Below, one piece after another: positions 1-64,000 of a stretch of 64,000 nt of DNA. The stretch is taken from NCBI GenBank assembly GCA_963834385.1, contig CAWIBO010000005.1, forward strand, positions 672,001 to 736,000, written 5' to 3'. The translations under genes were made by a program, and so were the position numbers. Numbering within the stretch: the stretch's first letter is position 1; every line of letters starts with the position of its first letter. Below the pieces are notes generated by a model. The model was not told the DNA's origin. It saw only the letters and a program-made list of their open reading frames with translations, and did no database searches. The DNA comes from an uncultured Verrucomicrobiae bacterium (lineage in GTDB: Bacteria > Verrucomicrobiota > Verrucomicrobiia > Chthoniobacterales > UBA10450).

Positions 1-125
1 GGGGAATCGGGCCTGATTTTTCGAGGCGCGCCCCGCCCTCCGCGGGGCGCCCGGGGGGCCCCGCCTTTTCCGCCGCGCCCCGGCATTTGACGCTGCCCCT
101 TCTCTCCGCACATTAGGGGCCTTCC

Positions 126-199
126 GCGCCCGTAGCTCAACTGGATAGAGCATCTGACTACGGATCAGAAGGTTTGAGGTTCGAATCCTCACGGGCGCG
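126..199 (+). tRNA. tRNA-Arg (anticodon ACG), CCA not encoded
   Basis: Acceptor stem GCGCCCG/CGGGCGC, D arm TAGCTCAACTGGATAGAGC, anticodon arm TCTGA-CTACGGA-TCAGA, T loop GGTTCGAATCC. Confidence 0.97.
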
Positions 200-262
200 C
201 TTTTTCCCTCCTGCTTTCCCGCGGAAATGCGTTGCCGACCTGTCCGGCGAACGCAATGGTAA

Positions 263-1489
263 ATGTGCATGCTAGCGGAGCCCCCGGCAGAAACCCTGCA
301 GTTCGATACCATCGATGATGTCGTCGCCGATATTGCGGCCGGCCGCATCGTCATTGTCACGGACGACGCCGATCGCGAAAACGAGGGCGACCTCGTCATG
401 GCCGCGGAAAAGGCCACCCCGGCGGCGGTCAATTTCATGGCCACCCACGGCCGCGGGCTGATTTGCGTGCCGATCTCGAACGACCGGGCCGAGCAGCTCG
501 GCCTCAAGCGCATGGTCGCGCAAAATCGCGAGATGTACCGGACGGACTTCACCGTCTCGGTCGATGCCGCGCACGATATCACCACCGGCATCAGCGCCCA
601 CGATCGCGCCCGCACCATCACCACCATTGCCGACCCCGCTTCTTGCCCGGAGGATCTCGTCCAGCCCGGCCACATCTTTCCCCTGCGCGCCAAGGAAGGC
701 GGAGTTCTTCGCCGCGCCGGGCATACCGAGGCCGCCGTCGACCTGGCCCGCCTCGCCGGGCTGCAGCCGGCCGGGGTGCTTTGCGAGATCCTGCATCATG
801 ACGGCACCATGGCGCGACTGCCCGAGCTGATGGAATTCCGGCGCCAGCATGGCCTCCGCATCTGCACCATCCAGAGCCTGATCGCCCACCGCCGCGTGCG
901 CGAAAAACTGATCGAACGCGAGCAGGTGGTAAAACTGCCCACCGATTACGGGGACTTCGATCTGCATCTGTATCGCTCGAAGCTGGATGACTCCCACCAT
1001 CTCGCCCTCGTTCGCGGCACCATCAGGCCTGATCAGCCCACCCTCGTGCGGGTCCACAGCGAATGCCTCACCGGCGACGTCTTCGGATCGCGGCGCTGCG
1101 ACTGCGGCCACCAGTTGCACGCGGCCCTCCGCCAGATCGCCGAGGAAGGCGCGGGCGTGCTCGTTTACATGCGCCAGGAAGGCCGGGGCATCGGCCTGGC
1201 CGCCAAGATCCACGCCTACAAGCTCCAGGAGGAGGGACTCGACACGGTCGAGGCCAATGTCCGGCTCGGGTTCGCCGGCGATCTGCGCGATTACGGCATC
1301 GGCGCCCAGATTCTTTTCGACCTGGGCGTGCGCGATTTCCGGTTCCTGACCAATAATCCCCGGAAGGTGGTCGGACTGGAAGGTTACGGGATGCACATGA
1401 TCGAGCAGGTGCCGATCCGGAGCGAGGCGAACCCGCACAACGAGAAATATCTCGCCACCAAGAAACTTAAAATGGGGCACACGCTCTAG
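263..1489 (+). CDS. ribBA: bifunctional 3,4-dihydroxy-2-butanone-4-phosphate synthase / GTP cyclohydrolase II
   Basis: DRENEGD, RAGHTEA, RVHSECLTGD..RCDCG and RQEGRGIG motifs; start may be the ATG at 269. Confidence 0.96.
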   Translation: MCMLAEPPAETLQFDTIDDVVADIAAGRIVIVTDDADRENEGDLVMAAEKATPAAVNFMATHGRGLICVPISNDRAEQLGLKRMVAQNREMYRTDFTVSVDAAHDITTGISAHDRARTITTIADPASCPEDLVQPGHIFPLRAKEGGVLRRAGHTEAAVDLARLAGLQPAGVLCEILHHDGTMARLPELMEFRRQHGLRICTIQSLIAHRRVREKLIEREQVVKLPTDYGDFDLHLYRSKLDDSHHLALVRGTIRPDQPTLVRVHSECLTGDVFGSRRCDCGHQLHAALRQIAEEGAGVLVYMRQEGRGIGLAAKIHAYKLQEEGLDTVEANVRLGFAGDLRDYGIGAQILFDLGVRDFRFLTNNPRKVVGLEGYGMHMIEQVPIRSEANPHNEKYLATKKLKMGHTL

Positions 1490-1510
1490 GCCGGACCGCG
1501 CGCGCCTCTC

Positions 1511-1993
1511 ATGCAGACACCCCACGCGATTCCGCCCCGTCCCCGCCAGTTCGGCGGCAAACGCACCATCACCATCGTGGCCAGCCAGTTCAACCCGCTC
1601 TATGTCCAGGGCCTGGTCAATCACGTTGCCCAGGAACTGCGCGCGCTCGTCCCTTCCGTTGTCCTCCATTTGCACCAGGTCCCCGGCGCCTTCGAGATTC
1701 CCGTGGTCGTCCGCGAAGTGGCCCTGCAGAAAAAAGTCGACGCCATTGTCGCCGTCGGCGTCATTCTCCAGGGACGCACCAGCCATGCGGAACATCTCAC
1801 CCGCACCGTGACCGACGCCCTCCAGCACATCGCCATCGAGCACGGCATCCCCGTGGTCAATGCCGTTCTCGCCTGTGATAATGAGGAACAGGCCCGCGAG
1901 CGCTGCCTCGAAGAGGAAATCAATCGCGGCACCGAGGCGGCCCGGGCCGCCGTCGCCGTCACCGACGCCATTGTCGAGTTGAGGGAGAGATAG
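1511..1993 (+). CDS. ribH: 6,7-dimethyl-8-ribityllumazine synthase
   Basis: VASQFN, VPGAFEIP and GRTSH motifs; sits between ribBA and nusB. Confidence 0.92.
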   Translation: MQTPHAIPPRPRQFGGKRTITIVASQFNPLYVQGLVNHVAQELRALVPSVVLHLHQVPGAFEIPVVVREVALQKKVDAIVAVGVILQGRTSHAEHLTRTVTDALQHIAIEHGIPVVNAVLACDNEEQARERCLEEEINRGTEAARAAVAVTDAIVELRER

Positions 1994-2461
1994 ATGGGGA
2001 AACGCCGTTTGGCCCGGCAGGCCGCCGTGCAATACCATTTCTGGCGCGACGTCCAGGGCGGCGCCGCGCCGGATAAAATGGAGGAATTCTGGGAATTCTG
2101 CCCGGCCACCCCGCGGGTGCGGGAATTCGCCCAGCCGCTCATCGATGGGATGGAAAGCCACCTCCGCGAAATCGACGATCGCATCCGCAAGTACGCGGAG
2201 AACTTCGAGTTTCGCCGCATTTCGCCGGTCGATCGCAACGTTCTCCGGCTCGCCATCTACGAAATGCTTTTCCGCGATGACATCCCGCCGGTCGTTTCCA
2301 TCAACGAAGCCATCGAGCTGGCCAAGATGTACGGCGGCGCCGATTCCGGACGGTTCGTCAACGGCATCCTCGACCGGGTTAAGGACGACCTGCAGCGGCC
2401 GCTCCGCCAGGCCGCAGCCTCCCCGGCCGAGCCCGGGACACGGGACCCGTCCGAGCCATGA
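1994..2461 (+). CDS. nusB: transcription antitermination factor NusB
   Basis: RRLARQAAVQ, DRNVLRLAIYE, VSINEAIELAK and FVNGILD motifs. Confidence 0.96.
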   Translation: MGKRRLARQAAVQYHFWRDVQGGAAPDKMEEFWEFCPATPRVREFAQPLIDGMESHLREIDDRIRKYAENFEFRRISPVDRNVLRLAIYEMLFRDDIPPVVSINEAIELAKMYGGADSGRFVNGILDRVKDDLQRPLRQAAASPAEPGTRDPSEP

Positions 2462-3306
2462 GATTTTTTCAGGCCCTCGTCCAGAAGTTCGCGGGCAGGC
2501 CGGTCGACTGGGATGAGCTGGAGGAAAGCCTGATCCGGTCTGACATCGGGGTTCCGATGACGCTGCGCATCGTCAAGGCGCTGCAGGCGCGCGCGGCCAC
2601 CACGAAGATCACGGCGGACGACGTCCTGGAGGTGGCGCGCGAGGAGATCGGGCGTGTCCTCCCGCTTTCTCCCCCGCCGCTTCGTCCGCTGCCGGCAAAG
2701 CCGAAGGCCATCCTGATCGTGGGAGTAAACGGCACCGGCAAGACGACGTCCACGGCCAAGCTGGCCCATTACTTCAGGCAAAAACGGCACTCTGTCCTTC
2801 TTGCCGCCGCCGACACCTTTCGCGCCGCGGCCATCGAGCAGCTCGGCGTCTGGGGCGAACGCCTCGGGGTCGAGGTGATCAAGAGCCAGTACAACGCTGA
2901 TCCCGCCGCGCTCTGCTATGAAGCCTATCAGGCGGCGGACAAGCGCCGGGTCGAGTTTCTTCTCTGCGACACGGCTGGCCGGCTGCATACGAAATCGAAC
3001 CTCATGGCGGAGCTGGAGAAGGTGAAACGCAGCCTGGCCAAGCATGATCCCGCGGCCCCGCACGAGGTCTTCCTCGTGGTCGATGCCACGACCGGGAGCA
3101 ACGCGCTCGCCCAGGCCCGCGAGTTTCACCAGGCCGCGGGCGTCACCGGTCTCATCGTGACCAAGATCGACGGGAGCGGAAAAGGGGGCGTCGTCATCGC
3201 CATCCAGGATGAACTTGGCATCCCGACGCGCTTCGTCGGTACCGGTGAAAAAGTGGAGGACTTTGCGCCCTTCGACGGGCGCGCCTTCATCGAGCAGATG
3301 GTCTAA
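2458..3306 (+). CDS. ftsY: signal recognition particle receptor FtsY (NG domain only)
   Basis: [21 protein letters not shown] and [13 protein letters not shown]-GTPase motifs. Confidence 0.95.
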
Positions 3307-3310
3307 GCAG

Positions 3311-4228
3311 ATGTGGCGCTTCGTCGTGGTGCGAATCTTCCAGGCGGCGCTCGTGCTGCTCGCCGTGGTCACGATCACCTTCTTCATGGTCCGATTCGCG
3401 CCGGGCGGGCCGTTTGACGCGGAGAAGACGACGACGCCGGAGATTCGGGCCGCGCTCGAGGCGCACTACGGGATGGACCAGCCGCTCCCGGTTCAATACG
3501 CCCATTATCTGGCCGACCTTTTGCGTGGCGATCTGGGTCCTTCTTTCCGATATCCCAACCGGACGGTGAACGAACTCATTGGCGAGTCTTTCCCCATCTC
3601 GGCCGAACTCGGTTTCTGGGCGCTCCTGGTCGCCCTGGCCCTCGGGCTTCCCGCCGGGATCATCTCCTCGCTCCGCCCAAACACACTCACCGACTATGTT
3701 CCGAATTCGCTGGCCATCGCCGGCATCTGCGTGCCCGCCTTCGTCCTCGGACCCCTGCTCGTGCTCGTTTTTGCCCTCCGCCTCGAGTGGGTCCGGGTCT
3801 CAGGCTGGGAGGATGGCCTCGACCGCGTTCTGCCCGCCCTTACCCTCGGGGCCGTTTACGCCGCCTACATCGCGCGCCTGACGCGCGGCGGCATGCTCGA
3901 GATTCTTTCCCAGGATTTCATTCGCACCGCCCGGGCGAAAGGCGCCTCGGAATCGCGGATCATCCTGCGGCACGCCCTCCGCGGCGGCCTGCTTCCGGTG
4001 GTGAGCTACCTCGGACCGGCGGCCGCCGGCATCGTCACCGGGTCGTTCGTGGTCGAGACGATCTTTCAAATTCCGGGTCTCGGCCGCTATTTCGTCAACG
4101 CCGCTTTTAATCGCGATTACACGCTCGTGGGCGGGGCGGTCTTCTTCTACGCCGCGCTCATCATCCTCTTTAATCTCATCGTCGATATCATCCTCGTGAA
4201 GATGAATCCGCGCCTGAAATACGAATGA
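3311..4228 (+). CDS. oppB: oligopeptide ABC transporter permease OppB
   Basis: APGGPF, GDLGPS and RTARAKG..RHALR (EAA loop); ATG at 3311. Confidence 0.9.
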   Translation: MWRFVVVRIFQAALVLLAVVTITFFMVRFAPGGPFDAEKTTTPEIRAALEAHYGMDQPLPVQYAHYLADLLRGDLGPSFRYPNRTVNELIGESFPISAELGFWALLVALALGLPAGIISSLRPNTLTDYVPNSLAIAGICVPAFVLGPLLVLVFALRLEWVRVSGWEDGLDRVLPALTLGAVYAAYIARLTRGGMLEILSQDFIRTARAKGASESRIILRHALRGGLLPVVSYLGPAAAGIVTGSFVVETIFQIPGLGRYFVNAAFNRDYTLVGGAVFFYAALIILFNLIVDIILVKMNPRLKYE

Positions 4229-5137
4229 GACGCCCGCTCCCTCCCGTTCCTCTCGAATCCCCGCCGGCCGCGCCGGCGGAGACGGCGCGGAACAGTTCTC
4301 TCTGGCGCGATGCCTTCCGCCGCCTGTCCCGGAACAAGGTGGCGTTGACCAGCGCGTTTCTGCTTCTCCTCATCATCGGGGCCGCCTTTCTCGGCCCGTT
4401 TCTCCTGACCCAATCCTACGAAACCCAGGATCTCCAGCTCGGCGCGGCCGGTCCTTCTCCGGCGCACTGGCTGGGAACGGACACGCTCGGCCGCGATCTC
4501 TTCGTCCGCATTCTCTACGGAGGCCGCATCTCCATCGCCGTTGGTCTTTGCGCCACCGCGGTTGCGCTCGTCATCGGCGTTCTTTACGGCGCCACCTCCG
4601 GTTTCCTCGGCGGACGCATCGATGCCGCCATGATGCGGATCGTCGATACGATCTATGCCCTGCCCTTCACCGTTTTCGTCATTCTTCTCATGGTCCTCTT
4701 CGGGCGGCGCTTCGTTCTTCTTTTCGTCGCCATCGGCGCCGTGCAGTGGCTCACCATGGCCCGCATCGTGCGCGGCCAGGTCCTTTCGCTGCGCCGGCAG
4801 GAGTTTGTCGAGGCGGCCGAGGCGCTCGGTCTCTCCCGGGTGCGAATCATTCTACGCCATATCATTCCCAACACGCTGGGACCGATCATCGTTTACGCCA
4901 CCCTCACCATCCCCAGCGTCATGCTCCTGGAAGCTTTCATGAGCTTTCTCGGCCTTGGCGTGCCGCCTCCCATGAGCTCGTGGGGCGTCCTGATCAAGGA
5001 AGGAGCCGACAGCATGGAGGAGTTTCCCGTGGCTCCTGCTTTATCCCGGCCTGATTTTTGCCGTCACGCTTTTCTCCCTCAACGCCCTGGGCGACGGCCT
5101 GCGCGACGCTCTTGATCCCCGCGCGGGCAAGGATTGA
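4225..5137 (+). pseudogene. oppC: oligopeptide ABC transporter permease OppC, frameshifted near 5026-5028 (possible sequencing error)
   Basis: HWLGTDTLGRD and EFVEAAEALG motifs; removing one C from TTTCCCGTGG restores the typical C-terminus PWLLLYPG..NALGDGLRDALDPR, ending at TGA 5135-5137. Confidence 0.85.
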
Positions 5138-5138
5138 G

Positions 5139-6197
5139 ATGGACGCTCCCGGCAACAGCGCGCAGGCGCACGGTCCCCTTCTCGAGGTTGAAGACCTGCG
5201 CACCACCTTTCACACCCGCGCCGGCGTCGTCCGGGCGGTGGATGGCGTCTCGTTCTCCGTCGCCCCGGGCGAAACCGTCGGCCTTGTCGGCGAATCCGGC
5301 TCCGGTAAATCAGTCGCCTGTTACTCTCTGCTCCGCCTGATCCCCTGCCCGCCGGGACGGCTCGAGGGCGGGCGCGCGCTCTTTGAGGGACACGACCTGC
5401 TCACCTGCCCGGAACGGGAACTCCGCCGCATTCGCGGCCATCGCATCAGCATGATCTTCCAGGACCCGATGACGTCGCTCAATCCCTACCTGCGCATCGA
5501 CCGGCAGCTGATTGAGCCTTTGCAGATTCACCACGCCGTGCCCCGAAAGGAGGCGTGCCGGCGCGGCCTGGAAGCCTTGCGCGAAGTGGGAATCGCGGAA
5601 CCGGAGAAACGGATGCGCTCGTATCCCCACGAACTTTCGGGCGGAATGCGGCAACGGGTCATGATCGCAATGGCTTTGCTGACGCGGCCGGCGCTCCTCA
5701 TTGCCGACGAACCGACCACCGCCCTCGATGTCACGGTCCAGGCCCAGATCCTCGATCTCATGGCAGCAATGCAACGCGAGCTCGGCACCGCCGTGATTTT
5801 TATCACCCACGACGTGGGCATCGTCGCCTCCTTTTGCGACCGCGTCCTCGTCATGTACGCCGGCCGCATCGTGGAATCGGGCCCGACCCCCGCCCTCTTC
5901 GCCGCTCCGAAACACCCCTACAATCAGGCGCTGCAGCGGGCCATGCCCGCGCTCCACCGTCGCGGGGCCGAGCTTTACACCATCCCTGGGGCGCCTCCCG
6001 ATCCGACCGCGCCGCCGGCCGGTTGCCCTTTCGCCCCGCGTTGCGATTATGCCGCGGAAAAATGTTTCAACACCCCGGTCTCCCTCCGTGAGGTTGCGCC
6101 CGGGCACGCTTCCGCCTGTCTTCGCGTCCAGTTGGGCGAAATCTCCCTGGACCCGGTCGTGGACAAAGCGAATGCCCGGCCCTCCCCGGTGGCGTAG
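5139..6197 (+). CDS. oppD: oligopeptide ABC transporter ATP-binding protein OppD
   Basis: [24 protein letters not shown] and C-terminal [11 protein letters not shown] at 5139. Confidence 0.92.
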
Positions 6198-6208
6198 GTT
6201 TCCCGCGC

Positions 6209-6661
6209 ATGGAAAACAAAAAACCATTCGATGAAGAGGAGCTGCGCCGGCGGCTGACGCCCGAGCAGTATCGCGTCACCCGGCAGAACGGCACCGAACC
6301 TCCTTTCCGAAACGAGTTCTGGGACAATCACCGCGAAGGTCTTTACGTCGACGTCATCAGCGGCAAACCGCTTTTCAGTTCCCGCGACAAGTTCGACAGC
6401 GGCTGCGGCTGGCCAAGTTTCAGCCGGCCGGTCGACGCGAATGCCGTGGCCGAGAAGGTCGATCAAACCCACGGCATGATCCGGACCGAGGTCCGTTCGA
6501 CCGACGCTGATGCCCACCTCGGGCATGTTTTCGACGACGGACCAAAACCCGCGGGGCTGCGCTACTGCATCAACTCGGCCTCGCTCCGCTTTGTCCCGGT
6601 GGAAAAGCTCGAGGAAGAGGGCTACGGCGAGTTTCGTTCCCTGTTCGCGCCCCAGACCTGA
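6209..6661 (+). CDS. msrB: peptide-methionine (R)-S-oxide reductase
   Basis: [23 protein letters not shown] and RYCINS motifs. Confidence 0.97.
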
Positions 6662-6662
6662 C

Positions 6663-7667
6663 GTGACGTCGCCCTTTCTTTGCGTCCGCGACCTGAAGAC
6701 GCATTTCCCGTTGCCCAAGCCTCTTTTTTCGCGTGGGCCCGGGGCGCTGGTGCGGGCCGTCGATGGGGTGAGCTTCGAACTTCAAGCCGGCGAGGTGCTC
6801 GGCCTGGTGGGCGAATCCGGCTGCGGCAAATCGACCCTGGGGCGGTCCATCCTCCAGTTGGTCCGCCCGACCGCCGGTGATGTCATCCTGGAGGGTCGTC
6901 ATCTCAACCGGCTGGCCGCGGCCGAACTCCGCCGCGCCCGCTCCGGGTTCCAGATGATTTTTCAGGATCCGTACGCCTCGCTCAACCCGCGCATGACCGT
7001 CTTCGAGACCCTCGCGGAGGCGATGCGCGCGCATCGCCGGCCTCCCCGCGGAGAGTTGCGCCCGCGCGTGCGCGAGCTCATGGGGCGGGTCGGCCTCAGC
7101 CCGGCCGCGATGAACAAGTATCCGCACGAGTTCTCGGGCGGCCAGCGACAGCGCATCGCCATCGCCCGCGCGCTCGCGGTGGAACCGAAACTGATCATTG
7201 CCGATGAACCGGTCTCCGCCCTCGATGTTTCCATCCAGGCGCAGATCATCAATCTTCTCGCCCGTTTGCGCGCGGAAATGGGCCTGACCCTGATCTTCAT
7301 CTCCCACGACCTTTCCGTGGTGAAACATCTCTCCGATCGGGTCGCGGTGATGTATCTCGGCCGGATCGTCGAGCTGGGCGCGGCCGCGGAGGTGCTCAGC
7401 CGGCCGCTGCATCCCTACACCCGCGCGCTGGTTGAGGCGATCCCGGTGCCCGATCCGGCGGCGCGCGGTCGACGCCGGGAGACGGTGCCTGCCGGTGATC
7501 CGCCGTCGCCCGTTCACCCGCCGCCAGGATGCCCATTTCATCCCCGCTGCCCTTTTGCCGTCGAGGCCTGCCGCGCCGTCGTCCCGCCGCTTGTTGATTG
7601 GGGCGATCAACATTTTGCCGCCTGCATTCGCGTCCCTGAGATCCGGGAAATGGAGAGACCGGGGTGA
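6663..7667 (+). CDS. oppF: oligopeptide ABC transporter ATP-binding protein OppF
   Basis: [28 protein letters not shown] and [11 protein letters not shown] start at 6663 inferred. Confidence 0.9.
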
Positions 7668-8605
7668 GCGGGCCCGGCTCGTCGCCGCGGGACGAACGCT
7701 CGGCCCTCATCGCGGGCCTGGCCGCCTTCAGTTTCTGGGGGATCGTTCCGGTCTACTGGAAGCTGCTTGTCCCGGTGCCGGTCACGGAAATCCTGGCGCA
7801 TCGTTTCCTTTGGACCGCTCTCTTCCTGATTGTCTGGCTGACCTGGCAGCAACGCTGGGCCGAGGTGCAGGCCGTGCTCCGCTCGCGGCGCGCCCTGATT
7901 TTTTGCCTGAGCAGCGGCGTTGCCATCGCCCTGAACTGGGGCGTGTTCATCTGGGCCGTCAATATCGGGCGGGTCATTGAAACCAGCCTTGGCTATTTCA
8001 TCACCCCGTTGGTCAACGTTCTCCTCGGCGCCCTTTTCCTGCGCGAACGTCTCACCCGCTGGCAGTTGATCGCCGTCTCCCTCGCCGCCGGCGGCGTCCT
8101 GTATCTGACCTTCGGCTACGGCCGTTTTCCCTGGATCGCTCTCGTCCTCGCGGCCAGCTTCGGTCTTTACGGTCTTCTTCGGAAACAATCCCGCACCGCC
8201 CCGATTCCCGGCCTTTTCATCGAGACGCTTCTCCTCGTGCCGGTCGCGCTGGTCTGGCTCGCTTTTCTCTCGGGCAGCGGGCGGCTGTTCTTCGGCGGGG
8301 CCCATCCTGGCCTCTCGGCGATCCTGATCAGCACCGGCCTCGTCACCGGCCTGCCTTTGGTCTGGTTCGGCCACGCGGCGCGTCATCTCCGCCTCACCAC
8401 CATCGGCTTCTTCCAGTACATCGCCCCGTCCTGCACCTTTCTCCTGGGCGTTTTCCTTTACCACGAACCATTCACCACCGGGCACCTGGTCACTTTCGGC
8501 CTGATCTGGCTGGCCCTCGCCCTTTTCACCTGGGACGCGCTCGCGGCCTGGCGTTCGCGCGCACGCTCCCGCGCCGATGCGCTCCTCGCGGAGCGGCCGG
8601 TCTGA
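7664..8605 (+). CDS. rarD: EamA/DMT family transporter RarD
   Basis: EILAHR, ETSLGYFITPLVNVLLG and GFFQYIAP motifs; about 10 hydrophobic segments. Confidence 0.9.
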   Translation: MSGPGSSPRDERSALIAGLAAFSFWGIVPVYWKLLVPVPVTEILAHRFLWTALFLIVWLTWQQRWAEVQAVLRSRRALIFCLSSGVAIALNWGVFIWAVNIGRVIETSLGYFITPLVNVLLGALFLRERLTRWQLIAVSLAAGGVLYLTFGYGRFPWIALVLAASFGLYGLLRKQSRTAPIPGLFIETLLLVPVALVWLAFLSGSGRLFFGGAHPGLSAILISTGLVTGLPLVWFGHAARHLRLTTIGFFQYIAPSCTFLLGVFLYHEPFTTGHLVTFGLIWLALALFTWDALAAWRSRARSRADALLAERPV

Positions 8606-8649
8606 TCGCTGCATTTACGCCACCCGCCAGCCGCGTAGGTTATGAGGAC

Positions 8650-9174
8650 ATGTGGAGCGAGGACAATTTCCAGTACGCGGTCGAGAACACGGAGGTGATC
8701 GTGGCGCCCGAACGCCAGATCGAGACTTTTGGGACAACCAGCTTTCGTTTTCACCTGATCTCGGAGCAAATGGACCGGGCCAACATGATCCGGGTGCGCG
8801 ATGGCCGAATCGAGGCGGAAAGGCCGCAACTGGTCACGCCGGAACATTTGCAGCGGATCATGCTCGAGGGCTTCGGGGACAAGGCGGCGCGCTATCTCGA
8901 GCAGGTCGGCGACCGGCTTCGGCGAATCGCCGTGCTCAAATACGGTTTCCAGTTTCGCAAAAGCGAGGTCACCGAGAACGTGGTCCATGATTCCATCGCC
9001 TCGGTCGTGGCCCGGACCAAGGCCTCCGTGCAAAACTCGCGCGAGCCGCGCAGCGCCGTCATCCGCGGGGTGGATGATGCCTGGGAAGTGTGCCTGCTCA
9101 AGTTCACCATTGATCTCATCGAGCGCTCCTCCGGGGATAACCTGGGAGATTTCCGCCGTCGCGGACTGATCTGA
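8650..9174 (+). CDS. conserved hypothetical protein
   Basis: Protein-like composition and coding-style codon usage; fills the gap between rarD and the next gene. Confidence 0.75.
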   Translation: MWSEDNFQYAVENTEVIVAPERQIETFGTTSFRFHLISEQMDRANMIRVRDGRIEAERPQLVTPEHLQRIMLEGFGDKAARYLEQVGDRLRRIAVLKYGFQFRKSEVTENVVHDSIASVVARTKASVQNSREPRSAVIRGVDDAWEVCLLKFTIDLIERSSGDNLGDFRRRGLI

Positions 9175-9218
9175 CCTCGAAGCGTGACAGGGGCCGCCCC
9201 GGTGTTACGCTGCGCGCA

Positions 9219-10226
9219 ATGGCTGCGGCCGACCTGGCAACACTGAGCGACGAGGCCCTGCTCGATCGCCGTATCTCCACCCTCGGTTTGCAGCTTGAAG
9301 GCACGGCGCTCGAGCCTCTCGTCCAGCAGCTTTACCACGAGCTTTCCGCCCGCGGCCTTTCCTATCATCCCCCCACCCACCTCGGCGACGAATGGTTCGT
9401 CCCCGTCGGCCTGCCGGTCATTTTCGTTCCGTTCTTTCTCGCGCATGATCGTCTCCGCGCCCTGGAGCGCAAGATGATGCTCGAAGTGGAAGGCGAAACG
9501 CCGGAATGGTTCCTGAAGCTGATGCGCCACGAGTCGGCCCACGCCTACAGCTACGCCTACCAGTTGCACCGGAAGAAGAGCTGGCAGCGCGTCTTTGGTC
9601 AGACGTCGGACGAGGAAACGCCAAGCTTCTACCGGCCCCGTCCTTTTAGCCGGAGCTATGTCACCCACCTCGACGACTGGTATGCCCAGTCGCATCCGGA
9701 CGAGGATTTCGCCGAAACGTTTGCCGTCTGGCTGACGCCGGAGCTGGACTGGCGCAAACGTTACGCCGGCTGGAAGGCGCTCCAGAAGCTCGAGTTCGTG
9801 GACGAACTGATGCGGGAGGTGGGCCAGAAACCGCCGGTGCATGCTCCACCCTATCGCGCCGCCGACTACAACTTCCTTAACATCAAGCTCAAGACTTACT
9901 ACGCCCGGAAACGAAAGCTCTTCGAGGATACCTACCCGGATTTTTACGATGCCGATCTCCGCCAGCTCTTTTCCGCGTCCGCCGGCATCACCGCCGGCTC
10001 CTACCTGCGCCGACGCCGGCGGCGCCTTCTCAATGCCATTTGCCAGTGGACCAACGAGAAAAAGTTCCGGGTGAACAAGCTTCTGGCCCGCCTGATCGAC
10101 CGGTGCGATCAACTCGGCCTGCGCGTCCCGAACGATGATCCGCAGCAGGATTTCCGCGTCTCGGCCTTCATCACCACCCTCGTCATGAATTACCTCTTCA
10201 CCGGCAAGTTCAAGCGCACCAAGTAA
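9219..10226 (+). CDS. putative zinc-binding metallopeptidase (zincin)
   Basis: HExxH (RHESAH) plus downstream YAQSHPDEDFAETF third-ligand motif. Confidence 0.8.
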   Translation: MAAADLATLSDEALLDRRISTLGLQLEGTALEPLVQQLYHELSARGLSYHPPTHLGDEWFVPVGLPVIFVPFFLAHDRLRALERKMMLEVEGETPEWFLKLMRHESAHAYSYAYQLHRKKSWQRVFGQTSDEETPSFYRPRPFSRSYVTHLDDWYAQSHPDEDFAETFAVWLTPELDWRKRYAGWKALQKLEFVDELMREVGQKPPVHAPPYRAADYNFLNIKLKTYYARKRKLFEDTYPDFYDADLRQLFSASAGITAGSYLRRRRRRLLNAICQWTNEKKFRVNKLLARLIDRCDQLGLRVPNDDPQQDFRVSAFITTLVMNYLFTGKFKRTK

Positions 10227-10227
10227 C

Positions 10228-11247
10228 GTGAAAAAGAAGCTCAAAGTCCTTGTCATCTTCGAGGGCACCAGTCCCACCACCCTCGACCAGGACTTTTCCG
10301 AGGAGATGAAGACCCCCGACTGGAAAACCGAGGCCGACGTCATGGCCGCGCTCGGCAAACTCGGTCATACCGCCGAGCACCTCGCCATCTTCGACGATGT
10401 CGACCTGATCCGGCAAAAGCTCGAGAGCTTCGCCCCCGATGTTCTTTTCAACATCGTCGAGCAGTTCCGCAACAATCCCGGGTTCGACCAGAACATCGTT
10501 TCCTTCTTTGAGATGCAGGGGCTCCGCTTCACCGGCTGCGGTTCCACCGGCCTCACGCTCTGCAAGCACAAGGGAATCTCGAAAAAGATCCTTCACTACC
10601 ACGGCCTCCACGTCCCCAATTTCGTGGTCATTCCCCGCGGTCAGCGCATCGGAAGACCGCGCGCCTTGAAGTTTCCCGTCGTGGTCAAGCCGGTCAAGGA
10701 AGAGGCTTCCTATGGCATCTCCCGCGCCTCCTTCGCCGAGAACGATGAGCAGTTCCGCGAGCGCGTTGCCTTTCTCCACGAGAAATACAGCGGCGACGTC
10801 ATTGCCGAGGAATACATCGAGGGACGCGAGCTTTACGTCAGCATCATGGGCGACGTTAAACTGACCGTCTTTCCCATCCGCGAAATGATCTTCCGCCATG
10901 TCCCGGCAGATGAACCGCGCATGGCCACCTACAAAGCCAAGTGGGACGATGAATATCGCCGGCGCTGGGGCCTCGAGAACCAGTTCGCGGATGACCTGGA
11001 CCCGGCTGTCGTCGCCGAGATCGAGCGCACCTGCAAGCGCATCTACCGACTCCTCACCATCTGCGGCTATGCCCGCGTCGATCTTCGGCTTACCGCCACG
11101 AACAAAATCTATTTCATCGAAGCCAACCCGAATCCCCATCTCGCCGAGGACGAGGATTTCGCCCTTTCCGCCGGAAAGGCCGGCCTCTCCTACCCGCAGT
11201 TGATCGACCGGATTGTCCGCCAGGGCCTGCGGACCGTGCGCGACTGA
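10228..11247 (+). CDS. D-alanine--D-alanine ligase-like ATP-grasp protein
   Basis: FPVVVKP, EEYIEGRE, YARVDLR and EANPNP motifs; lacks the N-terminal GGxSxE of canonical Ddl. Confidence 0.85.
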   Translation: MKKKLKVLVIFEGTSPTTLDQDFSEEMKTPDWKTEADVMAALGKLGHTAEHLAIFDDVDLIRQKLESFAPDVLFNIVEQFRNNPGFDQNIVSFFEMQGLRFTGCGSTGLTLCKHKGISKKILHYHGLHVPNFVVIPRGQRIGRPRALKFPVVVKPVKEEASYGISRASFAENDEQFRERVAFLHEKYSGDVIAEEYIEGRELYVSIMGDVKLTVFPIREMIFRHVPADEPRMATYKAKWDDEYRRRWGLENQFADDLDPAVVAEIERTCKRIYRLLTICGYARVDLRLTATNKIYFIEANPNPHLAEDEDFALSAGKAGLSYPQLIDRIVRQGLRTVRD

Positions 11248-11264
11248 CGCGGCACGCTTCCCTT

Positions 11265-11963
11265 CTACTTCTCGTAACGGCTCATGAGCTTGAGAAAACG
11301 AATGGTGTCGCGCACCGGCCGAATCTTGCTCTTTTCATCGCCGTAAACTGTCGTGATCGGCACCGCCTCGATGCGGAGACCCTGGCGGCTGGCCAGGATC
11401 AGCATTTCCGTTTCGTATTCAAACCGGCCGGAGAGACCGAGAAGCCCGGGAACAAGGTCCCGGTGCAACATGCGAAAGCCGCATTGCGTGTCCGGAATCT
11501 CCTGGCCGCAGACGCGGCTGATCCGGCTGCTCATGTAGCGATTGACCAGTCGGCGCACCAGCGGCATGCGGGCCAGGTCCTCCATGCGCGTGCCGACCAG
11601 GAGGCCGGAGCGCGAGGAAGCCGCCGCCGCGATGAACCGCTCAATCTCCTCCGGGAGATGCTGCCCGTCCCCGTCGAGGATGATGACATACTCGGCCCCT
11701 TCCCCGTGCCAATGCCGCAGGCCGGTCTTGATCGCCTCGCCCTTGCCGCGGTTCTGCTCGTGCACGATGACAAAGGCGCCGGCCGCGCGCGCCGCCTCCG
11801 CCGTGTCATCGGGCGAACCGTCGTCCACCACCGCCACCCGGTCCACCTGGGCCAGAACGCGCCGCACCACCTCGGCAATCCGTTTCCCCTCGCAGTAACA
11901 GGGAATGGCGACGGCGACGGTGCTCCGATCGATACGCGCTGCGCCGGCCGCGGCCGTGCCCAT
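11265..11963 (-). CDS. GT2 glycosyltransferase (polyprenol-phosphate glycosyltransferase-like)
   Basis: VVDDGSPD, NRGKG, DGDGQH and DTQCGFR motifs. Confidence 0.9.
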   Translation of the reverse strand: MGTAAAGAARIDRSTVAVAIPCYCEGKRIAEVVRRVLAQVDRVAVVDDGSPDDTAEAARAAGAFVIVHEQNRGKGEAIKTGLRHWHGEGAEYVIILDGDGQHLPEEIERFIAAAASSRSGLLVGTRMEDLARMPLVRRLVNRYMSSRISRVCGQEIPDTQCGFRMLHRDLVPGLLGLSGRFEYETEMLILASRQGLRIEAVPITTVYGDEKSKIRPVRDTIRFLKLMSRYEK

Positions 11964-12850
11964 CAGCGGACGACCGGGTGAAAATCGGCGGCGTGATACG
12001 AGCTGCGCACCAGCGGCCCGGAGGCCACATGATCGAAGCCCTTGCCGCGCGCGATCTGGCCGTAAACCTCAAACTGCTCCGGGGTGACATATTCAACCAC
12101 GGGCAGATGCTTCGGCGTGGGACGCAGATACTGGCCCAGGGTAAGGACCTGGCACCCGATCTCGCGCAGATCGTCCATTGTCTGGAAGAGTTCCGGCTCC
12201 GTTTCGCCCAGCCCGAGCATGACACCGCTTTTTGTCACCACCTTTGGCGACAACTCCCGGGCTTTGCGCAGGGTGGTGAGCGACGTGCGATATTTCGCCC
12301 GCGAACGCACCACCGGCGTCAGGCGTTCCACGGTTTCCATGTTGTGGTTGAAGATGTCGGGGCCCGCCTCGAGCACGGTCTGGATGCACGGATCCTGCGC
12401 GTGAAAGTCGGGCACCAGGACCTCGACGATGATGGAAGGATCCATCTCCCGGATGGCCGTGATGGTGCGCGCAAAATGGCCGGCACCGCCATCGCGCAGA
12501 TCGTCCCGCGCCACCGCCGTGATCACGACGTGCTTGAGTTTCATCCGGCGAACCGCCTCAGCCACCCGCTGCGGTTCGTCCTCCTCCAGGGCGAAGGGTT
12601 TAGCCGTCGAGACTGCGCAAAAGCCGCAGGCCCGCGTGCAGCGGTCGCCGGCGATCATCATCGTGGCCGTGCCCTGGCTCCAGCATTCCCAACGGTTCGG
12701 GCACTGCGCGCTTTCACAGACGGTGTGCAGCTTCAGGTCCGAGATCAGCGCCTTGGTCGAGAAAAAGACCGGGTTCGAAGGCAGGCGCACCTTGATCCAG
12801 GGCGGCTTCTGCGCCTGGTGCAGCGCCGGGTCTATTTTTGCGCAGGACAT
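11963..12850 (-). CDS. lipA: lipoyl synthase
   Basis: CESAQCPNRWEC, CTRACGFC radical-SAM motif and RSSYHA. Confidence 0.97.
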   Translation of the reverse strand: MSCAKIDPALHQAQKPPWIKVRLPSNPVFFSTKALISDLKLHTVCESAQCPNRWECWSQGTATMMIAGDRCTRACGFCAVSTAKPFALEEDEPQRVAEAVRRMKLKHVVITAVARDDLRDGGAGHFARTITAIREMDPSIIVEVLVPDFHAQDPCIQTVLEAGPDIFNHNMETVERLTPVVRSRAKYRTSLTTLRKARELSPKVVTKSGVMLGLGETEPELFQTMDDLREIGCQVLTLGQYLRPTPKHLPVVEYVTPEQFEVYGQIARGKGFDHVASGPLVRSSYHAADFHPVVR

Positions 12851-12904
12851 GGCGGAGGCAAAGCTAGCGACGCGTCCCGGAAAAGCAATTCGTCACGGCT
12901 CGCT

Positions 12905-13510
12905 TCAGAGGGGGCGCCGCCCCGAAAGCGCCTGGTAGAGAGTGAGTTCATCGGCCGATTCCAGACCCCCTCCGGCCGGCAGCCCATGCGCGATGCGGGA
13001 AAGCCGCACCGGTTTTCCCTTGAAGAGCTCGACCAGGTAGTTCGTCGTCGCCTCGCCCTCCACGTCGGCAGCGAGGGCAAAGATGATTTCGCTGAACGCG
13101 CCCTTCTCGACCCGTTCGCGCAACTGCCGGATGCTCAGATCCTCGGGCCCGACGTGGTCCAACGGCGAAATGCGGCCGCCCAGGGCGTGATAAACGCCGC
13201 GAAAGGCGCTCGTCCGCTCGAGGGGAAGGATATCCGTGGCCTGTTCCACTACGCAAAGAAGATCGGTCGCGCGGGCGGGGTCCTGGCAGATCTCGCAAAC
13301 CTCAGCCGTGGCGAAAAAACCGCAGCGCGCGCATGGCCGGATCGACTGTCGCACCGCGGCGATGGCGGCGGCGATCTGCGCAGGTTGGTCCGCGCGGGAC
13401 TGCACCATCCAGAGCGCGATCCGTTCGGCCGAGCGGGGACCGACCCCGGGCATCTGCCGCAACTGCGCAATCAGGTCGCGTAACGCCGTTGGATATTCCG
13501 TCTTCCTCAA
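12905..13510 (-). CDS. recR: recombination mediator RecR
   Basis: PGVGPRSAER, C4 zinc finger, Toprim domain and DELTL; the TTG start overlaps the upstream stop. Confidence 0.94.
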   Translation of the reverse strand: MRKTEYPTALRDLIAQLRQMPGVGPRSAERIALWMVQSRADQPAQIAAAIAAVRQSIRPCARCGFFATAEVCEICQDPARATDLLCVVEQATDILPLERTSAFRGVYHALGGRISPLDHVGPEDLSIRQLRERVEKGAFSEIIFALAADVEGEATTNYLVELFKGKPVRLSRIAHGLPAGGGLESADELTLYQALSGRRPL

Positions 13511-14776
13511 TGGGAGGCGAGCGTGTCGCCCACGGGCGGCATGTCGGAAAGATTCAGGACGAGCGGTTCCAGGCGCCGGAGATAGAGCTGCAGCGGGCCG
13601 TCATCGGCGCCATCCTCGCCCCACGCCTTCTGAAACTCGGCATAGGCTTCGCCCCATCTCTTTTCGCGGAAGTAGACCACCGCGTTCCAGAAAGCGTCGC
13701 GGCGTGCAATCTCGTCGGGGCCAGCGTCCTTGGCCATCTTCAGGAGCTCATAGACCTCGAAGCGTTCCCGCGTGGCCGAGCCGCTCAGGAAATCGATCGG
13801 GCGAACAAGCAATATCTGCTCGGCAATTTCAAACATCTGCGGGCCGAGCAAAATGCGCGAGTTATAGGCCCGGTTGGCAATGGCAAACCGCCGGGCCAGC
13901 TCCAAAGGCTCGCCCACCGGGACCACCTCGCGGCTTTCTCCGCTCTGGAAACGCGCGGCCAGGATGCTGCCCGAGCTGATGCCAATATGCACATGCGTGT
14001 CGGCAAAGACTTCCGGGGCCGACTGCTGCAGCTCGTTGAAACTCTCGAGCAAACGCAGGGAGGTGCGCGCCGCCGTTTCCGCGTGGTCGGGATCTTCGAC
14101 CGGGAACCCGAAAATGCCGACGACGCCCTCGCCGTCCGCCGACTGGATATAGGCGCCGGCCTCGAGGAAGAGGCTGGTGGCCTGGCGGACAAAGCCGTCC
14201 ACCATCGTCGCGAGCAGGTCCGGCGAGCGATCCTCGGCCAGGACATGCTTGTTGCCGATGTCACACATGACCACCGTGGCCTCGTGCGAAGTCGCGTCGG
14301 AACCGAAGGGAAAATCGCTTTCAATCAGGCGTTGCAACTGCTCCCGGGAGAGATGGTCGCCGAACATTTCCGTGGCGAGACGGCCGCGGGTGCTCCCCAT
14401 GATGATGCGAAAAGCGAAGGCAAAGGCAAAGGCGAGCAGGACGGCCAGAAGCGCCGGGAGCGGCTGAAAAAAGGAACCGTAGAGACCGAAAATAAACGGC
14501 AGCGCCAGGATCTCGAGAAGAAGCACGCCAATCAGGATGGCGACGAGGCCCCGACGACGGCAGGCCAGGGTGAACCAGCTGACTGCCAGCGCCAGCAGGC
14601 CCGCCAGCCCGTAGTGGACCACCGGCCCCGCCATGCTCGTGACGGTGGAGCCGCGCGTCAGCGCTTCGGTCAGGACGAACTCGAGCCGAAAAAGGATACC
14701 CGGCCGCGTGAACCAGGCAGGCGATGGCGGCCGCGACCAGACCGAGAACGATGGGTGCAATATAGGGACGTCTCAT
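13507..14776 (-). pseudogene. membrane-anchored, degenerate class III adenylate/guanylate cyclase-domain protein, frameshifted near 14699-14701
   Basis: ORF from ATG 14776 (MRRPYIAPIVLGLV..HAAG) joins the 13507..14760 frame (ILFRLEF..) if one G is removed; cyclase-like EATVVMCDI, HIGISSG and VGEPLELARR; TPR-like tail. Confidence 0.72.
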
Positions 14777-14786
14777 GAAAACCGAA

Positions 14787-16382
14787 TTACGCCCCGCCGC
14801 TGCCGCCCGTCGCGTCGTAAGAGCGCATGACCATCTCGCTCAGGAACTTGTCGGGACTGTCCACGGCCTGGGAAGTAATGGTGAGACTCTTCTGCCCACT
14901 ATTCTGTTTAATCAAGTTCAAGCCGAACTGATAATCCTTGAAGAGGTGAGCGCAAAGATCGGCCATCTTCATGCGTTCCGCGTGGGCCCGCTCCACCAGC
15001 CGTTGCAGGGCTGACTCGTCAAAATGGAGCTCCAGCCCGTGTTGAACCCGAAAAGCGCCGGCAAATTCCCGCGCCTCTTCCCGCAGCGTTGATTCCTCCT
15101 GCCGGTTGCCCTCGGCCATGAGGCGGTCCAGGACCCGCCGCGGCTCGGCCACCAGCTCGGCGTTGACCCGGAGCTGACTCAGCCCCGAACCCGCCAGGTG
15201 GTACTTGTAGTCGCGGAAAAGTTTCTCGAACACAGTCAGGAGACCGCGCGCGCCGGTTTGTTCCAACGCGGCCTGTTCCGCGATCTGCCGCAGCGCCTCG
15301 TCCTCGAAACTGATTTCGATGCCGTAGGCGCGGAAGGCGCGCTCATATTGCCGCAGAATGCTTCCTTCCGATTCCTTCATGATCCGAAACAGATCGTCCG
15401 CGGTCAGCATCTCGCAGACGACCCGCACGGGCAGGCGCCCGATGAACTCCGGCTCAAATCCATAATCGACGAAGTCGCGGGTGGTCACGTGCCGAAAAAG
15501 CTCGTTATCCATCACCTGCACCCGCTCGGCGCCAAACCCGATCTGGCCCTGGGCCATCCGGCGCGAGACCAGCTCTTTCAGCCGTTCGAAGGCGCCGCTT
15601 ACCACGAACAAAATATTGCGCGTGCTGATGGTTTCGCGCCGCGCCTTTCCCCCTCGCTTCTGGAACTCAAAGGCGGCCTGCAACTGCGCCTGCAAATCGT
15701 TCGCACCACGCAGCGGCACCTCGGTCTCCTCCATCAGCTTCAAGAGCGTCGTCTGCACGCCCCGGCCGCTCACGTCGCGCCCCATCATGTTGCCGGCCGC
15801 GGCCAGCTTGTCGATCTCGTCGATGTAAATGATGCCAAACTGGGCCCGCTGCACGTCGTCGTCCGCTTTCTGCACCAGTTCGCGGACCAAATCCTCCACG
15901 TCGCCCCCGACATAGCCTGTCTCGCTGAACTTGGTTGCGTCCGCTTTCACGAACGGCACCTTGATCAGCTCCGCGATGTGCTTGATCAGGTAGGTTTTTC
16001 CCACCCCCGTCGGCCCCACCAGGATGACGTTCTGTTTCGCGTACTCGGTCTCAAGGGCGCGCGCCGGGTCGGTTTTCTCCAGTTCCCGCACGTACTTCAC
16101 GTGGTTGTAATGGTCGCAAACGGCGATCGAGAGCACCTTTTTGGCTTCGTCCTGCCGGATCACGAAACGGTCGAGATGCGCCTTGATGTCCCGCGGCAGA
16201 AAATCGAACTGAAAAGCCTCCTCCGCGGCCGGTGCGCGCGGCGGTTCGTCTTCCGTGGCTTCCGCCTGCTCCGTCCCGGGGAAGGCGGCCACGGAAACGC
16301 GGTCGCCGAAATTCGATTTCATGAAATCGGCCAGCTTGGATTTAAGCTCTTCGGGCGAGGGAAAAGGGGGATTCTGGTCCAT
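14787..16382 (-). CDS. ClpX-like AAA+ ATPase without N-terminal zinc-binding domain, with C-terminal extension
   Basis: GPTGVGKT, ETGYVGGDVE, IDEIDK, RDVSGRGVQ, IGF loop, PEFIGRLP and TGARGL motifs. Confidence 0.88.
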   Translation of the reverse strand: MDQNPPFPSPEELKSKLADFMKSNFGDRVSVAAFPGTEQAEATEDEPPRAPAAEEAFQFDFLPRDIKAHLDRFVIRQDEAKKVLSIAVCDHYNHVKYVRELEKTDPARALETEYAKQNVILVGPTGVGKTYLIKHIAELIKVPFVKADATKFSETGYVGGDVEDLVRELVQKADDDVQRAQFGIIYIDEIDKLAAAGNMMGRDVSGRGVQTTLLKLMEETEVPLRGANDLQAQLQAAFEFQKRGGKARRETISTRNILFVVSGAFERLKELVSRRMAQGQIGFGAERVQVMDNELFRHVTTRDFVDYGFEPEFIGRLPVRVVCEMLTADDLFRIMKESEGSILRQYERAFRAYGIEISFEDEALRQIAEQAALEQTGARGLLTVFEKLFRDYKYHLAGSGLSQLRVNAELVAEPRRVLDRLMAEGNRQEESTLREEAREFAGAFRVQHGLELHFDESALQRLVERAHAERMKMADLCAHLFKDYQFGLNLIKQNSGQKSLTITSQAVDSPDKFLSEMVMRSYDATGGSGGA

Positions 16383-16473
16383 GAGGTCGGGGGAGACGCC
16401 GCGGGGCGCTCACTACCAACCTAACATCCCCGCCCGATTTGTCATGGCGCGCAGGCGTGCGCGCGCCCCGGGA

Positions 16474-17361
16474 TCAGTGCTTCAGGGCCAGATCAACCCC
16501 GCCACGCGCGAAAAACGCATCCAACTCGGCCAGGACACGCTCCGGGCCGACATACTTGCCGTCCTGGTAACTGTCGGAGAGCACCCGTCCATTGGCGTCC
16601 ACCACCACGAGGCACGGAATCCCCTCCCCGGCGTAGCGGAGCAGGCCGGTCTTCTCCGCGACCTTCGGGAAGGCCACCGCCGGCCAGGGCATTTTCATTT
16701 CCCGCATGTATTTTTCCATCGCCCCTGCCGAACGATCGCCGCTGACGAAGATGACCTCGAAGTCGGGATGCTGTGGCGCGACGCGGTTATAATATTCGAC
16801 CAGTTGCGGGGTGAACCGGCGGCAGGGCCCACACCAGAGGGCGGAGAAATAGAGGGCAAAGATTTTTTTGCGGGCCACGGCGTCATCGAGGACGGAGGTA
16901 AGGGTGCCGTTGGTGCTCCGGACGAGATCACCGCGCAGGTGGCCGACGATCGCTTCCGAACCTGTGCTCGCCCGGGCCAGGGCGGCTGCGCTGGCCCGCT
17001 CCCGGGCCACCGTGTCCTGGTAAAGGGTGTTATGCTTCTGCGCCTCTTCGCGCATCGCCTGTTTGCGCGCGGCCATTGCGGCTTCATCCTGCCCGGGCGC
17101 GACGGCCAGACCCGGCGGGACCTTGTATTTCCCATCACGCAACACTTTGAGGAGCTGCGGGGTGGCTCCGGCATCGGCCACCATCTTTTCCGCGGCGCTG
17201 TCGGCATAACCGACGAAAAAGCGGCGCGCCACTTCCTGTTCCACCGCCCCGCTGGAGTAACCGCTGCGCAGCATCAGGCTGATATCCCGCGGCGTCAGCG
17301 GGGCCAGCGCCGCCTGGACCGCGCCGCACACGACAAGAAGAAGGCAGGCGAAGAAGCGCAT
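16474..17361 (-). CDS. exported thioredoxin-like (nucleoredoxin/tryparedoxin-type) protein
   Basis: Signal peptide MRFFACLLLVVCGAVQA; LYFSALWCGPC, FEVIFVSGD and GIPCLVVVD motifs. Confidence 0.82.
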   Translation of the reverse strand: MRFFACLLLVVCGAVQAALAPLTPRDISLMLRSGYSSGAVEQEVARRFFVGYADSAAEKMVADAGATPQLLKVLRDGKYKVPPGLAVAPGQDEAAMAARKQAMREEAQKHNTLYQDTVARERASAAALARASTGSEAIVGHLRGDLVRSTNGTLTSVLDDAVARKKIFALYFSALWCGPCRRFTPQLVEYYNRVAPQHPDFEVIFVSGDRSAGAMEKYMREMKMPWPAVAFPKVAEKTGLLRYAGEGIPCLVVVDANGRVLSDSYQDGKYVGPERVLAELDAFFARGGVDLALKH

Positions 17362-17403
17362 GCCCCGGAGAGGGAGCAGGTGCCAGGCCACCGTTCCCTC
17401 GGC

Positions 17404-19755
17404 TCAAGGCGCTTTTTCCGTCCCGAAAAGCCGTTTCAGGTCATCGGCTTGGGCCGGATCAGCCGCCGCCGCCTTTTCCGCCAACTGGCGTGCTGCCTCG
17501 GGCTGCCCTGTTTCCGCGGCAAAAACGGCGCTGAGCCACTGGCGCGTGGCTTCATCCGGCGCGGACGATTTGGCATAGGAGAGAGCGATCTCGAGCAGGG
17601 TCGAGGCCGGGAGCTGCGTCCATTCCAGTTCCGTTGAACCGTAGGGCGGCACCGCGAGGATCAGCCGGTCGGCCGTGACCCGGGCCAGGTTCCCGGGGAA
17701 CCGGGCGCCACCGAACCCGGCCAGCGGTCCCGGGAACGGCTGGCGGGCCACGTCGGCCGCCAGCAATTGGCGCCAGCTCCGCAGCCAATCGGCTTTCCGT
17801 AACGCAAACGCCTGCTCTTCCCGCAACGCCGGCACTGTCAGCCGCGGCCCCGCGACCATTTCGCGGGCCCGCTCGAAGTCGTAGACTTTCACCGCGGCGG
17901 CGTAGGCATTCTGCGCCGCCTGCCAGACGGGTTCCTCTGCCTCCCGCAAGGCTGATTCGCGTTTGCGCTCTTCCACCGCGGCCGCTCCTTCCTTCTCCGA
18001 CAGGAGAGCCGTCAGCCGTTGCGCCTGGCCTTCAATCTCCGCGCGGATCACGCTGTTGGTCTGCAGTTTGGCCAGCATCTGCCGGGTCAGCTCCAGTTGG
18101 GCCTGCAACCCCGCGACATCGTCGCCACCCGAGCCGCGGTCCTGCAGCGATTGCCAAAGTTTCAGGTCGTGCAGATAACGCCGGGCCATGGGCCGGTATT
18201 CCGCGATCCAGGAGGGCGCCTGGCCGCCGGCCGAACTTTCGAAGCGTTCCAGAAGCGCGCGCGCATTCCCGAACTCCTTCGCCTCGGCGGCATGCAGACC
18301 GAGCAGGAGCAGCGCAAACGAAGTTTCCTCGCCCGGAACTGCCCCGGCCTGCGTCAGGCTGATCGGCGGAGAAGCATCCAGAAGCTCGGCCGTGCGCAGA
18401 AAAAATTCGGCGCGGGTTTCCTCCGCCCGCTCCAGCGAATAGATCGCCTCCTCCTTCAGGAGCGAGACGGCCACCTGCACGTCGGCCGGGCGCCGGGAAA
18501 GATAACCGAGCAGAGCTTCCTGCAGCCGGATGTAATTGAGGAGGGGCTGCGCCATCGCGGGATCGGCTGCCAGCCGATTGAACTGGTCGCGGGCCTTCTC
18601 CAGTTCTCCCGCGAGGAGGTGCGACCGGGCCTGCTCGTAGACCGCCCGCAACGGCGCGAGCGCTTCCTCTCGCGCTGCCGCCGCCACGCGCTTCTGCTCC
18701 GCCGCCCGGGAGAAGAGGAAGAACCCGATGCCGCCGCCGAGGAGAAGCAGCAGAAGCACGGCCACGCCGATGAGCAGGCGCCGGCGGCGCCGGTGCAGGC
18801 GTTGGGCGGCCTCCATCCGCGCTTCGCCCAGGGCGCGCTGGGCCGCTTTCAGTTCGCCCACCAATTCGTCATAGGTGGAGGGACGTTCTGCCGGATCAGG
18901 GCGCAGGGTGCGATTGATCGCGGCCACGGTTCCGGGCGAGGCTTCCGGCGCCACCAGCCCGAGATCGACCGGATGCTCCTTCAACTCCCTCAGTTTGCCC
19001 GCTGAATTCGTTTCGCCCTCGATCGGGGGGCGCCCGGCCAGCGCATGGTAAAGAGTCGCGCCCAGACTGTAGATATCACTGCGATGATCCTCCGGCTGGT
19101 GGTGCAGCCGCTCCGGCGCGACATAATAGGGTGTGCCCCAGATTTCGTTCTCCCCGCCCGAGCCCGGTTCGGCCAGCCCGGCCAGCCCGAAATCGACCAG
19201 CTTGGGCGTGGTGGCGTCGGCGAAAAGAATGTTGGCCGGCTTGACGTCACGGTGAATCAGTCCCGCCGCGTGCGCGGCCTCGAGTCCCCGCGCCAGCGCA
19301 ATGCCCCACGCCAGCACTTCGTCCTCGGTCAGTTGTTTGCGTTCCTCGATGGCGTCATCAAGGCTCCCGCCTTCCACCAATTCCATCACGATATAAAATT
19401 GGCCGAGGGCCGTGCCGGAAGAGTAGACTCGGACCACATTGGGATGATTGATCGATGCCGTTACCCGGGCCTCCTGCCGGAGCTGTGCCACCTGGTCGCC
19501 GGAGGTCTCGGCTTCCCGGCGCAGGACCTTCAGGGCCACCAGCCGGCCCAGTTGCAGATCGCGCGCCTTGTAGACCGAGCCCATCCCGCCCGCCCCGAGC
19601 GATTCAATCACCTGAAAGTTATCGAAAACCGGCTGCACCCGGAAATCCGCATGGCAGACCGGACACTCCGTCCGGGACAGAGGCTCGATGCCGGAAAGGT
19701 CCACCTCGGCACCACAGGCCGGGCACGGTTGCACAAAGACATCGGTGCCGGACAT
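17404..19755 (-). CDS. membrane-anchored Hanks-type Ser/Thr protein kinase with N-terminal zinc ribbon
   Basis: CPAC..CPVC, GAGGMGSVY, VALK, HRDVKPAN, DFG and GTPYYVAPE motifs; TM helix after a poly-Arg stretch; start at 19755 preferred, 19782 possible. Confidence 0.9.
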   Translation of the reverse strand: MSGTDVFVQPCPACGAEVDLSGIEPLSRTECPVCHADFRVQPVFDNFQVIESLGAGGMGSVYKARDLQLGRLVALKVLRREAETSGDQVAQLRQEARVTASINHPNVVRVYSSGTALGQFYIVMELVEGGSLDDAIEERKQLTEDEVLAWGIALARGLEAAHAAGLIHRDVKPANILFADATTPKLVDFGLAGLAEPGSGGENEIWGTPYYVAPERLHHQPEDHRSDIYSLGATLYHALAGRPPIEGETNSAGKLRELKEHPVDLGLVAPEASPGTVAAINRTLRPDPAERPSTYDELVGELKAAQRALGEARMEAAQRLHRRRRRLLIGVAVLLLLLLGGGIGFFLFSRAAEQKRVAAAAREEALAPLRAVYEQARSHLLAGELEKARDQFNRLAADPAMAQPLLNYIRLQEALLGYLSRRPADVQVAVSLLKEEAIYSLERAEETRAEFFLRTAELLDASPPISLTQAGAVPGEETSFALLLLGLHAAEAKEFGNARALLERFESSAGGQAPSWIAEYRPMARRYLHDLKLWQSLQDRGSGGDDVAGLQAQLELTRQMLAKLQTNSVIRAEIEGQAQRLTALLSEKEGAAAVEERKRESALREAEEPVWQAAQNAYAAAVKVYDFERAREMVAGPRLTVPALREEQAFALRKADWLRSWRQLLAADVARQPFPGPLAGFGGARFPGNLARVTADRLILAVPPYGSTELEWTQLPASTLLEIALSYAKSSAPDEATRQWLSAVFAAETGQPEAARQLAEKAAAADPAQADDLKRLFGTEKAP

Positions 19756-19811
19756 GGCGCGCATCTTATCAGCCGCGGCCATGGCGGCAATCTCCGGTCG
19801 CGGTCCTGCTC

Positions 19812-20729
19812 ATGAATCATCAACTTCGGGTGGAGCCCGACCTGGCCGGTCTTCGTCTCGACCTTTACCTGGCCCAGGCTCTCCCGCAGATGTCGCGGTC
19901 CCGGGCCCAGGCGCTTCTTCGCGCGGGTCACGTCCTCCTCAACGGCAGCCGGCCCCGGCCGCGCGACCCGGTGCATCCGGGCGATCTGGTCACAGTGGAG
20001 GAACCGCCCGCGCCGCGCCTCGAGGCCGAGCCGCAGGATATTCCGCTTCATCTCCTGCATGAGGATGACGATCTGCTGGTGGTGAACAAACCGCCCGGAC
20101 TGGTGGTGCATCCCGGCGCCGGCAACGCCCGCGACACGCTGGTCAATGCCCTCCTCCACCATTGCACCACGCTTTCGCGCATCGGCGACCGGGAACGGCC
20201 CGGCATCGTGCACCGGATCGACAAGGACACGAGCGGCTGCCTGGTCGTGGCCAAGACGGACCAGGCGCATCAATCCCTTTCGCAGCAGTTCGCGGAACGG
20301 ACGGTGGAAAAAGTTTATCTCGCCCTGGCCGCCGGCACGCCGCGGCGGGTCCACGGCGAAATCGAGGCGCCCATCGGCCGGCATCCCGTGCACCGGCAAC
20401 GCATGAGCGTCGAGCCCCGCCGGGGACGCGCCGCCCGCACCGGCTACCGTGTTCTCACCGGGAACGGTGACGCTTCACTCGTGGAATGCCGGCTGCACAG
20501 CGGGCGCACCCATCAGATCAGGGTGCATCTGCATCACCTCGGGCATCCGATCCTGGGCGACCGGGTTTACGGGCCGAGGCTGGCAGCCCGCTTTCCGCGG
20601 CAGATGCTGCATGCCTGGAAGCTCGGGTTTCTCCATCCACGCGACGGCACGGCCCGCCTTTTTGTGGCCCCGTGTCCCGCCGATTTTCGCACGGCCATGG
20701 CGTCACTCGCCCTGCGTCACGATGTCTGA
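19812..20729 (+). CDS. RluA family pseudouridine synthase (RluD-like)
   Basis: S4 domain (RLDLYLA), VNKPPGLVVHP, HRIDKDTSG, GRTHQIRVH and LGDRVYG motifs; ATG at 19812. Confidence 0.93.
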   Translation: MNHQLRVEPDLAGLRLDLYLAQALPQMSRSRAQALLRAGHVLLNGSRPRPRDPVHPGDLVTVEEPPAPRLEAEPQDIPLHLLHEDDDLLVVNKPPGLVVHPGAGNARDTLVNALLHHCTTLSRIGDRERPGIVHRIDKDTSGCLVVAKTDQAHQSLSQQFAERTVEKVYLALAAGTPRRVHGEIEAPIGRHPVHRQRMSVEPRRGRAARTGYRVLTGNGDASLVECRLHSGRTHQIRVHLHHLGHPILGDRVYGPRLAARFPRQMLHAWKLGFLHPRDGTARLFVAPCPADFRTAMASLALRHDV

Positions 20730-22052
20730 TTTCCTGCGCTCGAGCAGACCGGCGAGGAAAACCAGCAACGGGGGCACGATGATGAGAAGGCGCAGCCAGA
20801 GTTCCGAGCGCCACGGGAGCAGGAAGAGGCGCTCGTTCCAGAAAAGGTAATAGGCGAAGAGCGAAACGGAGAGAACGTGCCAGGCATAGGCGCGTCGCCA
20901 GGCCGCCAGGGCCAGGATCCAGGTGCAATACCATGGATGCAGGACCGGCGAGAGGATCAGGGCCGCACCCAGCACCCAGAGCATTCCCCGTTTCCAGTTG
21001 CGCCAGAAAAACAGGGAGACCAACGCGACCACGCCGAGGATGATGACGGTGTAGCGATAGTTTTTCTGCCGCGGATTCGGCCAGACGGTGTCCTCAATGA
21101 TCCACCAGAAAAGATCGTTCAGGCGCGTGACATAGGCGAAATCACCAAGCGAATCCCAGATCCGCACGTGCGGAAAACCGAAGGGCAGGCTGAGGGCGAC
21201 CGGCACCAGCACGGCCAGGGCGAGGGCGGGCGCGCGCCGGCGCAGGGCCAGGGCGAAAAGCGGCAGGAGCAGCGCCGGGATTAACTTGATCGAGATGGCG
21301 AGGCCGAGAAGAAAGGCCGAACCCGCAGCGAACTTCCAGCGCGCCCCGGTTTCGCCCGCCGCTTCGGACCTGAGCAACAGAAGAATGGCGCCCATGAGCG
21401 GCGCCAGCATCAGGCTGTCGAAATGGGCCGCGCCCGCGAAGCTGTAGGCGAGGAGCGGGTTCCAGGCGTACCAGGCGCCGACGGCATGGCGCGCGCCGCC
21501 GCCGACGATGCGCAGGAGAAGTCCGACCGCCAGCAGGTCCGCCACGGCAAAAAGCGCCTTGTAAGGCCAGCCCGACGAGGTCAACGCGTGCAAGCCGCGG
21601 AAAACCAGCTCCGCGCCCGCCGGGTAAATCGCGCGGTAATCGCGGTGATTGATCCGCCACCAGTCCTCAAAACGTTCGCGCTCGCCCGCCAGTTCCGGGG
21701 CTTCCGGCGCGAGCAGATAGGGATTGAACCCGGCCTGCTGGATCCGGCCTTCCCATTGATACCGGTAAAGATCGTCTCCCGGCGTCATCGGGAAGGCCAG
21801 CAGCCGCAGCAGGAGGGCCACGCTCCAGAAGACGATGGCCGCGGAACGGCCCCCGCCACCACGCGCGAACTGGGCCGACGCCTGCAGGTAGAAAACCCCC
21901 GCCATGATCGCCAGCGTGACGAAGCGAACGGGATTCTCCTCCCGCGTCCAGTCGTCGAACCAGTTCAACGAGGCGAAAAACGCGAGCAACCCGATCACGG
22001 AAAACCAGAATTGCCAGCGCCGGACAGCCGGTGGCGGGGAAAGCGCGGTCAT
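20703..22052 (-). CDS. multi-pass GT-C glycosyltransferase (GT87/DUF2029-like)
   Basis: DDLYRYQWEG, NPY, IYP, WNPL, AHFD and HPWY motifs; many TM helices. Confidence 0.75.
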   Translation of the reverse strand: MTALSPPPAVRRWQFWFSVIGLLAFFASLNWFDDWTREENPVRFVTLAIMAGVFYLQASAQFARGGGGRSAAIVFWSVALLLRLLAFPMTPGDDLYRYQWEGRIQQAGFNPYLLAPEAPELAGERERFEDWWRINHRDYRAIYPAGAELVFRGLHALTSSGWPYKALFAVADLLAVGLLLRIVGGGARHAVGAWYAWNPLLAYSFAGAAHFDSLMLAPLMGAILLLLRSEAAGETGARWKFAAGSAFLLGLAISIKLIPALLLPLFALALRRRAPALALAVLVPVALSLPFGFPHVRIWDSLGDFAYVTRLNDLFWWIIEDTVWPNPRQKNYRYTVIILGVVALVSLFFWRNWKRGMLWVLGAALILSPVLHPWYCTWILALAAWRRAYAWHVLSVSLFAYYLFWNERLFLLPWRSELWLRLLIIVPPLLVFLAGLLERRKSDIVTQGE

Positions 22053-22058
22053 GCCGCG

Positions 22059-24611
22059 TCAGCCCGCGGCCGAGGCGGCCGGCGCAGCCGGAGCGGGACG
22101 CCCCTTGCCCCTCATCGCGGCCAGGCCCACCCGCGAAGCGGCCAGGTCCACCAGCTCGGCCACGCGCCGTTTCAAGCGCAGGGCGCGCAGACCGAGAAAA
22201 CCGAAGAAGACGATGGTCGCCACCCAGAAAAACCAGTCGAGATGCGCCGCGCCAAGCTGGCGGTAAACCACCAGGGTGAGGAAAAGAAGCAAAGCCACGA
22301 TCGTGGTCGCCACCGGCCGTGCCCGCAGACTCACCCGGGTCAGGCATTTTGGTCCCCCGTGATATTCGGTCACGCTTTGCAGGGTCACGCTCCACCAAAA
22401 ATTCCCGTAGATTTGCACGTCCCATTCATTCCACCCGGTGTCGGTGGAATAACGCCATCCCTCCTCCTCGAGCTGGCCAATCACGCCGGTGAGAAAATGG
22501 TGCCGGTCGCGTCCCTCCTCGCTCCAGAAATTTCGGCGGCGCGCTCCTCCCCCGGCGCGGGCCCCGGCCGGCAGGGTCTCATGCGTGGCGATGACCTTGC
22601 GCGGGGTGCGCTTGAACTGGAGCCAGGTGAAATAGCGGGCCCATCCGCGCACCACCGGTTGGGCAAAGGCCAGGAACATCACCAGCAGACGCGCGGGGAT
22701 GGTGTCGAAGCGCGGCTCAATCCGCGCCTGCACCATGTAGGAAAGCGCCACGCAGAGGGTCCCTCCCAGCATCAGGTAGGGCACAATGCGCAGGTCGGGC
22801 ACGAAGATGCCGGCCCCGAAAAGAAACACCGTCAGGGCCAGCCATTCCACGCTCCGCAGATACGAGGCCAGCTCGGACTGCGGTGTCGGATAGATCGACT
22901 GGAAAAAGCCTTCGCCGAAAACGCCGTGGTAAATGATCGGGCGCGAAATAAACCAGCTGAATCGCGGGGTGCCGTAAATCTGCCCGCGCCATTTCGCCGT
23001 GCCGGTCGGCCCGAAAAAGACAAGGTGCTTGAAGCGCAGGAGCGATTCCGCCTCGCCGTAGCCTTCCTGCTGTTTCCAAAAGGCGCGGATGGTGAAACGC
23101 CGGTAGTGCCAGACGATCGCGGTGGGGCTGAACGCGATCACGCCTCCCGCCTGCATGATCCGCCAGCAGAAGTCGACGTCGTCCCCCGCCTTGTGATACT
23201 CGGTGTCGAAGCCCCCGACATTTTCAAAGGCCCAGCGATACCAGGCCATGTTGCACCCGGGAATGTGCTCCGCCACGGTGTCGGTCAGGAGCACATGGCT
23301 TGGGCCGCCGGGGGCCGCGGCCACGCAGGCCTGCACCCAGTTTTGCGCGGGCGGGGAAACGTTCGGCCCGCCCACCCCGGCGTAATCGCCGCTGACGAGA
23401 GTGCCGATGAGGTAATACAGCCAGTCAGGGTCGGCCATGCAGTCGGAATCGGTGTAGGCCAGCACCTCGCCCCGCGCCGCCGTCGCGCCGGTGTTGCGCG
23501 CGTGGCTCAGGCCGTGGTTTTCCTGCCGAAGATAACGGACCTCCGGGAACCGCTGCGCAATCTCGGGCGTTTCGTCCTTTGACCCGTCGTCCACCAGGAC
23601 AACCTCGTAGTCGGGATAATTAAGCCGGCCCAATGATTCGAGGCAGGCCGCCAGGGTCTTGGCGCCATTGTAGGAGCAGACGATCACGGAAACCGAGGGC
23701 GTGCGCGGCAGGTTGCGGTGCGGCAGTTCGGCGTCGCTCTGACCGAGTTTGTCGCGCAGGGTGGCAAAGACCTTCTTCGGCTTCCGCTCGCGGGTGACCA
23801 GGCCGAACGCCCAGTCCGTGATCTCCTGCTCGCCGGTATACCATTCGTCGGTCCAGGAAAAGAAAATGGTGCCGGAGAGCCCGCACTTCACCACGCTGTC
23901 GATGTGCCAGCCGAGCATCTCCGCCTGCTCCTCCTCGCTGTGGCGGATGGTGTCCATGCCGAACTCGCCCAGCATCAGCGGGCGTTCCTCCGCCAGGTTC
24001 TGCAGCCGAAGGAGATAGCGCTCGAACTCGTCCTGATTGTGCAGGTAGACGTTGAAGCAAAAGAAATCGACGTTTTGCGGCAGCAAATACTCCGTCGGCG
24101 GAAAACTGGCGTAGGAATAAAGCACCGCCGGATCAGTGGCCCGCGCGGTCCGGATCAACTGTTCAAGAAACTCCGTCACCCGGCGCACTCCCAGCCAGCG
24201 CACCATGCTGCTGGCGATCTCGTTCCCGACGAGGTATCCGAAAATCGCCGGGTGCCCGGCATGGGTGGCGACGCCCTGCCGCACCTCCGCGGCAATCTTC
24301 CGGCGCGCCTCGGCCCGGTTCAAAAATTCAATGTGCTTCGTCCAGGGAAGCGAAATGAGCACCCGCACGCCGTGGGCGGCGCAGCCATCGAGAAACCAGC
24401 GCGGCGGCACATGGTAAATGCGAACGAGGTTGAACCCGGCCTGCCGCATCATGCCGAGATCCCGCTCGAGCTGTTCCGGCGTGCCGACGTAATGACCCTC
24501 CGCGTCCGGCCGGAACGGGCCGTAAGTCACCCCCTTGATGAAGAACTTGCGTTCGCCCTCGAAGAAAAACTTGGCGACCGCGCGAATGCGCTGCTCCGGC
24601 GGTGAACTCAC
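22059..24611 (-). CDS. glycoside hydrolase (clan GH-A TIM barrel) fused to GT2 glycosyltransferase and TM domain
   Basis: GNE acid/base and GEFG nucleophile motifs; GT2 VDDGS, TDSD and GDDVD motifs; C-terminal hydrophobic helices. Confidence 0.85.
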   Translation of the reverse strand: MSSPPEQRIRAVAKFFFEGERKFFIKGVTYGPFRPDAEGHYVGTPEQLERDLGMMRQAGFNLVRIYHVPPRWFLDGCAAHGVRVLISLPWTKHIEFLNRAEARRKIAAEVRQGVATHAGHPAIFGYLVGNEIASSMVRWLGVRRVTEFLEQLIRTARATDPAVLYSYASFPPTEYLLPQNVDFFCFNVYLHNQDEFERYLLRLQNLAEERPLMLGEFGMDTIRHSEEEQAEMLGWHIDSVVKCGLSGTIFFSWTDEWYTGEQEITDWAFGLVTRERKPKKVFATLRDKLGQSDAELPHRNLPRTPSVSVIVCSYNGAKTLAACLESLGRLNYPDYEVVLVDDGSKDETPEIAQRFPEVRYLRQENHGLSHARNTGATAARGEVLAYTDSDCMADPDWLYYLIGTLVSGDYAGVGGPNVSPPAQNWVQACVAAAPGGPSHVLLTDTVAEHIPGCNMAWYRWAFENVGGFDTEYHKAGDDVDFCWRIMQAGGVIAFSPTAIVWHYRRFTIRAFWKQQEGYGEAESLLRFKHLVFFGPTGTAKWRGQIYGTPRFSWFISRPIIYHGVFGEGFFQSIYPTPQSELASYLRSVEWLALTVFLFGAGIFVPDLRIVPYLMLGGTLCVALSYMVQARIEPRFDTIPARLLVMFLAFAQPVVRGWARYFTWLQFKRTPRKVIATHETLPAGARAGGGARRRNFWSEEGRDRHHFLTGVIGQLEEEGWRYSTDTGWNEWDVQIYGNFWWSVTLQSVTEYHGGPKCLTRVSLRARPVATTIVALLLFLTLVVYRQLGAAHLDWFFWVATIVFFGFLGLRALRLKRRVAELVDLAASRVGLAAMRGKGRPAPAAPAASAAG

Positions 24612-24664
24612 AGGGGAGTTCCCTAGTCGAACACCGCCGCAGAGGCAAAGTTAATCGGCTCTGC

Positions 24665-25252
24665 TCAGGCCAGGCGGGGCTCCACGATCTTTCGGAGGCG
24701 CATCATGCCCCGGCGGATTCGCGCTTTCACCGTTCCGAGCGGTTCGCGCAGCCTCTCGGCGATCTCGTTTTGGGTCAGACCGCCGAAAAACGCGAGCTCA
24801 ATGGCGCGCCGCTGGTCGTCCGAAAGCTGCATCACCGCGCTCCGGACAATCGCCTGCGTTTCGTGCGAGGCGGCTTCCTCGGCCGAATCGGACTCGGTGG
24901 CATTGTCCCAGGCGGCGGATTCCCGCTCAATATCGTCCTGGAGCCGGTTGCGGCGCTGGACCCGGCGAAGACGATCGATCGCCTTGTTCCGGGTCAGGGT
25001 CATGGCCCAGGTAAGCGGTTTCCCCCGACGAACATCGTAAACGTCCGCTTTCTCCCAGATCTGTGTAAAGACCTCCTGAAGAACGTCTTCCGCGTCGGAA
25101 AGATTGTTCACGATACGGTAGGCAGTGGCTTGGAGAACGCCGGAGAACCGGCGGTAAAGCTCTTCAAGACAGGCGCGTTCACCACGGCCGGTGGCCACGA
25201 GGAGATCAGCGTCAGTCAATTCGGTTAGCGCAGGGAGTGAGTAGGTAGACAT
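24665..25252 (-). CDS. ECF RNA polymerase sigma factor (SigK-like)
   Basis: Region 2 AEDVLQEVF..W..TLTRNKAIDRLR; region 4 GLTQNEIAERLREPLGTVKARIRRG. Confidence 0.93.
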   Translation of the reverse strand: MSTYSLPALTELTDADLLVATGRGERACLEELYRRFSGVLQATAYRIVNNLSDAEDVLQEVFTQIWEKADVYDVRRGKPLTWAMTLTRNKAIDRLRRVQRRNRLQDDIERESAAWDNATESDSAEEAASHETQAIVRSAVMQLSDDQRRAIELAFFGGLTQNEIAERLREPLGTVKARIRRGMMRLRKIVEPRLA

Positions 25253-25287
25253 ATGATTAACAAGTTATAGACAATACTACGACAATA
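25246..25287. promoter_or_regulatory. four 11-bp-phased direct repeats (TnnACA), candidate repressor operator
   Basis: TAGACA at 25246, TTAACA at 25257, TAGACA at 25268 and ACGACA at 25279, in an AT-rich patch over the sigma start and promoter. Confidence 0.55.
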
Positions 25288-25432
25288 GTTCGGCAGCAAG
25301 GGTCTTTCCGGTTGCTTCCCCGCAACGTTTTTTCGCAATTTTTCCGCTCCGCGGGCCAGGACCCCGGCTCTGGGCCCGCATTTCCGGCCCTTATTGATTG
25401 CGCTCCGCGGCCCCCTCGGGGAGGTTCCCGCC

Positions 25433-25597
25433 ATGACGCCGGCACAGAAGAAACTCGTTCGTTATGTCTGCCTGGCCGACGCGGTGATTGCCCTGGTGCT
25501 CCTTGGCCTTTCCCTGACCGGTCTCTCGACCCTGCCGATCTGGCTCCCTCTCCTGCTGCTGGTCAGCGCCGGCGGCCTCCTTTGGGCCATCCGTTGA
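25433..25597 (+). CDS. small two-TM membrane protein (54 aa)
   Basis: GGGAGG Shine-Dalgarno before ATG 25433; two hydrophobic helices. Confidence 0.65.
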   Translation: MTPAQKKLVRYVCLADAVIALVLLGLSLTGLSTLPIWLPLLLLVSAGGLLWAIR

Positions 25598-25619
25598 AGC
25601 CGGCTCCGTCGCGGCTCCC

Positions 25620-26906
25620 TTAATCCGCCAGCGCCGCCCGGATAACCTCGCCGGTCCGGGCCATTTCCTCCGGTCCGTGCGCGGTGGAGATGAACCCGGT
25701 CTCAAACTGGGACGGCGCGAGGTAAACGCCACCTTCCCGGCACGCATGGAAAAACCGGGCAAACCTCTTCAGATCGGACCGTTTGGCGTCCGCCAGCGAC
25801 CGGATCTCGCCCCCGGCAAAAAAGAGGCAGAACATCGACCCTAGCCGGTGCCATGTCGCCACCGTCCCGGTCTGGCGCAGGGCGTCGCGCATGGTTTCCT
25901 CCAGTTGCGCGCCCGAATCTTCCAGGCTTTTCCAGGCGTCCAGACGCTCCAGCTCGCGCAATTGTGCCAGGCCCGCCGCCAGCGCCAGCGGATTTCCCGA
26001 AAGGGTGCCCGCCTGGTAAACCGGCCCCGCGGGCGACAGTTTGTCCATGATCTCGGCCCGTCCGCCAAATGCTCCGACCGGCAGGCCGCCCCCGATCACT
26101 TTGCCGAGGGCCGTCAGGTCAGGACGAATTCCGTAGATTTCCTGCGCTCCACCTCGCGCGACACGGAACCCCGTCATCACTTCATCGAAGATCAACAGCG
26201 CACCCGCCCGCCGGCATTCCTCCTGAAGGGTGTCGAGGAACTCCGCAGTCGGAAAATAGAGACCGGCATTGGCGGGAACCGGTTCGAGGATGACACCGGC
26301 AACCTCGGCCCCATTGCGCGCAAAGGCTGCTCGCAAGGCGGCCGGGTCGTTAAAGGGGAGTGAAATTGTCAGGTCGGCAAACCCCCGCGGCACACCGGCG
26401 CTGTCCGGTTCCCCATGGGTCAGGGCACCGCTGCCGGCGCTGACCAGGAGGGAATCGACGTGGCCATGATAGCACCCTTCAAACTTGATGATCTTGTCCC
26501 GGCCGGTGAAACCGCGTGCCAGCCGCACGCACGACATGGTCGCCTCGGTGCCGCTGTTCACCATCCGGACCTTCTCGATTGAAGGCACCCACTGGCAGAG
26601 CAGCTCCGCCATCTCCACCTCCGCCGGGTTGGGCGTGCCGAAGCTCAGTCCGCGCGCCGCCGCCTCGGAGACGGCCTCGACCACGACTCTGGGGGCGTGT
26701 CCAAGAATGGCCGGACCCCAGGTGCCGACGTAATCGATGTACTCGTTGCCGTCGGCGTCCCAGATCCGGGCGCCCTCGGCGCGGGTGACGAAAAAAGGTT
26801 CGCCGCCGACGTTGCGGAAAGCGCGCACCGGGGAGTTCACTCCGCCCGGGATGCGCCGGAGCGCGCGTTGGAAGAGATCATGGGAGAGACCGGTCGGCGC
26901 GCTCAC
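25620..26906 (-). CDS. hemL: glutamate-1-semialdehyde 2,1-aminomutase
   Basis: PGGVNSPVRAF, NSGTEA, FEGCYHGH, FDEVMTGFR, GKVIGGG and QAGTLSGNP motifs; GTG start at 26906 inferred. Confidence 0.96.
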   Translation of the reverse strand: MSAPTGLSHDLFQRALRRIPGGVNSPVRAFRNVGGEPFFVTRAEGARIWDADGNEYIDYVGTWGPAILGHAPRVVVEAVSEAAARGLSFGTPNPAEVEMAELLCQWVPSIEKVRMVNSGTEATMSCVRLARGFTGRDKIIKFEGCYHGHVDSLLVSAGSGALTHGEPDSAGVPRGFADLTISLPFNDPAALRAAFARNGAEVAGVILEPVPANAGLYFPTAEFLDTLQEECRRAGALLIFDEVMTGFRVARGGAQEIYGIRPDLTALGKVIGGGLPVGAFGGRAEIMDKLSPAGPVYQAGTLSGNPLALAAGLAQLRELERLDAWKSLEDSGAQLEETMRDALRQTGTVATWHRLGSMFCLFFAGGEIRSLADAKRSDLKRFARFFHACREGGVYLAPSQFETGFISTAHGPEEMARTGEVIRAALAD

Positions 26907-27001
26907 ATGGAGTCCATAACGCGAAACTCCTCGCACTGCCACCGAGGGAAAGGTCGGGTAAGCTTCTCAAATGCGTTTGTTGTCCCGCTGAGCGGGGTTG
27001 A

Positions 27002-27031
27002 TTGACAGTGCTTCCTCTCCCCCCTTACTGT
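27002..27031 (+). promoter_or_regulatory. sigma70-type promoter of tRNA-Cys
   Basis: TTGACA (27002-27007), 18-nt spacer, TACTGT (27026-27031), 12 nt before the tRNA. Confidence 0.6.
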
Positions 27032-27043
27032 GCGCCTGCCTTC

Positions 27044-27115
27044 GGCGGGGTAGCCAAGTGGTAAGGTCGCGGTCTGCAAAACCGCTATTCGCGGGTTCGA
27101 TTCCCGCCCCCGCCT
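27044..27115 (+). tRNA. tRNA-Cys (anticodon GCA), CCA not encoded
   Basis: Acceptor stem GGCGGGG/CCCCGCC with U discriminator, anticodon arm GCGGT-CTGCAAA-ACCGC, T arm GCGGG-TTCGATT-CCCGC. Confidence 0.97.
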
Positions 27116-27710
27116 CTTCATCACCCGCGGTTCTTTCATGACAACGGGGTCTTCGTTCCACGGGCTGGTTCGATTGATGAGTCCGCCTCCCGGCGGCCTC
27201 ACCCCGGTCGGGGCTTCGTCAAACAAGCTCGCCTCCCGGCGGCTTGTTTCCCGCCCCCGCCTCTTCATCACCCGCGGTTCTTTCATGACAACGGGGTCTT
27301 GGTTCCACGGGCTGGTTCGATTGATGAGTCCGCCTCCCGGCGGCCTCACCCCGGTCGGGGCTTCGTCAAACAAGCTCGCCTCCCGGCGGCTTGTTTCCCG
27401 CCCCCGCCTCTTCATCACCCGCGGTTCTTTCATGACAACGGGGTCTTCGTTCCACGGGCTGGTTCGATTGATGAGTCCGCCTCCCGGCGGCCTCACCCCG
27501 GTCGGGGCTTCGTCAAACAAGCTCGCCTCCCGGCGGCTTGTTTCCCGCCCCCGCTTCATCACGGGTTCTTTCATGACAACGGGGCTCGTTCCACGGGCGG
27601 TTCAATTGATGAGTCCTCCGCGGCCTCACCGGTCGGGGCTTCGTCAAACAAGCTCGCCTCCCGCGGCTTGTTCCCGGCCTCTTCTTCATCCGCGGCCCTT
27701 TCGTGACAAC
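27101..27710 (+). repeat. tRNA-linked tandem repeat: 3 near-identical 147-bp units, 1 degenerate 129-bp unit and 1 partial unit
   Basis: Units start at 27101, 27248, 27395, 27542 and 27671; units 1-3 begin with the tRNA-Cys 3' 15-mer TTCCCGCCCCCGCCT; only one substitution seen among units 1-3 (27301). Confidence 0.95.
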
Positions 27711-27721
27711 CGGCGCCGAAA

Positions 27722-28141
27722 TCACTTCTCAAGGATCCAGCCGCCGGCGACGCGGCGCCGGACCGTGGTGTATCCTTTCGAACCCGGTTCGGGCCCGGGA
27801 TGCACTTTGATGGTGAGACGGCCGGTGGCCCGGTCGAGGAAAAATTCCTTGGCCGGCCAGGTGCCATCGCCGGGAACGAAGAGGTAGTCCGGGCTTTTGC
27901 CACGGTTTTCCGGGAGACGCCGGGCATGTCGCACGGATACGGAAAAGCTCTCCACTGTTTCCTCGTGAAACTCGTAGGCGGGCAGAGCAAGAATGTACTC
28001 CTCGATTGAGGCCGATGCGGACCATTCCTCCCGCGGCGTTTCTTGGTTCGTGATCTCCCGGCTTCGGTCGCCAGCGCAAGCGACCAGCAAACTGGCGAAC
28101 AGGCCACCGACAAGCAGCCGCAGAGCGTTTCCGGCGGTCAC
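27722..28141 (-). CDS. hypothetical lipoprotein
   Basis: Hydrophobic N-terminus with lipobox LLVAC; ATG overlaps the upstream TGA. Confidence 0.7.
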   Translation of the reverse strand: MTAGNALRLLVGGLFASLLVACAGDRSREITNQETPREEWSASASIEEYILALPAYEFHEETVESFSVSVRHARRLPENRGKSPDYLFVPGDGTWPAKEFFLDRATGRLTIKVHPGPEPGSKGYTTVRRRVAGGWILEK

Positions 28142-31100
28142 GGATTCGATGACTCGATGATATAGAAGCGCTGGGTCGCGGCGGCGGCGTCGAGGTGCGA
28201 CAACACATCCGCGCCGCTTGGGGCCATCACCAGGCCGCCCGGGAGATTCTGCCAGGAATCGCTCAGCGCATTACGATACCTGATCTGATAAGAGCGCCCG
28301 GGCACCGCCGGCCAGCTCACAAGGAAACCGCTTCCCCCGCTTTGGGGAGCGAGCGAGGCGCGAAAAGCGAGCGCGGGATCGAGTCGGTCGAACCGGCCGT
28401 CGCTGTTCTCGTCACGGATCGCCGCCACCGGGACGGCGAGGAATTCGTTCGGCTCGATGTTGCCATTGCCATCCGTGGTGGGCGCCTGTGCCGCGAGCGC
28501 ACCGCCGTTCGCCGTCCCGTAGGCCGCCGAGGCGAGGTAAATCATCGGTGGGACGCTCCCAAACGCGGCCTCCAAATCGATGACGCCTTCGAGCTGCCCG
28601 CCATTCCCTGCCGCCTTGAAGAGCACGGCGGTCGCGGGCGCGTTGGTCCAACCGGCATAACCGCTCATGCTTTCACCGGCGAGAAACGGTTTGCCTGCCG
28701 CCACCGAAACCGTTCCGGCCTTGGCCCACGGCGCCGCTCCGCTCGCCGCGGGAAGGAGAACGTCTGCGACAAACAAAAAGTGATCATTGGAGCCGCCGCT
28801 GTTCCCCGGTGACCAGGTGGAGAGGTAGAGTTTTGTTCCCCGCACCGCTGCATAAATGGTCATGCCGGGCGACGAGAGCAGAAAACCGGGGCTGTCAGGC
28901 TGACCATCCATGACGAAGCCACCACCGGCGGAAGGCGTTGGGCTCGGGGTGGCCGTGGGCGTAGGTGTCGGGGTGGGCGTGGTTCCGGGCGTGCCGTCGT
29001 CCCCCACCCAGACGTGCTGGATGTCGGTGCGGGTGCTGTTCCCCTTCGCGTCCGCCGCTTCTATATAGTAGTCGAGCAGTTTATTCCGGTAGCCGGTCAC
29101 CCGGGCCCAGTAATGATCGGCGATGTGCGAGGGCAGCTCGAAAAAGTTGACCTGCGGATTGTTGGTCACGTTCCCGGTCGGTACCGCCCTTTTCGTCATG
29201 GGCAGGGCAACCCAGGGGCCGACGGTCGCTCCGCCGGCATAGGTTTCGTTCTCGTTGTTTGAAAGCGGATTGGTCCCGGTCAGCGATTCGCGCACATAAA
29301 GAGTCGGGGTTTGCGGGATCCCGCTGACGTCGAAGGCGAGCGTCCAGATGTGGAAATCGGAGGCGTAGGGCGCCTTGCCGTTGAACCCGATCTCGCGATA
29401 GCCGGTGAGAGGTCCCCATCCCATGCCGCCCGGGTTCCAGGGAAAGCGCTGCGGCTTGAAGATGGTGGGCGGCGTCTGGTCCTGCGCGCCGTTGCCCACG
29501 ACCTGGGTGGCATGGCTGATCGCGCGGTTGGTCGCGAGCGCCTGCTTCTGTTCGTCATCCAGCGAGGTGCCGTAATACATGAAGCCGCTGTCGAGTCCGC
29601 CGAGGAAGTAATGCCAGGCCTGCTCGGCCGCGTTGGGCTGGTTGTTGGTCCCGTTCGGCTGGGTCGGCTCCTGGATCTTCCAGGTCGCCACGCTGCCGCC
29701 GTTGCCGATGGTGATCTGCTCGGCGGTCTCGCAAAAGTTCGCCCCGGCCATGAGCACCGCCCAGTTGCGCCAGTCTTCCGTCCAGCCGGGCGTCTCGAGA
29801 TCAAACCAGGTGCGCGGATCAGTGGAAACATAGGCCGGATCACTTGGGGCCCGGGTCGGCGGGTAAAGCCAGTTGATGAACTGCGGATGGCCCCAGTCAT
29901 TCGCGGCATTGAACCAGGCGCCATCCTCGACGTGAACGACGTCGTTCTCCGGCACCGGGTGTTCCGCGAGATACTGCTGGATGGTGGTCGGACGATACCC
30001 TTGGCCAGCGGCAGCATTGGCAAAGTTGGGAACTGATTCCTGATAATAGCTGTTGCCGCCGCCCCAGGCATTGTCGCCGTCGTGCGCCATCAGGACGAGC
30101 GAGGGCCGGGCCGGATCGTTAAACGGGGCGATGTGGGCGTCGATATCCCCGGTGCCCATGGTGCCGAAACCATTCTGGTAACTGAGCAGGTCGCACATCG
30201 GCACCACGGTGATCTTTGTTTCGGCCCCGGTGGCCGGGTCGACGTACTTTGCCTTGTGCGGCTGATAGGCGAAGGGCGCCGGAAAAGCTCCGCCCCGGCC
30301 GTCGAGCGTGCCGTTCCACCACTGCGAAGCCGGGACGACCGGTCCGATGGCGTCGGCCTTGTTCGGCGGATCGATGTTCCAGCCGCTGTTTCCTTTCTGC
30401 GCCACCTCGAGATAATTGGCACAGGTCCGGGCCAGATGGCTGTTGGCGATGATGGCCCAATCGTAGCCCTCGCTCACCAGCACCGGGATCATGGTCTCGG
30501 AGAACGCCGCCTCGATCGGCCAATACCCGCGGGAATGATCACTCTTATCGGGGTTCCCGTTCCACGTCTTCCACCAGATCTCGCGGAAAATCTGGATCTC
30601 CTTTCGCAGGACGCTCCTCGGCAGAAGCGGCGAGAAGGAATGGTGATAGTTGATTCCGGTCATGTCGGCCTTCGGCTTGCCTCCGCTGGTCAGCCAGCCC
30701 CGCGCCGTCCGGTAGCCGTCCGCCCATCCCGGGTGATAACCGATGCGGGAGGCCCGGCCGAAACTTCCGATGTTCTCAATCAGGGCGCCGGAATAGCTGA
30801 CGGAAGCGCCGCCATCGGGATGTCCCCCAAGCGTGGCGATGGAATCTTTGCCGCCATGTTGATAGGCGATCACGCGGTCAGCCTTGGTGAACACCTCGTC
30901 GAACTCACCCGGTTCACCGGCGAGGGCGTTGCGCGGATGATTATAAGGGTCGCCGGGATAATACTGGCCTCCCGGCGAATTCTTCAGGTCCACCGACTCC
31001 GCGCCGAACTGGTAGCGATTCAGCCACGGCACCTTTTCCGGCCAGTAGATCGGCTGGTGCAGGTGCCAGTGGTAGGTGATGTGCACATTGCTGGAGGCGC

Positions 31101-31152
31101 AGACCGAAAACGCCGGGATGGCGACCAGGAAAGTCAGGAGGCGGGGGAACAC
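28138..31152 (-). CDS. secreted GH57/GH119-like glycoside hydrolase with Pro/Thr linker and C-terminal accessory domains
   Basis: HWHLHQP, HHSFSPL, YWPIEAAF and AHDGDN motifs; TPTPTP linker; GTG start at 31152 gives a signal peptide (ORF is open from 31218). Confidence 0.72.
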   Translation of the reverse strand: MFPRLLTFLVAIPAFSVCASSNVHITYHWHLHQPIYWPEKVPWLNRYQFGAESVDLKNSPGGQYYPGDPYNHPRNALAGEPGEFDEVFTKADRVIAYQHGGKDSIATLGGHPDGGASVSYSGALIENIGSFGRASRIGYHPGWADGYRTARGWLTSGGKPKADMTGINYHHSFSPLLPRSVLRKEIQIFREIWWKTWNGNPDKSDHSRGYWPIEAAFSETMIPVLVSEGYDWAIIANSHLARTCANYLEVAQKGNSGWNIDPPNKADAIGPVVPASQWWNGTLDGRGGAFPAPFAYQPHKAKYVDPATGAETKITVVPMCDLLSYQNGFGTMGTGDIDAHIAPFNDPARPSLVLMAHDGDNAWGGGNSYYQESVPNFANAAAGQGYRPTTIQQYLAEHPVPENDVVHVEDGAWFNAANDWGHPQFINWLYPPTRAPSDPAYVSTDPRTWFDLETPGWTEDWRNWAVLMAGANFCETAEQITIGNGGSVATWKIQEPTQPNGTNNQPNAAEQAWHYFLGGLDSGFMYYGTSLDDEQKQALATNRAISHATQVVGNGAQDQTPPTIFKPQRFPWNPGGMGWGPLTGYREIGFNGKAPYASDFHIWTLAFDVSGIPQTPTLYVRESLTGTNPLSNNENETYAGGATVGPWVALPMTKRAVPTGNVTNNPQVNFFELPSHIADHYWARVTGYRNKLLDYYIEAADAKGNSTRTDIQHVWVGDDGTPGTTPTPTPTPTATPSPTPSAGGGFVMDGQPDSPGFLLSSPGMTIYAAVRGTKLYLSTWSPGNSGGSNDHFLFVADVLLPAASGAAPWAKAGTVSVAAGKPFLAGESMSGYAGWTNAPATAVLFKAAGNGGQLEGVIDLEAAFGSVPPMIYLASAAYGTANGGALAAQAPTTDGNGNIEPNEFLAVPVAAIRDENSDGRFDRLDPALAFRASLAPQSGGSGFLVSWPAVPGRSYQIRYRNALSDSWQNLPGGLVMAPSGADVLSHLDAAAATQRFYIIESSNP

Positions 31153-31214
31153 GAAGGCGCGAGATTCGCGAAACCACCGGCGAAAGCGAGCAAAAAGCCC
31201 GCACCGATCACCAA

Positions 31215-32612
31215 TCACCCCTGCCCCACCGCACCAACATCCGCGGAGGCTGTTCCGCGCGGCTTCGCCCCGTCGGGTCTCTTGCGGAAATGCACCTGGT
31301 TCACCTTGCGGCCGTCCGCCTGGGTGATGGTCAGGAGATAATCCTCAATCTCGACCTTTTCCCCGGGCTTGGGGAGGTGCCCAAGCAGATGGGTGACGTA
31401 GCCGCCAATGGTGCTGACGTCCTGGCTCTCGAGAGTGAGCCCGGCGAGGTCGTGCAGCTCGTAAAGGCCGAGCGCGCCATCGACCACGAACTCGTTCTCG
31501 TTGATCGTGCTGAACTCCGCTTTCTCCGCATCGAACTCGTCCTGGATGTCTCCCACCAGCTCCTCCAGCACGTTTTCCATCGTGACAATGCCGACGGTGC
31601 CGCCGAACTCGTCCACCACGATGGCCAGGTGCACGTGCCGGGTCAGGAAGAGGTTGAGCAGCTTTTCCAGTGACATCATTTCCGGGACCGGGATGAGGTC
31701 GCGTTTCACCTTGAGCAGATCGGCATTTGCTTCCCGCATGAGCGGGACCAGTTCCTTGATGTGGATCAGCCCAATGGTGTTGTCGAGATGCCCGCGACAA
31801 AGCGGGAAGCGGGTGTGCTGCGACTCGATCGCCTTCTTGATGTTCTCCTCGAAATTTTCCTCGATATCGAGGGAGACCACCTGGCCCCGCGGGGTCATGA
31901 TGTCGCGCACGACCCGCCGGCGCAGATCGAGCGCGTTGATCAGGATCTCGCGGCCGAGCGGCGTCACCTCCTCGGCCTGCTCGCTCTCGCCGAGGATAAG
32001 ACGCAGCTCCTCCTCGCTGTGCGCCAGTTCGTGTTCGCCCACCGGTTCAAGCCGGAAAAGATATTTCAGGATCTTGTTGGCCGTGCCGTTGAGGAACCAG
32101 ATCGCGGGCTTGAAAACGACGTAGAACGCGCCCAGCGGCCGGCTGACCCAAAGGGTGGTCGCGACCGATTTGCGAATCGCGAGCGATTTGGGCGCCAGCT
32201 CGCCCAGGACGATGTGCAGGATCGTGATGATCCCGAAGGCGAGGGCAAACGAGGTTCCATGGATGACGGTGGGCGAATCCACCCCCGCCCAGAGAAAGGC
32301 CGGCTCGATCATGCGGGCGAGGAACGGCTCGCCCACCCACCCGAGTCCCAGGCTGGCGAGGGTGATGCCGAGCTGGGTGGCCGAGAGATACGCATCGAGG
32401 TGGGCGGTGACGTGCCGGGCGAAAACGGCACGCTTCACGCCCTGGTCGATCAAGGCCTCGAGCTGGCTGGTCCGCACTTTGACGATGGCGAACTCGGCCG
32501 CGACGAAAAAGCCGTTCAGGAAGACCAGCAGGGCAATCACTGCCAGCTTTAGCAGGATGATCTCAGGCGCATCCCAGCTTTCCATGGGAGCCGCCACGAC
32601 AGCGAAATTCAT
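31215..32612 (-). CDS. CNNM/hemolysin-family protein (DUF21 + CBS pair + CorC/HlyC)
   Basis: [31 protein letters not shown] and [12 protein letters not shown] motifs. Confidence 0.92.
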
Positions 32613-32667
32613 GGGAATAATATCCCGCGGCCGCGCAACGCCGAAGCGTCCGCCAACCGGGGCGAGC

Positions 32668-32937
32668 CTACCAGCTCGACTTTGTCACGCCCGGGATGAG
32701 TCCCGCCGAGGCCAGCTCGCGGAAGGTCAGGCGCGAAATCTTGAAACGGCGGATGAAAGCGCGCCGGCGACCGCTCACTTCGCAACGGTTGACCACCCGG
32801 GTGGGGCTGGCATTGCGCGGGAGCTGGGAGAGCGCGGCGTAGTCTTTCTTCGCCTTAAGTTCCGCCCGGAGCGCGGCATATTTCTGCACGGTGGCCCGTT
32901 TGCGCTCGTTGCGGTTGATCCAGGAAGTTTTCGCCAT
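32668..32937 (-). CDS. rpsN: 30S ribosomal protein S14 (zinc-independent form, 89 aa)
   Basis: [36 protein letters not shown]; only one Cys. Confidence 0.96.
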
Positions 32938-33044
32938 AAGGAGCGCGGAAGTTATACAAACTTCCCGGCATTGCAAATGGTTTTCCCGGCGTCACCCGGG
33001 ACGGGGACTTGAGCCGGCCCGGCCGCCGCGGAGAATACCCCTCC

Positions 33045-33839
33045 ATGCTGCCCCTCGCCCGCACCTTGCCGCCCGCCTCCGCCCCGGAGCTCCGCGACGC
33101 CCTCGAGGAGGGACTGCGCCGCCTTTTCTCCCGCGACGGCGACCTGGTCTCGGTGACCGGGGGCACCTTCCCCGGGCTGGAGACCCTTTCCCTCAACCTC
33201 GACGGAGCGCAACTCCGCCCGGACGTCCCCCGCCCGCCCGCCCTGCAGCCTGGCGGGCCGACCATTTCCGTCCGCGCCTTCCTTCTCCATGGCCGTCCGT
33301 TGCAGGTGCAGGGCGCGCCTATCGACCTCCGCCTCGAGGCGCAGGACGTGGTCTTTCGCTGCGCGGCGGACCGCGCCGGGCAACTCTTTCTGCAACTGGA
33401 GCGCGCCTCACAGGGCGAACTCGCCGCGGCGGTCGCCGTGGGTGACCTGGAGCGGCTGATCTTTGAGCGGGCGCGTCACGAGGCCTCGCGCCATGGCGTC
33501 ACCATTGAGTCCGTCGCGCTCTCTCTCCAGTCGAGCGGCCCGCGCGCCCTCGAGATCGCCGCGGAGGTCAAAGCCCGCAAAATGTTCCTCAGCGCCCGGC
33601 TTCGCCTGCTCGGAAGCGTCTCAGTTGACCAGGATCTCAACGCCCACGTCCGCGGCCTCCGTTGCGAGGGCACCGGCGCCATCGCCGCGCTCGCCTGCAG
33701 CGTGCTTGATCCCCATCTGCAACGGGTCAATGGCCGCGCCTTTTCCCTCCTGGCCCTGCCGCTGGGCGACATTCGCCTGCGCGACATCAGCCTGGCCCTG
33801 GACGACCGCATCGAGGTTCGCGCCCTCTTCAGCGCCTGA
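33045..33839 (+). CDS. hypothetical protein
   Basis: Protein-like beta-rich ORF divergent from rpsN; start uncertain (33009 or 33045). Confidence 0.7.
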   Translation: MLPLARTLPPASAPELRDALEEGLRRLFSRDGDLVSVTGGTFPGLETLSLNLDGAQLRPDVPRPPALQPGGPTISVRAFLLHGRPLQVQGAPIDLRLEAQDVVFRCAADRAGQLFLQLERASQGELAAAVAVGDLERLIFERARHEASRHGVTIESVALSLQSSGPRALEIAAEVKARKMFLSARLRLLGSVSVDQDLNAHVRGLRCEGTGAIAALACSVLDPHLQRVNGRAFSLLALPLGDIRLRDISLALDDRIEVRALFSA

Positions 33840-33848
33840 CTGCCCGCG

Positions 33849-34319
33849 CTACTGAGGCGGGAGATAGTAGCGAAGATTGATCTCTTCAACCAGCCAGCGG
33901 CCGCTGTGCTGGGTCACGGTCAGGTCGAGGTAGGCCGGCATTCCCGGGTAGTTAAGCTGCGCCTTGTAAACGCCCACGGGGGAGAAGAAACCGGAGGTGA
34001 ACCGGACCTCGCCCGTCACTTCCACCGGGGTCATCGGTGTGCCGAACGACTTGAGCCGCTCCATCATGCGTTCGCGCCAGACGGGGGGATGCGCCACCTG
34101 GGCGCGCGGGCTCAGGCGCTGGTCGAGAAACTTGCGGTCGTGCTGGACGGCAACCCTCGTCGCCATTTCCTGCACAAAATCGCGGGAACCCTCGCGCGCG
34201 CTGGCCCGCGAGGAATGCAGGAGCCAGTAGCCTCCGCCGGCGATGGCCAGAAGGATGACAAGGAGAAAAACGATCTGGCCGCTTTCCCTGGTCCTCCCCG
34301 GCCCGGAAGGTAAATGCAT
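33849..34319 (-). CDS. hypothetical membrane-anchored protein
   Basis: ATG at 34319; RESGQ followed by a hydrophobic helix IVFLLVILLAIAGGGYWLL. Confidence 0.7.
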   Translation of the reverse strand: MHLPSGPGRTRESGQIVFLLVILLAIAGGGYWLLHSSRASAREGSRDFVQEMATRVAVQHDRKFLDQRLSPRAQVAHPPVWRERMMERLKSFGTPMTPVEVTGEVRFTSGFFSPVGVYKAQLNYPGMPAYLDLTVTQHSGRWLVEEINLRYYLPPQ

Positions 34320-34330
34320 GCCGACGTTTT

Positions 34331-35455
34331 CTACGGGCGCTGGTCGATCGGCAAGACTTTCTTTCCCACCGGTTCGCCCGTGTATTCGCTCAACGGGCGG
34401 AAAAGACGGTTGTCTTCGAGCTGCTCGAGAACATGCGCGCACCAGCCCGAGCACCGGGCAATGGCGAATACCGGCGTGAAAAGGTCGGTCGGAATCCCCA
34501 GCGAATAATAGACCGTGGCCGAGTAGAAATCGACGTTGGCGTTCAGGTTCTTCTTCTCCTTCATGAGCTGCGCGATTCGCTCCGACATCCGGATCCATTT
34601 CGGATCGCCCAGTTTCTCGCTCAGCTTGACCGCCATCCGCTGCAGATGCGGGGCCCGCGGGTCGAGCGTCCGATACACCCGGTGCCCGATGCCCATGATC
34701 TTCTTCTTCTGCGCCAGCTGTTCCTCGATGTAGGCATCGACCCGGTCCTCGCTCCCGATTTCCTCCAGCATTTGGATGACGCCTTCATTGGCGCCGCCGT
34801 GCAACGGACCTTTCAGGGTGCCGATGGCGGAAGTGATGGCGGAGTAAATGTCGGAGAGAGTGGAGGTGGTCACCCGCGCGCTGAAGGTGGAGGCGTTCGT
34901 GCCATGGTCGGCATGCAGGACATAAGCCACATCAAGAGTGTCAGCCGCTTCCCTGGTCGGTTCCTCCCCGCTCATGAGGTAGAGGAAATGGGCGGCGGAT
35001 CCGAGATCGGTCCGGACGGGAGGCAGCGATTTGCCGGTGCGAGCCCGGTGAAAGTAGGCGGCGATCACGCCGATCTTGGCCGTGATGCTGCGGGCGCGCT
35101 TCCTGTTGATCTCGGGGGTGATTTCCCGGCCGTGATCGGGGTCATAAAGCGCCAGCATGGAGACACCCGTGCGGATGACATCCATGGGCGGGGCGTCTTT
35201 CGGGGCCGCCTTCAGGAAATCGATCACTCCCTGCGGCAGCTCGCGCTGGGCGCGCAAACTGGTGGTGCAATCATCCAGCTCGGCCTGGTTGGGGAGCTTG
35301 TTGTTCCAGAGCAGGTAAAGCGTTTCCTCGAAGCTGACCTTCCCGGCGAGCTCGTTGATATCGTAGCCACAGTAAATCAGCTGGCCTTTGTCCCCGATGA
35401 CGTCACTCAGCCGGGTTTCGTTCGCGACAATGCCTTCCAGGCCCCGTGAAATCAT
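34331..35455 (-). CDS. citrate synthase (short type; citrate or 2-methylcitrate synthase)
   Basis: [35 protein letters not shown] and NVDFYS motifs; ATG 35455 overlaps the sucD stop. Confidence 0.93.
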
Positions 35456-36339
35456 TTTGCTTTCCCTTTCGGCAGGCGCGCGATGAGCGTCTCCGCCATC
35501 GTGGCCGGTGTTTCCGCCACCGCAATCCCCGCTTTCCTGAGGGCCTCGATCTTCCCCGCCGCCGTCCCCTTCCCCCCGGAGACGATCGCTCCGGCATGCC
35601 CCATGCGACGGCCGGGCGGGGCCGTGGCCCCGGCAATGAAGGCCGCCACCGGTTTCCGGCAATTTGCCTGGATCCACTCAGCGGCCTCCTCCTCGGCGCT
35701 GCCCCCGATCTCGCCGATCAGGATCATTGCCTCGGTCTCCGGGTCGTCGTTGAAAAGTTTCACCGCATCGAGGTGCGACATGCCGTTGATCGGATCGCCC
35801 CCGATGCCGATGCAGGTCGACTGCCCGTAGCCGCGCGAGGTCAACTGCCAGACCGCCTCGTAGGTCAGGGTGCCGGAACGTGAAATGACGCCGACGTTCC
35901 CCGGCTGGTGAATGTAGCCGGGCATGATCCCGATCTTGCAGGCGCCGGGCGTGATGATGCCCGGACAGTTCGGCCCAATCAGCCGGCTCTTCTTCCCCGC
36001 CATCTGCGCCTTCACCCGCATCATGTCCATGACCGGGATGCCTTCGGTGATGCAGATGACCAGCTCGACTCCTGCGTCCACCGCCTCGAGGATGCTGTCG
36101 GCCGCGCCGGCCGCGGGCACGAAAATCACGGAAACATTGCAGCCGGTTTCCCGGCGTGCTTCCGCCATGGTGTCGAAGACCGGCACTTTGCTGTCAAACT
36201 TCTGGCCGCCTTTGCCCGGCGTCACCCCTGCGACAACGTTCGTGCCGTATTCCATGCATTGCCGGGCGTGAAAGCCTCCGGCGCTGCCGGTGATCCCCTG
36301 CACGCAGAGCCTGGTGTTCTGATCGACGAGAATGGACAT
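35452..36339 (-). CDS. sucD: succinate--CoA ligase subunit alpha
   Basis: [25 protein letters not shown] and RMGHAGA (phospho-His) motifs. Confidence 0.97.
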
Positions 36340-36344
36340 GCTAG

Positions 36345-36379
36345 GAATGACGAGGGACGAATGACGGATGACGAATGAC
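36345..36379. repeat. five-unit heptamer tandem repeat (GAATGAC consensus)
   Basis: GAATGAC GAGGGAC GAATGAC GGATGAC GAATGAC, ending 5 nt before the sucD start codon. Confidence 0.8.
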
Positions 36380-36429
36380 CGCGGAGTCGTTGCTCCTGCC
36401 TGCACGGGCTGGTCGTGGAAGTTGTCTGA

Positions 36430-36795
36430 TCATGTGGAACTGATCGTTTTGCGCTGGTGCAACATCAGCTTGTTGCCGTCCGGGTCGCGGAACTGGGCCA
36501 TCCAGCAGATGGGCGTCTCTGTTTTCTCCATCTCGAAGGAGACTCCGCGTTCGTTGAGCCGGCTGATGGCGGCGTCGATCGTCTCCACCTCGAAGGCGAC
36601 GGTGGTGCCGTCGCGCGACGGTTCCCAGCCCGGCCAGCAGCCGACGCCGATGGTGGTCCCACCAAGATCATACTCCACCCAGGCCCCTTCCATGGCCGTA
36701 AGGGACGGCTTCAGTTCCAGCGTTTCCTGGTAAAATTTCCGGGCCCGCTCTCGGTCGGAGACGGCAATCGCCACAAAGGCCACTTCGCTGATCAT
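36430..36795 (-). CDS. VOC/glyoxalase family protein
   Basis: [20 protein letters not shown] and FRDPDGN motifs; ATG overlaps the sucC stop. Confidence 0.88.
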
Positions 36796-37982
36796 TTTCC
36801 TTCCTCCGCCGCCCGGACCGCTTTTTGCGCGGCATCCGCCAGGTCGTCCGCGGTGGTCACGGCCAGTCCTGAGTCCGCGATGATCTTTTTGCCCGCCTCG
36901 ACGTTCGTGCCCTCGAGCCGGACCACCAGCGGAACGGGCAGCCGGACTTTCTTGACCGCGTTGACGATCCCCTGGGCAATGACGTCGCACCGCATAATGC
37001 CGCCGAAAATATTGACCAGGATGGCTTTCACGTTTTCGTCCGAGACCAGGAGCTGGAACGCTTCGGTCACCTGCTCTTCCGTGGCGCCGCCCCCGACATC
37101 GAGGAAATTGGCGGGGCTGCCGCCGTAGAACTTGATGATGTCCATCGTGGCCATGGCCAGGCCGGCCCCATTGACCAGGCAGGCAATGTTTCCGTCGAGG
37201 CCGATGTAGTTCAGCCCATGCCGCGAGGCCTCGACTTCGCGCGGATCTTCCTCCGCCGTGTCGCGCAACGCCGCCACTTCCGGATGCCGGTAAAGAGCGT
37301 TGTCATCGAAGGTGAATTTGGCATCGAGCGCCAGCACTTCGCCCTCCTTCGTTACCACCAGCGGATTCACCTCCACCATGGAGCAATCAAGCCCGAGGAA
37401 GGTACGATAAAGGCCGTCAAAAAGTTTCGCCGCCGCCTTGATCTGCCCGGACTCGAAACCGAGTTGCCGCGCCAGCTTCCGTGCCTGGTAGGGCTGCAGA
37501 CCGGCCAGCCGATCAACCGGTTCACGCATGATTTTTTCCGGCGATTTTTCCGCCACCGCCTCGATCTCCACGCCCCCCTCGGTGCTGGCCACGATGAGCG
37601 GCGCGGCCGTGGCGCGGTCGAGCAGGATGGCAAAATAAATCTCGCGCGCGATTTCGACCGACCGGGCCACCAGCACCTTGTTCACCGTCCGGCCCTGCGG
37701 ACCGGTCTGGTGCGTCACCAGTGTCTGGCCCAGCATTTTTCCGGCAATCTCGCCGGCCTGCGCCGGCGCCTGGCAAAGATGCACGCCCCCTTTGAAACCA
37801 TTCTGGAAGGTCCCCTTCCCGCGGCCGCCCGCGTGGATCTGCGCCTTCACCACCAGGTCGTTTGTCCCCAGTTCGCGCGCCACCGCTTCCGCTTCCGCGG
37901 CGCTGGTGGCAGCCTTCCCCGGCGGGGTCGCCACACCGAACTTCTGCAGAAGTTCCTTGGCCTGGTATTCGTGAATGTTCAT
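36792..37982 (-). CDS. sucC: succinate--CoA ligase subunit beta
   Basis: [32 protein letters not shown] and NFLDVGGG motifs. Confidence 0.97.
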
Positions 37983-38059
37983 GCGCGACGCGGTAAAGGC
38001 AGCGCAGCACTAAGCCTTCGAACCGCAAAGGCGGCAATCGTTTTTCTTCCGCGCGCTTT

Positions 38060-38362
38060 TCAGGCGGGCACCAGCTCAGGATGCGCCACCGGCATTTCCG
38101 CCTCCGCTTCCTCTTCGGTGGTCGAGAGCGGCGCGAAACGCTCGGCGCGAAAGCCGCGCTCGATCCCGTGGGCATTGAGCGGGCCGCGAATCTCGATCAG
38201 GTAAACCGCCACCTCCCCCTCCTCTCCGGTCAGGCCCACGCCGGGCACGATGTCCCGGATGATGTAAGTCTGCCCCTCCTTCGGGAGCTCGGCGTAGAGC
38301 TGCTCGATCCCGAGCGGAAATTTTCCGTCGATGCAAACCACTTTCTGGTTCGGAAGGAACAT
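38060..38362 (-). CDS. small hypothetical protein
   Basis: 100-aa ORF with protein-like sequence (KVVCID..FRAERF); TATCTT -10-like box 6 nt upstream. Confidence 0.7.
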   Translation of the reverse strand: MFLPNQKVVCIDGKFPLGIEQLYAELPKEGQTYIIRDIVPGVGLTGEEGEVAVYLIEIRGPLNAHGIERGFRAERFAPLSTTEEEAEAEMPVAHPELVPA

Positions 38363-38493
38363 CCCGGCAAGATAGCCGCCGGCCCGCCGCCATCAAACGC
38401 GGAACGCTCCGCCGCGGGCTCCGGAATTGTGCGCCGCGCCACCGGGCGCGGCAAAAGCCTTGCAATGCCCGGCCGCTCGGGAACTTTCTCGGC

Positions 38494-40458
38494 ATGTTCT
38501 CCGGGCGACACGAATTGGAAAAAGCCGCCGCGGCAGGAAGACTTCTGCCCGAGAGCCTCCGCAACATCGACTTTTTTCTGGAAGCGACGGGCGACGGCCC
38601 TGAGCGGCGCGCGGTGGAGGAGCTCGTCGCGCAGGAGAATTGGGATGAGCTGAACGATCGCTTTTACAAGACGCTCGCCTTCGGCACCGGTGGCCTGCGC
38701 GGACGCACCATCGGCAAAATCGTGACCCGCGCGGAACGGGGCGCTGCGGCACAGGACCAGCCCCCGCAGTTCCCCTGCGCCGGCACGAATGCGATGAATT
38801 TTTTCAACATCCGCCGCGCCACCCGCGGCCTGGTCGAGTACGTGCTGGACTGGCGGGCGCGGAACCCGCCCGGCCCGGGCCGGCCGCTCATCGTGATCGC
38901 GCACGACACCCGCCATTTCTCCCGCGCCTTTGCCGAAATGGCTGCGCAGGTGGCACTCGAGCAGGGCTGTGATGCCGCCCTTTTCGACGGGCCGCGTTCC
39001 ACGCCCGAACTTTCCTTTGCCGTCCGCCATCTTGGGGCTGACGCCGGCGTCGTCATCACCGCGAGCCACAACCCGCCACATGACAACGGCTACAAGGTCT
39101 ATTTCAACGACGGCGCCCAGGTGGTTGAGCCTCACGCGAGCGGCATCATTGCCCGGGTCAACGCCGCCGGCAGCGGCGCGCCCGCCGCCGGCTCCGGGCG
39201 CGGCGAGTTGAAAAATCTCGGCGAAGAGATCGACCGCGCCTATCTCGAGAGACTGGAGACGTTGATCCTGGATCGCGAGGTGGTGCGCGCCGCCTCGTCG
39301 CTCCGGATCATCTTCACGCCGATCCACGGCACCGGTGGCGTTATCATCAAACCGCTGCTCCGGCGGGCCGGCTTCGATTTCAAGGTGGTGCCCGAACAGG
39401 ACGGATTCGACGGGGACTTCCCCACGGTCAAGTCGCCCAATCCCGAGAACGCCGAGGCGCTCTCCCTCGCCCTTGCCCTGGCCGACCGCGAGAAAGCCGA
39501 CCTGGTGGTCGCGACCGACCCGGACTGCGATCGCATGGGCGTGGCCGTGCGCGATGCCGCCGGCCGCATGCAACTTCTGACGGGAAACCAGATCGGGTCG
39601 CTCATGGCCTGGTATCGCGCGCGCACCCTTTTCGCGCAGGGCGTCTTGAACCGCGACAACGCGAAGCGCGGCGTCATCATCAAGACGTTTGTCACGACCG
39701 ACCTGCAAAAGGCGATCGCGGAGCATTTCGGGCTTCGCTGTGTCGAGACGCTCACCGGGTTCAAGTACATCGGCGCCAAACTTGGCCAGTACGAGCAGGC
39801 TCTCGGCGGCGGGGCCGACTACCGCACGTTGTCGGAAGCGGAGACCCGCCGGCTCCGGCTGGAGAAATCGAGCTTTTATGTTTTTGGAGGCGAGGAAAGC
39901 TACGGTTATAGCGGGGGCGATTTTGTGCGCGACAAGGATGGAAACGGCGCCACCCTCATGTTCTGCGAAGTGGCCGCCTACGCCCTGAGCGAGGGTCTGA
40001 CGGTGGATGCTCTCCTCGACCGGATCTATTGCGAGCTCGGCTATTACACGGAGAAGAATGGCGCCATGACCTTTGAAGGCGCGGAGGGCGCCGATAAAAT
40101 CCGGCGCCTCGTGGAATCGTACGTGACCGCGCCGCCGGCGGAGATGGCGGGCACGGCCGTGCGCGGGGTGCGCGATTTCGCGCGCGAAACCATCCGGGAC
40201 GTCGAAGGGGACGAAATTCCGAAGGAGAAGATGCTGATCTTTACGCTGGCGGATGAAACACGCATCGCGGTGCGCGCTTCCGGAACGGAACCGAAGATCA
40301 AATATTACCTGTTTGCGCAGAAGCGCCCGGAGCAGGGAAGGTTTTCGGCGGAGGAGCTGGAAGAAGTGAGGAAAACGATCGCCGCGCGGCTGGACCAGCT
40401 TTGGACCTGGCTGCAGAAGGACGCGCACGCCCGGCTGGGCGCGGAAAAGGCTGCCTGA
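38494..40458 (+). CDS. phosphoglucomutase/phosphomannomutase family protein
   Basis: FGTGGLRG, TASHNP, DPDCDR, GEES and RASGTEPKIK motifs. Confidence 0.94.
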   Translation: MFSGRHELEKAAAAGRLLPESLRNIDFFLEATGDGPERRAVEELVAQENWDELNDRFYKTLAFGTGGLRGRTIGKIVTRAERGAAAQDQPPQFPCAGTNAMNFFNIRRATRGLVEYVLDWRARNPPGPGRPLIVIAHDTRHFSRAFAEMAAQVALEQGCDAALFDGPRSTPELSFAVRHLGADAGVVITASHNPPHDNGYKVYFNDGAQVVEPHASGIIARVNAAGSGAPAAGSGRGELKNLGEEIDRAYLERLETLILDREVVRAASSLRIIFTPIHGTGGVIIKPLLRRAGFDFKVVPEQDGFDGDFPTVKSPNPENAEALSLALALADREKADLVVATDPDCDRMGVAVRDAAGRMQLLTGNQIGSLMAWYRARTLFAQGVLNRDNAKRGVIIKTFVTTDLQKAIAEHFGLRCVETLTGFKYIGAKLGQYEQALGGGADYRTLSEAETRRLRLEKSSFYVFGGEESYGYSGGDFVRDKDGNGATLMFCEVAAYALSEGLTVDALLDRIYCELGYYTEKNGAMTFEGAEGADKIRRLVESYVTAPPAEMAGTAVRGVRDFARETIRDVEGDEIPKEKMLIFTLADETRIAVRASGTEPKIKYYLFAQKRPEQGRFSAEELEEVRKTIAARLDQLWTWLQKDAHARLGAEKAA

Positions 40459-40464
40459 CCCGCC

Positions 40465-40773
40465 ATGGAACGCGAAATCAAGCTGAGCGGGAGTGAAATC
40501 TCCGTCCTGAAAACCCTGGGAACGTCCGGTTCCCAGATGTACGGCGGGATCATGCTCGACCGGCTCAAGGAAATGCTGCCGTCCGAGTTGATCGACACGC
40601 TCGGCGGATTGATGGCGGAGGGATACGTCCTCTCCAACCGGGTGAACATTCGGCGCATCGAGGAGGTGGAAACCGCCTTTTTCCGGGTCAATCCCGCCGA
40701 AGCCAAGGACCTGCGGCGCGCGCTGCGGCCGGGCAAACGCGAGAAGGAACGCCGGCGTCCCCGCCGCGGCTGA
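40465..40773 (+). CDS. small hypothetical protein (possibly winged-helix-like)
   Basis: 102-aa ORF tightly packed between the phosphomutase gene and lnt. Confidence 0.7.
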   Translation: MEREIKLSGSEISVLKTLGTSGSQMYGGIMLDRLKEMLPSELIDTLGGLMAEGYVLSNRVNIRRIEEVETAFFRVNPAEAKDLRRALRPGKREKERRRPRRG

Positions 40774-40776
40774 CAC

Positions 40777-42465
40777 GTGGAACGTTCCTGGAAATTTCTG
40801 CGGCTCTGGCCGTGGCCCGCGGCGGTTGCCACCGGGCTTCTGCTCGCCGCCTGCTTCCCCCCTTTCAACCAGAGCTGGCTGGCCTGGTTTGCCCTCGGGC
40901 CGCTTCTCGCCGCCATCTGGTTCTCGGATCCCAACCCGCGCCGCCGTCCGCTGCGCAATCTTCTTCTCGGCTACGTGGCTGGGCTCTCCTTTTTCTGGAC
41001 CGTTTTTTCGTGGCTCACCACCGTGACCGTCCCCGGCTGGTTCCTGCTCCAGTTCTACATGGCGATCTATTTCGCCTTCTTCGGCTGGTTTGCCGGCCTG
41101 CTCGCCCCGGTCCCGCGCAAACCGGCGCGCCCGGGCTGGGCCCGGGTGGAGGCGCCGACGCCTGATGATCCGGCAACGGCCGAGCTGCGCCGGTCACCGT
41201 GGCTCAGTTCGCTGGCCAATCTGCGCCTCGCCCTTCTTATCGCCGCCGGCTGGGTCGCGCACGAGTGGGTGCGAAGCTGGTTCTTCACCGGCTGGGGCTG
41301 GAATACGCTCGGCTCCGCCCTGCACGAGAACATCACCCTCATCCAGATGGCGGAGTATACCGGCGTGGCCGGGCTCTCCTTCATCGTGGCCTTCGCCAAC
41401 GTCATCGCGCTCGCTTCCGTGCGCCGTTTCATCCTCGAGACCAAGGTCCGCCCGATGAAACCGCACTACGACCTGACCCTGACGGCGGCGGTCATCCTGG
41501 GCCTGTTCGGCTTCGGTTTGCGCGCGCTGCAGGAGCGTCCGCCCGCCCGCTCCCTCCGGGTCGCGCTGCTCCAGCCGAACGTGCCACGGGACGAGAAGTT
41601 CACGGTCGAGCACACGCAAAAAACCTTCGACCAGTTTACCCGGCTGACCGACCTGGCGGTGCAGGGGGCGGTCCCGCCCGACCTCGTGGTCTGGCCCGAG
41701 AGCGCCATGCCCGCCCCGGTCATGAACGACGAACAGAACCACGCTTTTGTCGTCGCCACCTCGAAGCGAATCGGCGTGGACCTTCTCCTCGGTTCGATTC
41801 ATGCCGACGAAAAGGGGGTATACAACGCGGCCCTCCTCGTCTCCAACGGCGGCCAGAACATCCAGCTCTACCGCAAGGTCCATCTCGTTCCCTTTGGCGA
41901 ATACGTTCCCGGCCGCCACACGCTTCCGCTGCTCGCCCGCATCATCGGCGATCAGGTGCCGTCCGATTTTGCCTTCGGCACCGAGCACACCAACTTCCGT
42001 CTGACCGGCCGGAACGTCCTGGTTGCGCCGCTCATCTGTTTCGAGGACACCATCGGCGAACTGACCCGGCAGTTCGTGCGCGGGGGCAGCACCCTCCTGG
42101 CCAACGTGACCAACGACGGCTGGTTCAAGGAGTCGGCCGGCTCGCGCCAGCACCTGGCCAATGCCGTCTTCCGCTGCGTGGAAACGCGGCGACCGATGGT
42201 GCGCTCGGCCAACACCGGTGTGACCTGTTTCATCGACATCTTCGGCCGGGTCACGCAGCAGCTCGTGGACGAGCACGGCAGCCAGTTCACCGAGGGAGTG
42301 CTCACCGGCGACGTCTCCGTCCCCCTCCAGGGCCGGACCACCTTTTATCTCAAGCATGGCGAGGTTTTCGCGCACGCTTGCGCCGCGCTGACCGGCGCCG
42401 TTCTCCTGCTGATCATCCCGTGGCGCTGGCTTACTCGGCGGGGCGCCACCGCGCCCTCGCCCTGA
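40777..42465 (+). CDS. lnt: apolipoprotein N-acyltransferase
   Basis: N-terminal TM helices; VWPES, KVHLVPFGEY, ICFE, TNDGWF and RSANTG nitrilase-fold motifs. Confidence 0.95.
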   Translation: MERSWKFLRLWPWPAAVATGLLLAACFPPFNQSWLAWFALGPLLAAIWFSDPNPRRRPLRNLLLGYVAGLSFFWTVFSWLTTVTVPGWFLLQFYMAIYFAFFGWFAGLLAPVPRKPARPGWARVEAPTPDDPATAELRRSPWLSSLANLRLALLIAAGWVAHEWVRSWFFTGWGWNTLGSALHENITLIQMAEYTGVAGLSFIVAFANVIALASVRRFILETKVRPMKPHYDLTLTAAVILGLFGFGLRALQERPPARSLRVALLQPNVPRDEKFTVEHTQKTFDQFTRLTDLAVQGAVPPDLVVWPESAMPAPVMNDEQNHAFVVATSKRIGVDLLLGSIHADEKGVYNAALLVSNGGQNIQLYRKVHLVPFGEYVPGRHTLPLLARIIGDQVPSDFAFGTEHTNFRLTGRNVLVAPLICFEDTIGELTRQFVRGGSTLLANVTNDGWFKESAGSRQHLANAVFRCVETRRPMVRSANTGVTCFIDIFGRVTQQLVDEHGSQFTEGVLTGDVSVPLQGRTTFYLKHGEVFAHACAALTGAVLLLIIPWRWLTRRGATAPSP

Positions 42466-42542
42466 TCGTCTGGTCGCCCGCCCCAAAGGCAGAGAGGAAT
42501 TTTAGTCGCTCTCGCCCGACGCTTTGCGTTTAGATCGCCGGA

Positions 42543-43475
42543 ATGACCAGCCCGGAAATGGCCATCTCGGCCCGCGGTTTGCGCAAGTCCTACGGACCGC
42601 TCGAGGCGGTCAAGGGCATCGATTTCGAGGTGCGGAGCGGTGAGGTCTTTGGCCTGCTCGGCCCCAATGGCGCCGGCAAAACCACCACGGTTGAGATCCT
42701 CGAGGGACTGCGCCCGCGCTCAGCCGGCGAGGTGCGGGTCCTCGGCCTCGATCCCGACCGGCAAAATAAAACGCTCAAGGACCGCATCGGCGTCTGCCTG
42801 CAGGCGACCAATCTGCCCGACAAAATGCGCGTGGATGAGGCGCTGGCTCTTTTCGCCTCCTTTTACTCGAAATCAATCCCGGCCGATCCGCTGCTCGACC
42901 GTCTGCAGTTGACCGAGAAAAAGAAGGCGCCTTACGCGACCCTTTCGGGCGGACAAAAACAGCGGCTGGCCATTGCCCTCGCCCTGATCAACCAGCCCCA
43001 GCTTCTTTTCCTCGATGAACCGACCACCGGTCTCGACCCGCAGGTTCGTCTCGAGATCCGGGATTTGATTGAGGAGCTGCGCGAGGAGAAGCGCACCATT
43101 GTCCTGACCACGCACTACATCGAGGAGGCCGAGCGCCTCTGCGACCGCGTCGCCATCATCGACGCCGGGGAGATCATCGCCCTTGGTTCTCCCCGCGAAC
43201 TCCAGGAAAAAAGCGCCGAACAATCGGTCATCGAGATCACCCTGGCGCAACCGGCGCCCGGCCTCGCTCTTCCCAGCTTCAGCGGTGCGCTCAGCGCCGA
43301 TGTTTCCGCGGACGGCCGCGGCCTCAAGGTCCGGTCGTCCCAACCGGCCCGCACCCTCGTGGAACTGGTGAAATGGCTCGATGCGCAGGGGCGCGAACTC
43401 GCGGACGTGCATCTGAAACGGCCAACGCTCGAGGACGTCTTCATCGAGATGACGGGAAAGAAACTGCGCGATTAA
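42543..43475 (+). CDS. ABC-2 type exporter ATP-binding protein
   Basis: GPNGAGKTT, LSGGQKQR, LDEPTTGLD and TTHYIEEAE motifs. Confidence 0.93.
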   Translation: MTSPEMAISARGLRKSYGPLEAVKGIDFEVRSGEVFGLLGPNGAGKTTTVEILEGLRPRSAGEVRVLGLDPDRQNKTLKDRIGVCLQATNLPDKMRVDEALALFASFYSKSIPADPLLDRLQLTEKKKAPYATLSGGQKQRLAIALALINQPQLLFLDEPTTGLDPQVRLEIRDLIEELREEKRTIVLTTHYIEEAERLCDRVAIIDAGEIIALGSPRELQEKSAEQSVIEITLAQPAPGLALPSFSGALSADVSADGRGLKVRSSQPARTLVELVKWLDAQGRELADVHLKRPTLEDVFIEMTGKKLRD

Positions 43476-43481
43476 CCGGCC

Positions 43482-45680
43482 ATGAAATCCTTTCTCTCCT
43501 TGCTCAAGATCGACCTGCTCCTCGCGGCGCGAAACCGCGGCGTCCTCTTCTTCAACTACCTTTTCCCGCTCGTCTTCTTCTTCTTCTTTGCCTGGGCCTT
43601 CGACGCCGGCCAGGGCCGCACCATCCTGCTGGTGGTCGCCATGGTCATCGTCATCGGCATCCTCGGCAACGGCCTCTTCGGCGCCGGCATGCGCGCGGTG
43701 CAGGAACGCGAGGAAAACATCCTGCGGCGTTACAAGGTGACGCCGATCACGCCCGTCCCGCTCCTGGCCGCCTCCATGATCACCGGGGTGCTGATCTACC
43801 TGCCCAGCGTTGTCCTCCTCCTCTTCCTGGCCAACCGCTTCTACGGCATGGCGCTCCCGGCCGATCTCTTTTCCCTTTTCCTCTTCATCTGCATCGGCAC
43901 CATCGCCTTCCGCGCGCTCGGCCTCATCATCGCCGCGGTGGTCAATTCCAGCCAGGAGGCGACCATCCTCACGCAGCTGGTCTACATGCCGATGCTCTTC
44001 CTCAGCGGCGCCACCATTCCGCTGGCTCGTCTGCCGGAGTGGGCCCAGATCGTGACCCAGTTCATTCCGGCCACCTACCTCATGAGCGGCATCTCCGGGA
44101 TCATTCAGCATGGCGAGTCGGTCCTGCAAAACAGCAAGTCGGTCGCCGCCCTTCTCGTGGCCGCCGGCGTCGGCCTCTTTATCGCCACCAAACTTTTCCG
44201 CTGGGAAAAGGAGGAGAAATTGCGGCCGGCCGCCAAGGTCTGGGTCATCGCCGTCCTGCTCCCCTTTTTCGCGCTGGGTGGCTACCAGGCCTGGAGCAGG
44301 CAGGACATTGCCAAGGCCAAGATCCTCTGGCGCGATCTGCGCCGCGGCAACAACTGGCTGGTGGAGAACGCCCGCATCTTCGTGGGCGACGGCCAGGTTT
44401 ATGAACGGGGCGCCATCCTGGTCAAAGGCGGGAAGATCGCCGCCGTTTACCAGGGCAGCGCTCCCGACGCCGAGTCGCTCAAGGCGGAAAAGATCGACGC
44501 GGCCGGCAAGACGCTGCTCCCCGGCCTGATCGACCTGCACGTACACCTGGGCGCCTCCGGCGGGTTCTACGAGGACATGTCGAAAGCCTTCGACCCGGCG
44601 AACATGGAGCGTGCTCTCGCGGCGTATCTCTACTGCGGAGTCACGGCCGTGCGGAGCGCCGGCGACCAACTGAACGAGCTGCAGCGCCTGCGGGGCCGTT
44701 TTGGCACCGGCGAAAAGGTCGGGGCGGAGCTTTTCTTCTGCGGCCCGCTCTTCACCACCGAGGGCGGCCACGGCACCCAGTATGGGAAATTCATGCCCGA
44801 GGCCCTCGCCGCCTCCTTTAACGCGCAGTTTGTCCGCCTGCCAAAATCCGAGGCGGAAGCGCGCGCCCAGGTCGATGCCCTGGCCGTTGCCGGCGTGGAC
44901 GCGATCAAGGCGGTGCTCGAGGCCGGCGTGCCCGGCTACACTTTTCGGCGCCTCGACCCCGCCCTCCTCCGCGCCATCACGGAAGCGGCCCACGCCCACA
45001 ACCTCCCCGTGGCCATCCACACCGGCAATGCCGCGGATGTGGCCGAGGCCGTGACCATGGGGCCCGACTCCATCGAGCATGGTTCCGTGCTTGATGTCAT
45101 TGCGGACGAGGTTTTCGCGCGCATGGCCGAACAGAAAATCGCCTACAACCCTACCCTCAGCGTGGTGGAAGGTTTTACGAATTTTGCCCGGGGCGATACC
45201 GCCTCGCTCAAGCGTTCCCTCGTCCAGCAGGTCACCACCCGCGAATTGCTCAGCGGGACCGAGGCCGCGGCGCAAAGCGAGCGCTACCAGCCGCTGCGCG
45301 ACGGCCTGCGACAATACCCCATGTCGATGGAAACCGGGGGCCGGAACCTCCGCCAGGCGCACGCCGCCGGGGTCATGCTCATCACCGGGTCCGATGCCGG
45401 CAACTTCCTCGTCCTCCACGGCCCGACAGTGCAGCGCGAGCTCGAGCTTTGGGTCGCCGCCGGCATTCCGGTGGAGGTCGCCCTGCAGGCCGCCACGGGC
45501 AACGCCGCCAAGGTTCTGCGCGCGGAGGATCGCATCGGCACCATCACCGTCGGAAAAGAAGCTTCCTTCCTCATCGTCGACGGCAACCCGCTCCAGGATG
45601 TGAAAGCGCTTTCCGCCATCTCCGCCGTCTTCTTCAAGGGCGAACGCATCAATCGCTCCGAGCTTTTCGAGCAAAAATAA
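43482..45680 (+). CDS. ABC-2 permease fused to a metal-dependent amidohydrolase
   Basis: About 6-7 TM ABC-2 region (ERE..LRR, MLFLSG..P), then PGLIDLHVH, AIH, SIEHG, GSDAG and IGTI..GK motifs in one frame. Confidence 0.85.
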   Translation: MKSFLSLLKIDLLLAARNRGVLFFNYLFPLVFFFFFAWAFDAGQGRTILLVVAMVIVIGILGNGLFGAGMRAVQEREENILRRYKVTPITPVPLLAASMITGVLIYLPSVVLLLFLANRFYGMALPADLFSLFLFICIGTIAFRALGLIIAAVVNSSQEATILTQLVYMPMLFLSGATIPLARLPEWAQIVTQFIPATYLMSGISGIIQHGESVLQNSKSVAALLVAAGVGLFIATKLFRWEKEEKLRPAAKVWVIAVLLPFFALGGYQAWSRQDIAKAKILWRDLRRGNNWLVENARIFVGDGQVYERGAILVKGGKIAAVYQGSAPDAESLKAEKIDAAGKTLLPGLIDLHVHLGASGGFYEDMSKAFDPANMERALAAYLYCGVTAVRSAGDQLNELQRLRGRFGTGEKVGAELFFCGPLFTTEGGHGTQYGKFMPEALAASFNAQFVRLPKSEAEARAQVDALAVAGVDAIKAVLEAGVPGYTFRRLDPALLRAITEAAHAHNLPVAIHTGNAADVAEAVTMGPDSIEHGSVLDVIADEVFARMAEQKIAYNPTLSVVEGFTNFARGDTASLKRSLVQQVTTRELLSGTEAAAQSERYQPLRDGLRQYPMSMETGGRNLRQAHAAGVMLITGSDAGNFLVLHGPTVQRELELWVAAGIPVEVALQAATGNAAKVLRAEDRIGTITVGKEASFLIVDGNPLQDVKALSAISAVFFKGERINRSELFEQK

Positions 45681-45684
45681 GACG

Positions 45685-46774
45685 ATGGCCGTCCTGCTGC
45701 CGGTCGATCATCTTGACGAAGTCTGGCCGGACCATCTCCGCGGCGCACGCCTTGGCGCGCTGCTTCATCCGGCTTCGGTCGGCGCCGCTCTCGAGCACAC
45801 TTCCACCCTCCTCGAGCGCCGGGAGGGCGAACTTTTCCGGCTCCGTGCCTTCTTCGGTCCCCAGCATGGTTATCTCGGGCAGACGCAGGACAACATGATC
45901 GAGTGGCAGGGGTTCACCCATCCGCGGCTCAATCTCCCGGTTTACAGCCTTTACGGCGCCGCCCGGGAGCCGACCCCGGAGATGCTGGAGGGCCTTGATC
46001 TTCTCCTGATCGATCTGCAGGACGTCGGCGCACGCTACTACACGTTTATCTGGACCATGTATCTCTGCCTGCGCGCCTGCGCCCGCGCCGGCCTCGAGGT
46101 GGTGATCTGCGATCGTCCCAACCCGATCAACGGCGTCACCACCGAGGGGCCAATGCTCGATCCCGCCTACAGCCTCGTTTGTCGGGCTCCACCCGCTCCC
46201 TGTCCGGCACGCGCGCACCATCGGCGAGCTTTGCCTCCAGTTTCGGGAGGAAGCGTTCCCGAACCTGAAGGCGTCCGTGCTCCCGATGCGCGGCTGGGAA
46301 CGCGCCATGTGGTTTGACCAGACTGGTCTGCCCTGGGTGATGCCCTCTCCCAACATGCCCACCCTGGAAACCGCCACGGTTTACCCGGGCTTGTGTCTCC
46401 TCGAAGGCACCAACATTTCCGAAGGACGCGGGACCACGCGCCCCTTCGAGATTTTCGGCGCGCCCTTCCTCGATGCCGATGAGGTCGCCCGCGATCTGCA
46501 GGCGGAGAATCTCCCCGGCGTCCATTTTCGTCCCTGTCATTTTCAGCCGACGTTTCAAAAGTTCGCCGGGGAACTGTGTCACGGCGCGCAGCTGCATGTC
46601 ACCGGGCGCGATCGCTTCCGGCCGTGGGAGACCGCACTGACGATTATCCGTTACCTGCGCCGGCGTTACCCCGGCTCGTTCCAATGGAAACAGCCTCCCT
46701 ACGAATACGAGGAAAAGCGTTTGCCGATCGAAGTCCTGCTCGGCGGACCCTGCAACGATTTCTTCCCGGAATGA
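45685..46774 (+). pseudogene. DUF1343/NamZ-like exo-beta-N-acetylmuramidase, frameshifted near 46171
   Basis: FGPQHG, DLQDVGARYYT and DRPNP in the first frame; SFVG..P.RH..TIGEL, PSPNMP and SEGRGTTRPFE in the second; one extra base at about 46171. Confidence 0.85.
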
Positions 46775-47442
46775 AAAGCTTTGCCCCGATTTCCCTGGCC
46801 CTGCTCTTGCTCGGGAGCGGCCCCGCCGTGCAGGCCGATATCCCTTGGGAGGAGGCAAAGAAAAAGCTCCGGGAAGAAAACGCGCGGCTGGCTGCCCGCC
46901 CGGAAGGACATGCCGGTGTCTATTTTGTGATCTGCACCGTCTATTACACGCCCACCGAGGCCGGGATCACCGCGGAGCGGGGCTTTGATGTCACGCCCAC
47001 CACCGCACCCGGCCTGCGCGGCCGCCATTATCCGAAGGATTTCCTCCGCGTGGTCAAACTCGAAGGCTACGGGCGGCTGCTCGAGCCGGTCGACGGCAAG
47101 GGCTATCTTTTCTACGACGGCGATGGGCGCTACGGGTTTGCCCGGGAGCCCGGCGGCATGGGCGGACGTTTTACTCTTGTCCCGCGAGTCTCCGCTGCGG
47201 CCCGGCTCGGGCAACGGAAGTTGAAAGAGGGCGCTGAATTGATTACGAAGGAGGCGGTGGTGCGCGAGATATTCGGGAGCGATCGCTGGAAGATCGTGGA
47301 CACGGGGGGCGGGCTGAAGCGGTGGCAACTCGATCTATACTGGGGGGAGGACGAGCCGCGGGGACCCGACGCGCTGGGGCGGCCGAAGGGGACGGAGTTT
47401 GAGTATTGCTATGCGGAGATTGAATTGGTTGAGCCGGATTAA
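46771..47442 (+). CDS. exported protein with 3D-domain-like C-terminus
   Basis: Signal peptide MKSFAPISLALLLLGSGPAVQA; DTGGGLK..LDLYWG resembles the 3D/MltA motif. Confidence 0.65.
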   Translation: MKSFAPISLALLLLGSGPAVQADIPWEEAKKKLREENARLAARPEGHAGVYFVICTVYYTPTEAGITAERGFDVTPTTAPGLRGRHYPKDFLRVVKLEGYGRLLEPVDGKGYLFYDGDGRYGFAREPGGMGGRFTLVPRVSAAARLGQRKLKEGAELITKEAVVREIFGSDRWKIVDTGGGLKRWQLDLYWGEDEPRGPDALGRPKGTEFEYCYAEIELVEPD

Positions 47443-47463
47443 ACTTATCACCAGGAGACTTTT

Positions 47464-47940
47464 GTGGCTGATCTTATTGTTAAACTTTACGAACTAAAGA
47501 CCGCCGCGGTCGAGGCCGGGGAGGATCCCCCCTTCACCGTGCGCCGGGCTTTCTCGGCCGAGCAGCGCATGATCGTCCGTTTCGTCGCGGCCGAGTTCGG
47601 CGATGGCTGGGCCTCGGAGTGCGAAGCCGCTTTCGCCCGATCCCCCGTTTCCTGTTTTATCGCGGTCGACTCCTCCCGCCTGGTCGGTTTTTCCTGCTAC
47701 GACGCCACCGCCCGCGCCATGTATGGACCGGTCGGCGTGGCCCGGGACAGCCGCAAGCAGGGCATTGGCCGCGTCCTGCTCCTGGCCACGCTGCACGACA
47801 TGGCCTCGCAGGGATATGCCTACGCGGTGATCGGCGGGGCGGGCCCTGAGCAGCTCGCCTTCTATCGGCAGGCCGTCGGCGCCATTGATATCCCCGACTC
47901 GACCCCGGGCTTCTACCGGGGCATGTTGCGCGTCCGCTAA
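47464..47940 (+). CDS. GNAT family N-acetyltransferase
   Basis: GPVGV..RKQGIGRVLL acetyl-CoA motif and FY; AGGAG Shine-Dalgarno before the GTG. Confidence 0.85.
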   Translation: MADLIVKLYELKTAAVEAGEDPPFTVRRAFSAEQRMIVRFVAAEFGDGWASECEAAFARSPVSCFIAVDSSRLVGFSCYDATARAMYGPVGVARDSRKQGIGRVLLLATLHDMASQGYAYAVIGGAGPEQLAFYRQAVGAIDIPDSTPGFYRGMLRVR

Positions 47941-47991
47941 AGCCGGCGGCAGAGCGGTGAAGCGATTGCGCGGCCACCGCGTCCAATCCTT

Positions 47992-49107
47992 ATGCGTTAC
48001 TTTTTTGTCTTTATCCTCAGCCTCGCCCTCGCCCCGGTCGTTCCCGCCTGGGGACCCGAAGGCCACCGCATCGTCGGGGCAATTGCCGACCAGCGGCTGG
48101 CGGAAACCGAGACCGGACGGCAGGTGGCGCTTCTGCTCGACGGGTTCACCCTGGAAAAAGCGGCGCTGATTCCGGACGAGATCAAGGGCTGGGACAAGGA
48201 TGGGCCGGACAAGCCGGGCATTTTTCACTACACCTCGCGCCCGCGGATCGACGAACAGCTGACGGCATTCTGGAAAGCGAATCCTCCTACGCGCGACCAC
48301 GCCTCGAGCGCCCCCTCCCACCATTGGTTTCACTATACCGATGTGCCGGTTGTTTCCGGTGCGCGCTACGGTGAGGGCAAGGCGGGCCGCAGCCGGTGGG
48401 ACATCGTGCAGACGATGAAATACTGCCTGCGCGTCCTCGAAGGGACCGAACCGGAAGATAACCCCCGCGCCATTACAAAGCCCATCGCCATCATCCTGCT
48501 CGCCCATTTCGTGGGCGACCTCCACCAACCGATGCACGTGGGCGCACAGTTCTACGACCGCCAGGGCCGGCCGGCCGACCCCGACAAGGTCGACGAAACC
48601 TTCCCGAACCACGGGGGGAACACCATCACGCTCTGGCTCGATTCAGACCAGCGCAAGCGGGCCCGGCCCAAGCTGCACAGTTTCTGGGACAGCCAGGCCG
48701 TAACCGCCCTGTTTCCTCCCATGCCCGACGAGATCGAGAAAGAGGAACGCCGTCGGCGGACCGACGAGAATGTCGCGGGATTCGTCGCCCGGGCGGCCGG
48801 GGAGGAACCAGCCGGCTGGAAGATGCCGGGTGACCTCCCCCTTACGGCATGGCCGGAGACGTGGGCCGACGAAGTGCTGCCGTTGGCGCACGAGGCCTAC
48901 GACAGGCTTCGTTTCGGCCGGGTCACTCCCCGAGAGATCAAGGGGGAAATGTCTGCTTCCGGGCGCGCTTACGAGGCGAAAATGCCCGACGGGATCGGGT
49001 ATCTCGACTGGGCTTCCACGGTGGCCCGGCGTCAGGTGCACCTGGCGGGGTGGCGCCTGGCCGACCTCCTCGAGAACGCGCTCGCGGCGCCGTCGGCTGG
49101 GAAGTGA
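47992..49107 (+). CDS. secreted S1/P1 nuclease
   Basis: Signal peptide, then WGPEGH, HFVGDLHQPMH and LHSFWD zinc ligands. Confidence 0.9.
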   Translation: MRYFFVFILSLALAPVVPAWGPEGHRIVGAIADQRLAETETGRQVALLLDGFTLEKAALIPDEIKGWDKDGPDKPGIFHYTSRPRIDEQLTAFWKANPPTRDHASSAPSHHWFHYTDVPVVSGARYGEGKAGRSRWDIVQTMKYCLRVLEGTEPEDNPRAITKPIAIILLAHFVGDLHQPMHVGAQFYDRQGRPADPDKVDETFPNHGGNTITLWLDSDQRKRARPKLHSFWDSQAVTALFPPMPDEIEKEERRRRTDENVAGFVARAAGEEPAGWKMPGDLPLTAWPETWADEVLPLAHEAYDRLRFGRVTPREIKGEMSASGRAYEAKMPDGIGYLDWASTVARRQVHLAGWRLADLLENALAAPSAGK

Positions 49108-49145
49108 AGCCTTGCGCGCGCCGCTCCCGGCGTGGAAATTCCGGT

Positions 49146-49529
49146 ATGAAACGTCTCGCGCTCTTCCTCCTGCTCGCGCTGGGCGCGGTGGCGGCCTCAC
49201 CTACCCCGAAACCCGCTCCGGCCGCTACACCCGATTTCACCGCCACCTCCGACTCGAAGTGGGGGGTGTATCCGATCGGTTACAAGCAGATCATCACAGA
49301 GTGGCTCGAGAACAAGCTGATTGATCCGCAGAGCGCCGCGATCGAGTTCCTGACTGAGCCCCGGAAAGCCGGTCTCACGGGCAAAGGTGACGCCAAACTC
49401 TTCGGCTACTACGTGGAGCTCCGGGTCAACGCCCGGAACAAGTTCGGCGCCCCCACCGGCTGGCAAAAGCGATGGGTCCTGATCCGCAACGGCGGCATCC
49501 TGAAAGACGGAACCGGCTCCGGGTCGTGA
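49146..49529 (+). CDS. exported hypothetical protein
   Basis: Signal peptide MKRLALFLLLALGAVAA; LIDPQSA and VNARNKFG motifs. Confidence 0.72.
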   Translation: MKRLALFLLLALGAVAASPTPKPAPAATPDFTATSDSKWGVYPIGYKQIITEWLENKLIDPQSAAIEFLTEPRKAGLTGKGDAKLFGYYVELRVNARNKFGAPTGWQKRWVLIRNGGILKDGTGSGS

Positions 49530-49543
49530 AACCCGGAGCCGGT
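49512..49543. terminator. 13-bp perfect hairpin between convergent genes (candidate terminator)
   Basis: ACCGGCTCCGGGT-CGTGAA-ACCCGGAGCCGGT; no clear U-tract. Confidence 0.5.
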
Positions 49544-49594
49544 CCTGTGATCACCTTATGAACTGAGCCGGGAAACAGCCCGGCGCAGCGAAAA

Positions 49595-49918
49595 TCAGCT
49601 CTGTTTCTTTTCCTTGGCGGAAGCTTCGCAATGCGCCTTGAACTTGGCGTATTGCTCGGCCGAAAGGATGTCCTTCGCGCCTGCCTGGAATTTCTCCATG
49701 CTCTCCTTGGAGCAGCCGGCCTTGGCGCAGTCGGCTTCGAGGTTCTTCAGCTTCGTTTCCTGCTCGGCGGAAAGGTTCAGCTGGGCATAGCTCATGCCGA
49801 CCTTGGTTTCGTTCGAGGCCGTCTTCATGCAGCAGCCGGCTTTGTCCCCGGCATAGAGGGAAACGGAGGCGGAGGCGACCAGGGTCGCGGTTAAAAAGGC
49901 AAGGGCTTTGGTCTTCAT
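49595..49918 (-). CDS. small exported Cys-containing protein with two LTXXQ-like motifs (Spy/CpxP-like)
   Basis: Signal peptide MKTKALAFL..SLYA; LNLSAEQ and ILSAEQ; 5 Cys. Confidence 0.72.
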   Translation of the reverse strand: MKTKALAFLTATLVASASVSLYAGDKAGCCMKTASNETKVGMSYAQLNLSAEQETKLKNLEADCAKAGCSKESMEKFQAGAKDILSAEQYAKFKAHCEASAKEKKQS

Positions 49919-50008
49919 CGTGCGGGGTGAGACAAGGCGCCGGGCGGGACCGTTCAAAAAAATGACCGGTTCGCCAGGGCCCGCTTCCTCATTATCTTCC
50001 CGCCCGCC

Positions 50009-51136
50009 ATGTTCGAGCTCCTTTGCACCGATCCTTCCTCGCGCGCCCGGCGCGGCCGGTTGCAGACAAACCATGGCCCGATCGAGACGCCCGCCTTCAT
50101 GCCGGTCGGCACCCAGGGAACGGTGAAGGCCGTCACCCCGGCTGAGCTGAGGGCCTTGCGGGCCCAGATCATCCTGGGCAACACCTATCACCTCTTTGTC
50201 CGGCCCGGCCTCGAGGTCATCCGGCATTTCGGCGGTCTCCACCGCTTCATGAACTGGTCGGGCCCGATCCTGACTGACAGCGGCGGTTACCAGATTTTCT
50301 CCCTCGCCAAATTGCGCCGGATCACGCCGGAGGGGGCGCATTTCCAGAACCATCTCGACGGCAGCCCGGCTTTTATCTCGCCCGAGATCGCGATGGAGAT
50401 CCAGCAGACCCTCGGGAGCGATATCGCCATGGTCCTGGATGAATGCCCGCCCTGGCCCTGTGCCCGCGACGAGGCCGCCCGCAGCCTCGAGCTCACCCTC
50501 GGGTGGGCCCGCCGGTGCCGTGACGCCCATGGGCCGGCCGCCGGGCGCGGCCTCCTCTTTGGGATCGTCCAGGGAGCGACCTACGCCGATCTGCGCCGGC
50601 AGGCCGCCGAGGCCCTGGTGGAGATCGGCTTCGACGGCTACGCCATCGGCGGGGTCAGCGTCGGCGAACCGGAAGAGGAAATGATGAAGGCGGTGGAGGC
50701 GAGCGTGCCTTTCCTGCCGGCCGACCGCCCCCGCTATGCCATGGGGCTCGGCACCCCGCCGCAGATGATCGAGATGGTGGCGCGCGGGGTCGACCTGTTT
50801 GATTGCGTCCTGCCGACGCGCCTGGCGCGCAACGGCACCGCCTTCACCGCGGCCGGGACGCTGAATCTCAAGAACGCGGAGTTTACCCTCGACCGGGGAC
50901 CGATCGAGGAAGGCTGCGCCTGCCCGGCCTGCGCGGAGTTCAGCCGCGGTTACCTTCGCCACCTGCTCAAGGCGGAGGAAATTCTCGGGCTTCGCCTGGT
51001 CACCCTGCACAACCTCCACTTTTATCTGCATCTCATGACCCGCGCGCGGCAGGCGCTGGATGAAGGCACCTTCGCCGCCTTTCGCGACCGCGTGGTTTCG
51101 GGTTATCGGGTGCGCGGCGAATCGGCCGGCGCCTGA
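50009..51136 (+). CDS. tgt: queuine tRNA-ribosyltransferase
   Basis: TPAFMPVGT, NTYHL, DSGGYQ, FDCVLPTR and CxCxxC..H zinc site. Confidence 0.97.
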   Translation: MFELLCTDPSSRARRGRLQTNHGPIETPAFMPVGTQGTVKAVTPAELRALRAQIILGNTYHLFVRPGLEVIRHFGGLHRFMNWSGPILTDSGGYQIFSLAKLRRITPEGAHFQNHLDGSPAFISPEIAMEIQQTLGSDIAMVLDECPPWPCARDEAARSLELTLGWARRCRDAHGPAAGRGLLFGIVQGATYADLRRQAAEALVEIGFDGYAIGGVSVGEPEEEMMKAVEASVPFLPADRPRYAMGLGTPPQMIEMVARGVDLFDCVLPTRLARNGTAFTAAGTLNLKNAEFTLDRGPIEEGCACPACAEFSRGYLRHLLKAEEILGLRLVTLHNLHFYLHLMTRARQALDEGTFAAFRDRVVSGYRVRGESAGA

Positions 51137-51240
51137 GCGCGCCCTTGCCAAGAGCCCTACTCTATGCTCAATAGAAACCTCGTTTCGGCAGGCGCACCGT
51201 GAGCAAACGCGGGCCCATCTCCGCGAACGAACCCTTTCTC

Positions 51241-51561
51241 ATGCTACCGATTTTTCTCGCGCAGACGGCGACGCCGGCTTCCCCCAGCCCCTTCACGTCG
51301 TTCATCCCGCTCATCCTCATCTTCATCATCATGTACTTCCTGCTCTTTCGGCCGCAGATTAAGCGGCAGAAGGAACAGCAACGCCTGGTGGCCGCGGTCA
51401 AGACCGGCGACCGCGTGGTCACCAGCTCCGGCATTCACGGCATCATCAGCAATGTGAAGGAGACCACCTTCACCGTGAAGATTGCCGATAACGTGAAGAT
51501 CGAGATCGAGAAAAACGCCGTCACCAGCGTCCTCAAGCCGGCCGAGCCGGCCAAAGCCTGA
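51241..51561 (+). CDS. yajC: preprotein translocase subunit YajC
   Basis: TM helix, RPQ and GDRVVTSSGIHG motifs; tgt-yajC-secD gene order. Confidence 0.94.
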   Translation: MLPIFLAQTATPASPSPFTSFIPLILIFIIMYFLLFRPQIKRQKEQQRLVAAVKTGDRVVTSSGIHGIISNVKETTFTVKIADNVKIEIEKNAVTSVLKPAEPAKA

Positions 51562-51587
51562 GCCTCGCTCCACCCGGTCCCTTCTCC

Positions 51588-53936
51588 ATGAGCCCCACCC
51601 TTACCTTTTTCGTCGGCCTTCTCCTCCTCATCCTCTTTGGCTGGTACTTCGCGACCGACCAGGGCCTGCGCAAGCATATCCTCGCTTCCGTCCTGATGCT
51701 GCTGCTCGTCGGCTTCAGTCTCGTCACCATCTATCCGCCGGAGAAGAAGATCGCCCTCGGCCTCGATATCAAGGGAGGGACGTCGTTCCTTATCCGCCTT
51801 GTCTCCGCCGACGGCCAGGTGGCCAGGGAAATCATCGACGAAGCGGTCGAGGTCATCCGCAAACGCGTTGATTACTTCGGCGGCGGCGAACCGGTCATCA
51901 GCCCGGTCGGAACCGACCGCATCCTGGTGCAGATCCCCGGCCTTGGCGCCGGCCGCATCCAGGAGGCGCGCGACCAGCTCTCGCGCGTGGCCAAGCTCGA
52001 ATTTCGCCTGGTCTATCCCGATAACGGGGAAAAACTCGCCGCGATCGACTCCGGCCAGGATGTCATCCCGCCGGATTACCGCGTCGAGACCTACCAAATG
52101 CGCCCGGCCACCGAGGGCGGCACTCCCCGCGAGGAACGTCTCCTCGTGAAGAAGAAGGCCGATCTCGGCGGTGACCGCGTGGCCGCGTCCAGCGCCTACT
52201 ACGGCAACGAGGGCTGGACGGTCCAGCTCAAGTTCGACAGTGAGGGCGCCAAACAATTCGGCAAAATCACCGAGCAATTCAAAGGCTACCGCTTTGCCAT
52301 CGACCTCGACGGCGTCATCCAGTCGGCCCCATCCATCCGCGAACCGATCTACGGAGGCGAGGCCGTCATCACCGGCAGCTTCCAGGAAACCGAGGCGCGC
52401 AGCCTGGCCAGCGTCCTGGAAAATCCGCTCCAGACCCCGGTCAGCATCGAGGAGGAACGGAGCGTTTCCCCCACCCTCGGCGCCGATTCGGTCCGGAGCA
52501 GCGTCCTGGCCGGCCTGGTGGGCCTGCTCATCACCATGATCGCGGTGGCCGTTTATTACCGGCTGCTCGGGCTCATCGCGAACCTTGCCCTCATCATCAA
52601 CCTGATCATGCTCATCGGCGCGCTCACGATGTTTAACTTCGTCCTGACGCTCCCGGGCATCGCCGGCATCATCCTCACCATCGGCATGGCGGTCGACGCC
52701 AACGTCCTCATCTACGAGCGTCTGCGCGAGGAAATGGCCCTCGGGAAATCGCTGCGCACCGCCATGGAAGCGGGCTACGACAAGGCGTTCTCCTCCATCT
52801 TGGATGCGAACGTCACCACCCTGATCACGGCCGTCATCCTCTTCTGGCAGGCCACCGGGCCGGTCAAGGGTTTCGCCATCTCGCTGACCCTCGGCATCAT
52901 CGCTTCCATGTTTGCCGTCCTGATTGTCGGCCGCAACGCCACCGGCTGGCTGATCGAGACGAACACGGTGAAAAAGGTCTCGATGATGAGCCTGATCCCG
53001 CCGCTGAACATCGATTTCCTCAAGCGCGGACTTCTCGCCACCATTCTCTCCCTCCTCGTCCTCGGGGCGGGCGCCACCGTCTTTACCATGCGCGGCGAGA
53101 AAAACTTCGGCGTCGATTTCCGCGGGGGCGACCTCCTCACCCTCAGCACGGAGCAACCGGTCGCCGTGGCTGACGTCCGCCGCGCTCTCGAGCCGCTCCA
53201 GCTCGCCGACGCCACCATCCAGAAATCGGAGCAGGCCGGCCGCAGCTATCTTTCCATCCGCAGCCCGCTCAACACGAGCGATGCCATCAAAACCCGCATT
53301 GGCGAGGCACTGCCCCAGGCGGGGCTGAAAACCGAGGGATCGGAGCGGGTCGGGGCGCTCGTCGGCGGCGAGCTCGCCCGCAAATCGCTCATGGCCCTCG
53401 GCCTCGGCCTCATCGGCATTCTGATCTACGTCACCTTCCGCTTCGAGCTCTCCTTCGCCATCGGCGCCATCGTGGCCGTGCTGCACGATGTCCTCATGAC
53501 CGTGGGCATCTTCGCTCTGCTCGGCCGCGAGCTCAGCCTGACCCTTGTCGGCGCCATTCTCACCATCGCCGGCTATTCGATCAACGACACCATTGTCGTC
53601 TTTGACCGCATCCGCGAGGGGCTCGCCAGTGGGCGCAAGGGGACCATTGAGCAGATCATGAACGAGAGCATCAACCAGACGATCAGCCGCACCGTCCTCA
53701 CCGGCGGCGCCACCCTCATCCCGATCTTCTGCCTCTTTCTCTTTGGCGGCACGGTCCTGCGCGATTTCGCCCTCGCCATCCTCATCGGCGTCCTCGTCGG
53801 CACCTATTCCTCGATCTTCATCGCCTCACCCATCGTGCTCTGGTGGACCCGCGCACGCGGTCGCTCGACCAGTTCGCTCCGGCGCGAGGTCATTGAGACC
53901 ACCGCTGCGACCAAAAATCCCCGTCCCACCAGCTAA
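51588..53936 (+). CDS. secDF: fused protein translocase subunit SecDF
   Basis: LGLDIKGG, GMAVDANVLIYER, DANVTT, GVDFRGG and GYSINDTIVVFDRIRE motifs. Confidence 0.96.
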   Translation: MSPTLTFFVGLLLLILFGWYFATDQGLRKHILASVLMLLLVGFSLVTIYPPEKKIALGLDIKGGTSFLIRLVSADGQVAREIIDEAVEVIRKRVDYFGGGEPVISPVGTDRILVQIPGLGAGRIQEARDQLSRVAKLEFRLVYPDNGEKLAAIDSGQDVIPPDYRVETYQMRPATEGGTPREERLLVKKKADLGGDRVAASSAYYGNEGWTVQLKFDSEGAKQFGKITEQFKGYRFAIDLDGVIQSAPSIREPIYGGEAVITGSFQETEARSLASVLENPLQTPVSIEEERSVSPTLGADSVRSSVLAGLVGLLITMIAVAVYYRLLGLIANLALIINLIMLIGALTMFNFVLTLPGIAGIILTIGMAVDANVLIYERLREEMALGKSLRTAMEAGYDKAFSSILDANVTTLITAVILFWQATGPVKGFAISLTLGIIASMFAVLIVGRNATGWLIETNTVKKVSMMSLIPPLNIDFLKRGLLATILSLLVLGAGATVFTMRGEKNFGVDFRGGDLLTLSTEQPVAVADVRRALEPLQLADATIQKSEQAGRSYLSIRSPLNTSDAIKTRIGEALPQAGLKTEGSERVGALVGGELARKSLMALGLGLIGILIYVTFRFELSFAIGAIVAVLHDVLMTVGIFALLGRELSLTLVGAILTIAGYSINDTIVVFDRIREGLASGRKGTIEQIMNESINQTISRTVLTGGATLIPIFCLFLFGGTVLRDFALAILIGVLVGTYSSIFIASPIVLWWTRARGRSTSSLRREVIETTAATKNPRPTS

Positions 53937-53958
53937 AAACGGCCCCAAAAGGGCGCAT

Positions 53959-53987
53959 TTGACACCACCTCGGGCGACGACTACGAT
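53959..53987 (+). promoter_or_regulatory. sigma70-type promoter of rpsU
   Basis: TTGACA, 17-nt spacer, TACGAT; GAGGTG Shine-Dalgarno before ATG 54032. Confidence 0.75.
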
Positions 53988-54031
53988 TTGCGCCGCCCGT
54001 AGGGGCAATTTTACAGGATCGAGGTGAAATA

Positions 54032-54229
54032 ATGCCAGAAGTCATCGTACGAAAAGGGGAACCGGTTGACCGGGCTCTGAAGCGACTGAAAAACAAGCTC
54101 GACGCCGAGGGAATCCTTGAGGAGGTCCGACGGCTCCGCGCCTTTGAGACGCCATCGCAAAAGACCCGGCGGAAGGCCAAGGCCAACGCCAAGCGCGGCC
54201 GGACAAAGTTCCGCTTTAACCCCTCCTAG
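54032..54229 (+). CDS. rpsU: 30S ribosomal protein S21
   Basis: V.VRKGEPVDRALKRLK..EG..E..R...FETPS motif; basic 65-aa protein. Confidence 0.93.
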   Translation: MPEVIVRKGEPVDRALKRLKNKLDAEGILEEVRRLRAFETPSQKTRRKAKANAKRGRTKFRFNPS

Positions 54230-54245
54230 AGAGAGACTTAGCTTT

Positions 54246-54286
54246 AACGCGACTTTGCCGACAGTGCCGGCGAAGTCGCGTTTTTT
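54246..54286 (+). terminator. intrinsic terminator after rpsU
   Basis: AACGCGACTTTGCCG-ACAGTGC-CGGCGAAGTCGCGTT hairpin followed by a T run. Confidence 0.85.
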
Positions 54287-54307
54287 GCTTGGTCCCCGGC
54301 AGACGGC

Positions 54308-55948
54308 TTAGCCGCCCAGGCTCTCGCATTCGCACACGACCCGGAACCCAAGGTCGTTGCACGAATAGCTCGGGATATTGCACGCGCGGGTGGTCGCCCG
54401 CAGGCTGCTAAAGCGCGATTTCCAGCTTCCCCCGCGGTAAACCCGCTTCTGCCCACTCGGGGCTCCCCGCGGATTCACCCGGGTGCCGCCCCGGTACATT
54501 TCGAAATAGTCCAGGCACCATTCCCAGACGTTTCCGGCCATGTCCTGCATGCCGAAAGGGCTCGCGCCCAACGGGTAAGCGCCCACGGGTGAGCTTTCGC
54601 TGAACCCGTCGTCGATTTCCCGGTCGCTCCAGGCGAAAACCGTGTTCCGGTCGGCAAAATTGGCCAGATCCCCCCGGCGTTCCAGGCTTCCCCAGGGAAA
54701 CTTGCGCCCGTCCAGCCCGCGCGCGGCATATTCCCACTCGGCCTCGCTGGGCAGCCGGTAACGCCGGCGCTCACGCGTGCTGAGCCATTGGCAAAATTTC
54801 ATCGCGTCGAGGCTGCTCACATAGAGCACCGGGTGCTGGTCGCCCGCCCCGGGGGCCCGTTTGCGGCTGTGGCTGGGATCGAATTCCTCATACTGGGCAT
54901 TCGTCACGGGATGGCACGACATGTAAAAGCGGCTCACCAGCACTTTGGTCAGCGGCTTTTCGTTCGGCGGAGAATCAGGCGCCTCCGAGCCCATGGTGAA
55001 CTCCCCGCTGGGGACAAAAAGCATCTGCGCCCCCGCGGTGTTCACGAACGGGGTAAAATTGCCCACCTCGGTGGCGGCATCCATCACCGACTCCTTCACC
55101 TCCACAGCCGGCGCCGGGGAAGCGGTGGCCGACGTCGCGGCGTGTCCCGGAGACTCCGGCAAATAGGACGGGTCGGTCAGCCGGTCGGCTTCCTCCAGGT
55201 AGGCGTCAACCAGGCCCTCAGCCTCGTCCACGTCGATCCCGAGGTTCTCGGCCATGTTCACAAAGGCGTCCCGTTGATCGTCGGTCATCGCATCGCTGTC
55301 GAGACCGCTCAATCGCAGCATGCGCATGAAATCTTCCGTCGGCCCGAGGGAATTCGAACGGCGGACACGGGCCGGGGCGGGCGCGGGAGGATCGACCGGA
55401 ACCGGCGCCGCCGCCACCGGGGCGGGCGCGCTCACGCGCACGGCGTTGCTGTCGCGCAGCTCCGCCTCGATGTAGCGCGCCATTTCCTCCAGACTCAGGC
55501 CCTGTTGCTGGCCGAAATTGAGCAGGTTCTGCTCTTCATCCGCCGTCAGCCGGCCATCCCCGAGGGCAAAGGTCAGATACTTGTGGAACTCGATCACGGA
55601 TTCTTCGTGCAACTGGGCCGCAATCTCCGCATCGACCCGCTGGCGCCGGGCCGGGTCCAGCAGTTCGAGCCTCGCCTGGGCCAGGTAACGCGGCGATTCG
55701 TCCAGGCCGGACCGGAGCATTTGCGCGATCGGGTTGCTCGGCTGGTTTTTCAACGGCAGCTTCTTCTGCCACCACCGCAGGAGCGCGCGGCAATGTTCCT
55801 CGATCAGCTCGTTGCTCGGTTTGGTCGAGGGATCAAGGCAGAGGCGCTCGTAATAGTTCGGCGACTTGTACTTGCTCCAGCCGTCCCATTTGTTGGGATC
55901 GTCCGGGAGCGGCGCCGGGAACGAGACGTTCGAGTTGACCATCACCAT
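54308..55948 (-). CDS. degenerate J-domain + helical repeats + FGE/SUMF1-like domain protein
   Basis: NYYERLCL..LLDPARRQRVD J-like fold without HPD; FTMGS, PVTNAQY, RLPSEAEWEYAARG, DMAGNVWEW, RGGSW and GFRV motifs. Confidence 0.85.
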   Translation of the reverse strand: MVMVNSNVSFPAPLPDDPNKWDGWSKYKSPNYYERLCLDPSTKPSNELIEEHCRALLRWWQKKLPLKNQPSNPIAQMLRSGLDESPRYLAQARLELLDPARRQRVDAEIAAQLHEESVIEFHKYLTFALGDGRLTADEEQNLLNFGQQQGLSLEEMARYIEAELRDSNAVRVSAPAPVAAAPVPVDPPAPAPARVRRSNSLGPTEDFMRMLRLSGLDSDAMTDDQRDAFVNMAENLGIDVDEAEGLVDAYLEEADRLTDPSYLPESPGHAATSATASPAPAVEVKESVMDAATEVGNFTPFVNTAGAQMLFVPSGEFTMGSEAPDSPPNEKPLTKVLVSRFYMSCHPVTNAQYEEFDPSHSRKRAPGAGDQHPVLYVSSLDAMKFCQWLSTRERRRYRLPSEAEWEYAARGLDGRKFPWGSLERRGDLANFADRNTVFAWSDREIDDGFSESSPVGAYPLGASPFGMQDMAGNVWEWCLDYFEMYRGGTRVNPRGAPSGQKRVYRGGSWKSRFSSLRATTRACNIPSYSCNDLGFRVVCECESLGG

Positions 55949-57510
55949 TACGCGATGCGAAGCCCGTTCAGGTCTGATTTCGCCTGCTCAAATTCCTGCG
56001 GCGTCAGGCCGGTGTTCCGTTCAATGCTGACGCGGGTGGTGTTTCCGCAGGCCTCGACCGAGACCTCCAGGACCTGGTTGGCGTTGTATTCGTAGGTCAG
56101 TTCCACCGGCGAACCCTTGGGAAGGAAACCGGGCAGCTCGATCTCGCAGGTGCCGAGCGGGGTGCACTCGAACGGGACGGTGCTCTCGCCTTCCACCACG
56201 CGCACGACCGCGCGTTCCATGTTCGCCGTGGCCGTGCCAAAGGCGTTGCGGGCCGTGGCCGGGACGGCGGACATCTTGCGGATCATGGGAAAAACGTATT
56301 CCTCGAGATGACTTTCGTCCCAGAGGACGACCCCCAGGGTGTGCGAGGTGATGTTCGCCACCTGGATCAGTTTTCCTTCGCGCGAGGAAAACTGGTCGCG
56401 CATGTCGGCCGACAAAATCTTCTCACCGGAATCATCCTCCTCGCCCAGCAGGGAAAGCACGGCCTGGATGGAGGCCCCGATCGCGACGGCTTCGTCCGGG
56501 TTCACCTCGTCACTCACGGGCACGCCGGAAAGTTCCACGATCATTTCGCGCACCATCGGCATGCGGGTCATGCCGCCGACGAGGAGAACTTTGTCGATCT
56601 CGCTCCATTTCATCCCGGCCTCCTGCATCACCATTTCACAGATGGTCTTGCAGCGCTCGACCAGGTGCTGGGTGCGCTTCTCGAATTCTTCCCGGCTCAG
56701 CTCCACCTTGACGCTCTTGCCGTTGTGATGGTGCACGAGGGTCGTGCCCGGCCGGCTCGAAAGCTGAATCTTGGCCGAAAGGGCCCGCGTGTGCAGGTCC
56801 TGGTAACTGTGCAGGTCCAGCAGCGGATTCTCCCCGTGCGCGCGGTCAAACTCTTCCGCGATGTGGTTCACGATAACGTCATCCCAATCCTTGCCGCCGA
56901 GCCGGTGATCGCCATTGGTCGCGAGCACGGCCAGGTTATGGTCCTGGATCCGCATGATCGTGACGTCAAAGGTGCCGCCGCCGAGGTCGAAGACGAAAAC
57001 GGTCTGGTTGGAATCGAGCTTGTCGAGGCCGTAGGCCAGGGCGGCCGCGGTCGGCTCGTTGATGATGCGCAGGACGTTGAAGCCGGCGAGCTGGCCGGCG
57101 GTGATGGTGGCGGTGCGCTCGGCGTCGTTGAAATAGGCCGGCACGGTGATGACCGCGTCGGTGATCGGTTCCTGCAGATATTTTTCAGCGTCGTTCTTGA
57201 GCTTTTTCAGGATCAGGGCGGAAAGCTCCTCCGCGGCATAAACGCGCCCGTTGAAATCGCGGTTGAACTGCTCCTTCGGTTTGCCCATCTCCCGCTTCAC
57301 GAAATCGACGATCTGCCCCGGCTCGGCCACGGCGCTGTTCTTGGCCACCGTGCCGACGATCACGCCTTCCTCCTCGAAAAGAATGACGGAGGGGGTGATC
57401 CGCTCGCTCTCGCTGTTCGGGATGATTTGCGGTTTGCCGTAGGCGTCAATGTGCGCCACGGCGGAGAAGGTCGTGCCCAGGTCAATGCCAACTGCTTTGC
57501 GTTTGCTCAT
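55948..57510 (-). CDS. Hsp70 family protein (DnaK paralogue lacking the C-terminal lid)
   Basis: GIDLGTT, TVPAYF, NEPTAAA, DLGGGTFD, VGGMTRMP and NPDEAVA motifs; 520 aa. Confidence 0.93.
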   Translation of the reverse strand: MSKRKAVGIDLGTTFSAVAHIDAYGKPQIIPNSESERITPSVILFEEEGVIVGTVAKNSAVAEPGQIVDFVKREMGKPKEQFNRDFNGRVYAAEELSALILKKLKNDAEKYLQEPITDAVITVPAYFNDAERTATITAGQLAGFNVLRIINEPTAAALAYGLDKLDSNQTVFVFDLGGGTFDVTIMRIQDHNLAVLATNGDHRLGGKDWDDVIVNHIAEEFDRAHGENPLLDLHSYQDLHTRALSAKIQLSSRPGTTLVHHHNGKSVKVELSREEFEKRTQHLVERCKTICEMVMQEAGMKWSEIDKVLLVGGMTRMPMVREMIVELSGVPVSDEVNPDEAVAIGASIQAVLSLLGEEDDSGEKILSADMRDQFSSREGKLIQVANITSHTLGVVLWDESHLEEYVFPMIRKMSAVPATARNAFGTATANMERAVVRVVEGESTVPFECTPLGTCEIELPGFLPKGSPVELTYEYNANQVLEVSVEACGNTTRVSIERNTGLTPQEFEQAKSDLNGLRIA

Positions 57511-57636
57511 GTCTCGAAAAAAGAGGAGGCGCTCTTCGCCCCTCGCTCCCTCTGGGAAGGAATGCAGTTTCCATGCCCCGCGCGGACAAGAACGGCGGCG
57601 CTTGCCCCGGCCGCCGAAATGACCCCGGCCCGCCCC

Positions 57637-58332
57637 CTATTCGAAACGCTTGGCGATGACTTCTTCCTGGCGCAGGACGCTCTCCCGCCAGAGGAAACCG
57701 CGCTTCAACCGCAGGACGATTGAGCCGTCTTCCTCCTTGAAATCGGCCGGTTCAAAGCTCATGACCCGGTGCAGGGTCCGGTCGACCTTCTCGCCCGGCT
57801 CGATCAGGGTCACCTCGAGGCGGCGCAGGACCTCCAGGAGGGAATGGATCGCGTTCTCCAGGTTGGCATGCCATTGCCCGATGATGCCGGCTGCCGCTCC
57901 GTCCGCCTCCGCCCGGCCCAGTTGCGTGGAAAGCTTGCTCAGGTCGTCAAAAAGCACGATCAGATCGCGGATAAACGGTTTCTGGAGCGATTCCCGGAGG
58001 AAATCGTCGCGGTATTTCACCATCTCCTCGTGCATCGAGTCGAAAAGACGCTGGTTCACGCTTTCGCTGCTCCGGATCGCCTTCATCTGCTCTTCCACCC
58101 GGTCCAGCTTCTCGGACAGCCCCTTGGACACGCTCAAGGCCAGCCCCTCCAGCCGGGCCGCCGTGCTCATGGCAAACTGGTCGAGGGACTTCTGCAGCGC
58201 GGCCACCTCTTCCCCACCGTCCCCATGGTCGGCCACGGTCCCGTTTCTCCCCGGTCCCTTGCCCGAGGCCTGCGCGCTCAGTTCCTGCATGGCCGAGGCG
58301 AAATCGTCGTCGATCCTGATCACGTCCTGCAT
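57637..58332 (-). CDS. grpE: GrpE-like nucleotide exchange factor
   Basis: Coiled coil, then G..D..LH and KRGF....VLR..V beta domain; adjacent to Hsp70; ATG at 58332. Confidence 0.75.
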   Translation of the reverse strand: MQDVIRIDDDFASAMQELSAQASGKGPGRNGTVADHGDGGEEVAALQKSLDQFAMSTAARLEGLALSVSKGLSEKLDRVEEQMKAIRSSESVNQRLFDSMHEEMVKYRDDFLRESLQKPFIRDLIVLFDDLSKLSTQLGRAEADGAAAGIIGQWHANLENAIHSLLEVLRRLEVTLIEPGEKVDRTLHRVMSFEPADFKEEDGSIVLRLKRGFLWRESVLRQEEVIAKRFE

Positions 58333-58333
58333 C

Positions 58334-59851
58334 CTAGGCGTTCCTTCCGAAATATTTGCGAATGGCGTCGACCAGCCCGGGGATGTCGTGCCGCGGCGCT
58401 TCGACCGCCACTTCGAGGCCGTGGTCCCGGGCCGTTTTCGAGGTGATCGGACCAATGCTCGCCACCTTCATGCCGGCGGGCCAGGCCAGCCCAAGGGCAA
58501 GAAAATTGTCGACCGTGGAGGAGCTGGTGAACGTGATCAGATCAGCGCCCTCCTCCAGCAAACGCTGCCGGGCGCCTGTAAGATCACGCGTTTCTCCCAC
58601 CGTCCGATATGCAAAACCTTCATCGACAATTGCCCCCAGCTTCGAGAGTTCTTTCGGTAGCACGTCCCGCGCCTGTTCCGCGCGCGCCAGCAAGATTCGC
58701 AGATTTTCCACCCCGCCCTCTTTCTTGAACTCCTTCACGATGGCCTCAGCCACGAACTCCTCCGGCTGCAGGTCGACCTTGAGCCGAAAATCGCGCACCC
58801 GTTGCGCCGTTGCGGGCCCGATCGCGGCAATCCGCGCCCCGCCGATCTCGCGGGCGTCATCGTAGAGCTTGTAGAAAAGGTCGAAGAACGCGTCCACGCC
58901 ATTCGGGCTGGTGAAAATGATCCAGTCGTAGCCATGGGCATCCTGCACCAGCTCGGCAAAGGCGCGCAGATCGGTCGGCGGCTCAATTCGGATGGTGGGC
59001 AGCTCCAGGATATCGGCCCCCAGCGCCTGCAGCCGACGGCTGAGCTCGCCCGCCTGCTTCCGCGTCCGGGTCACCACGATGCGCCGGCCCGAAAGCGGTC
59101 GTTCCTCAAACCAGTTCAGTTCGCGGCGAAGAGTCACCACCTCGCCAAAGATGGCCACCGCCGGCGGGCGAAAATCCTCTTCCAAGGCCCGGCCGGCCAC
59201 CTGCCCCAGCGTGCTCACCAGCGTCTGCTGTCTTCCTGTTGTTCCCCAGCGCACCAGCGCCACCGGCAGATCCTCCCGGAACCCCTGCGCCGTCATCTCC
59301 GCCGTGATCTCCTTTAATCGCTCAATCCCCATCAGCATCACCTGGGTTCCACCCAGCCGGGCCAACGCCGCGTAATCGATGGAACTTTCGCCCGTTTCCT
59401 CGTGCCCGGTGAAAAAGGTCACGCTGGTGGCAAGACCCCGGTGCGTCACCGGCACGCCGGCATAAGCCGCGGCCGCCACGGCCGAGCTGATCCCCGGGAC
59501 GATCTCGAACGGAATCCCGGCCCGGGCCAGCGCCAGCGCCTCTTCGCCGCCCCGCCCAAAGACAAAAGGATCGCCCCCTTTCAAGCGGACGACGCATTTG
59601 CCGGCCGCGGCTTTCTCCACCAGCAGGGCGTTGATCTCCTCCTGCCCGAGCGTATGCGCGCCGGCCTTTTTGCCCGCGTAGATGATCTCGGCCGTTTCGG
59701 GCGCCCACTTCAGGATCTCGGGATTGCTCAGGTAATCGTAAACCACGACCTCCGCCTGCCCGACGCATTCCTTCGCCCGCAGGGTCACCAGCCCGGGATC
59801 TCCCGGTCCCGCGCCCACGAGAAAACATTTACCCTTCTCTTTTTTCGCCAT
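58334..59851 (-). CDS. cobA: uroporphyrinogen-III C-methyltransferase / synthase (CobA-HemD fusion)
   Basis: GAGPGDPGL, RLKGGDPFVFGRGGEE and PGISS; HemD part FTSPNGV, AIGPAT and FTSSSTV. Confidence 0.94.
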   Translation of the reverse strand: MAKKEKGKCFLVGAGPGDPGLVTLRAKECVGQAEVVVYDYLSNPEILKWAPETAEIIYAGKKAGAHTLGQEEINALLVEKAAAGKCVVRLKGGDPFVFGRGGEEALALARAGIPFEIVPGISSAVAAAAYAGVPVTHRGLATSVTFFTGHEETGESSIDYAALARLGGTQVMLMGIERLKEITAEMTAQGFREDLPVALVRWGTTGRQQTLVSTLGQVAGRALEEDFRPPAVAIFGEVVTLRRELNWFEERPLSGRRIVVTRTRKQAGELSRRLQALGADILELPTIRIEPPTDLRAFAELVQDAHGYDWIIFTSPNGVDAFFDLFYKLYDDAREIGGARIAAIGPATAQRVRDFRLKVDLQPEEFVAEAIVKEFKKEGGVENLRILLARAEQARDVLPKELSKLGAIVDEGFAYRTVGETRDLTGARQRLLEEGADLITFTSSSTVDNFLALGLAWPAGMKVASIGPITSKTARDHGLEVAVEAPRHDIPGLVDAIRKYFGRNA

Positions 59852-60773
59852 GAATTTTCTCCATCAGTTCGCGGGCGATTCCCTCCGGATCATCCGGTGA
59901 ACCCTCGGCTTCCACCATGATCGGTGCCGCCGCCTCTCCTTGAAAAAGTTGGACGCGCCCCTTCAGTCCGCCCGCTGCCACCGCCGCCGCCACGCCCACC
60001 GGAGTTCCGCAATCCCCCTCGAGCAGACGCAAGAACTCACGTTCCAGGCGCAGGCAGGTCATCGTTTCGGCATCGTTGAAACCACCGGCGGTCTCCAGCA
60101 GGAAGGCGTCGTCGGCCCGGGCTTGCACGGCAATGACGCCCTGCCCGCCCGCGGGCACGAAGAGGGCCGGATCCAGCCGCTGCAGGTGGATGTTTTCCCC
60201 CTCAAAGACAATCTGGTCGCCCGAGCAATCAAACCCAAGACGCTCCAGGCCCGCCCGCGCGAGCACCATGGCGTCGTGTGCGCCGCCCGAGAGTTTGCGC
60301 AGACGGGTCGGGACGTTGCCCCGCAGGTCGGCCAGGAGAAGATCGGGCCGCTGCCAGCGCAACTGGCGTTGCCGGCGCACACTGCCCGTGGCCACGGTCG
60401 CTCCGTGCGCGAGCGTTTCCAGGGCGACGGCTTGCCGCGCCAGGAGCAGGTCCTCCGTGGCGGCCCGGGGCAGCACCGCCGCCAGCCGAAACTCGTCCCC
60501 CATGGCGCTGGGCAGATCCTTGGCGCTGTGCACCGCCAAATCCACTTCGCCGGCCGCGAGGGCGCGTTCGATCTCGGCCGTAAACATTCCTTTCCGCCCC
60601 GCCATTTCCTCCGCGGGCACCGCCCCTCTTTCATCACCACGCGTGCGGATCACCCGCACCTCGAGAGGCTGGCCCCCGAGCAACGGCCGCAGGGCCGCCT
60701 CCACCAGGGCGGTCTGGGTCCGGGCCAGGTCGCTCCCTCGTGTCCCAAGGACAATGCGATCACGATCAGCCAT
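59829..60773 (-). CDS. hemC: hydroxymethylbilane synthase
   Basis: GTRGSDLA, KGMFT.EIE, VHSAKDLP, RGNVPTRL and GDC motifs. Confidence 0.95.
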   Translation of the reverse strand: MADRDRIVLGTRGSDLARTQTALVEAALRPLLGGQPLEVRVIRTRGDERGAVPAEEMAGRKGMFTAEIERALAAGEVDLAVHSAKDLPSAMGDEFRLAAVLPRAATEDLLLARQAVALETLAHGATVATGSVRRQRQLRWQRPDLLLADLRGNVPTRLRKLSGGAHDAMVLARAGLERLGFDCSGDQIVFEGENIHLQRLDPALFVPAGGQGVIAVQARADDAFLLETAGGFNDAETMTCLRLEREFLRLLEGDCGTPVGVAAAVAAGGLKGRVQLFQGEAAAPIMVEAEGSPDDPEGIARELMEKIHGEKREG

Positions 60774-60779
60774 CTTGCC

Positions 60780-61853
60780 CTAGGACGCGGGGGAACGCAG
60801 GGAAGCGTCGCTCAGCGGGACTTCGTTCCGTTCCGCCCGCGGCCCCCGCCCGCGCCCCTCATTCAGCCAGTCGCAGAACTCGGTCACGTGCTCCTCGATG
60901 ATCGCTTCGCCCGCCGCGATTTGCCGGCGGCGCAGGGCCAGCGATTCATCCGCAATCGCCTGCAGCGAATCCATGTCATAGAGGTAAACACCCTCCATCT
61001 CGTTCACCTCCGGGGCCACGTCGCGCGGCACCGCGATGTCGATCAGGAACAACGGGCGGGCCCGTCGTGCGCGCACGATCGGTTGCAGAATCTCGCGCGT
61101 CACGATCGGCTCCGTCGCCGCGGTCGAGGAGATCAGGATGTCGATCTCGCGGCATTCCTCCTGCCAGGCGGTGAAGGGAATGCTCCGCCCGTTCACCAGG
61201 GCCGCCAGGTTGGCCGCCCGCTCCCCCGTGCGGTTGGTCACCCGCAGATCGCACACCCCGCGCGAGACCAGGGCCCGCGCGGTCCGTTCGCTGTTCTCCC
61301 CCGCGCCCAAAAGCAGCACCTTGCACCGGGTCAGGTCGCCAAAAATCTTGCCCGCAAGGTCCACCGCGACCGACCCGACGGAAACGGCGCCCCGCGTGAT
61401 GTCGGTCCGCGTCCGCACCTGCTTGGCCACCCGGAAACCGCGCTGGAAAAGACGGTGCAGAAGCGGGCCCGCGCTGCCGGCCTGGCGCGCCTCCGCATAG
61501 GCTTTCTTCGCCTGCCCCAGGATCTCGCTCTCGCCCACCACCATGGAATCAAATCCGCACGCGACCCGAAACAGGTGACGCACGCAGTCGGACCCTTCCA
61601 GCCGGTAAAAAACGCCCGCATCCTCCTCCGCTCCCCCCGGCGCCTGCTGCCGAAGCTGCCGCCGGATGGTTTCGGTGGAAACTGATTCCTCCGAGGCCGC
61701 ATAAACTTCCACCCGGTTGCAGGTGGTCAGCAGAAGCATTTCCCGGCAGCCACTGGCCTGGCGCAGCGCGCTCGCCGACAGGCCGCACCCGTAGCGCTCG
61801 CGTGTTTCCACCGTCGCGGTGTGATGGCTCAGGCCCACGCAGAAGAGGTTCAT
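60780..61853 (-). CDS. hemA: glutamyl-tRNA reductase
   Basis: GLSHHTA, TCNRVE, DSMVVGESEILGQ, GAGE and DIAVPRDV motifs; ATG at 61853. Confidence 0.95.
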   Translation of the reverse strand: MNLFCVGLSHHTATVETRERYGCGLSASALRQASGCREMLLLTTCNRVEVYAASEESVSTETIRRQLRQQAPGGAEEDAGVFYRLEGSDCVRHLFRVACGFDSMVVGESEILGQAKKAYAEARQAGSAGPLLHRLFQRGFRVAKQVRTRTDITRGAVSVGSVAVDLAGKIFGDLTRCKVLLLGAGENSERTARALVSRGVCDLRVTNRTGERAANLAALVNGRSIPFTAWQEECREIDILISSTAATEPIVTREILQPIVRARRARPLFLIDIAVPRDVAPEVNEMEGVYLYDMDSLQAIADESLALRRRQIAAGEAIIEEHVTEFCDWLNEGRGRGPRAERNEVPLSDASLRSPAS

Positions 61854-62647
61854 GAAACCGGGGGGCGCTCCGAGATAAAGGTGATGCCCCAGAGCAGGCC
61901 GACCGAGGCGATAAACGCGGCCACGCAAAGTCCGGCCACCCGGCGCGGCGCCAGGCGCCCCCAGTGGCGACCCTGCAGGATCACCGCATAGAGAACCCAG
62001 ACCGCGACCGCGAGGATCATTTTCACCACCGGCAACGGTTGCCCGGTGAAAAAGCCGCTGGCAATCCCGGCCGTATAAAGAGCAAACCCGACCCAGACCA
62101 GCCGCGTCATCGCGGCGTAAAGCGTGGTCAGCGGCGGCAGATTGCGAAAGAGGGAATGCACGTCGCGCGCCTTGAGTTGGCGTTCCTGCAGCAGGTACAT
62201 CAGGCCGGCAATGCAGGCGAGGGCGAAGGCGCCGTAGGCCAGCATCGACATGGAGGCGTGAAACTCGAGCCAGGGATTCACCTCGATCCGCCGGACCGGC
62301 GGCCGGTCAATCGGCATCAGGAGGGCAAACGCCTGCAAAAGAAACACCAGGGGCGCGGTGAAGGTGCCCATGAGGGAAAGCCGGTAGACCGGCCCGACCG
62401 CCATGTAAAAGAGCGCGATCGCCCAGGCCAGGAAGGCGAAGACCTCGAAGAGATTCGTCAGCGGACAACGCCCAAGCTCTTCCCCGCGGAAATACAGGAA
62501 AAGGGTCTGGAGGACGAACCCCGCGAGGACGGCGAAAAAGGTGAACGGCGTCGGCTGAAACCCGCCCGCGCGCACGGAAAAAACGGAGCGCGCCACCGCG
62601 AGCAGGAAGCAAAGGGTGGAGGCATGCAGGTAAAGCCGTTCGTCCAT
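61850..62647 (-). CDS. cytochrome c assembly protein CcsA-like (HemX-type) membrane protein
   Basis: About 8 TM helices; P..NLFE, W..FH and QERQLK..LPPL motifs; upstream of hemA. Confidence 0.85.
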   Translation of the reverse strand: MDERLYLHASTLCFLLAVARSVFSVRAGGFQPTPFTFFAVLAGFVLQTLFLYFRGEELGRCPLTNLFEVFAFLAWAIALFYMAVGPVYRLSLMGTFTAPLVFLLQAFALLMPIDRPPVRRIEVNPWLEFHASMSMLAYGAFALACIAGLMYLLQERQLKARDVHSLFRNLPPLTTLYAAMTRLVWVGFALYTAGIASGFFTGQPLPVVKMILAVAVWVLYAVILQGRHWGRLAPRRVAGLCVAAFIASVGLLWGITFISERPPVS

Positions 62648-62710
62648 CTCCGGCGCACCTTACGGGCGGCTGACTTTCCTGGCAATTCCCGGGTCCCCGC
62701 CCCGGCGGGC

Positions 62711-64000
62711 TCAGTTGATCGTGACCAGCGTTCCCACCGGGATCTCGGCGAAGAGCTTTTGCGCCTTTTCCGAGGGGAGACGGATGCAGCCGTGCGAGGC
62801 CGGGTAATTCGGCACCACCCCGGCGTGCATCCCGAAATCAAGGCAGTTCAACCGCATGAAGAACGGCATCTGCACATGGTAAATGCTGGAGCGATGGCTC
62901 CGCTTCTTGTCCGTCACCACGAACTCGCCCGCCGGCGTGGCAAACCCTTTTCGGCCGGTGGAGACCGGCGTTTTCATGATCTCCACCCCGTTGCGGAAAA
63001 CGGTGGCCCGCTGTTCCGAAAGGGAGATCTCCACCCGCAGTTCGCTGGGCTCCGGCCCTTTCCCGAGCAGCATCTGCACGCAGCGCCATTTTTTCGTCCG
63101 GGAGGCAAAATAAAGCGCGATCATCTTGTTGCGGCCGGTCTTCCGGAAACGCTCCGCCCCCGCGTCCAGCAGGGCGCGAACATAGTCTTCCCGGCCCATT
63201 CCCGCCGCCAGCATGAGCACGGTCAGCCCCCGGTCGCTCGTGAGAAAGCTCCGCAGAAAGCTGCTCTCGACCTTGTCCATGAATTCTTTCTCCGGCGGCC
63301 CGGGCAGGATGGCGTTCGGATCGATCCCCGCGCCCAGCAGAGTGGTAAAAAGCGGCATGTCGTCCTCCATGATGGCCGCCGCCAGCAAGGGCACGGTCGA
63401 GCCTTCCGCCGTCGGCATGGCCGCATGCTTGCCCAGGAGAAAACGGACGGTCTCGACGTCCCCCTCCACCGCAGCCTGGCGCAGCGCCGCGCGCGTTTCC
63501 GGTCTCCATGGCAGCTCGCCGCCGGTCCGTTGCAGCACGGTCTTGATCAACTGGACGTCGCCGGTGGCGCACGCCATCTCGAGCAGGGTCCGGCCATCTT
63601 CCCCCGCCGATTCCACCCGGTGCACCTTCGGCAGGAGCAGCTCAAACGCCTCGCGGTTTTTCCCCAGCAAGGCGTGATGCGCAGCTGACCATCCTTGCAG
63701 GTCGGTCGCATTCGGATGCACGGAACGGGCCAGCAACATTTGTAATAGCTCCAGGTCGCCCCGGCGCGCCGCGATCATCAACGGCGTCACCCCAAATTCA
63801 TCCGGCACATCCACCCGCGCCCCCTGCTCCATCAGTTCGCGCGCCAGCTCCACCTTGTTCTGCATCACCGCGGCCAGGAGCAGGCTCCGGCCCTCTTCCC
63901 CACGCGCATCCGGGTCCAGCGGCACCGGCGCAGACACCTTCGCCACCGCCACAGGAACGGCCGTGCCCGGCACCTCCTGACGGGTCGGTTGCAGGGCGAT
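62711..64000 (-). CDS. ankyrin-repeat protein with C-terminal L,D-transpeptidase (YkuD) domain, 5' partial
   Basis: Ankyrin repeats (GVTPLMIAA, GLTVLMLAA); STGRKG.ATP.G and SHGCIRL motifs; frame stays open to the window end. Confidence 0.88.
   Translation of the reverse strand: MALQPTRQEVPGTAVPVAVAKVSAPVPLDPDARGEEGRSLLLAAVMQNKVELARELMEQGARVDVPDEFGVTPLMIAARRGDLELLQMLLARSVHPNATDLQGWSAAHHALLGKNREAFELLLPKVHRVESAGEDGRTLLEMACATGDVQLIKTVLQRTGGELPWRPETRAALRQAAVEGDVETVRFLLGKHAAMPTAEGSTVPLLAAAIMEDDMPLFTTLLGAGIDPNAILPGPPEKEFMDKVESSFLRSFLTSDRGLTVLMLAAGMGREDYVRALLDAGAERFRKTGRNKMIALYFASRTKKWRCVQMLLGKGPEPSELRVEISLSEQRATVFRNGVEIMKTPVSTGRKGFATPAGEFVVTDKKRSHRSSIYHVQMPFFMRLNCLDFGMHAGVVPNYPASHGCIRLPSEKAQKLFAEIPVGTLVTIN

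Follow-up and report, generated by a model that had tools for sequence, protein, structure and literature searches.

Tandem repeats behind a verrucomicrobial tRNA-Cys gene and a possible mobile origin of their hairpin core

Behind a tRNA-Cys gene of an uncultured Verrucomicrobiae bacterium lies a short array of tandem repeats, each opening with the tRNA's 3' end, and the locus raises the question of whether such units were inserted there, are kept for their effect on the tRNA transcript or simply multiplied in place. The window, i.e., the whole stretch of DNA analysed, comprises 64,000 nucleotides of genome G000 (2.9 Mb, 5 contigs, 89.6% complete). According to the available part of PMC8144298, tRNA-linked repeats (TLRs) go back to Egan and Landy (1978) and Rudd (1999), and for decades neither a function nor an origin was known for them.

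The array behind tRNA-Cys

The earlier note on this DNA had described an array of 147-bp repeats anchored at tRNA-Cys, and ARAGORN and Rfam confirmed the anchor as tRNA-Cys(GCA) (Table 1). Its T-loop reads TTCGATT, with the TT core at 27101-27102. TRF detected a period of 147 with 4.0 copies at 27101-27676, and the alignment of the units reproduced the starts read from the sequence (27101, 27248, 27395 and 27542, with a remnant from 27671), the lengths (147, 147, 147 and 129 bp) and the single substitution of unit 2, which falls on unit position 54. Units 1-3 do open with the tRNA 3' end, over a 16-nt match, the copy in unit 1 being the tRNA itself. A weak 24-bp tandem repeat of 1.9 copies elsewhere in the window (16962-17007) is probably a low-complexity coding stretch.

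Each unit consists of the tRNA 3' end from the TT of the T-loop onwards, a spacer X of ~50 nt, a copy of the 5' half of the T-arm with the T-loop, and a module Y of ~70 nt with three hairpins, which closes with TT ahead of the next tRNA tail. Model R1 of the module, of whose training set unit 1 is a part, scored 58.6 bits on the module of that unit (27173-27249).

The promoter boxes proposed upstream of the array are also present by sequence inspection: TTGACA at 27002-27007 and TACTGT at 27026-27031, separated by 18 nt. A consensus promoter scanner made no call for the tRNA-Cys boxes because the -10 box agrees at 3/6 positions, while a -35 box of the form TTGAC or TTGAT was found 5' of tRNA-Cys in the relatives compared.

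Table 1. Features of the tRNA-Cys locus and its neighbourhood in the window
Feature	Position	Strand	Evidence
Candidate sigma-70-type promoter of tRNA-Cys	27002..27031	+	Sequence; -35 box kept in relatives; likely
tRNA-Cys(GCA), intact	27044..27116	+	ARAGORN; Rfam RF00005, 66.2 bits
Spacer X of unit 1, ~50 nt	27117..27166	+	Length conserved, sequence variable, no significant structure, no recognisable tRNA copy
Internal repeat of the T-loop and of the 5' half of the T-arm; the left TT core of the module is its end	27167..27175	+	Repeat-family search; comparison with relatives
Module Y (unit 1) with three hairpins; its right TT core is at 27248-27249	27176..27249		Covariation; model R1
Unit 2 (tRNA 3'-end copy, X, T-loop copy, Y), substitution at 27301	27248..27394	+	TRF, alignment; R1 match 27320-27396
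Unit 3, same sequence as unit 1	27395..27541	+	Alignment; R1 match 27467-27543
Unit 4, 129 bp	27542..27670	+	Alignment; R1 27.9 bits at 27605-27672
Worn terminal tRNA 3'-end copy and first part of a fifth X	27671..27716	+	Alignment
hemL (glutamate-1-semialdehyde aminomutase), the gene next upstream, pointing away from the tRNA	25620..26942	-	TIGR00713 above cut-off; context only
Downstream convergent 139-aa ORF, ending right at the array	27722..28141	-	No Pfam match; context only

The alignment of unit 4 with unit 1 showed 11 deletions (18 nt in total), one substitution and no insertion, and such a deletion-only pattern occurred in 0/26 unit comparisons within 17 arrays of other genomes, where ~204 substitutions and 70 indel events were summed by hand. 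Because of this pattern, unit 4 is quite probably a consensus error of the 5-contig assembly rather than a product of biological decay. Public sequencing runs gave no reads across the array: none shared more than 10% of the window's words, and four that were aligned left it uncovered. The claim that divergence grows away from the tRNA was not upheld: unit 3 shows no change against unit 1, but unit 2 does, and the polarity of the array largely depends on unit 4, itself probably erroneous, which makes it weak. Arrays in relatives range from near-identical units to neighbours 15-23 substitutions apart. Divergence from unit 1 does increase with distance in the six arrays with at least three units, a trend that duplication of neighbours would produce equally.

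Distribution among relatives and kinship with RtT

A pattern search for the T-arm, a spacer, the T-loop copy and the start of Y detected this arrangement in 103 of the 301 family genomes, which are kin and many of them incomplete, behind tRNA-Cys or tRNA-Arg(CCT). The same arrangement lacking Y occurred in 0/301. The array is a real, family-wide feature, and this single locus is ordinary within its family. Among the tRNA-Cys loci of 19 relatives, four (L007, L008, L009 and L013) carry the unit or its start, one stops at a contig edge and the remainder have no unit. A pattern scan of GTDB yielded 80 loci, at 27 tRNA-Cys, 20 tRNA-Arg(CCT), four tRNA-Phe, one tmRNA and one tRNA-Pro gene; the other 27 have no intact tRNA near, some being chance matches in genes and some tRNA fragments. 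The exact pattern matched 18 of 401 class genomes, and real-looking modules were present only in the own family (19 loci inspected), the other matches lying in coding sequence. The counts of relatives include the unpublished genomes G002, G007, G014 and G567, on which alone no claim rests; locus L425 of G567 entered the analyses of spacer folding, unit length and flanks.

Most relatives have one to four units at a locus. An array of eight units behind tRNA-Arg(CCT) (L211:1702-3010) has several types of X and a larger middle hairpin. G000 itself holds a further X+Y unit behind tRNA-Arg(CCT), whose T-arm equals that of tRNA-Cys. This lone unit (L005:1463-1760, contig C3) has no copy of the tRNA tail because a noisy 7-nt simple repeat replaces its right end. 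At tRNA-Ala(TGC) of the same genome (C5:409501-409573, - strand), 16 nt of the tRNA 3' end are repeated 81 nt downstream, and a short stretch of the tRNA end lies inverted between the copies; this is a second TLR-like unit, and it gave no R1 match.

The spacer is often identical between neighbouring units, and in some arrays it differs in each unit. An inverted T-arm copy in X was significant in E. coli and in 4/4 tRNA-Phe loci, and in 1/22 tRNA-Cys and 1/14 tRNA-Arg loci. Several readings of the spacer and unit were rejected. By eye, X could pass for a decayed or inverted copy of a tRNA, but its scores were at chance level on both strands, with cognate tRNAs and non-cognate ones alike; an inverted second module gave mean z-scores between -0.22 and 0.20, and a conserved RNA hairpin a mean z >0 on both strands (73 sequences). 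As for a tpr-like peptide repeat, the unit length, 138-154 bp among relatives, is a multiple of three in 20/59 units, as expected by chance, and neither open frame has a Pfam match. Readings resembling CRISPR, TIGR or cuckoo RNA fail on the frequent identity of neighbouring spacers and because no gene is conserved beside the arrays.

The structure of module Y was analysed in alignment A1, which contains 40 copies, 39 from 52 parsed loci and one from unit 1 of the window; duplicates, loci with no parsed tail and one mis-parsed locus were left out. A1 supports three hairpins, with 85.8% of cells pairing in the structure named from the consensus, changes on both sides in 11 of the 15 named pairs, and a covariation of 0.359, compared to 0.112 in shuffles and no more than 0.055 in slid controls. 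The loops of the middle hairpin, when read on the strand opposite the tRNA, start with G and end with A in 31 of the 35 parsed copies, the window's own middle loop being one of the exceptions. C-T mismatches, which are G-A on the opposite strand, outnumber A-G mismatches by 42 to 7. G-T and A-C wobbles favoured no strand (16:16), and folding with DNA parameters gave the minus strand the lower z-score in only 23/40 copies.

By the definition given in the available text of PMC8144298, the array is a TLR: it is placed directly 3' of the gene, where a tRNA or rRNA gene in an operon is named; its units end in the 3' end of that upstream gene (a 16-nt match in units 2-3, cognate in relatives); and its four units and remnant lie within the one to five tandem copies per locus. 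Likewise, the TLRs of E. coli are tandem units directly 3' of a tRNA, 1-5 per locus, each ending in that tRNA's 3' end. However, their tail copies measure 18-19 nt, compared to ~15 nt here, the hairpin core is reversed here, the spacer here has no inverted T-arm copy, and the present arrays occur in Verrucomicrobia at tRNA-Cys and tRNA-Arg(CCT).

A further comparison is offered by RtT (Rfam RF00391, rttR, tyrT-tyrV), in which a T-loop copy is likewise split by a multi-hairpin core followed by the tRNA 3' end, and in which the middle hairpin also has the form CCC-loop-GGG. In E. coli, the tyrT-tyrV region is laid out in the same way except for a reversed core. The module of unit 1 would correspond to the reverse complement of the RtT core, with three hairpins instead of four and a unit of 147 bp instead of 178 bp. 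The sense core with an inverted T-arm copy upstream, which characterises RtT, is not present at this locus. The Rfam model of RtT (gathering threshold 45 bits) matched neither strand of the window, nor four related loci, nor 41 family genomes, and the tRNA was the sole Rfam match in the window. Moreover, R1 matched one of four E. coli RtT units, and weakly (17 bits, E 0.043); a sequence-only model of the reverse copies matched that same unit and not the window, and 1/10 pairs was significant when five modules were compared with reversed E. coli cores.

Intermediates were obtained by scanning metagenomes for this Y end in reverse: the scan returned 121 stretches, 80 of them with DNA available and 27 of these 80 with a sense tRNA upstream. 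The T-loops of the 27 reverse loci read TTCGAAT in 24 cases, TTCAAAT and TTCGAGT in one case each, spurious in one and TTCGATT in none, while TTCGATT was found in 50/52 forward tRNA-anchored loci, an orientation rule that is partly built into both search patterns because each of them specifies the internal T-loop copy. What is not trivial is that one and the same Y end joins ATT on whichever strand of the T-loop offers it. Of the 27 reverse copies, 25 retain a GTC motif that the search pattern does not contain (shuffles: mean 1.7, maximum 5). RtT matches above the Rfam threshold were obtained in three of the 20 reverse loci scanned (L253, L261 and L289), and in all three R1 overlaps them on the opposite strand. 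The likeness to the E. coli tyrT repeats that the earlier note had drawn is supported by these intermediates and by the shared layout. The array appears related to RtT through them and is not classed as a member of it; the window module is a divergent variant, and the locus would fit a back-to-front TLR/RtT with a reversed core, copies away from tRNAs and TT junctions. A literature search, with most subscription journals outside its scope, found one paper on TLRs (PMC8144298) and no description of a reversed or non-tRNA RtT core. Both module orientations were seen at one locus behind tRNA-Pro(TGG) (L115:2355-2670), where a unit in RtT orientation precedes one with the forward module at an internal T-loop copy.

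This kinship brings in the reading of the unit as a domesticated tRNA trailer, kept for terminating or processing the tRNA transcript or for yielding small RNAs at the repeated 3' ends, as proposed for E. coli rrB. The available text of PMC8144298 describes rrA/B/F as transcribed, processed and bound by Hfq and CsrA, and the 3' repeat has been suggested there as an RNase E signal. Co-transcription and processing into defined RNAs have been shown for rtT as well as for rrA/B/F. A likely promoter lies upstream of the present array, and the third hairpin of Y with its T-run scored as terminator-like on the + strand in units 1-3, although a terminator in unit 1 would curb transcription of the later units. 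Because RtT and the present locus have the module in opposite orientations, the fold of the sense RNA would differ between them, and the folding of the whole unit is better than that of shuffles on the - strand (z -3.41) but not on the + strand (z -1.56). While the arrangement occurs in a third of the family genomes, about two thirds of those searched do without it, and in the module-rich genomes most copies of Y lie away from tRNAs. We consider a trailer function unlikely. The cassette of small RNAs that the earlier note had offered as its second option also appears weakened, because the strand with the G...A loops is the one opposite to the tRNA transcript at this locus and the sense strand in RtT.

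The hairpin module away from tRNA genes

Model R1 found Y in 56 of 60 relatives, with up to 30 copies per genome; an 11-mer scan proved too short for counting copies, and several of its G000 matches lay in genes. TT stands ahead of 35 of the 37 non-tRNA copies and at the end of 33 of them, against a background of 3.3%, with the qualification that R1 contains the leading ATT and the trailing TT and hence favours TT-bounded matches. When Y is excised together with one TT, a perfect REP-type palindrome is regained; locus L199 contains this palindrome twice in its empty form. In the integron on contig C5 of G000, two attC sites each hold a tandem pair of Y alone, and the other attC sites are free of it. 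Five equally scoring copies occupy separate sites in genome G442, one Y is nested inside another in L408, and tRNA-Phe fragments in L058, L075 and L089 carry Y precisely within the T-loop and lack X. Taken together, the REP and attC sites, the TT junctions, the separate copies, the nesting and the tRNA-Phe T-loops argue that Y behaves as an insertable unit on its own. What the earlier reading had missed is that the mobile-looking part seems to be this internal ~70-nt module, also found off tRNAs and in both orientations.

Two further loci are worth describing. The C5 integron (65000-82300; loci L164, L165, L217 and L225) includes an integrase and ~20 attC-like sites, in one of which an IS1111-type IS110 element is inserted. 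In L030:1427-2151, a chain of seven Y variants joined at TT cores, with no tRNA near, adjoins small ORFs that by eye resemble toxin-antitoxin genes.

On balance, we favour the explanation that the array consists of tRNA-linked repeats whose ~70-nt core is likely a small non-autonomous piece of mobile DNA. Y is likely to be a tiny mobile element because the core also sits inside other DNA hairpins. An enzyme acting in trans would move the module at the TT (or single T) core, and the composite unit of ~143 bp (tRNA 3' end, X, T-loop copy and module) would integrate at the TT of the T-loop, so that the tRNA would be restored and its old 3' end and flank shifted downstream. Near-identical neighbours, as in the window, would likely stem from local re-duplication, while arrays with a different X in each unit would likely record independent arrivals. 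Neither a circle nor an empty/filled pair of strains nor an RNA was observed. The host may tolerate the last hairpin or use it as a putative terminator.

G-N-A loops stabilise DNA hairpins. We lean towards recognition of Y as folded single-stranded DNA, on the strand with the G...A loops, because of this loop signature and because most of the rejoined targets fold as hairpins, the latter counted with no shuffled control.

A broader reading, which we put forward tentatively as possible, would see TLRs and RtT as footprints of an undescribed family of multi-hairpin mobile DNA of ~70 bp, active in soil Verrucomicrobia and Gammaproteobacteria and served by its own recombinase. It would insert wherever a hairpin loop offers a TT core, be it in REPs, attC sites, a copy of itself or, on either strand, the T-loop of a tRNA, and build a gene-less, tRNA-restoring circle of ~143 bp that stacks into arrays with variable spacers. 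The reversed RtT core and the REP and attC copies with clean TT junctions, together with the genomes of this one family that carry the arrangement, provide a large and easily sampled set, in which an 'orphan RNA' turns into predictions at the level of DNA: the circle junction, the core dinucleotide, the folded strand and the enzyme. A short recombinase that targets hairpin loops, if real, would be of interest for mobile-DNA biology.

Arrival at tRNA genes and the search for an enzyme

In L061, L069 and L087, the last unit is followed by a flank of island type that in unit-less genomes stands directly after tRNA-Cys (3 of 33 scored loci with units and 3 of 16 scored loci without). The copies of the tRNA at the island attR in L059, L066 and L113 span ~30 nt, compared to the ~15 nt from the T-loop TT in the unit; islands would therefore use the intact tRNA, and the units most likely arrived after them, on the tRNA side. 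In the latter three loci, the units were instead displaced from the tRNA by an island. Tail copies match whichever tRNA is resident, a variant one in L090 among them, and in many loci the tail behind the first unit is worn.

Insertion of a tRNA-targeting island, by a tyrosine integrase acting on attL and attR, restores the tRNA and displaces its 3' fragment. The unit would share both outcomes with such islands; it differs in measuring ~143 bp, in carrying no gene, in a crossover at the T-loop TT and in a repeat shorter than that of islands at the same tRNA. As to the insertion model in the earlier note, the flanks in L061, L069 and L087 support a small non-autonomous unit that inserts site-specifically at the tRNA and displaces the old flank. 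The supply of a classical tRNA-targeting integrase by G000 was not supported: the three tyrosine recombinases of this genome are XerD-like, XerC-like and an integron integrase by best score, and an integrase in cis or trans with a shared att core was not found in it at 89.6% completeness.

The same observations bear on the possibility that the unit is a mini-island of a tRNA-targeting tyrosine integrase, in which X would hold the att arm sites, the hairpin module would be a passenger and an island integrase would excise and re-insert the unit. The spacer length is narrow, with 71-75 nt between the TT cores in 57/59 units, tRNA-Cys and tRNA-Arg serve as island sites in the family, phage integrases stand beside L059 and L104, and the units lie between the tRNA and island-type flanks. 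However, the shorter tRNA copy of the unit, the lack of such an integrase among the three G000 matches, the lack of any Y-less unit in the 301 genomes and the occurrence of one unit type at two different tRNAs speak against it, and arm motifs repeated behind unit-less tRNAs were not evident by eye in the spacer alignments; we regard it as quite improbable. Slightly more doubtful still is an ancient, immobile repeat, expanded only through slippage or through unequal crossover at its 15-bp direct repeat and with a copy number that is partly an assembly artefact, which would suit the 99-100% identity of units 1-3, the likeness of unit 4 to an assembly error, a copy number known from the assembly alone and the negative enzyme search, but which leaves unexplained the separate G442 copies, the nested and tandem copies at TT cores, the unrelated X per unit and both orientations, and faces arrays of 2-4 units in many independent assemblies.

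For the favoured explanation, a module moved in trans, candidate enzymes were sought beside the copies. Apart from the IS110 element in an attC, G000 gave three Y1 hits and two GIY-YIG hits; two of the Y1 transposase domains (C2:733659 and C3:125156; L218 and L219) lie in open frames of ~710 aa. Y was found within 1.5 kb of 1/30 Y1, 1/30 GIY-YIG and 1/13 IS110 loci in five module-rich genomes and the G000 IS110, and none of the 74 ORFs scanned beside modules points to a dedicated enzyme.

IS110/IS1111 elements insert at a short core, and REP elements and attC sites are among their targets according to the available part of PMC11208160. Y resembles them in having a short core, TT, on both sides of most non-tRNA insertions, in its REP and attC targets and in tandem copies, which match the expected circle junction; it differs in having no recombinase gene, no room for a bridge RNA and several unrelated targets. 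Ends shared with an autonomous element encoding a DEDD recombinase and a guide RNA were not detected: half-module profiles at the 13 IS110 loci revealed no shared ends, the lone match being a module in the host attC, and the ends of the IS1111-type element in the G000 integron are by eye unlike Y. The module-rich genomes G015 and G442 (87% and 95% complete) had no IS110 match.

The second comparison is with REP/REPIN sequences and their RAYTs (TnpA-REP, HUH Y1; PMC8266576, PMC3733652). In the available parts of these sources, they are short, non-coding repeats that form hairpins and are proposed to be mobilised in trans in the form of single-stranded DNA, and TnpA-REP recognises hairpins and cleaves at a dinucleotide (PMC8266576). 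A REP as described there is a palindrome of 20-50 nt after a tetranucleotide, mostly GTAG; Y differs in its ~70 nt, its three hairpins, a TT instead of a CT core and the lack of a GTAG or CGTC tag at the module end in A1, and it is inserted into REPs rather than being one itself. The one Y1 locus, out of 30, with copies of Y nearby is L199, where a small transposase lies between Y-filled repeats of REP type. There (1150-2480), a 150-aa Y1 transposase of the IS200 family is placed between two near-identical long compound repeats, each with empty and Y-filled copies of one palindrome.
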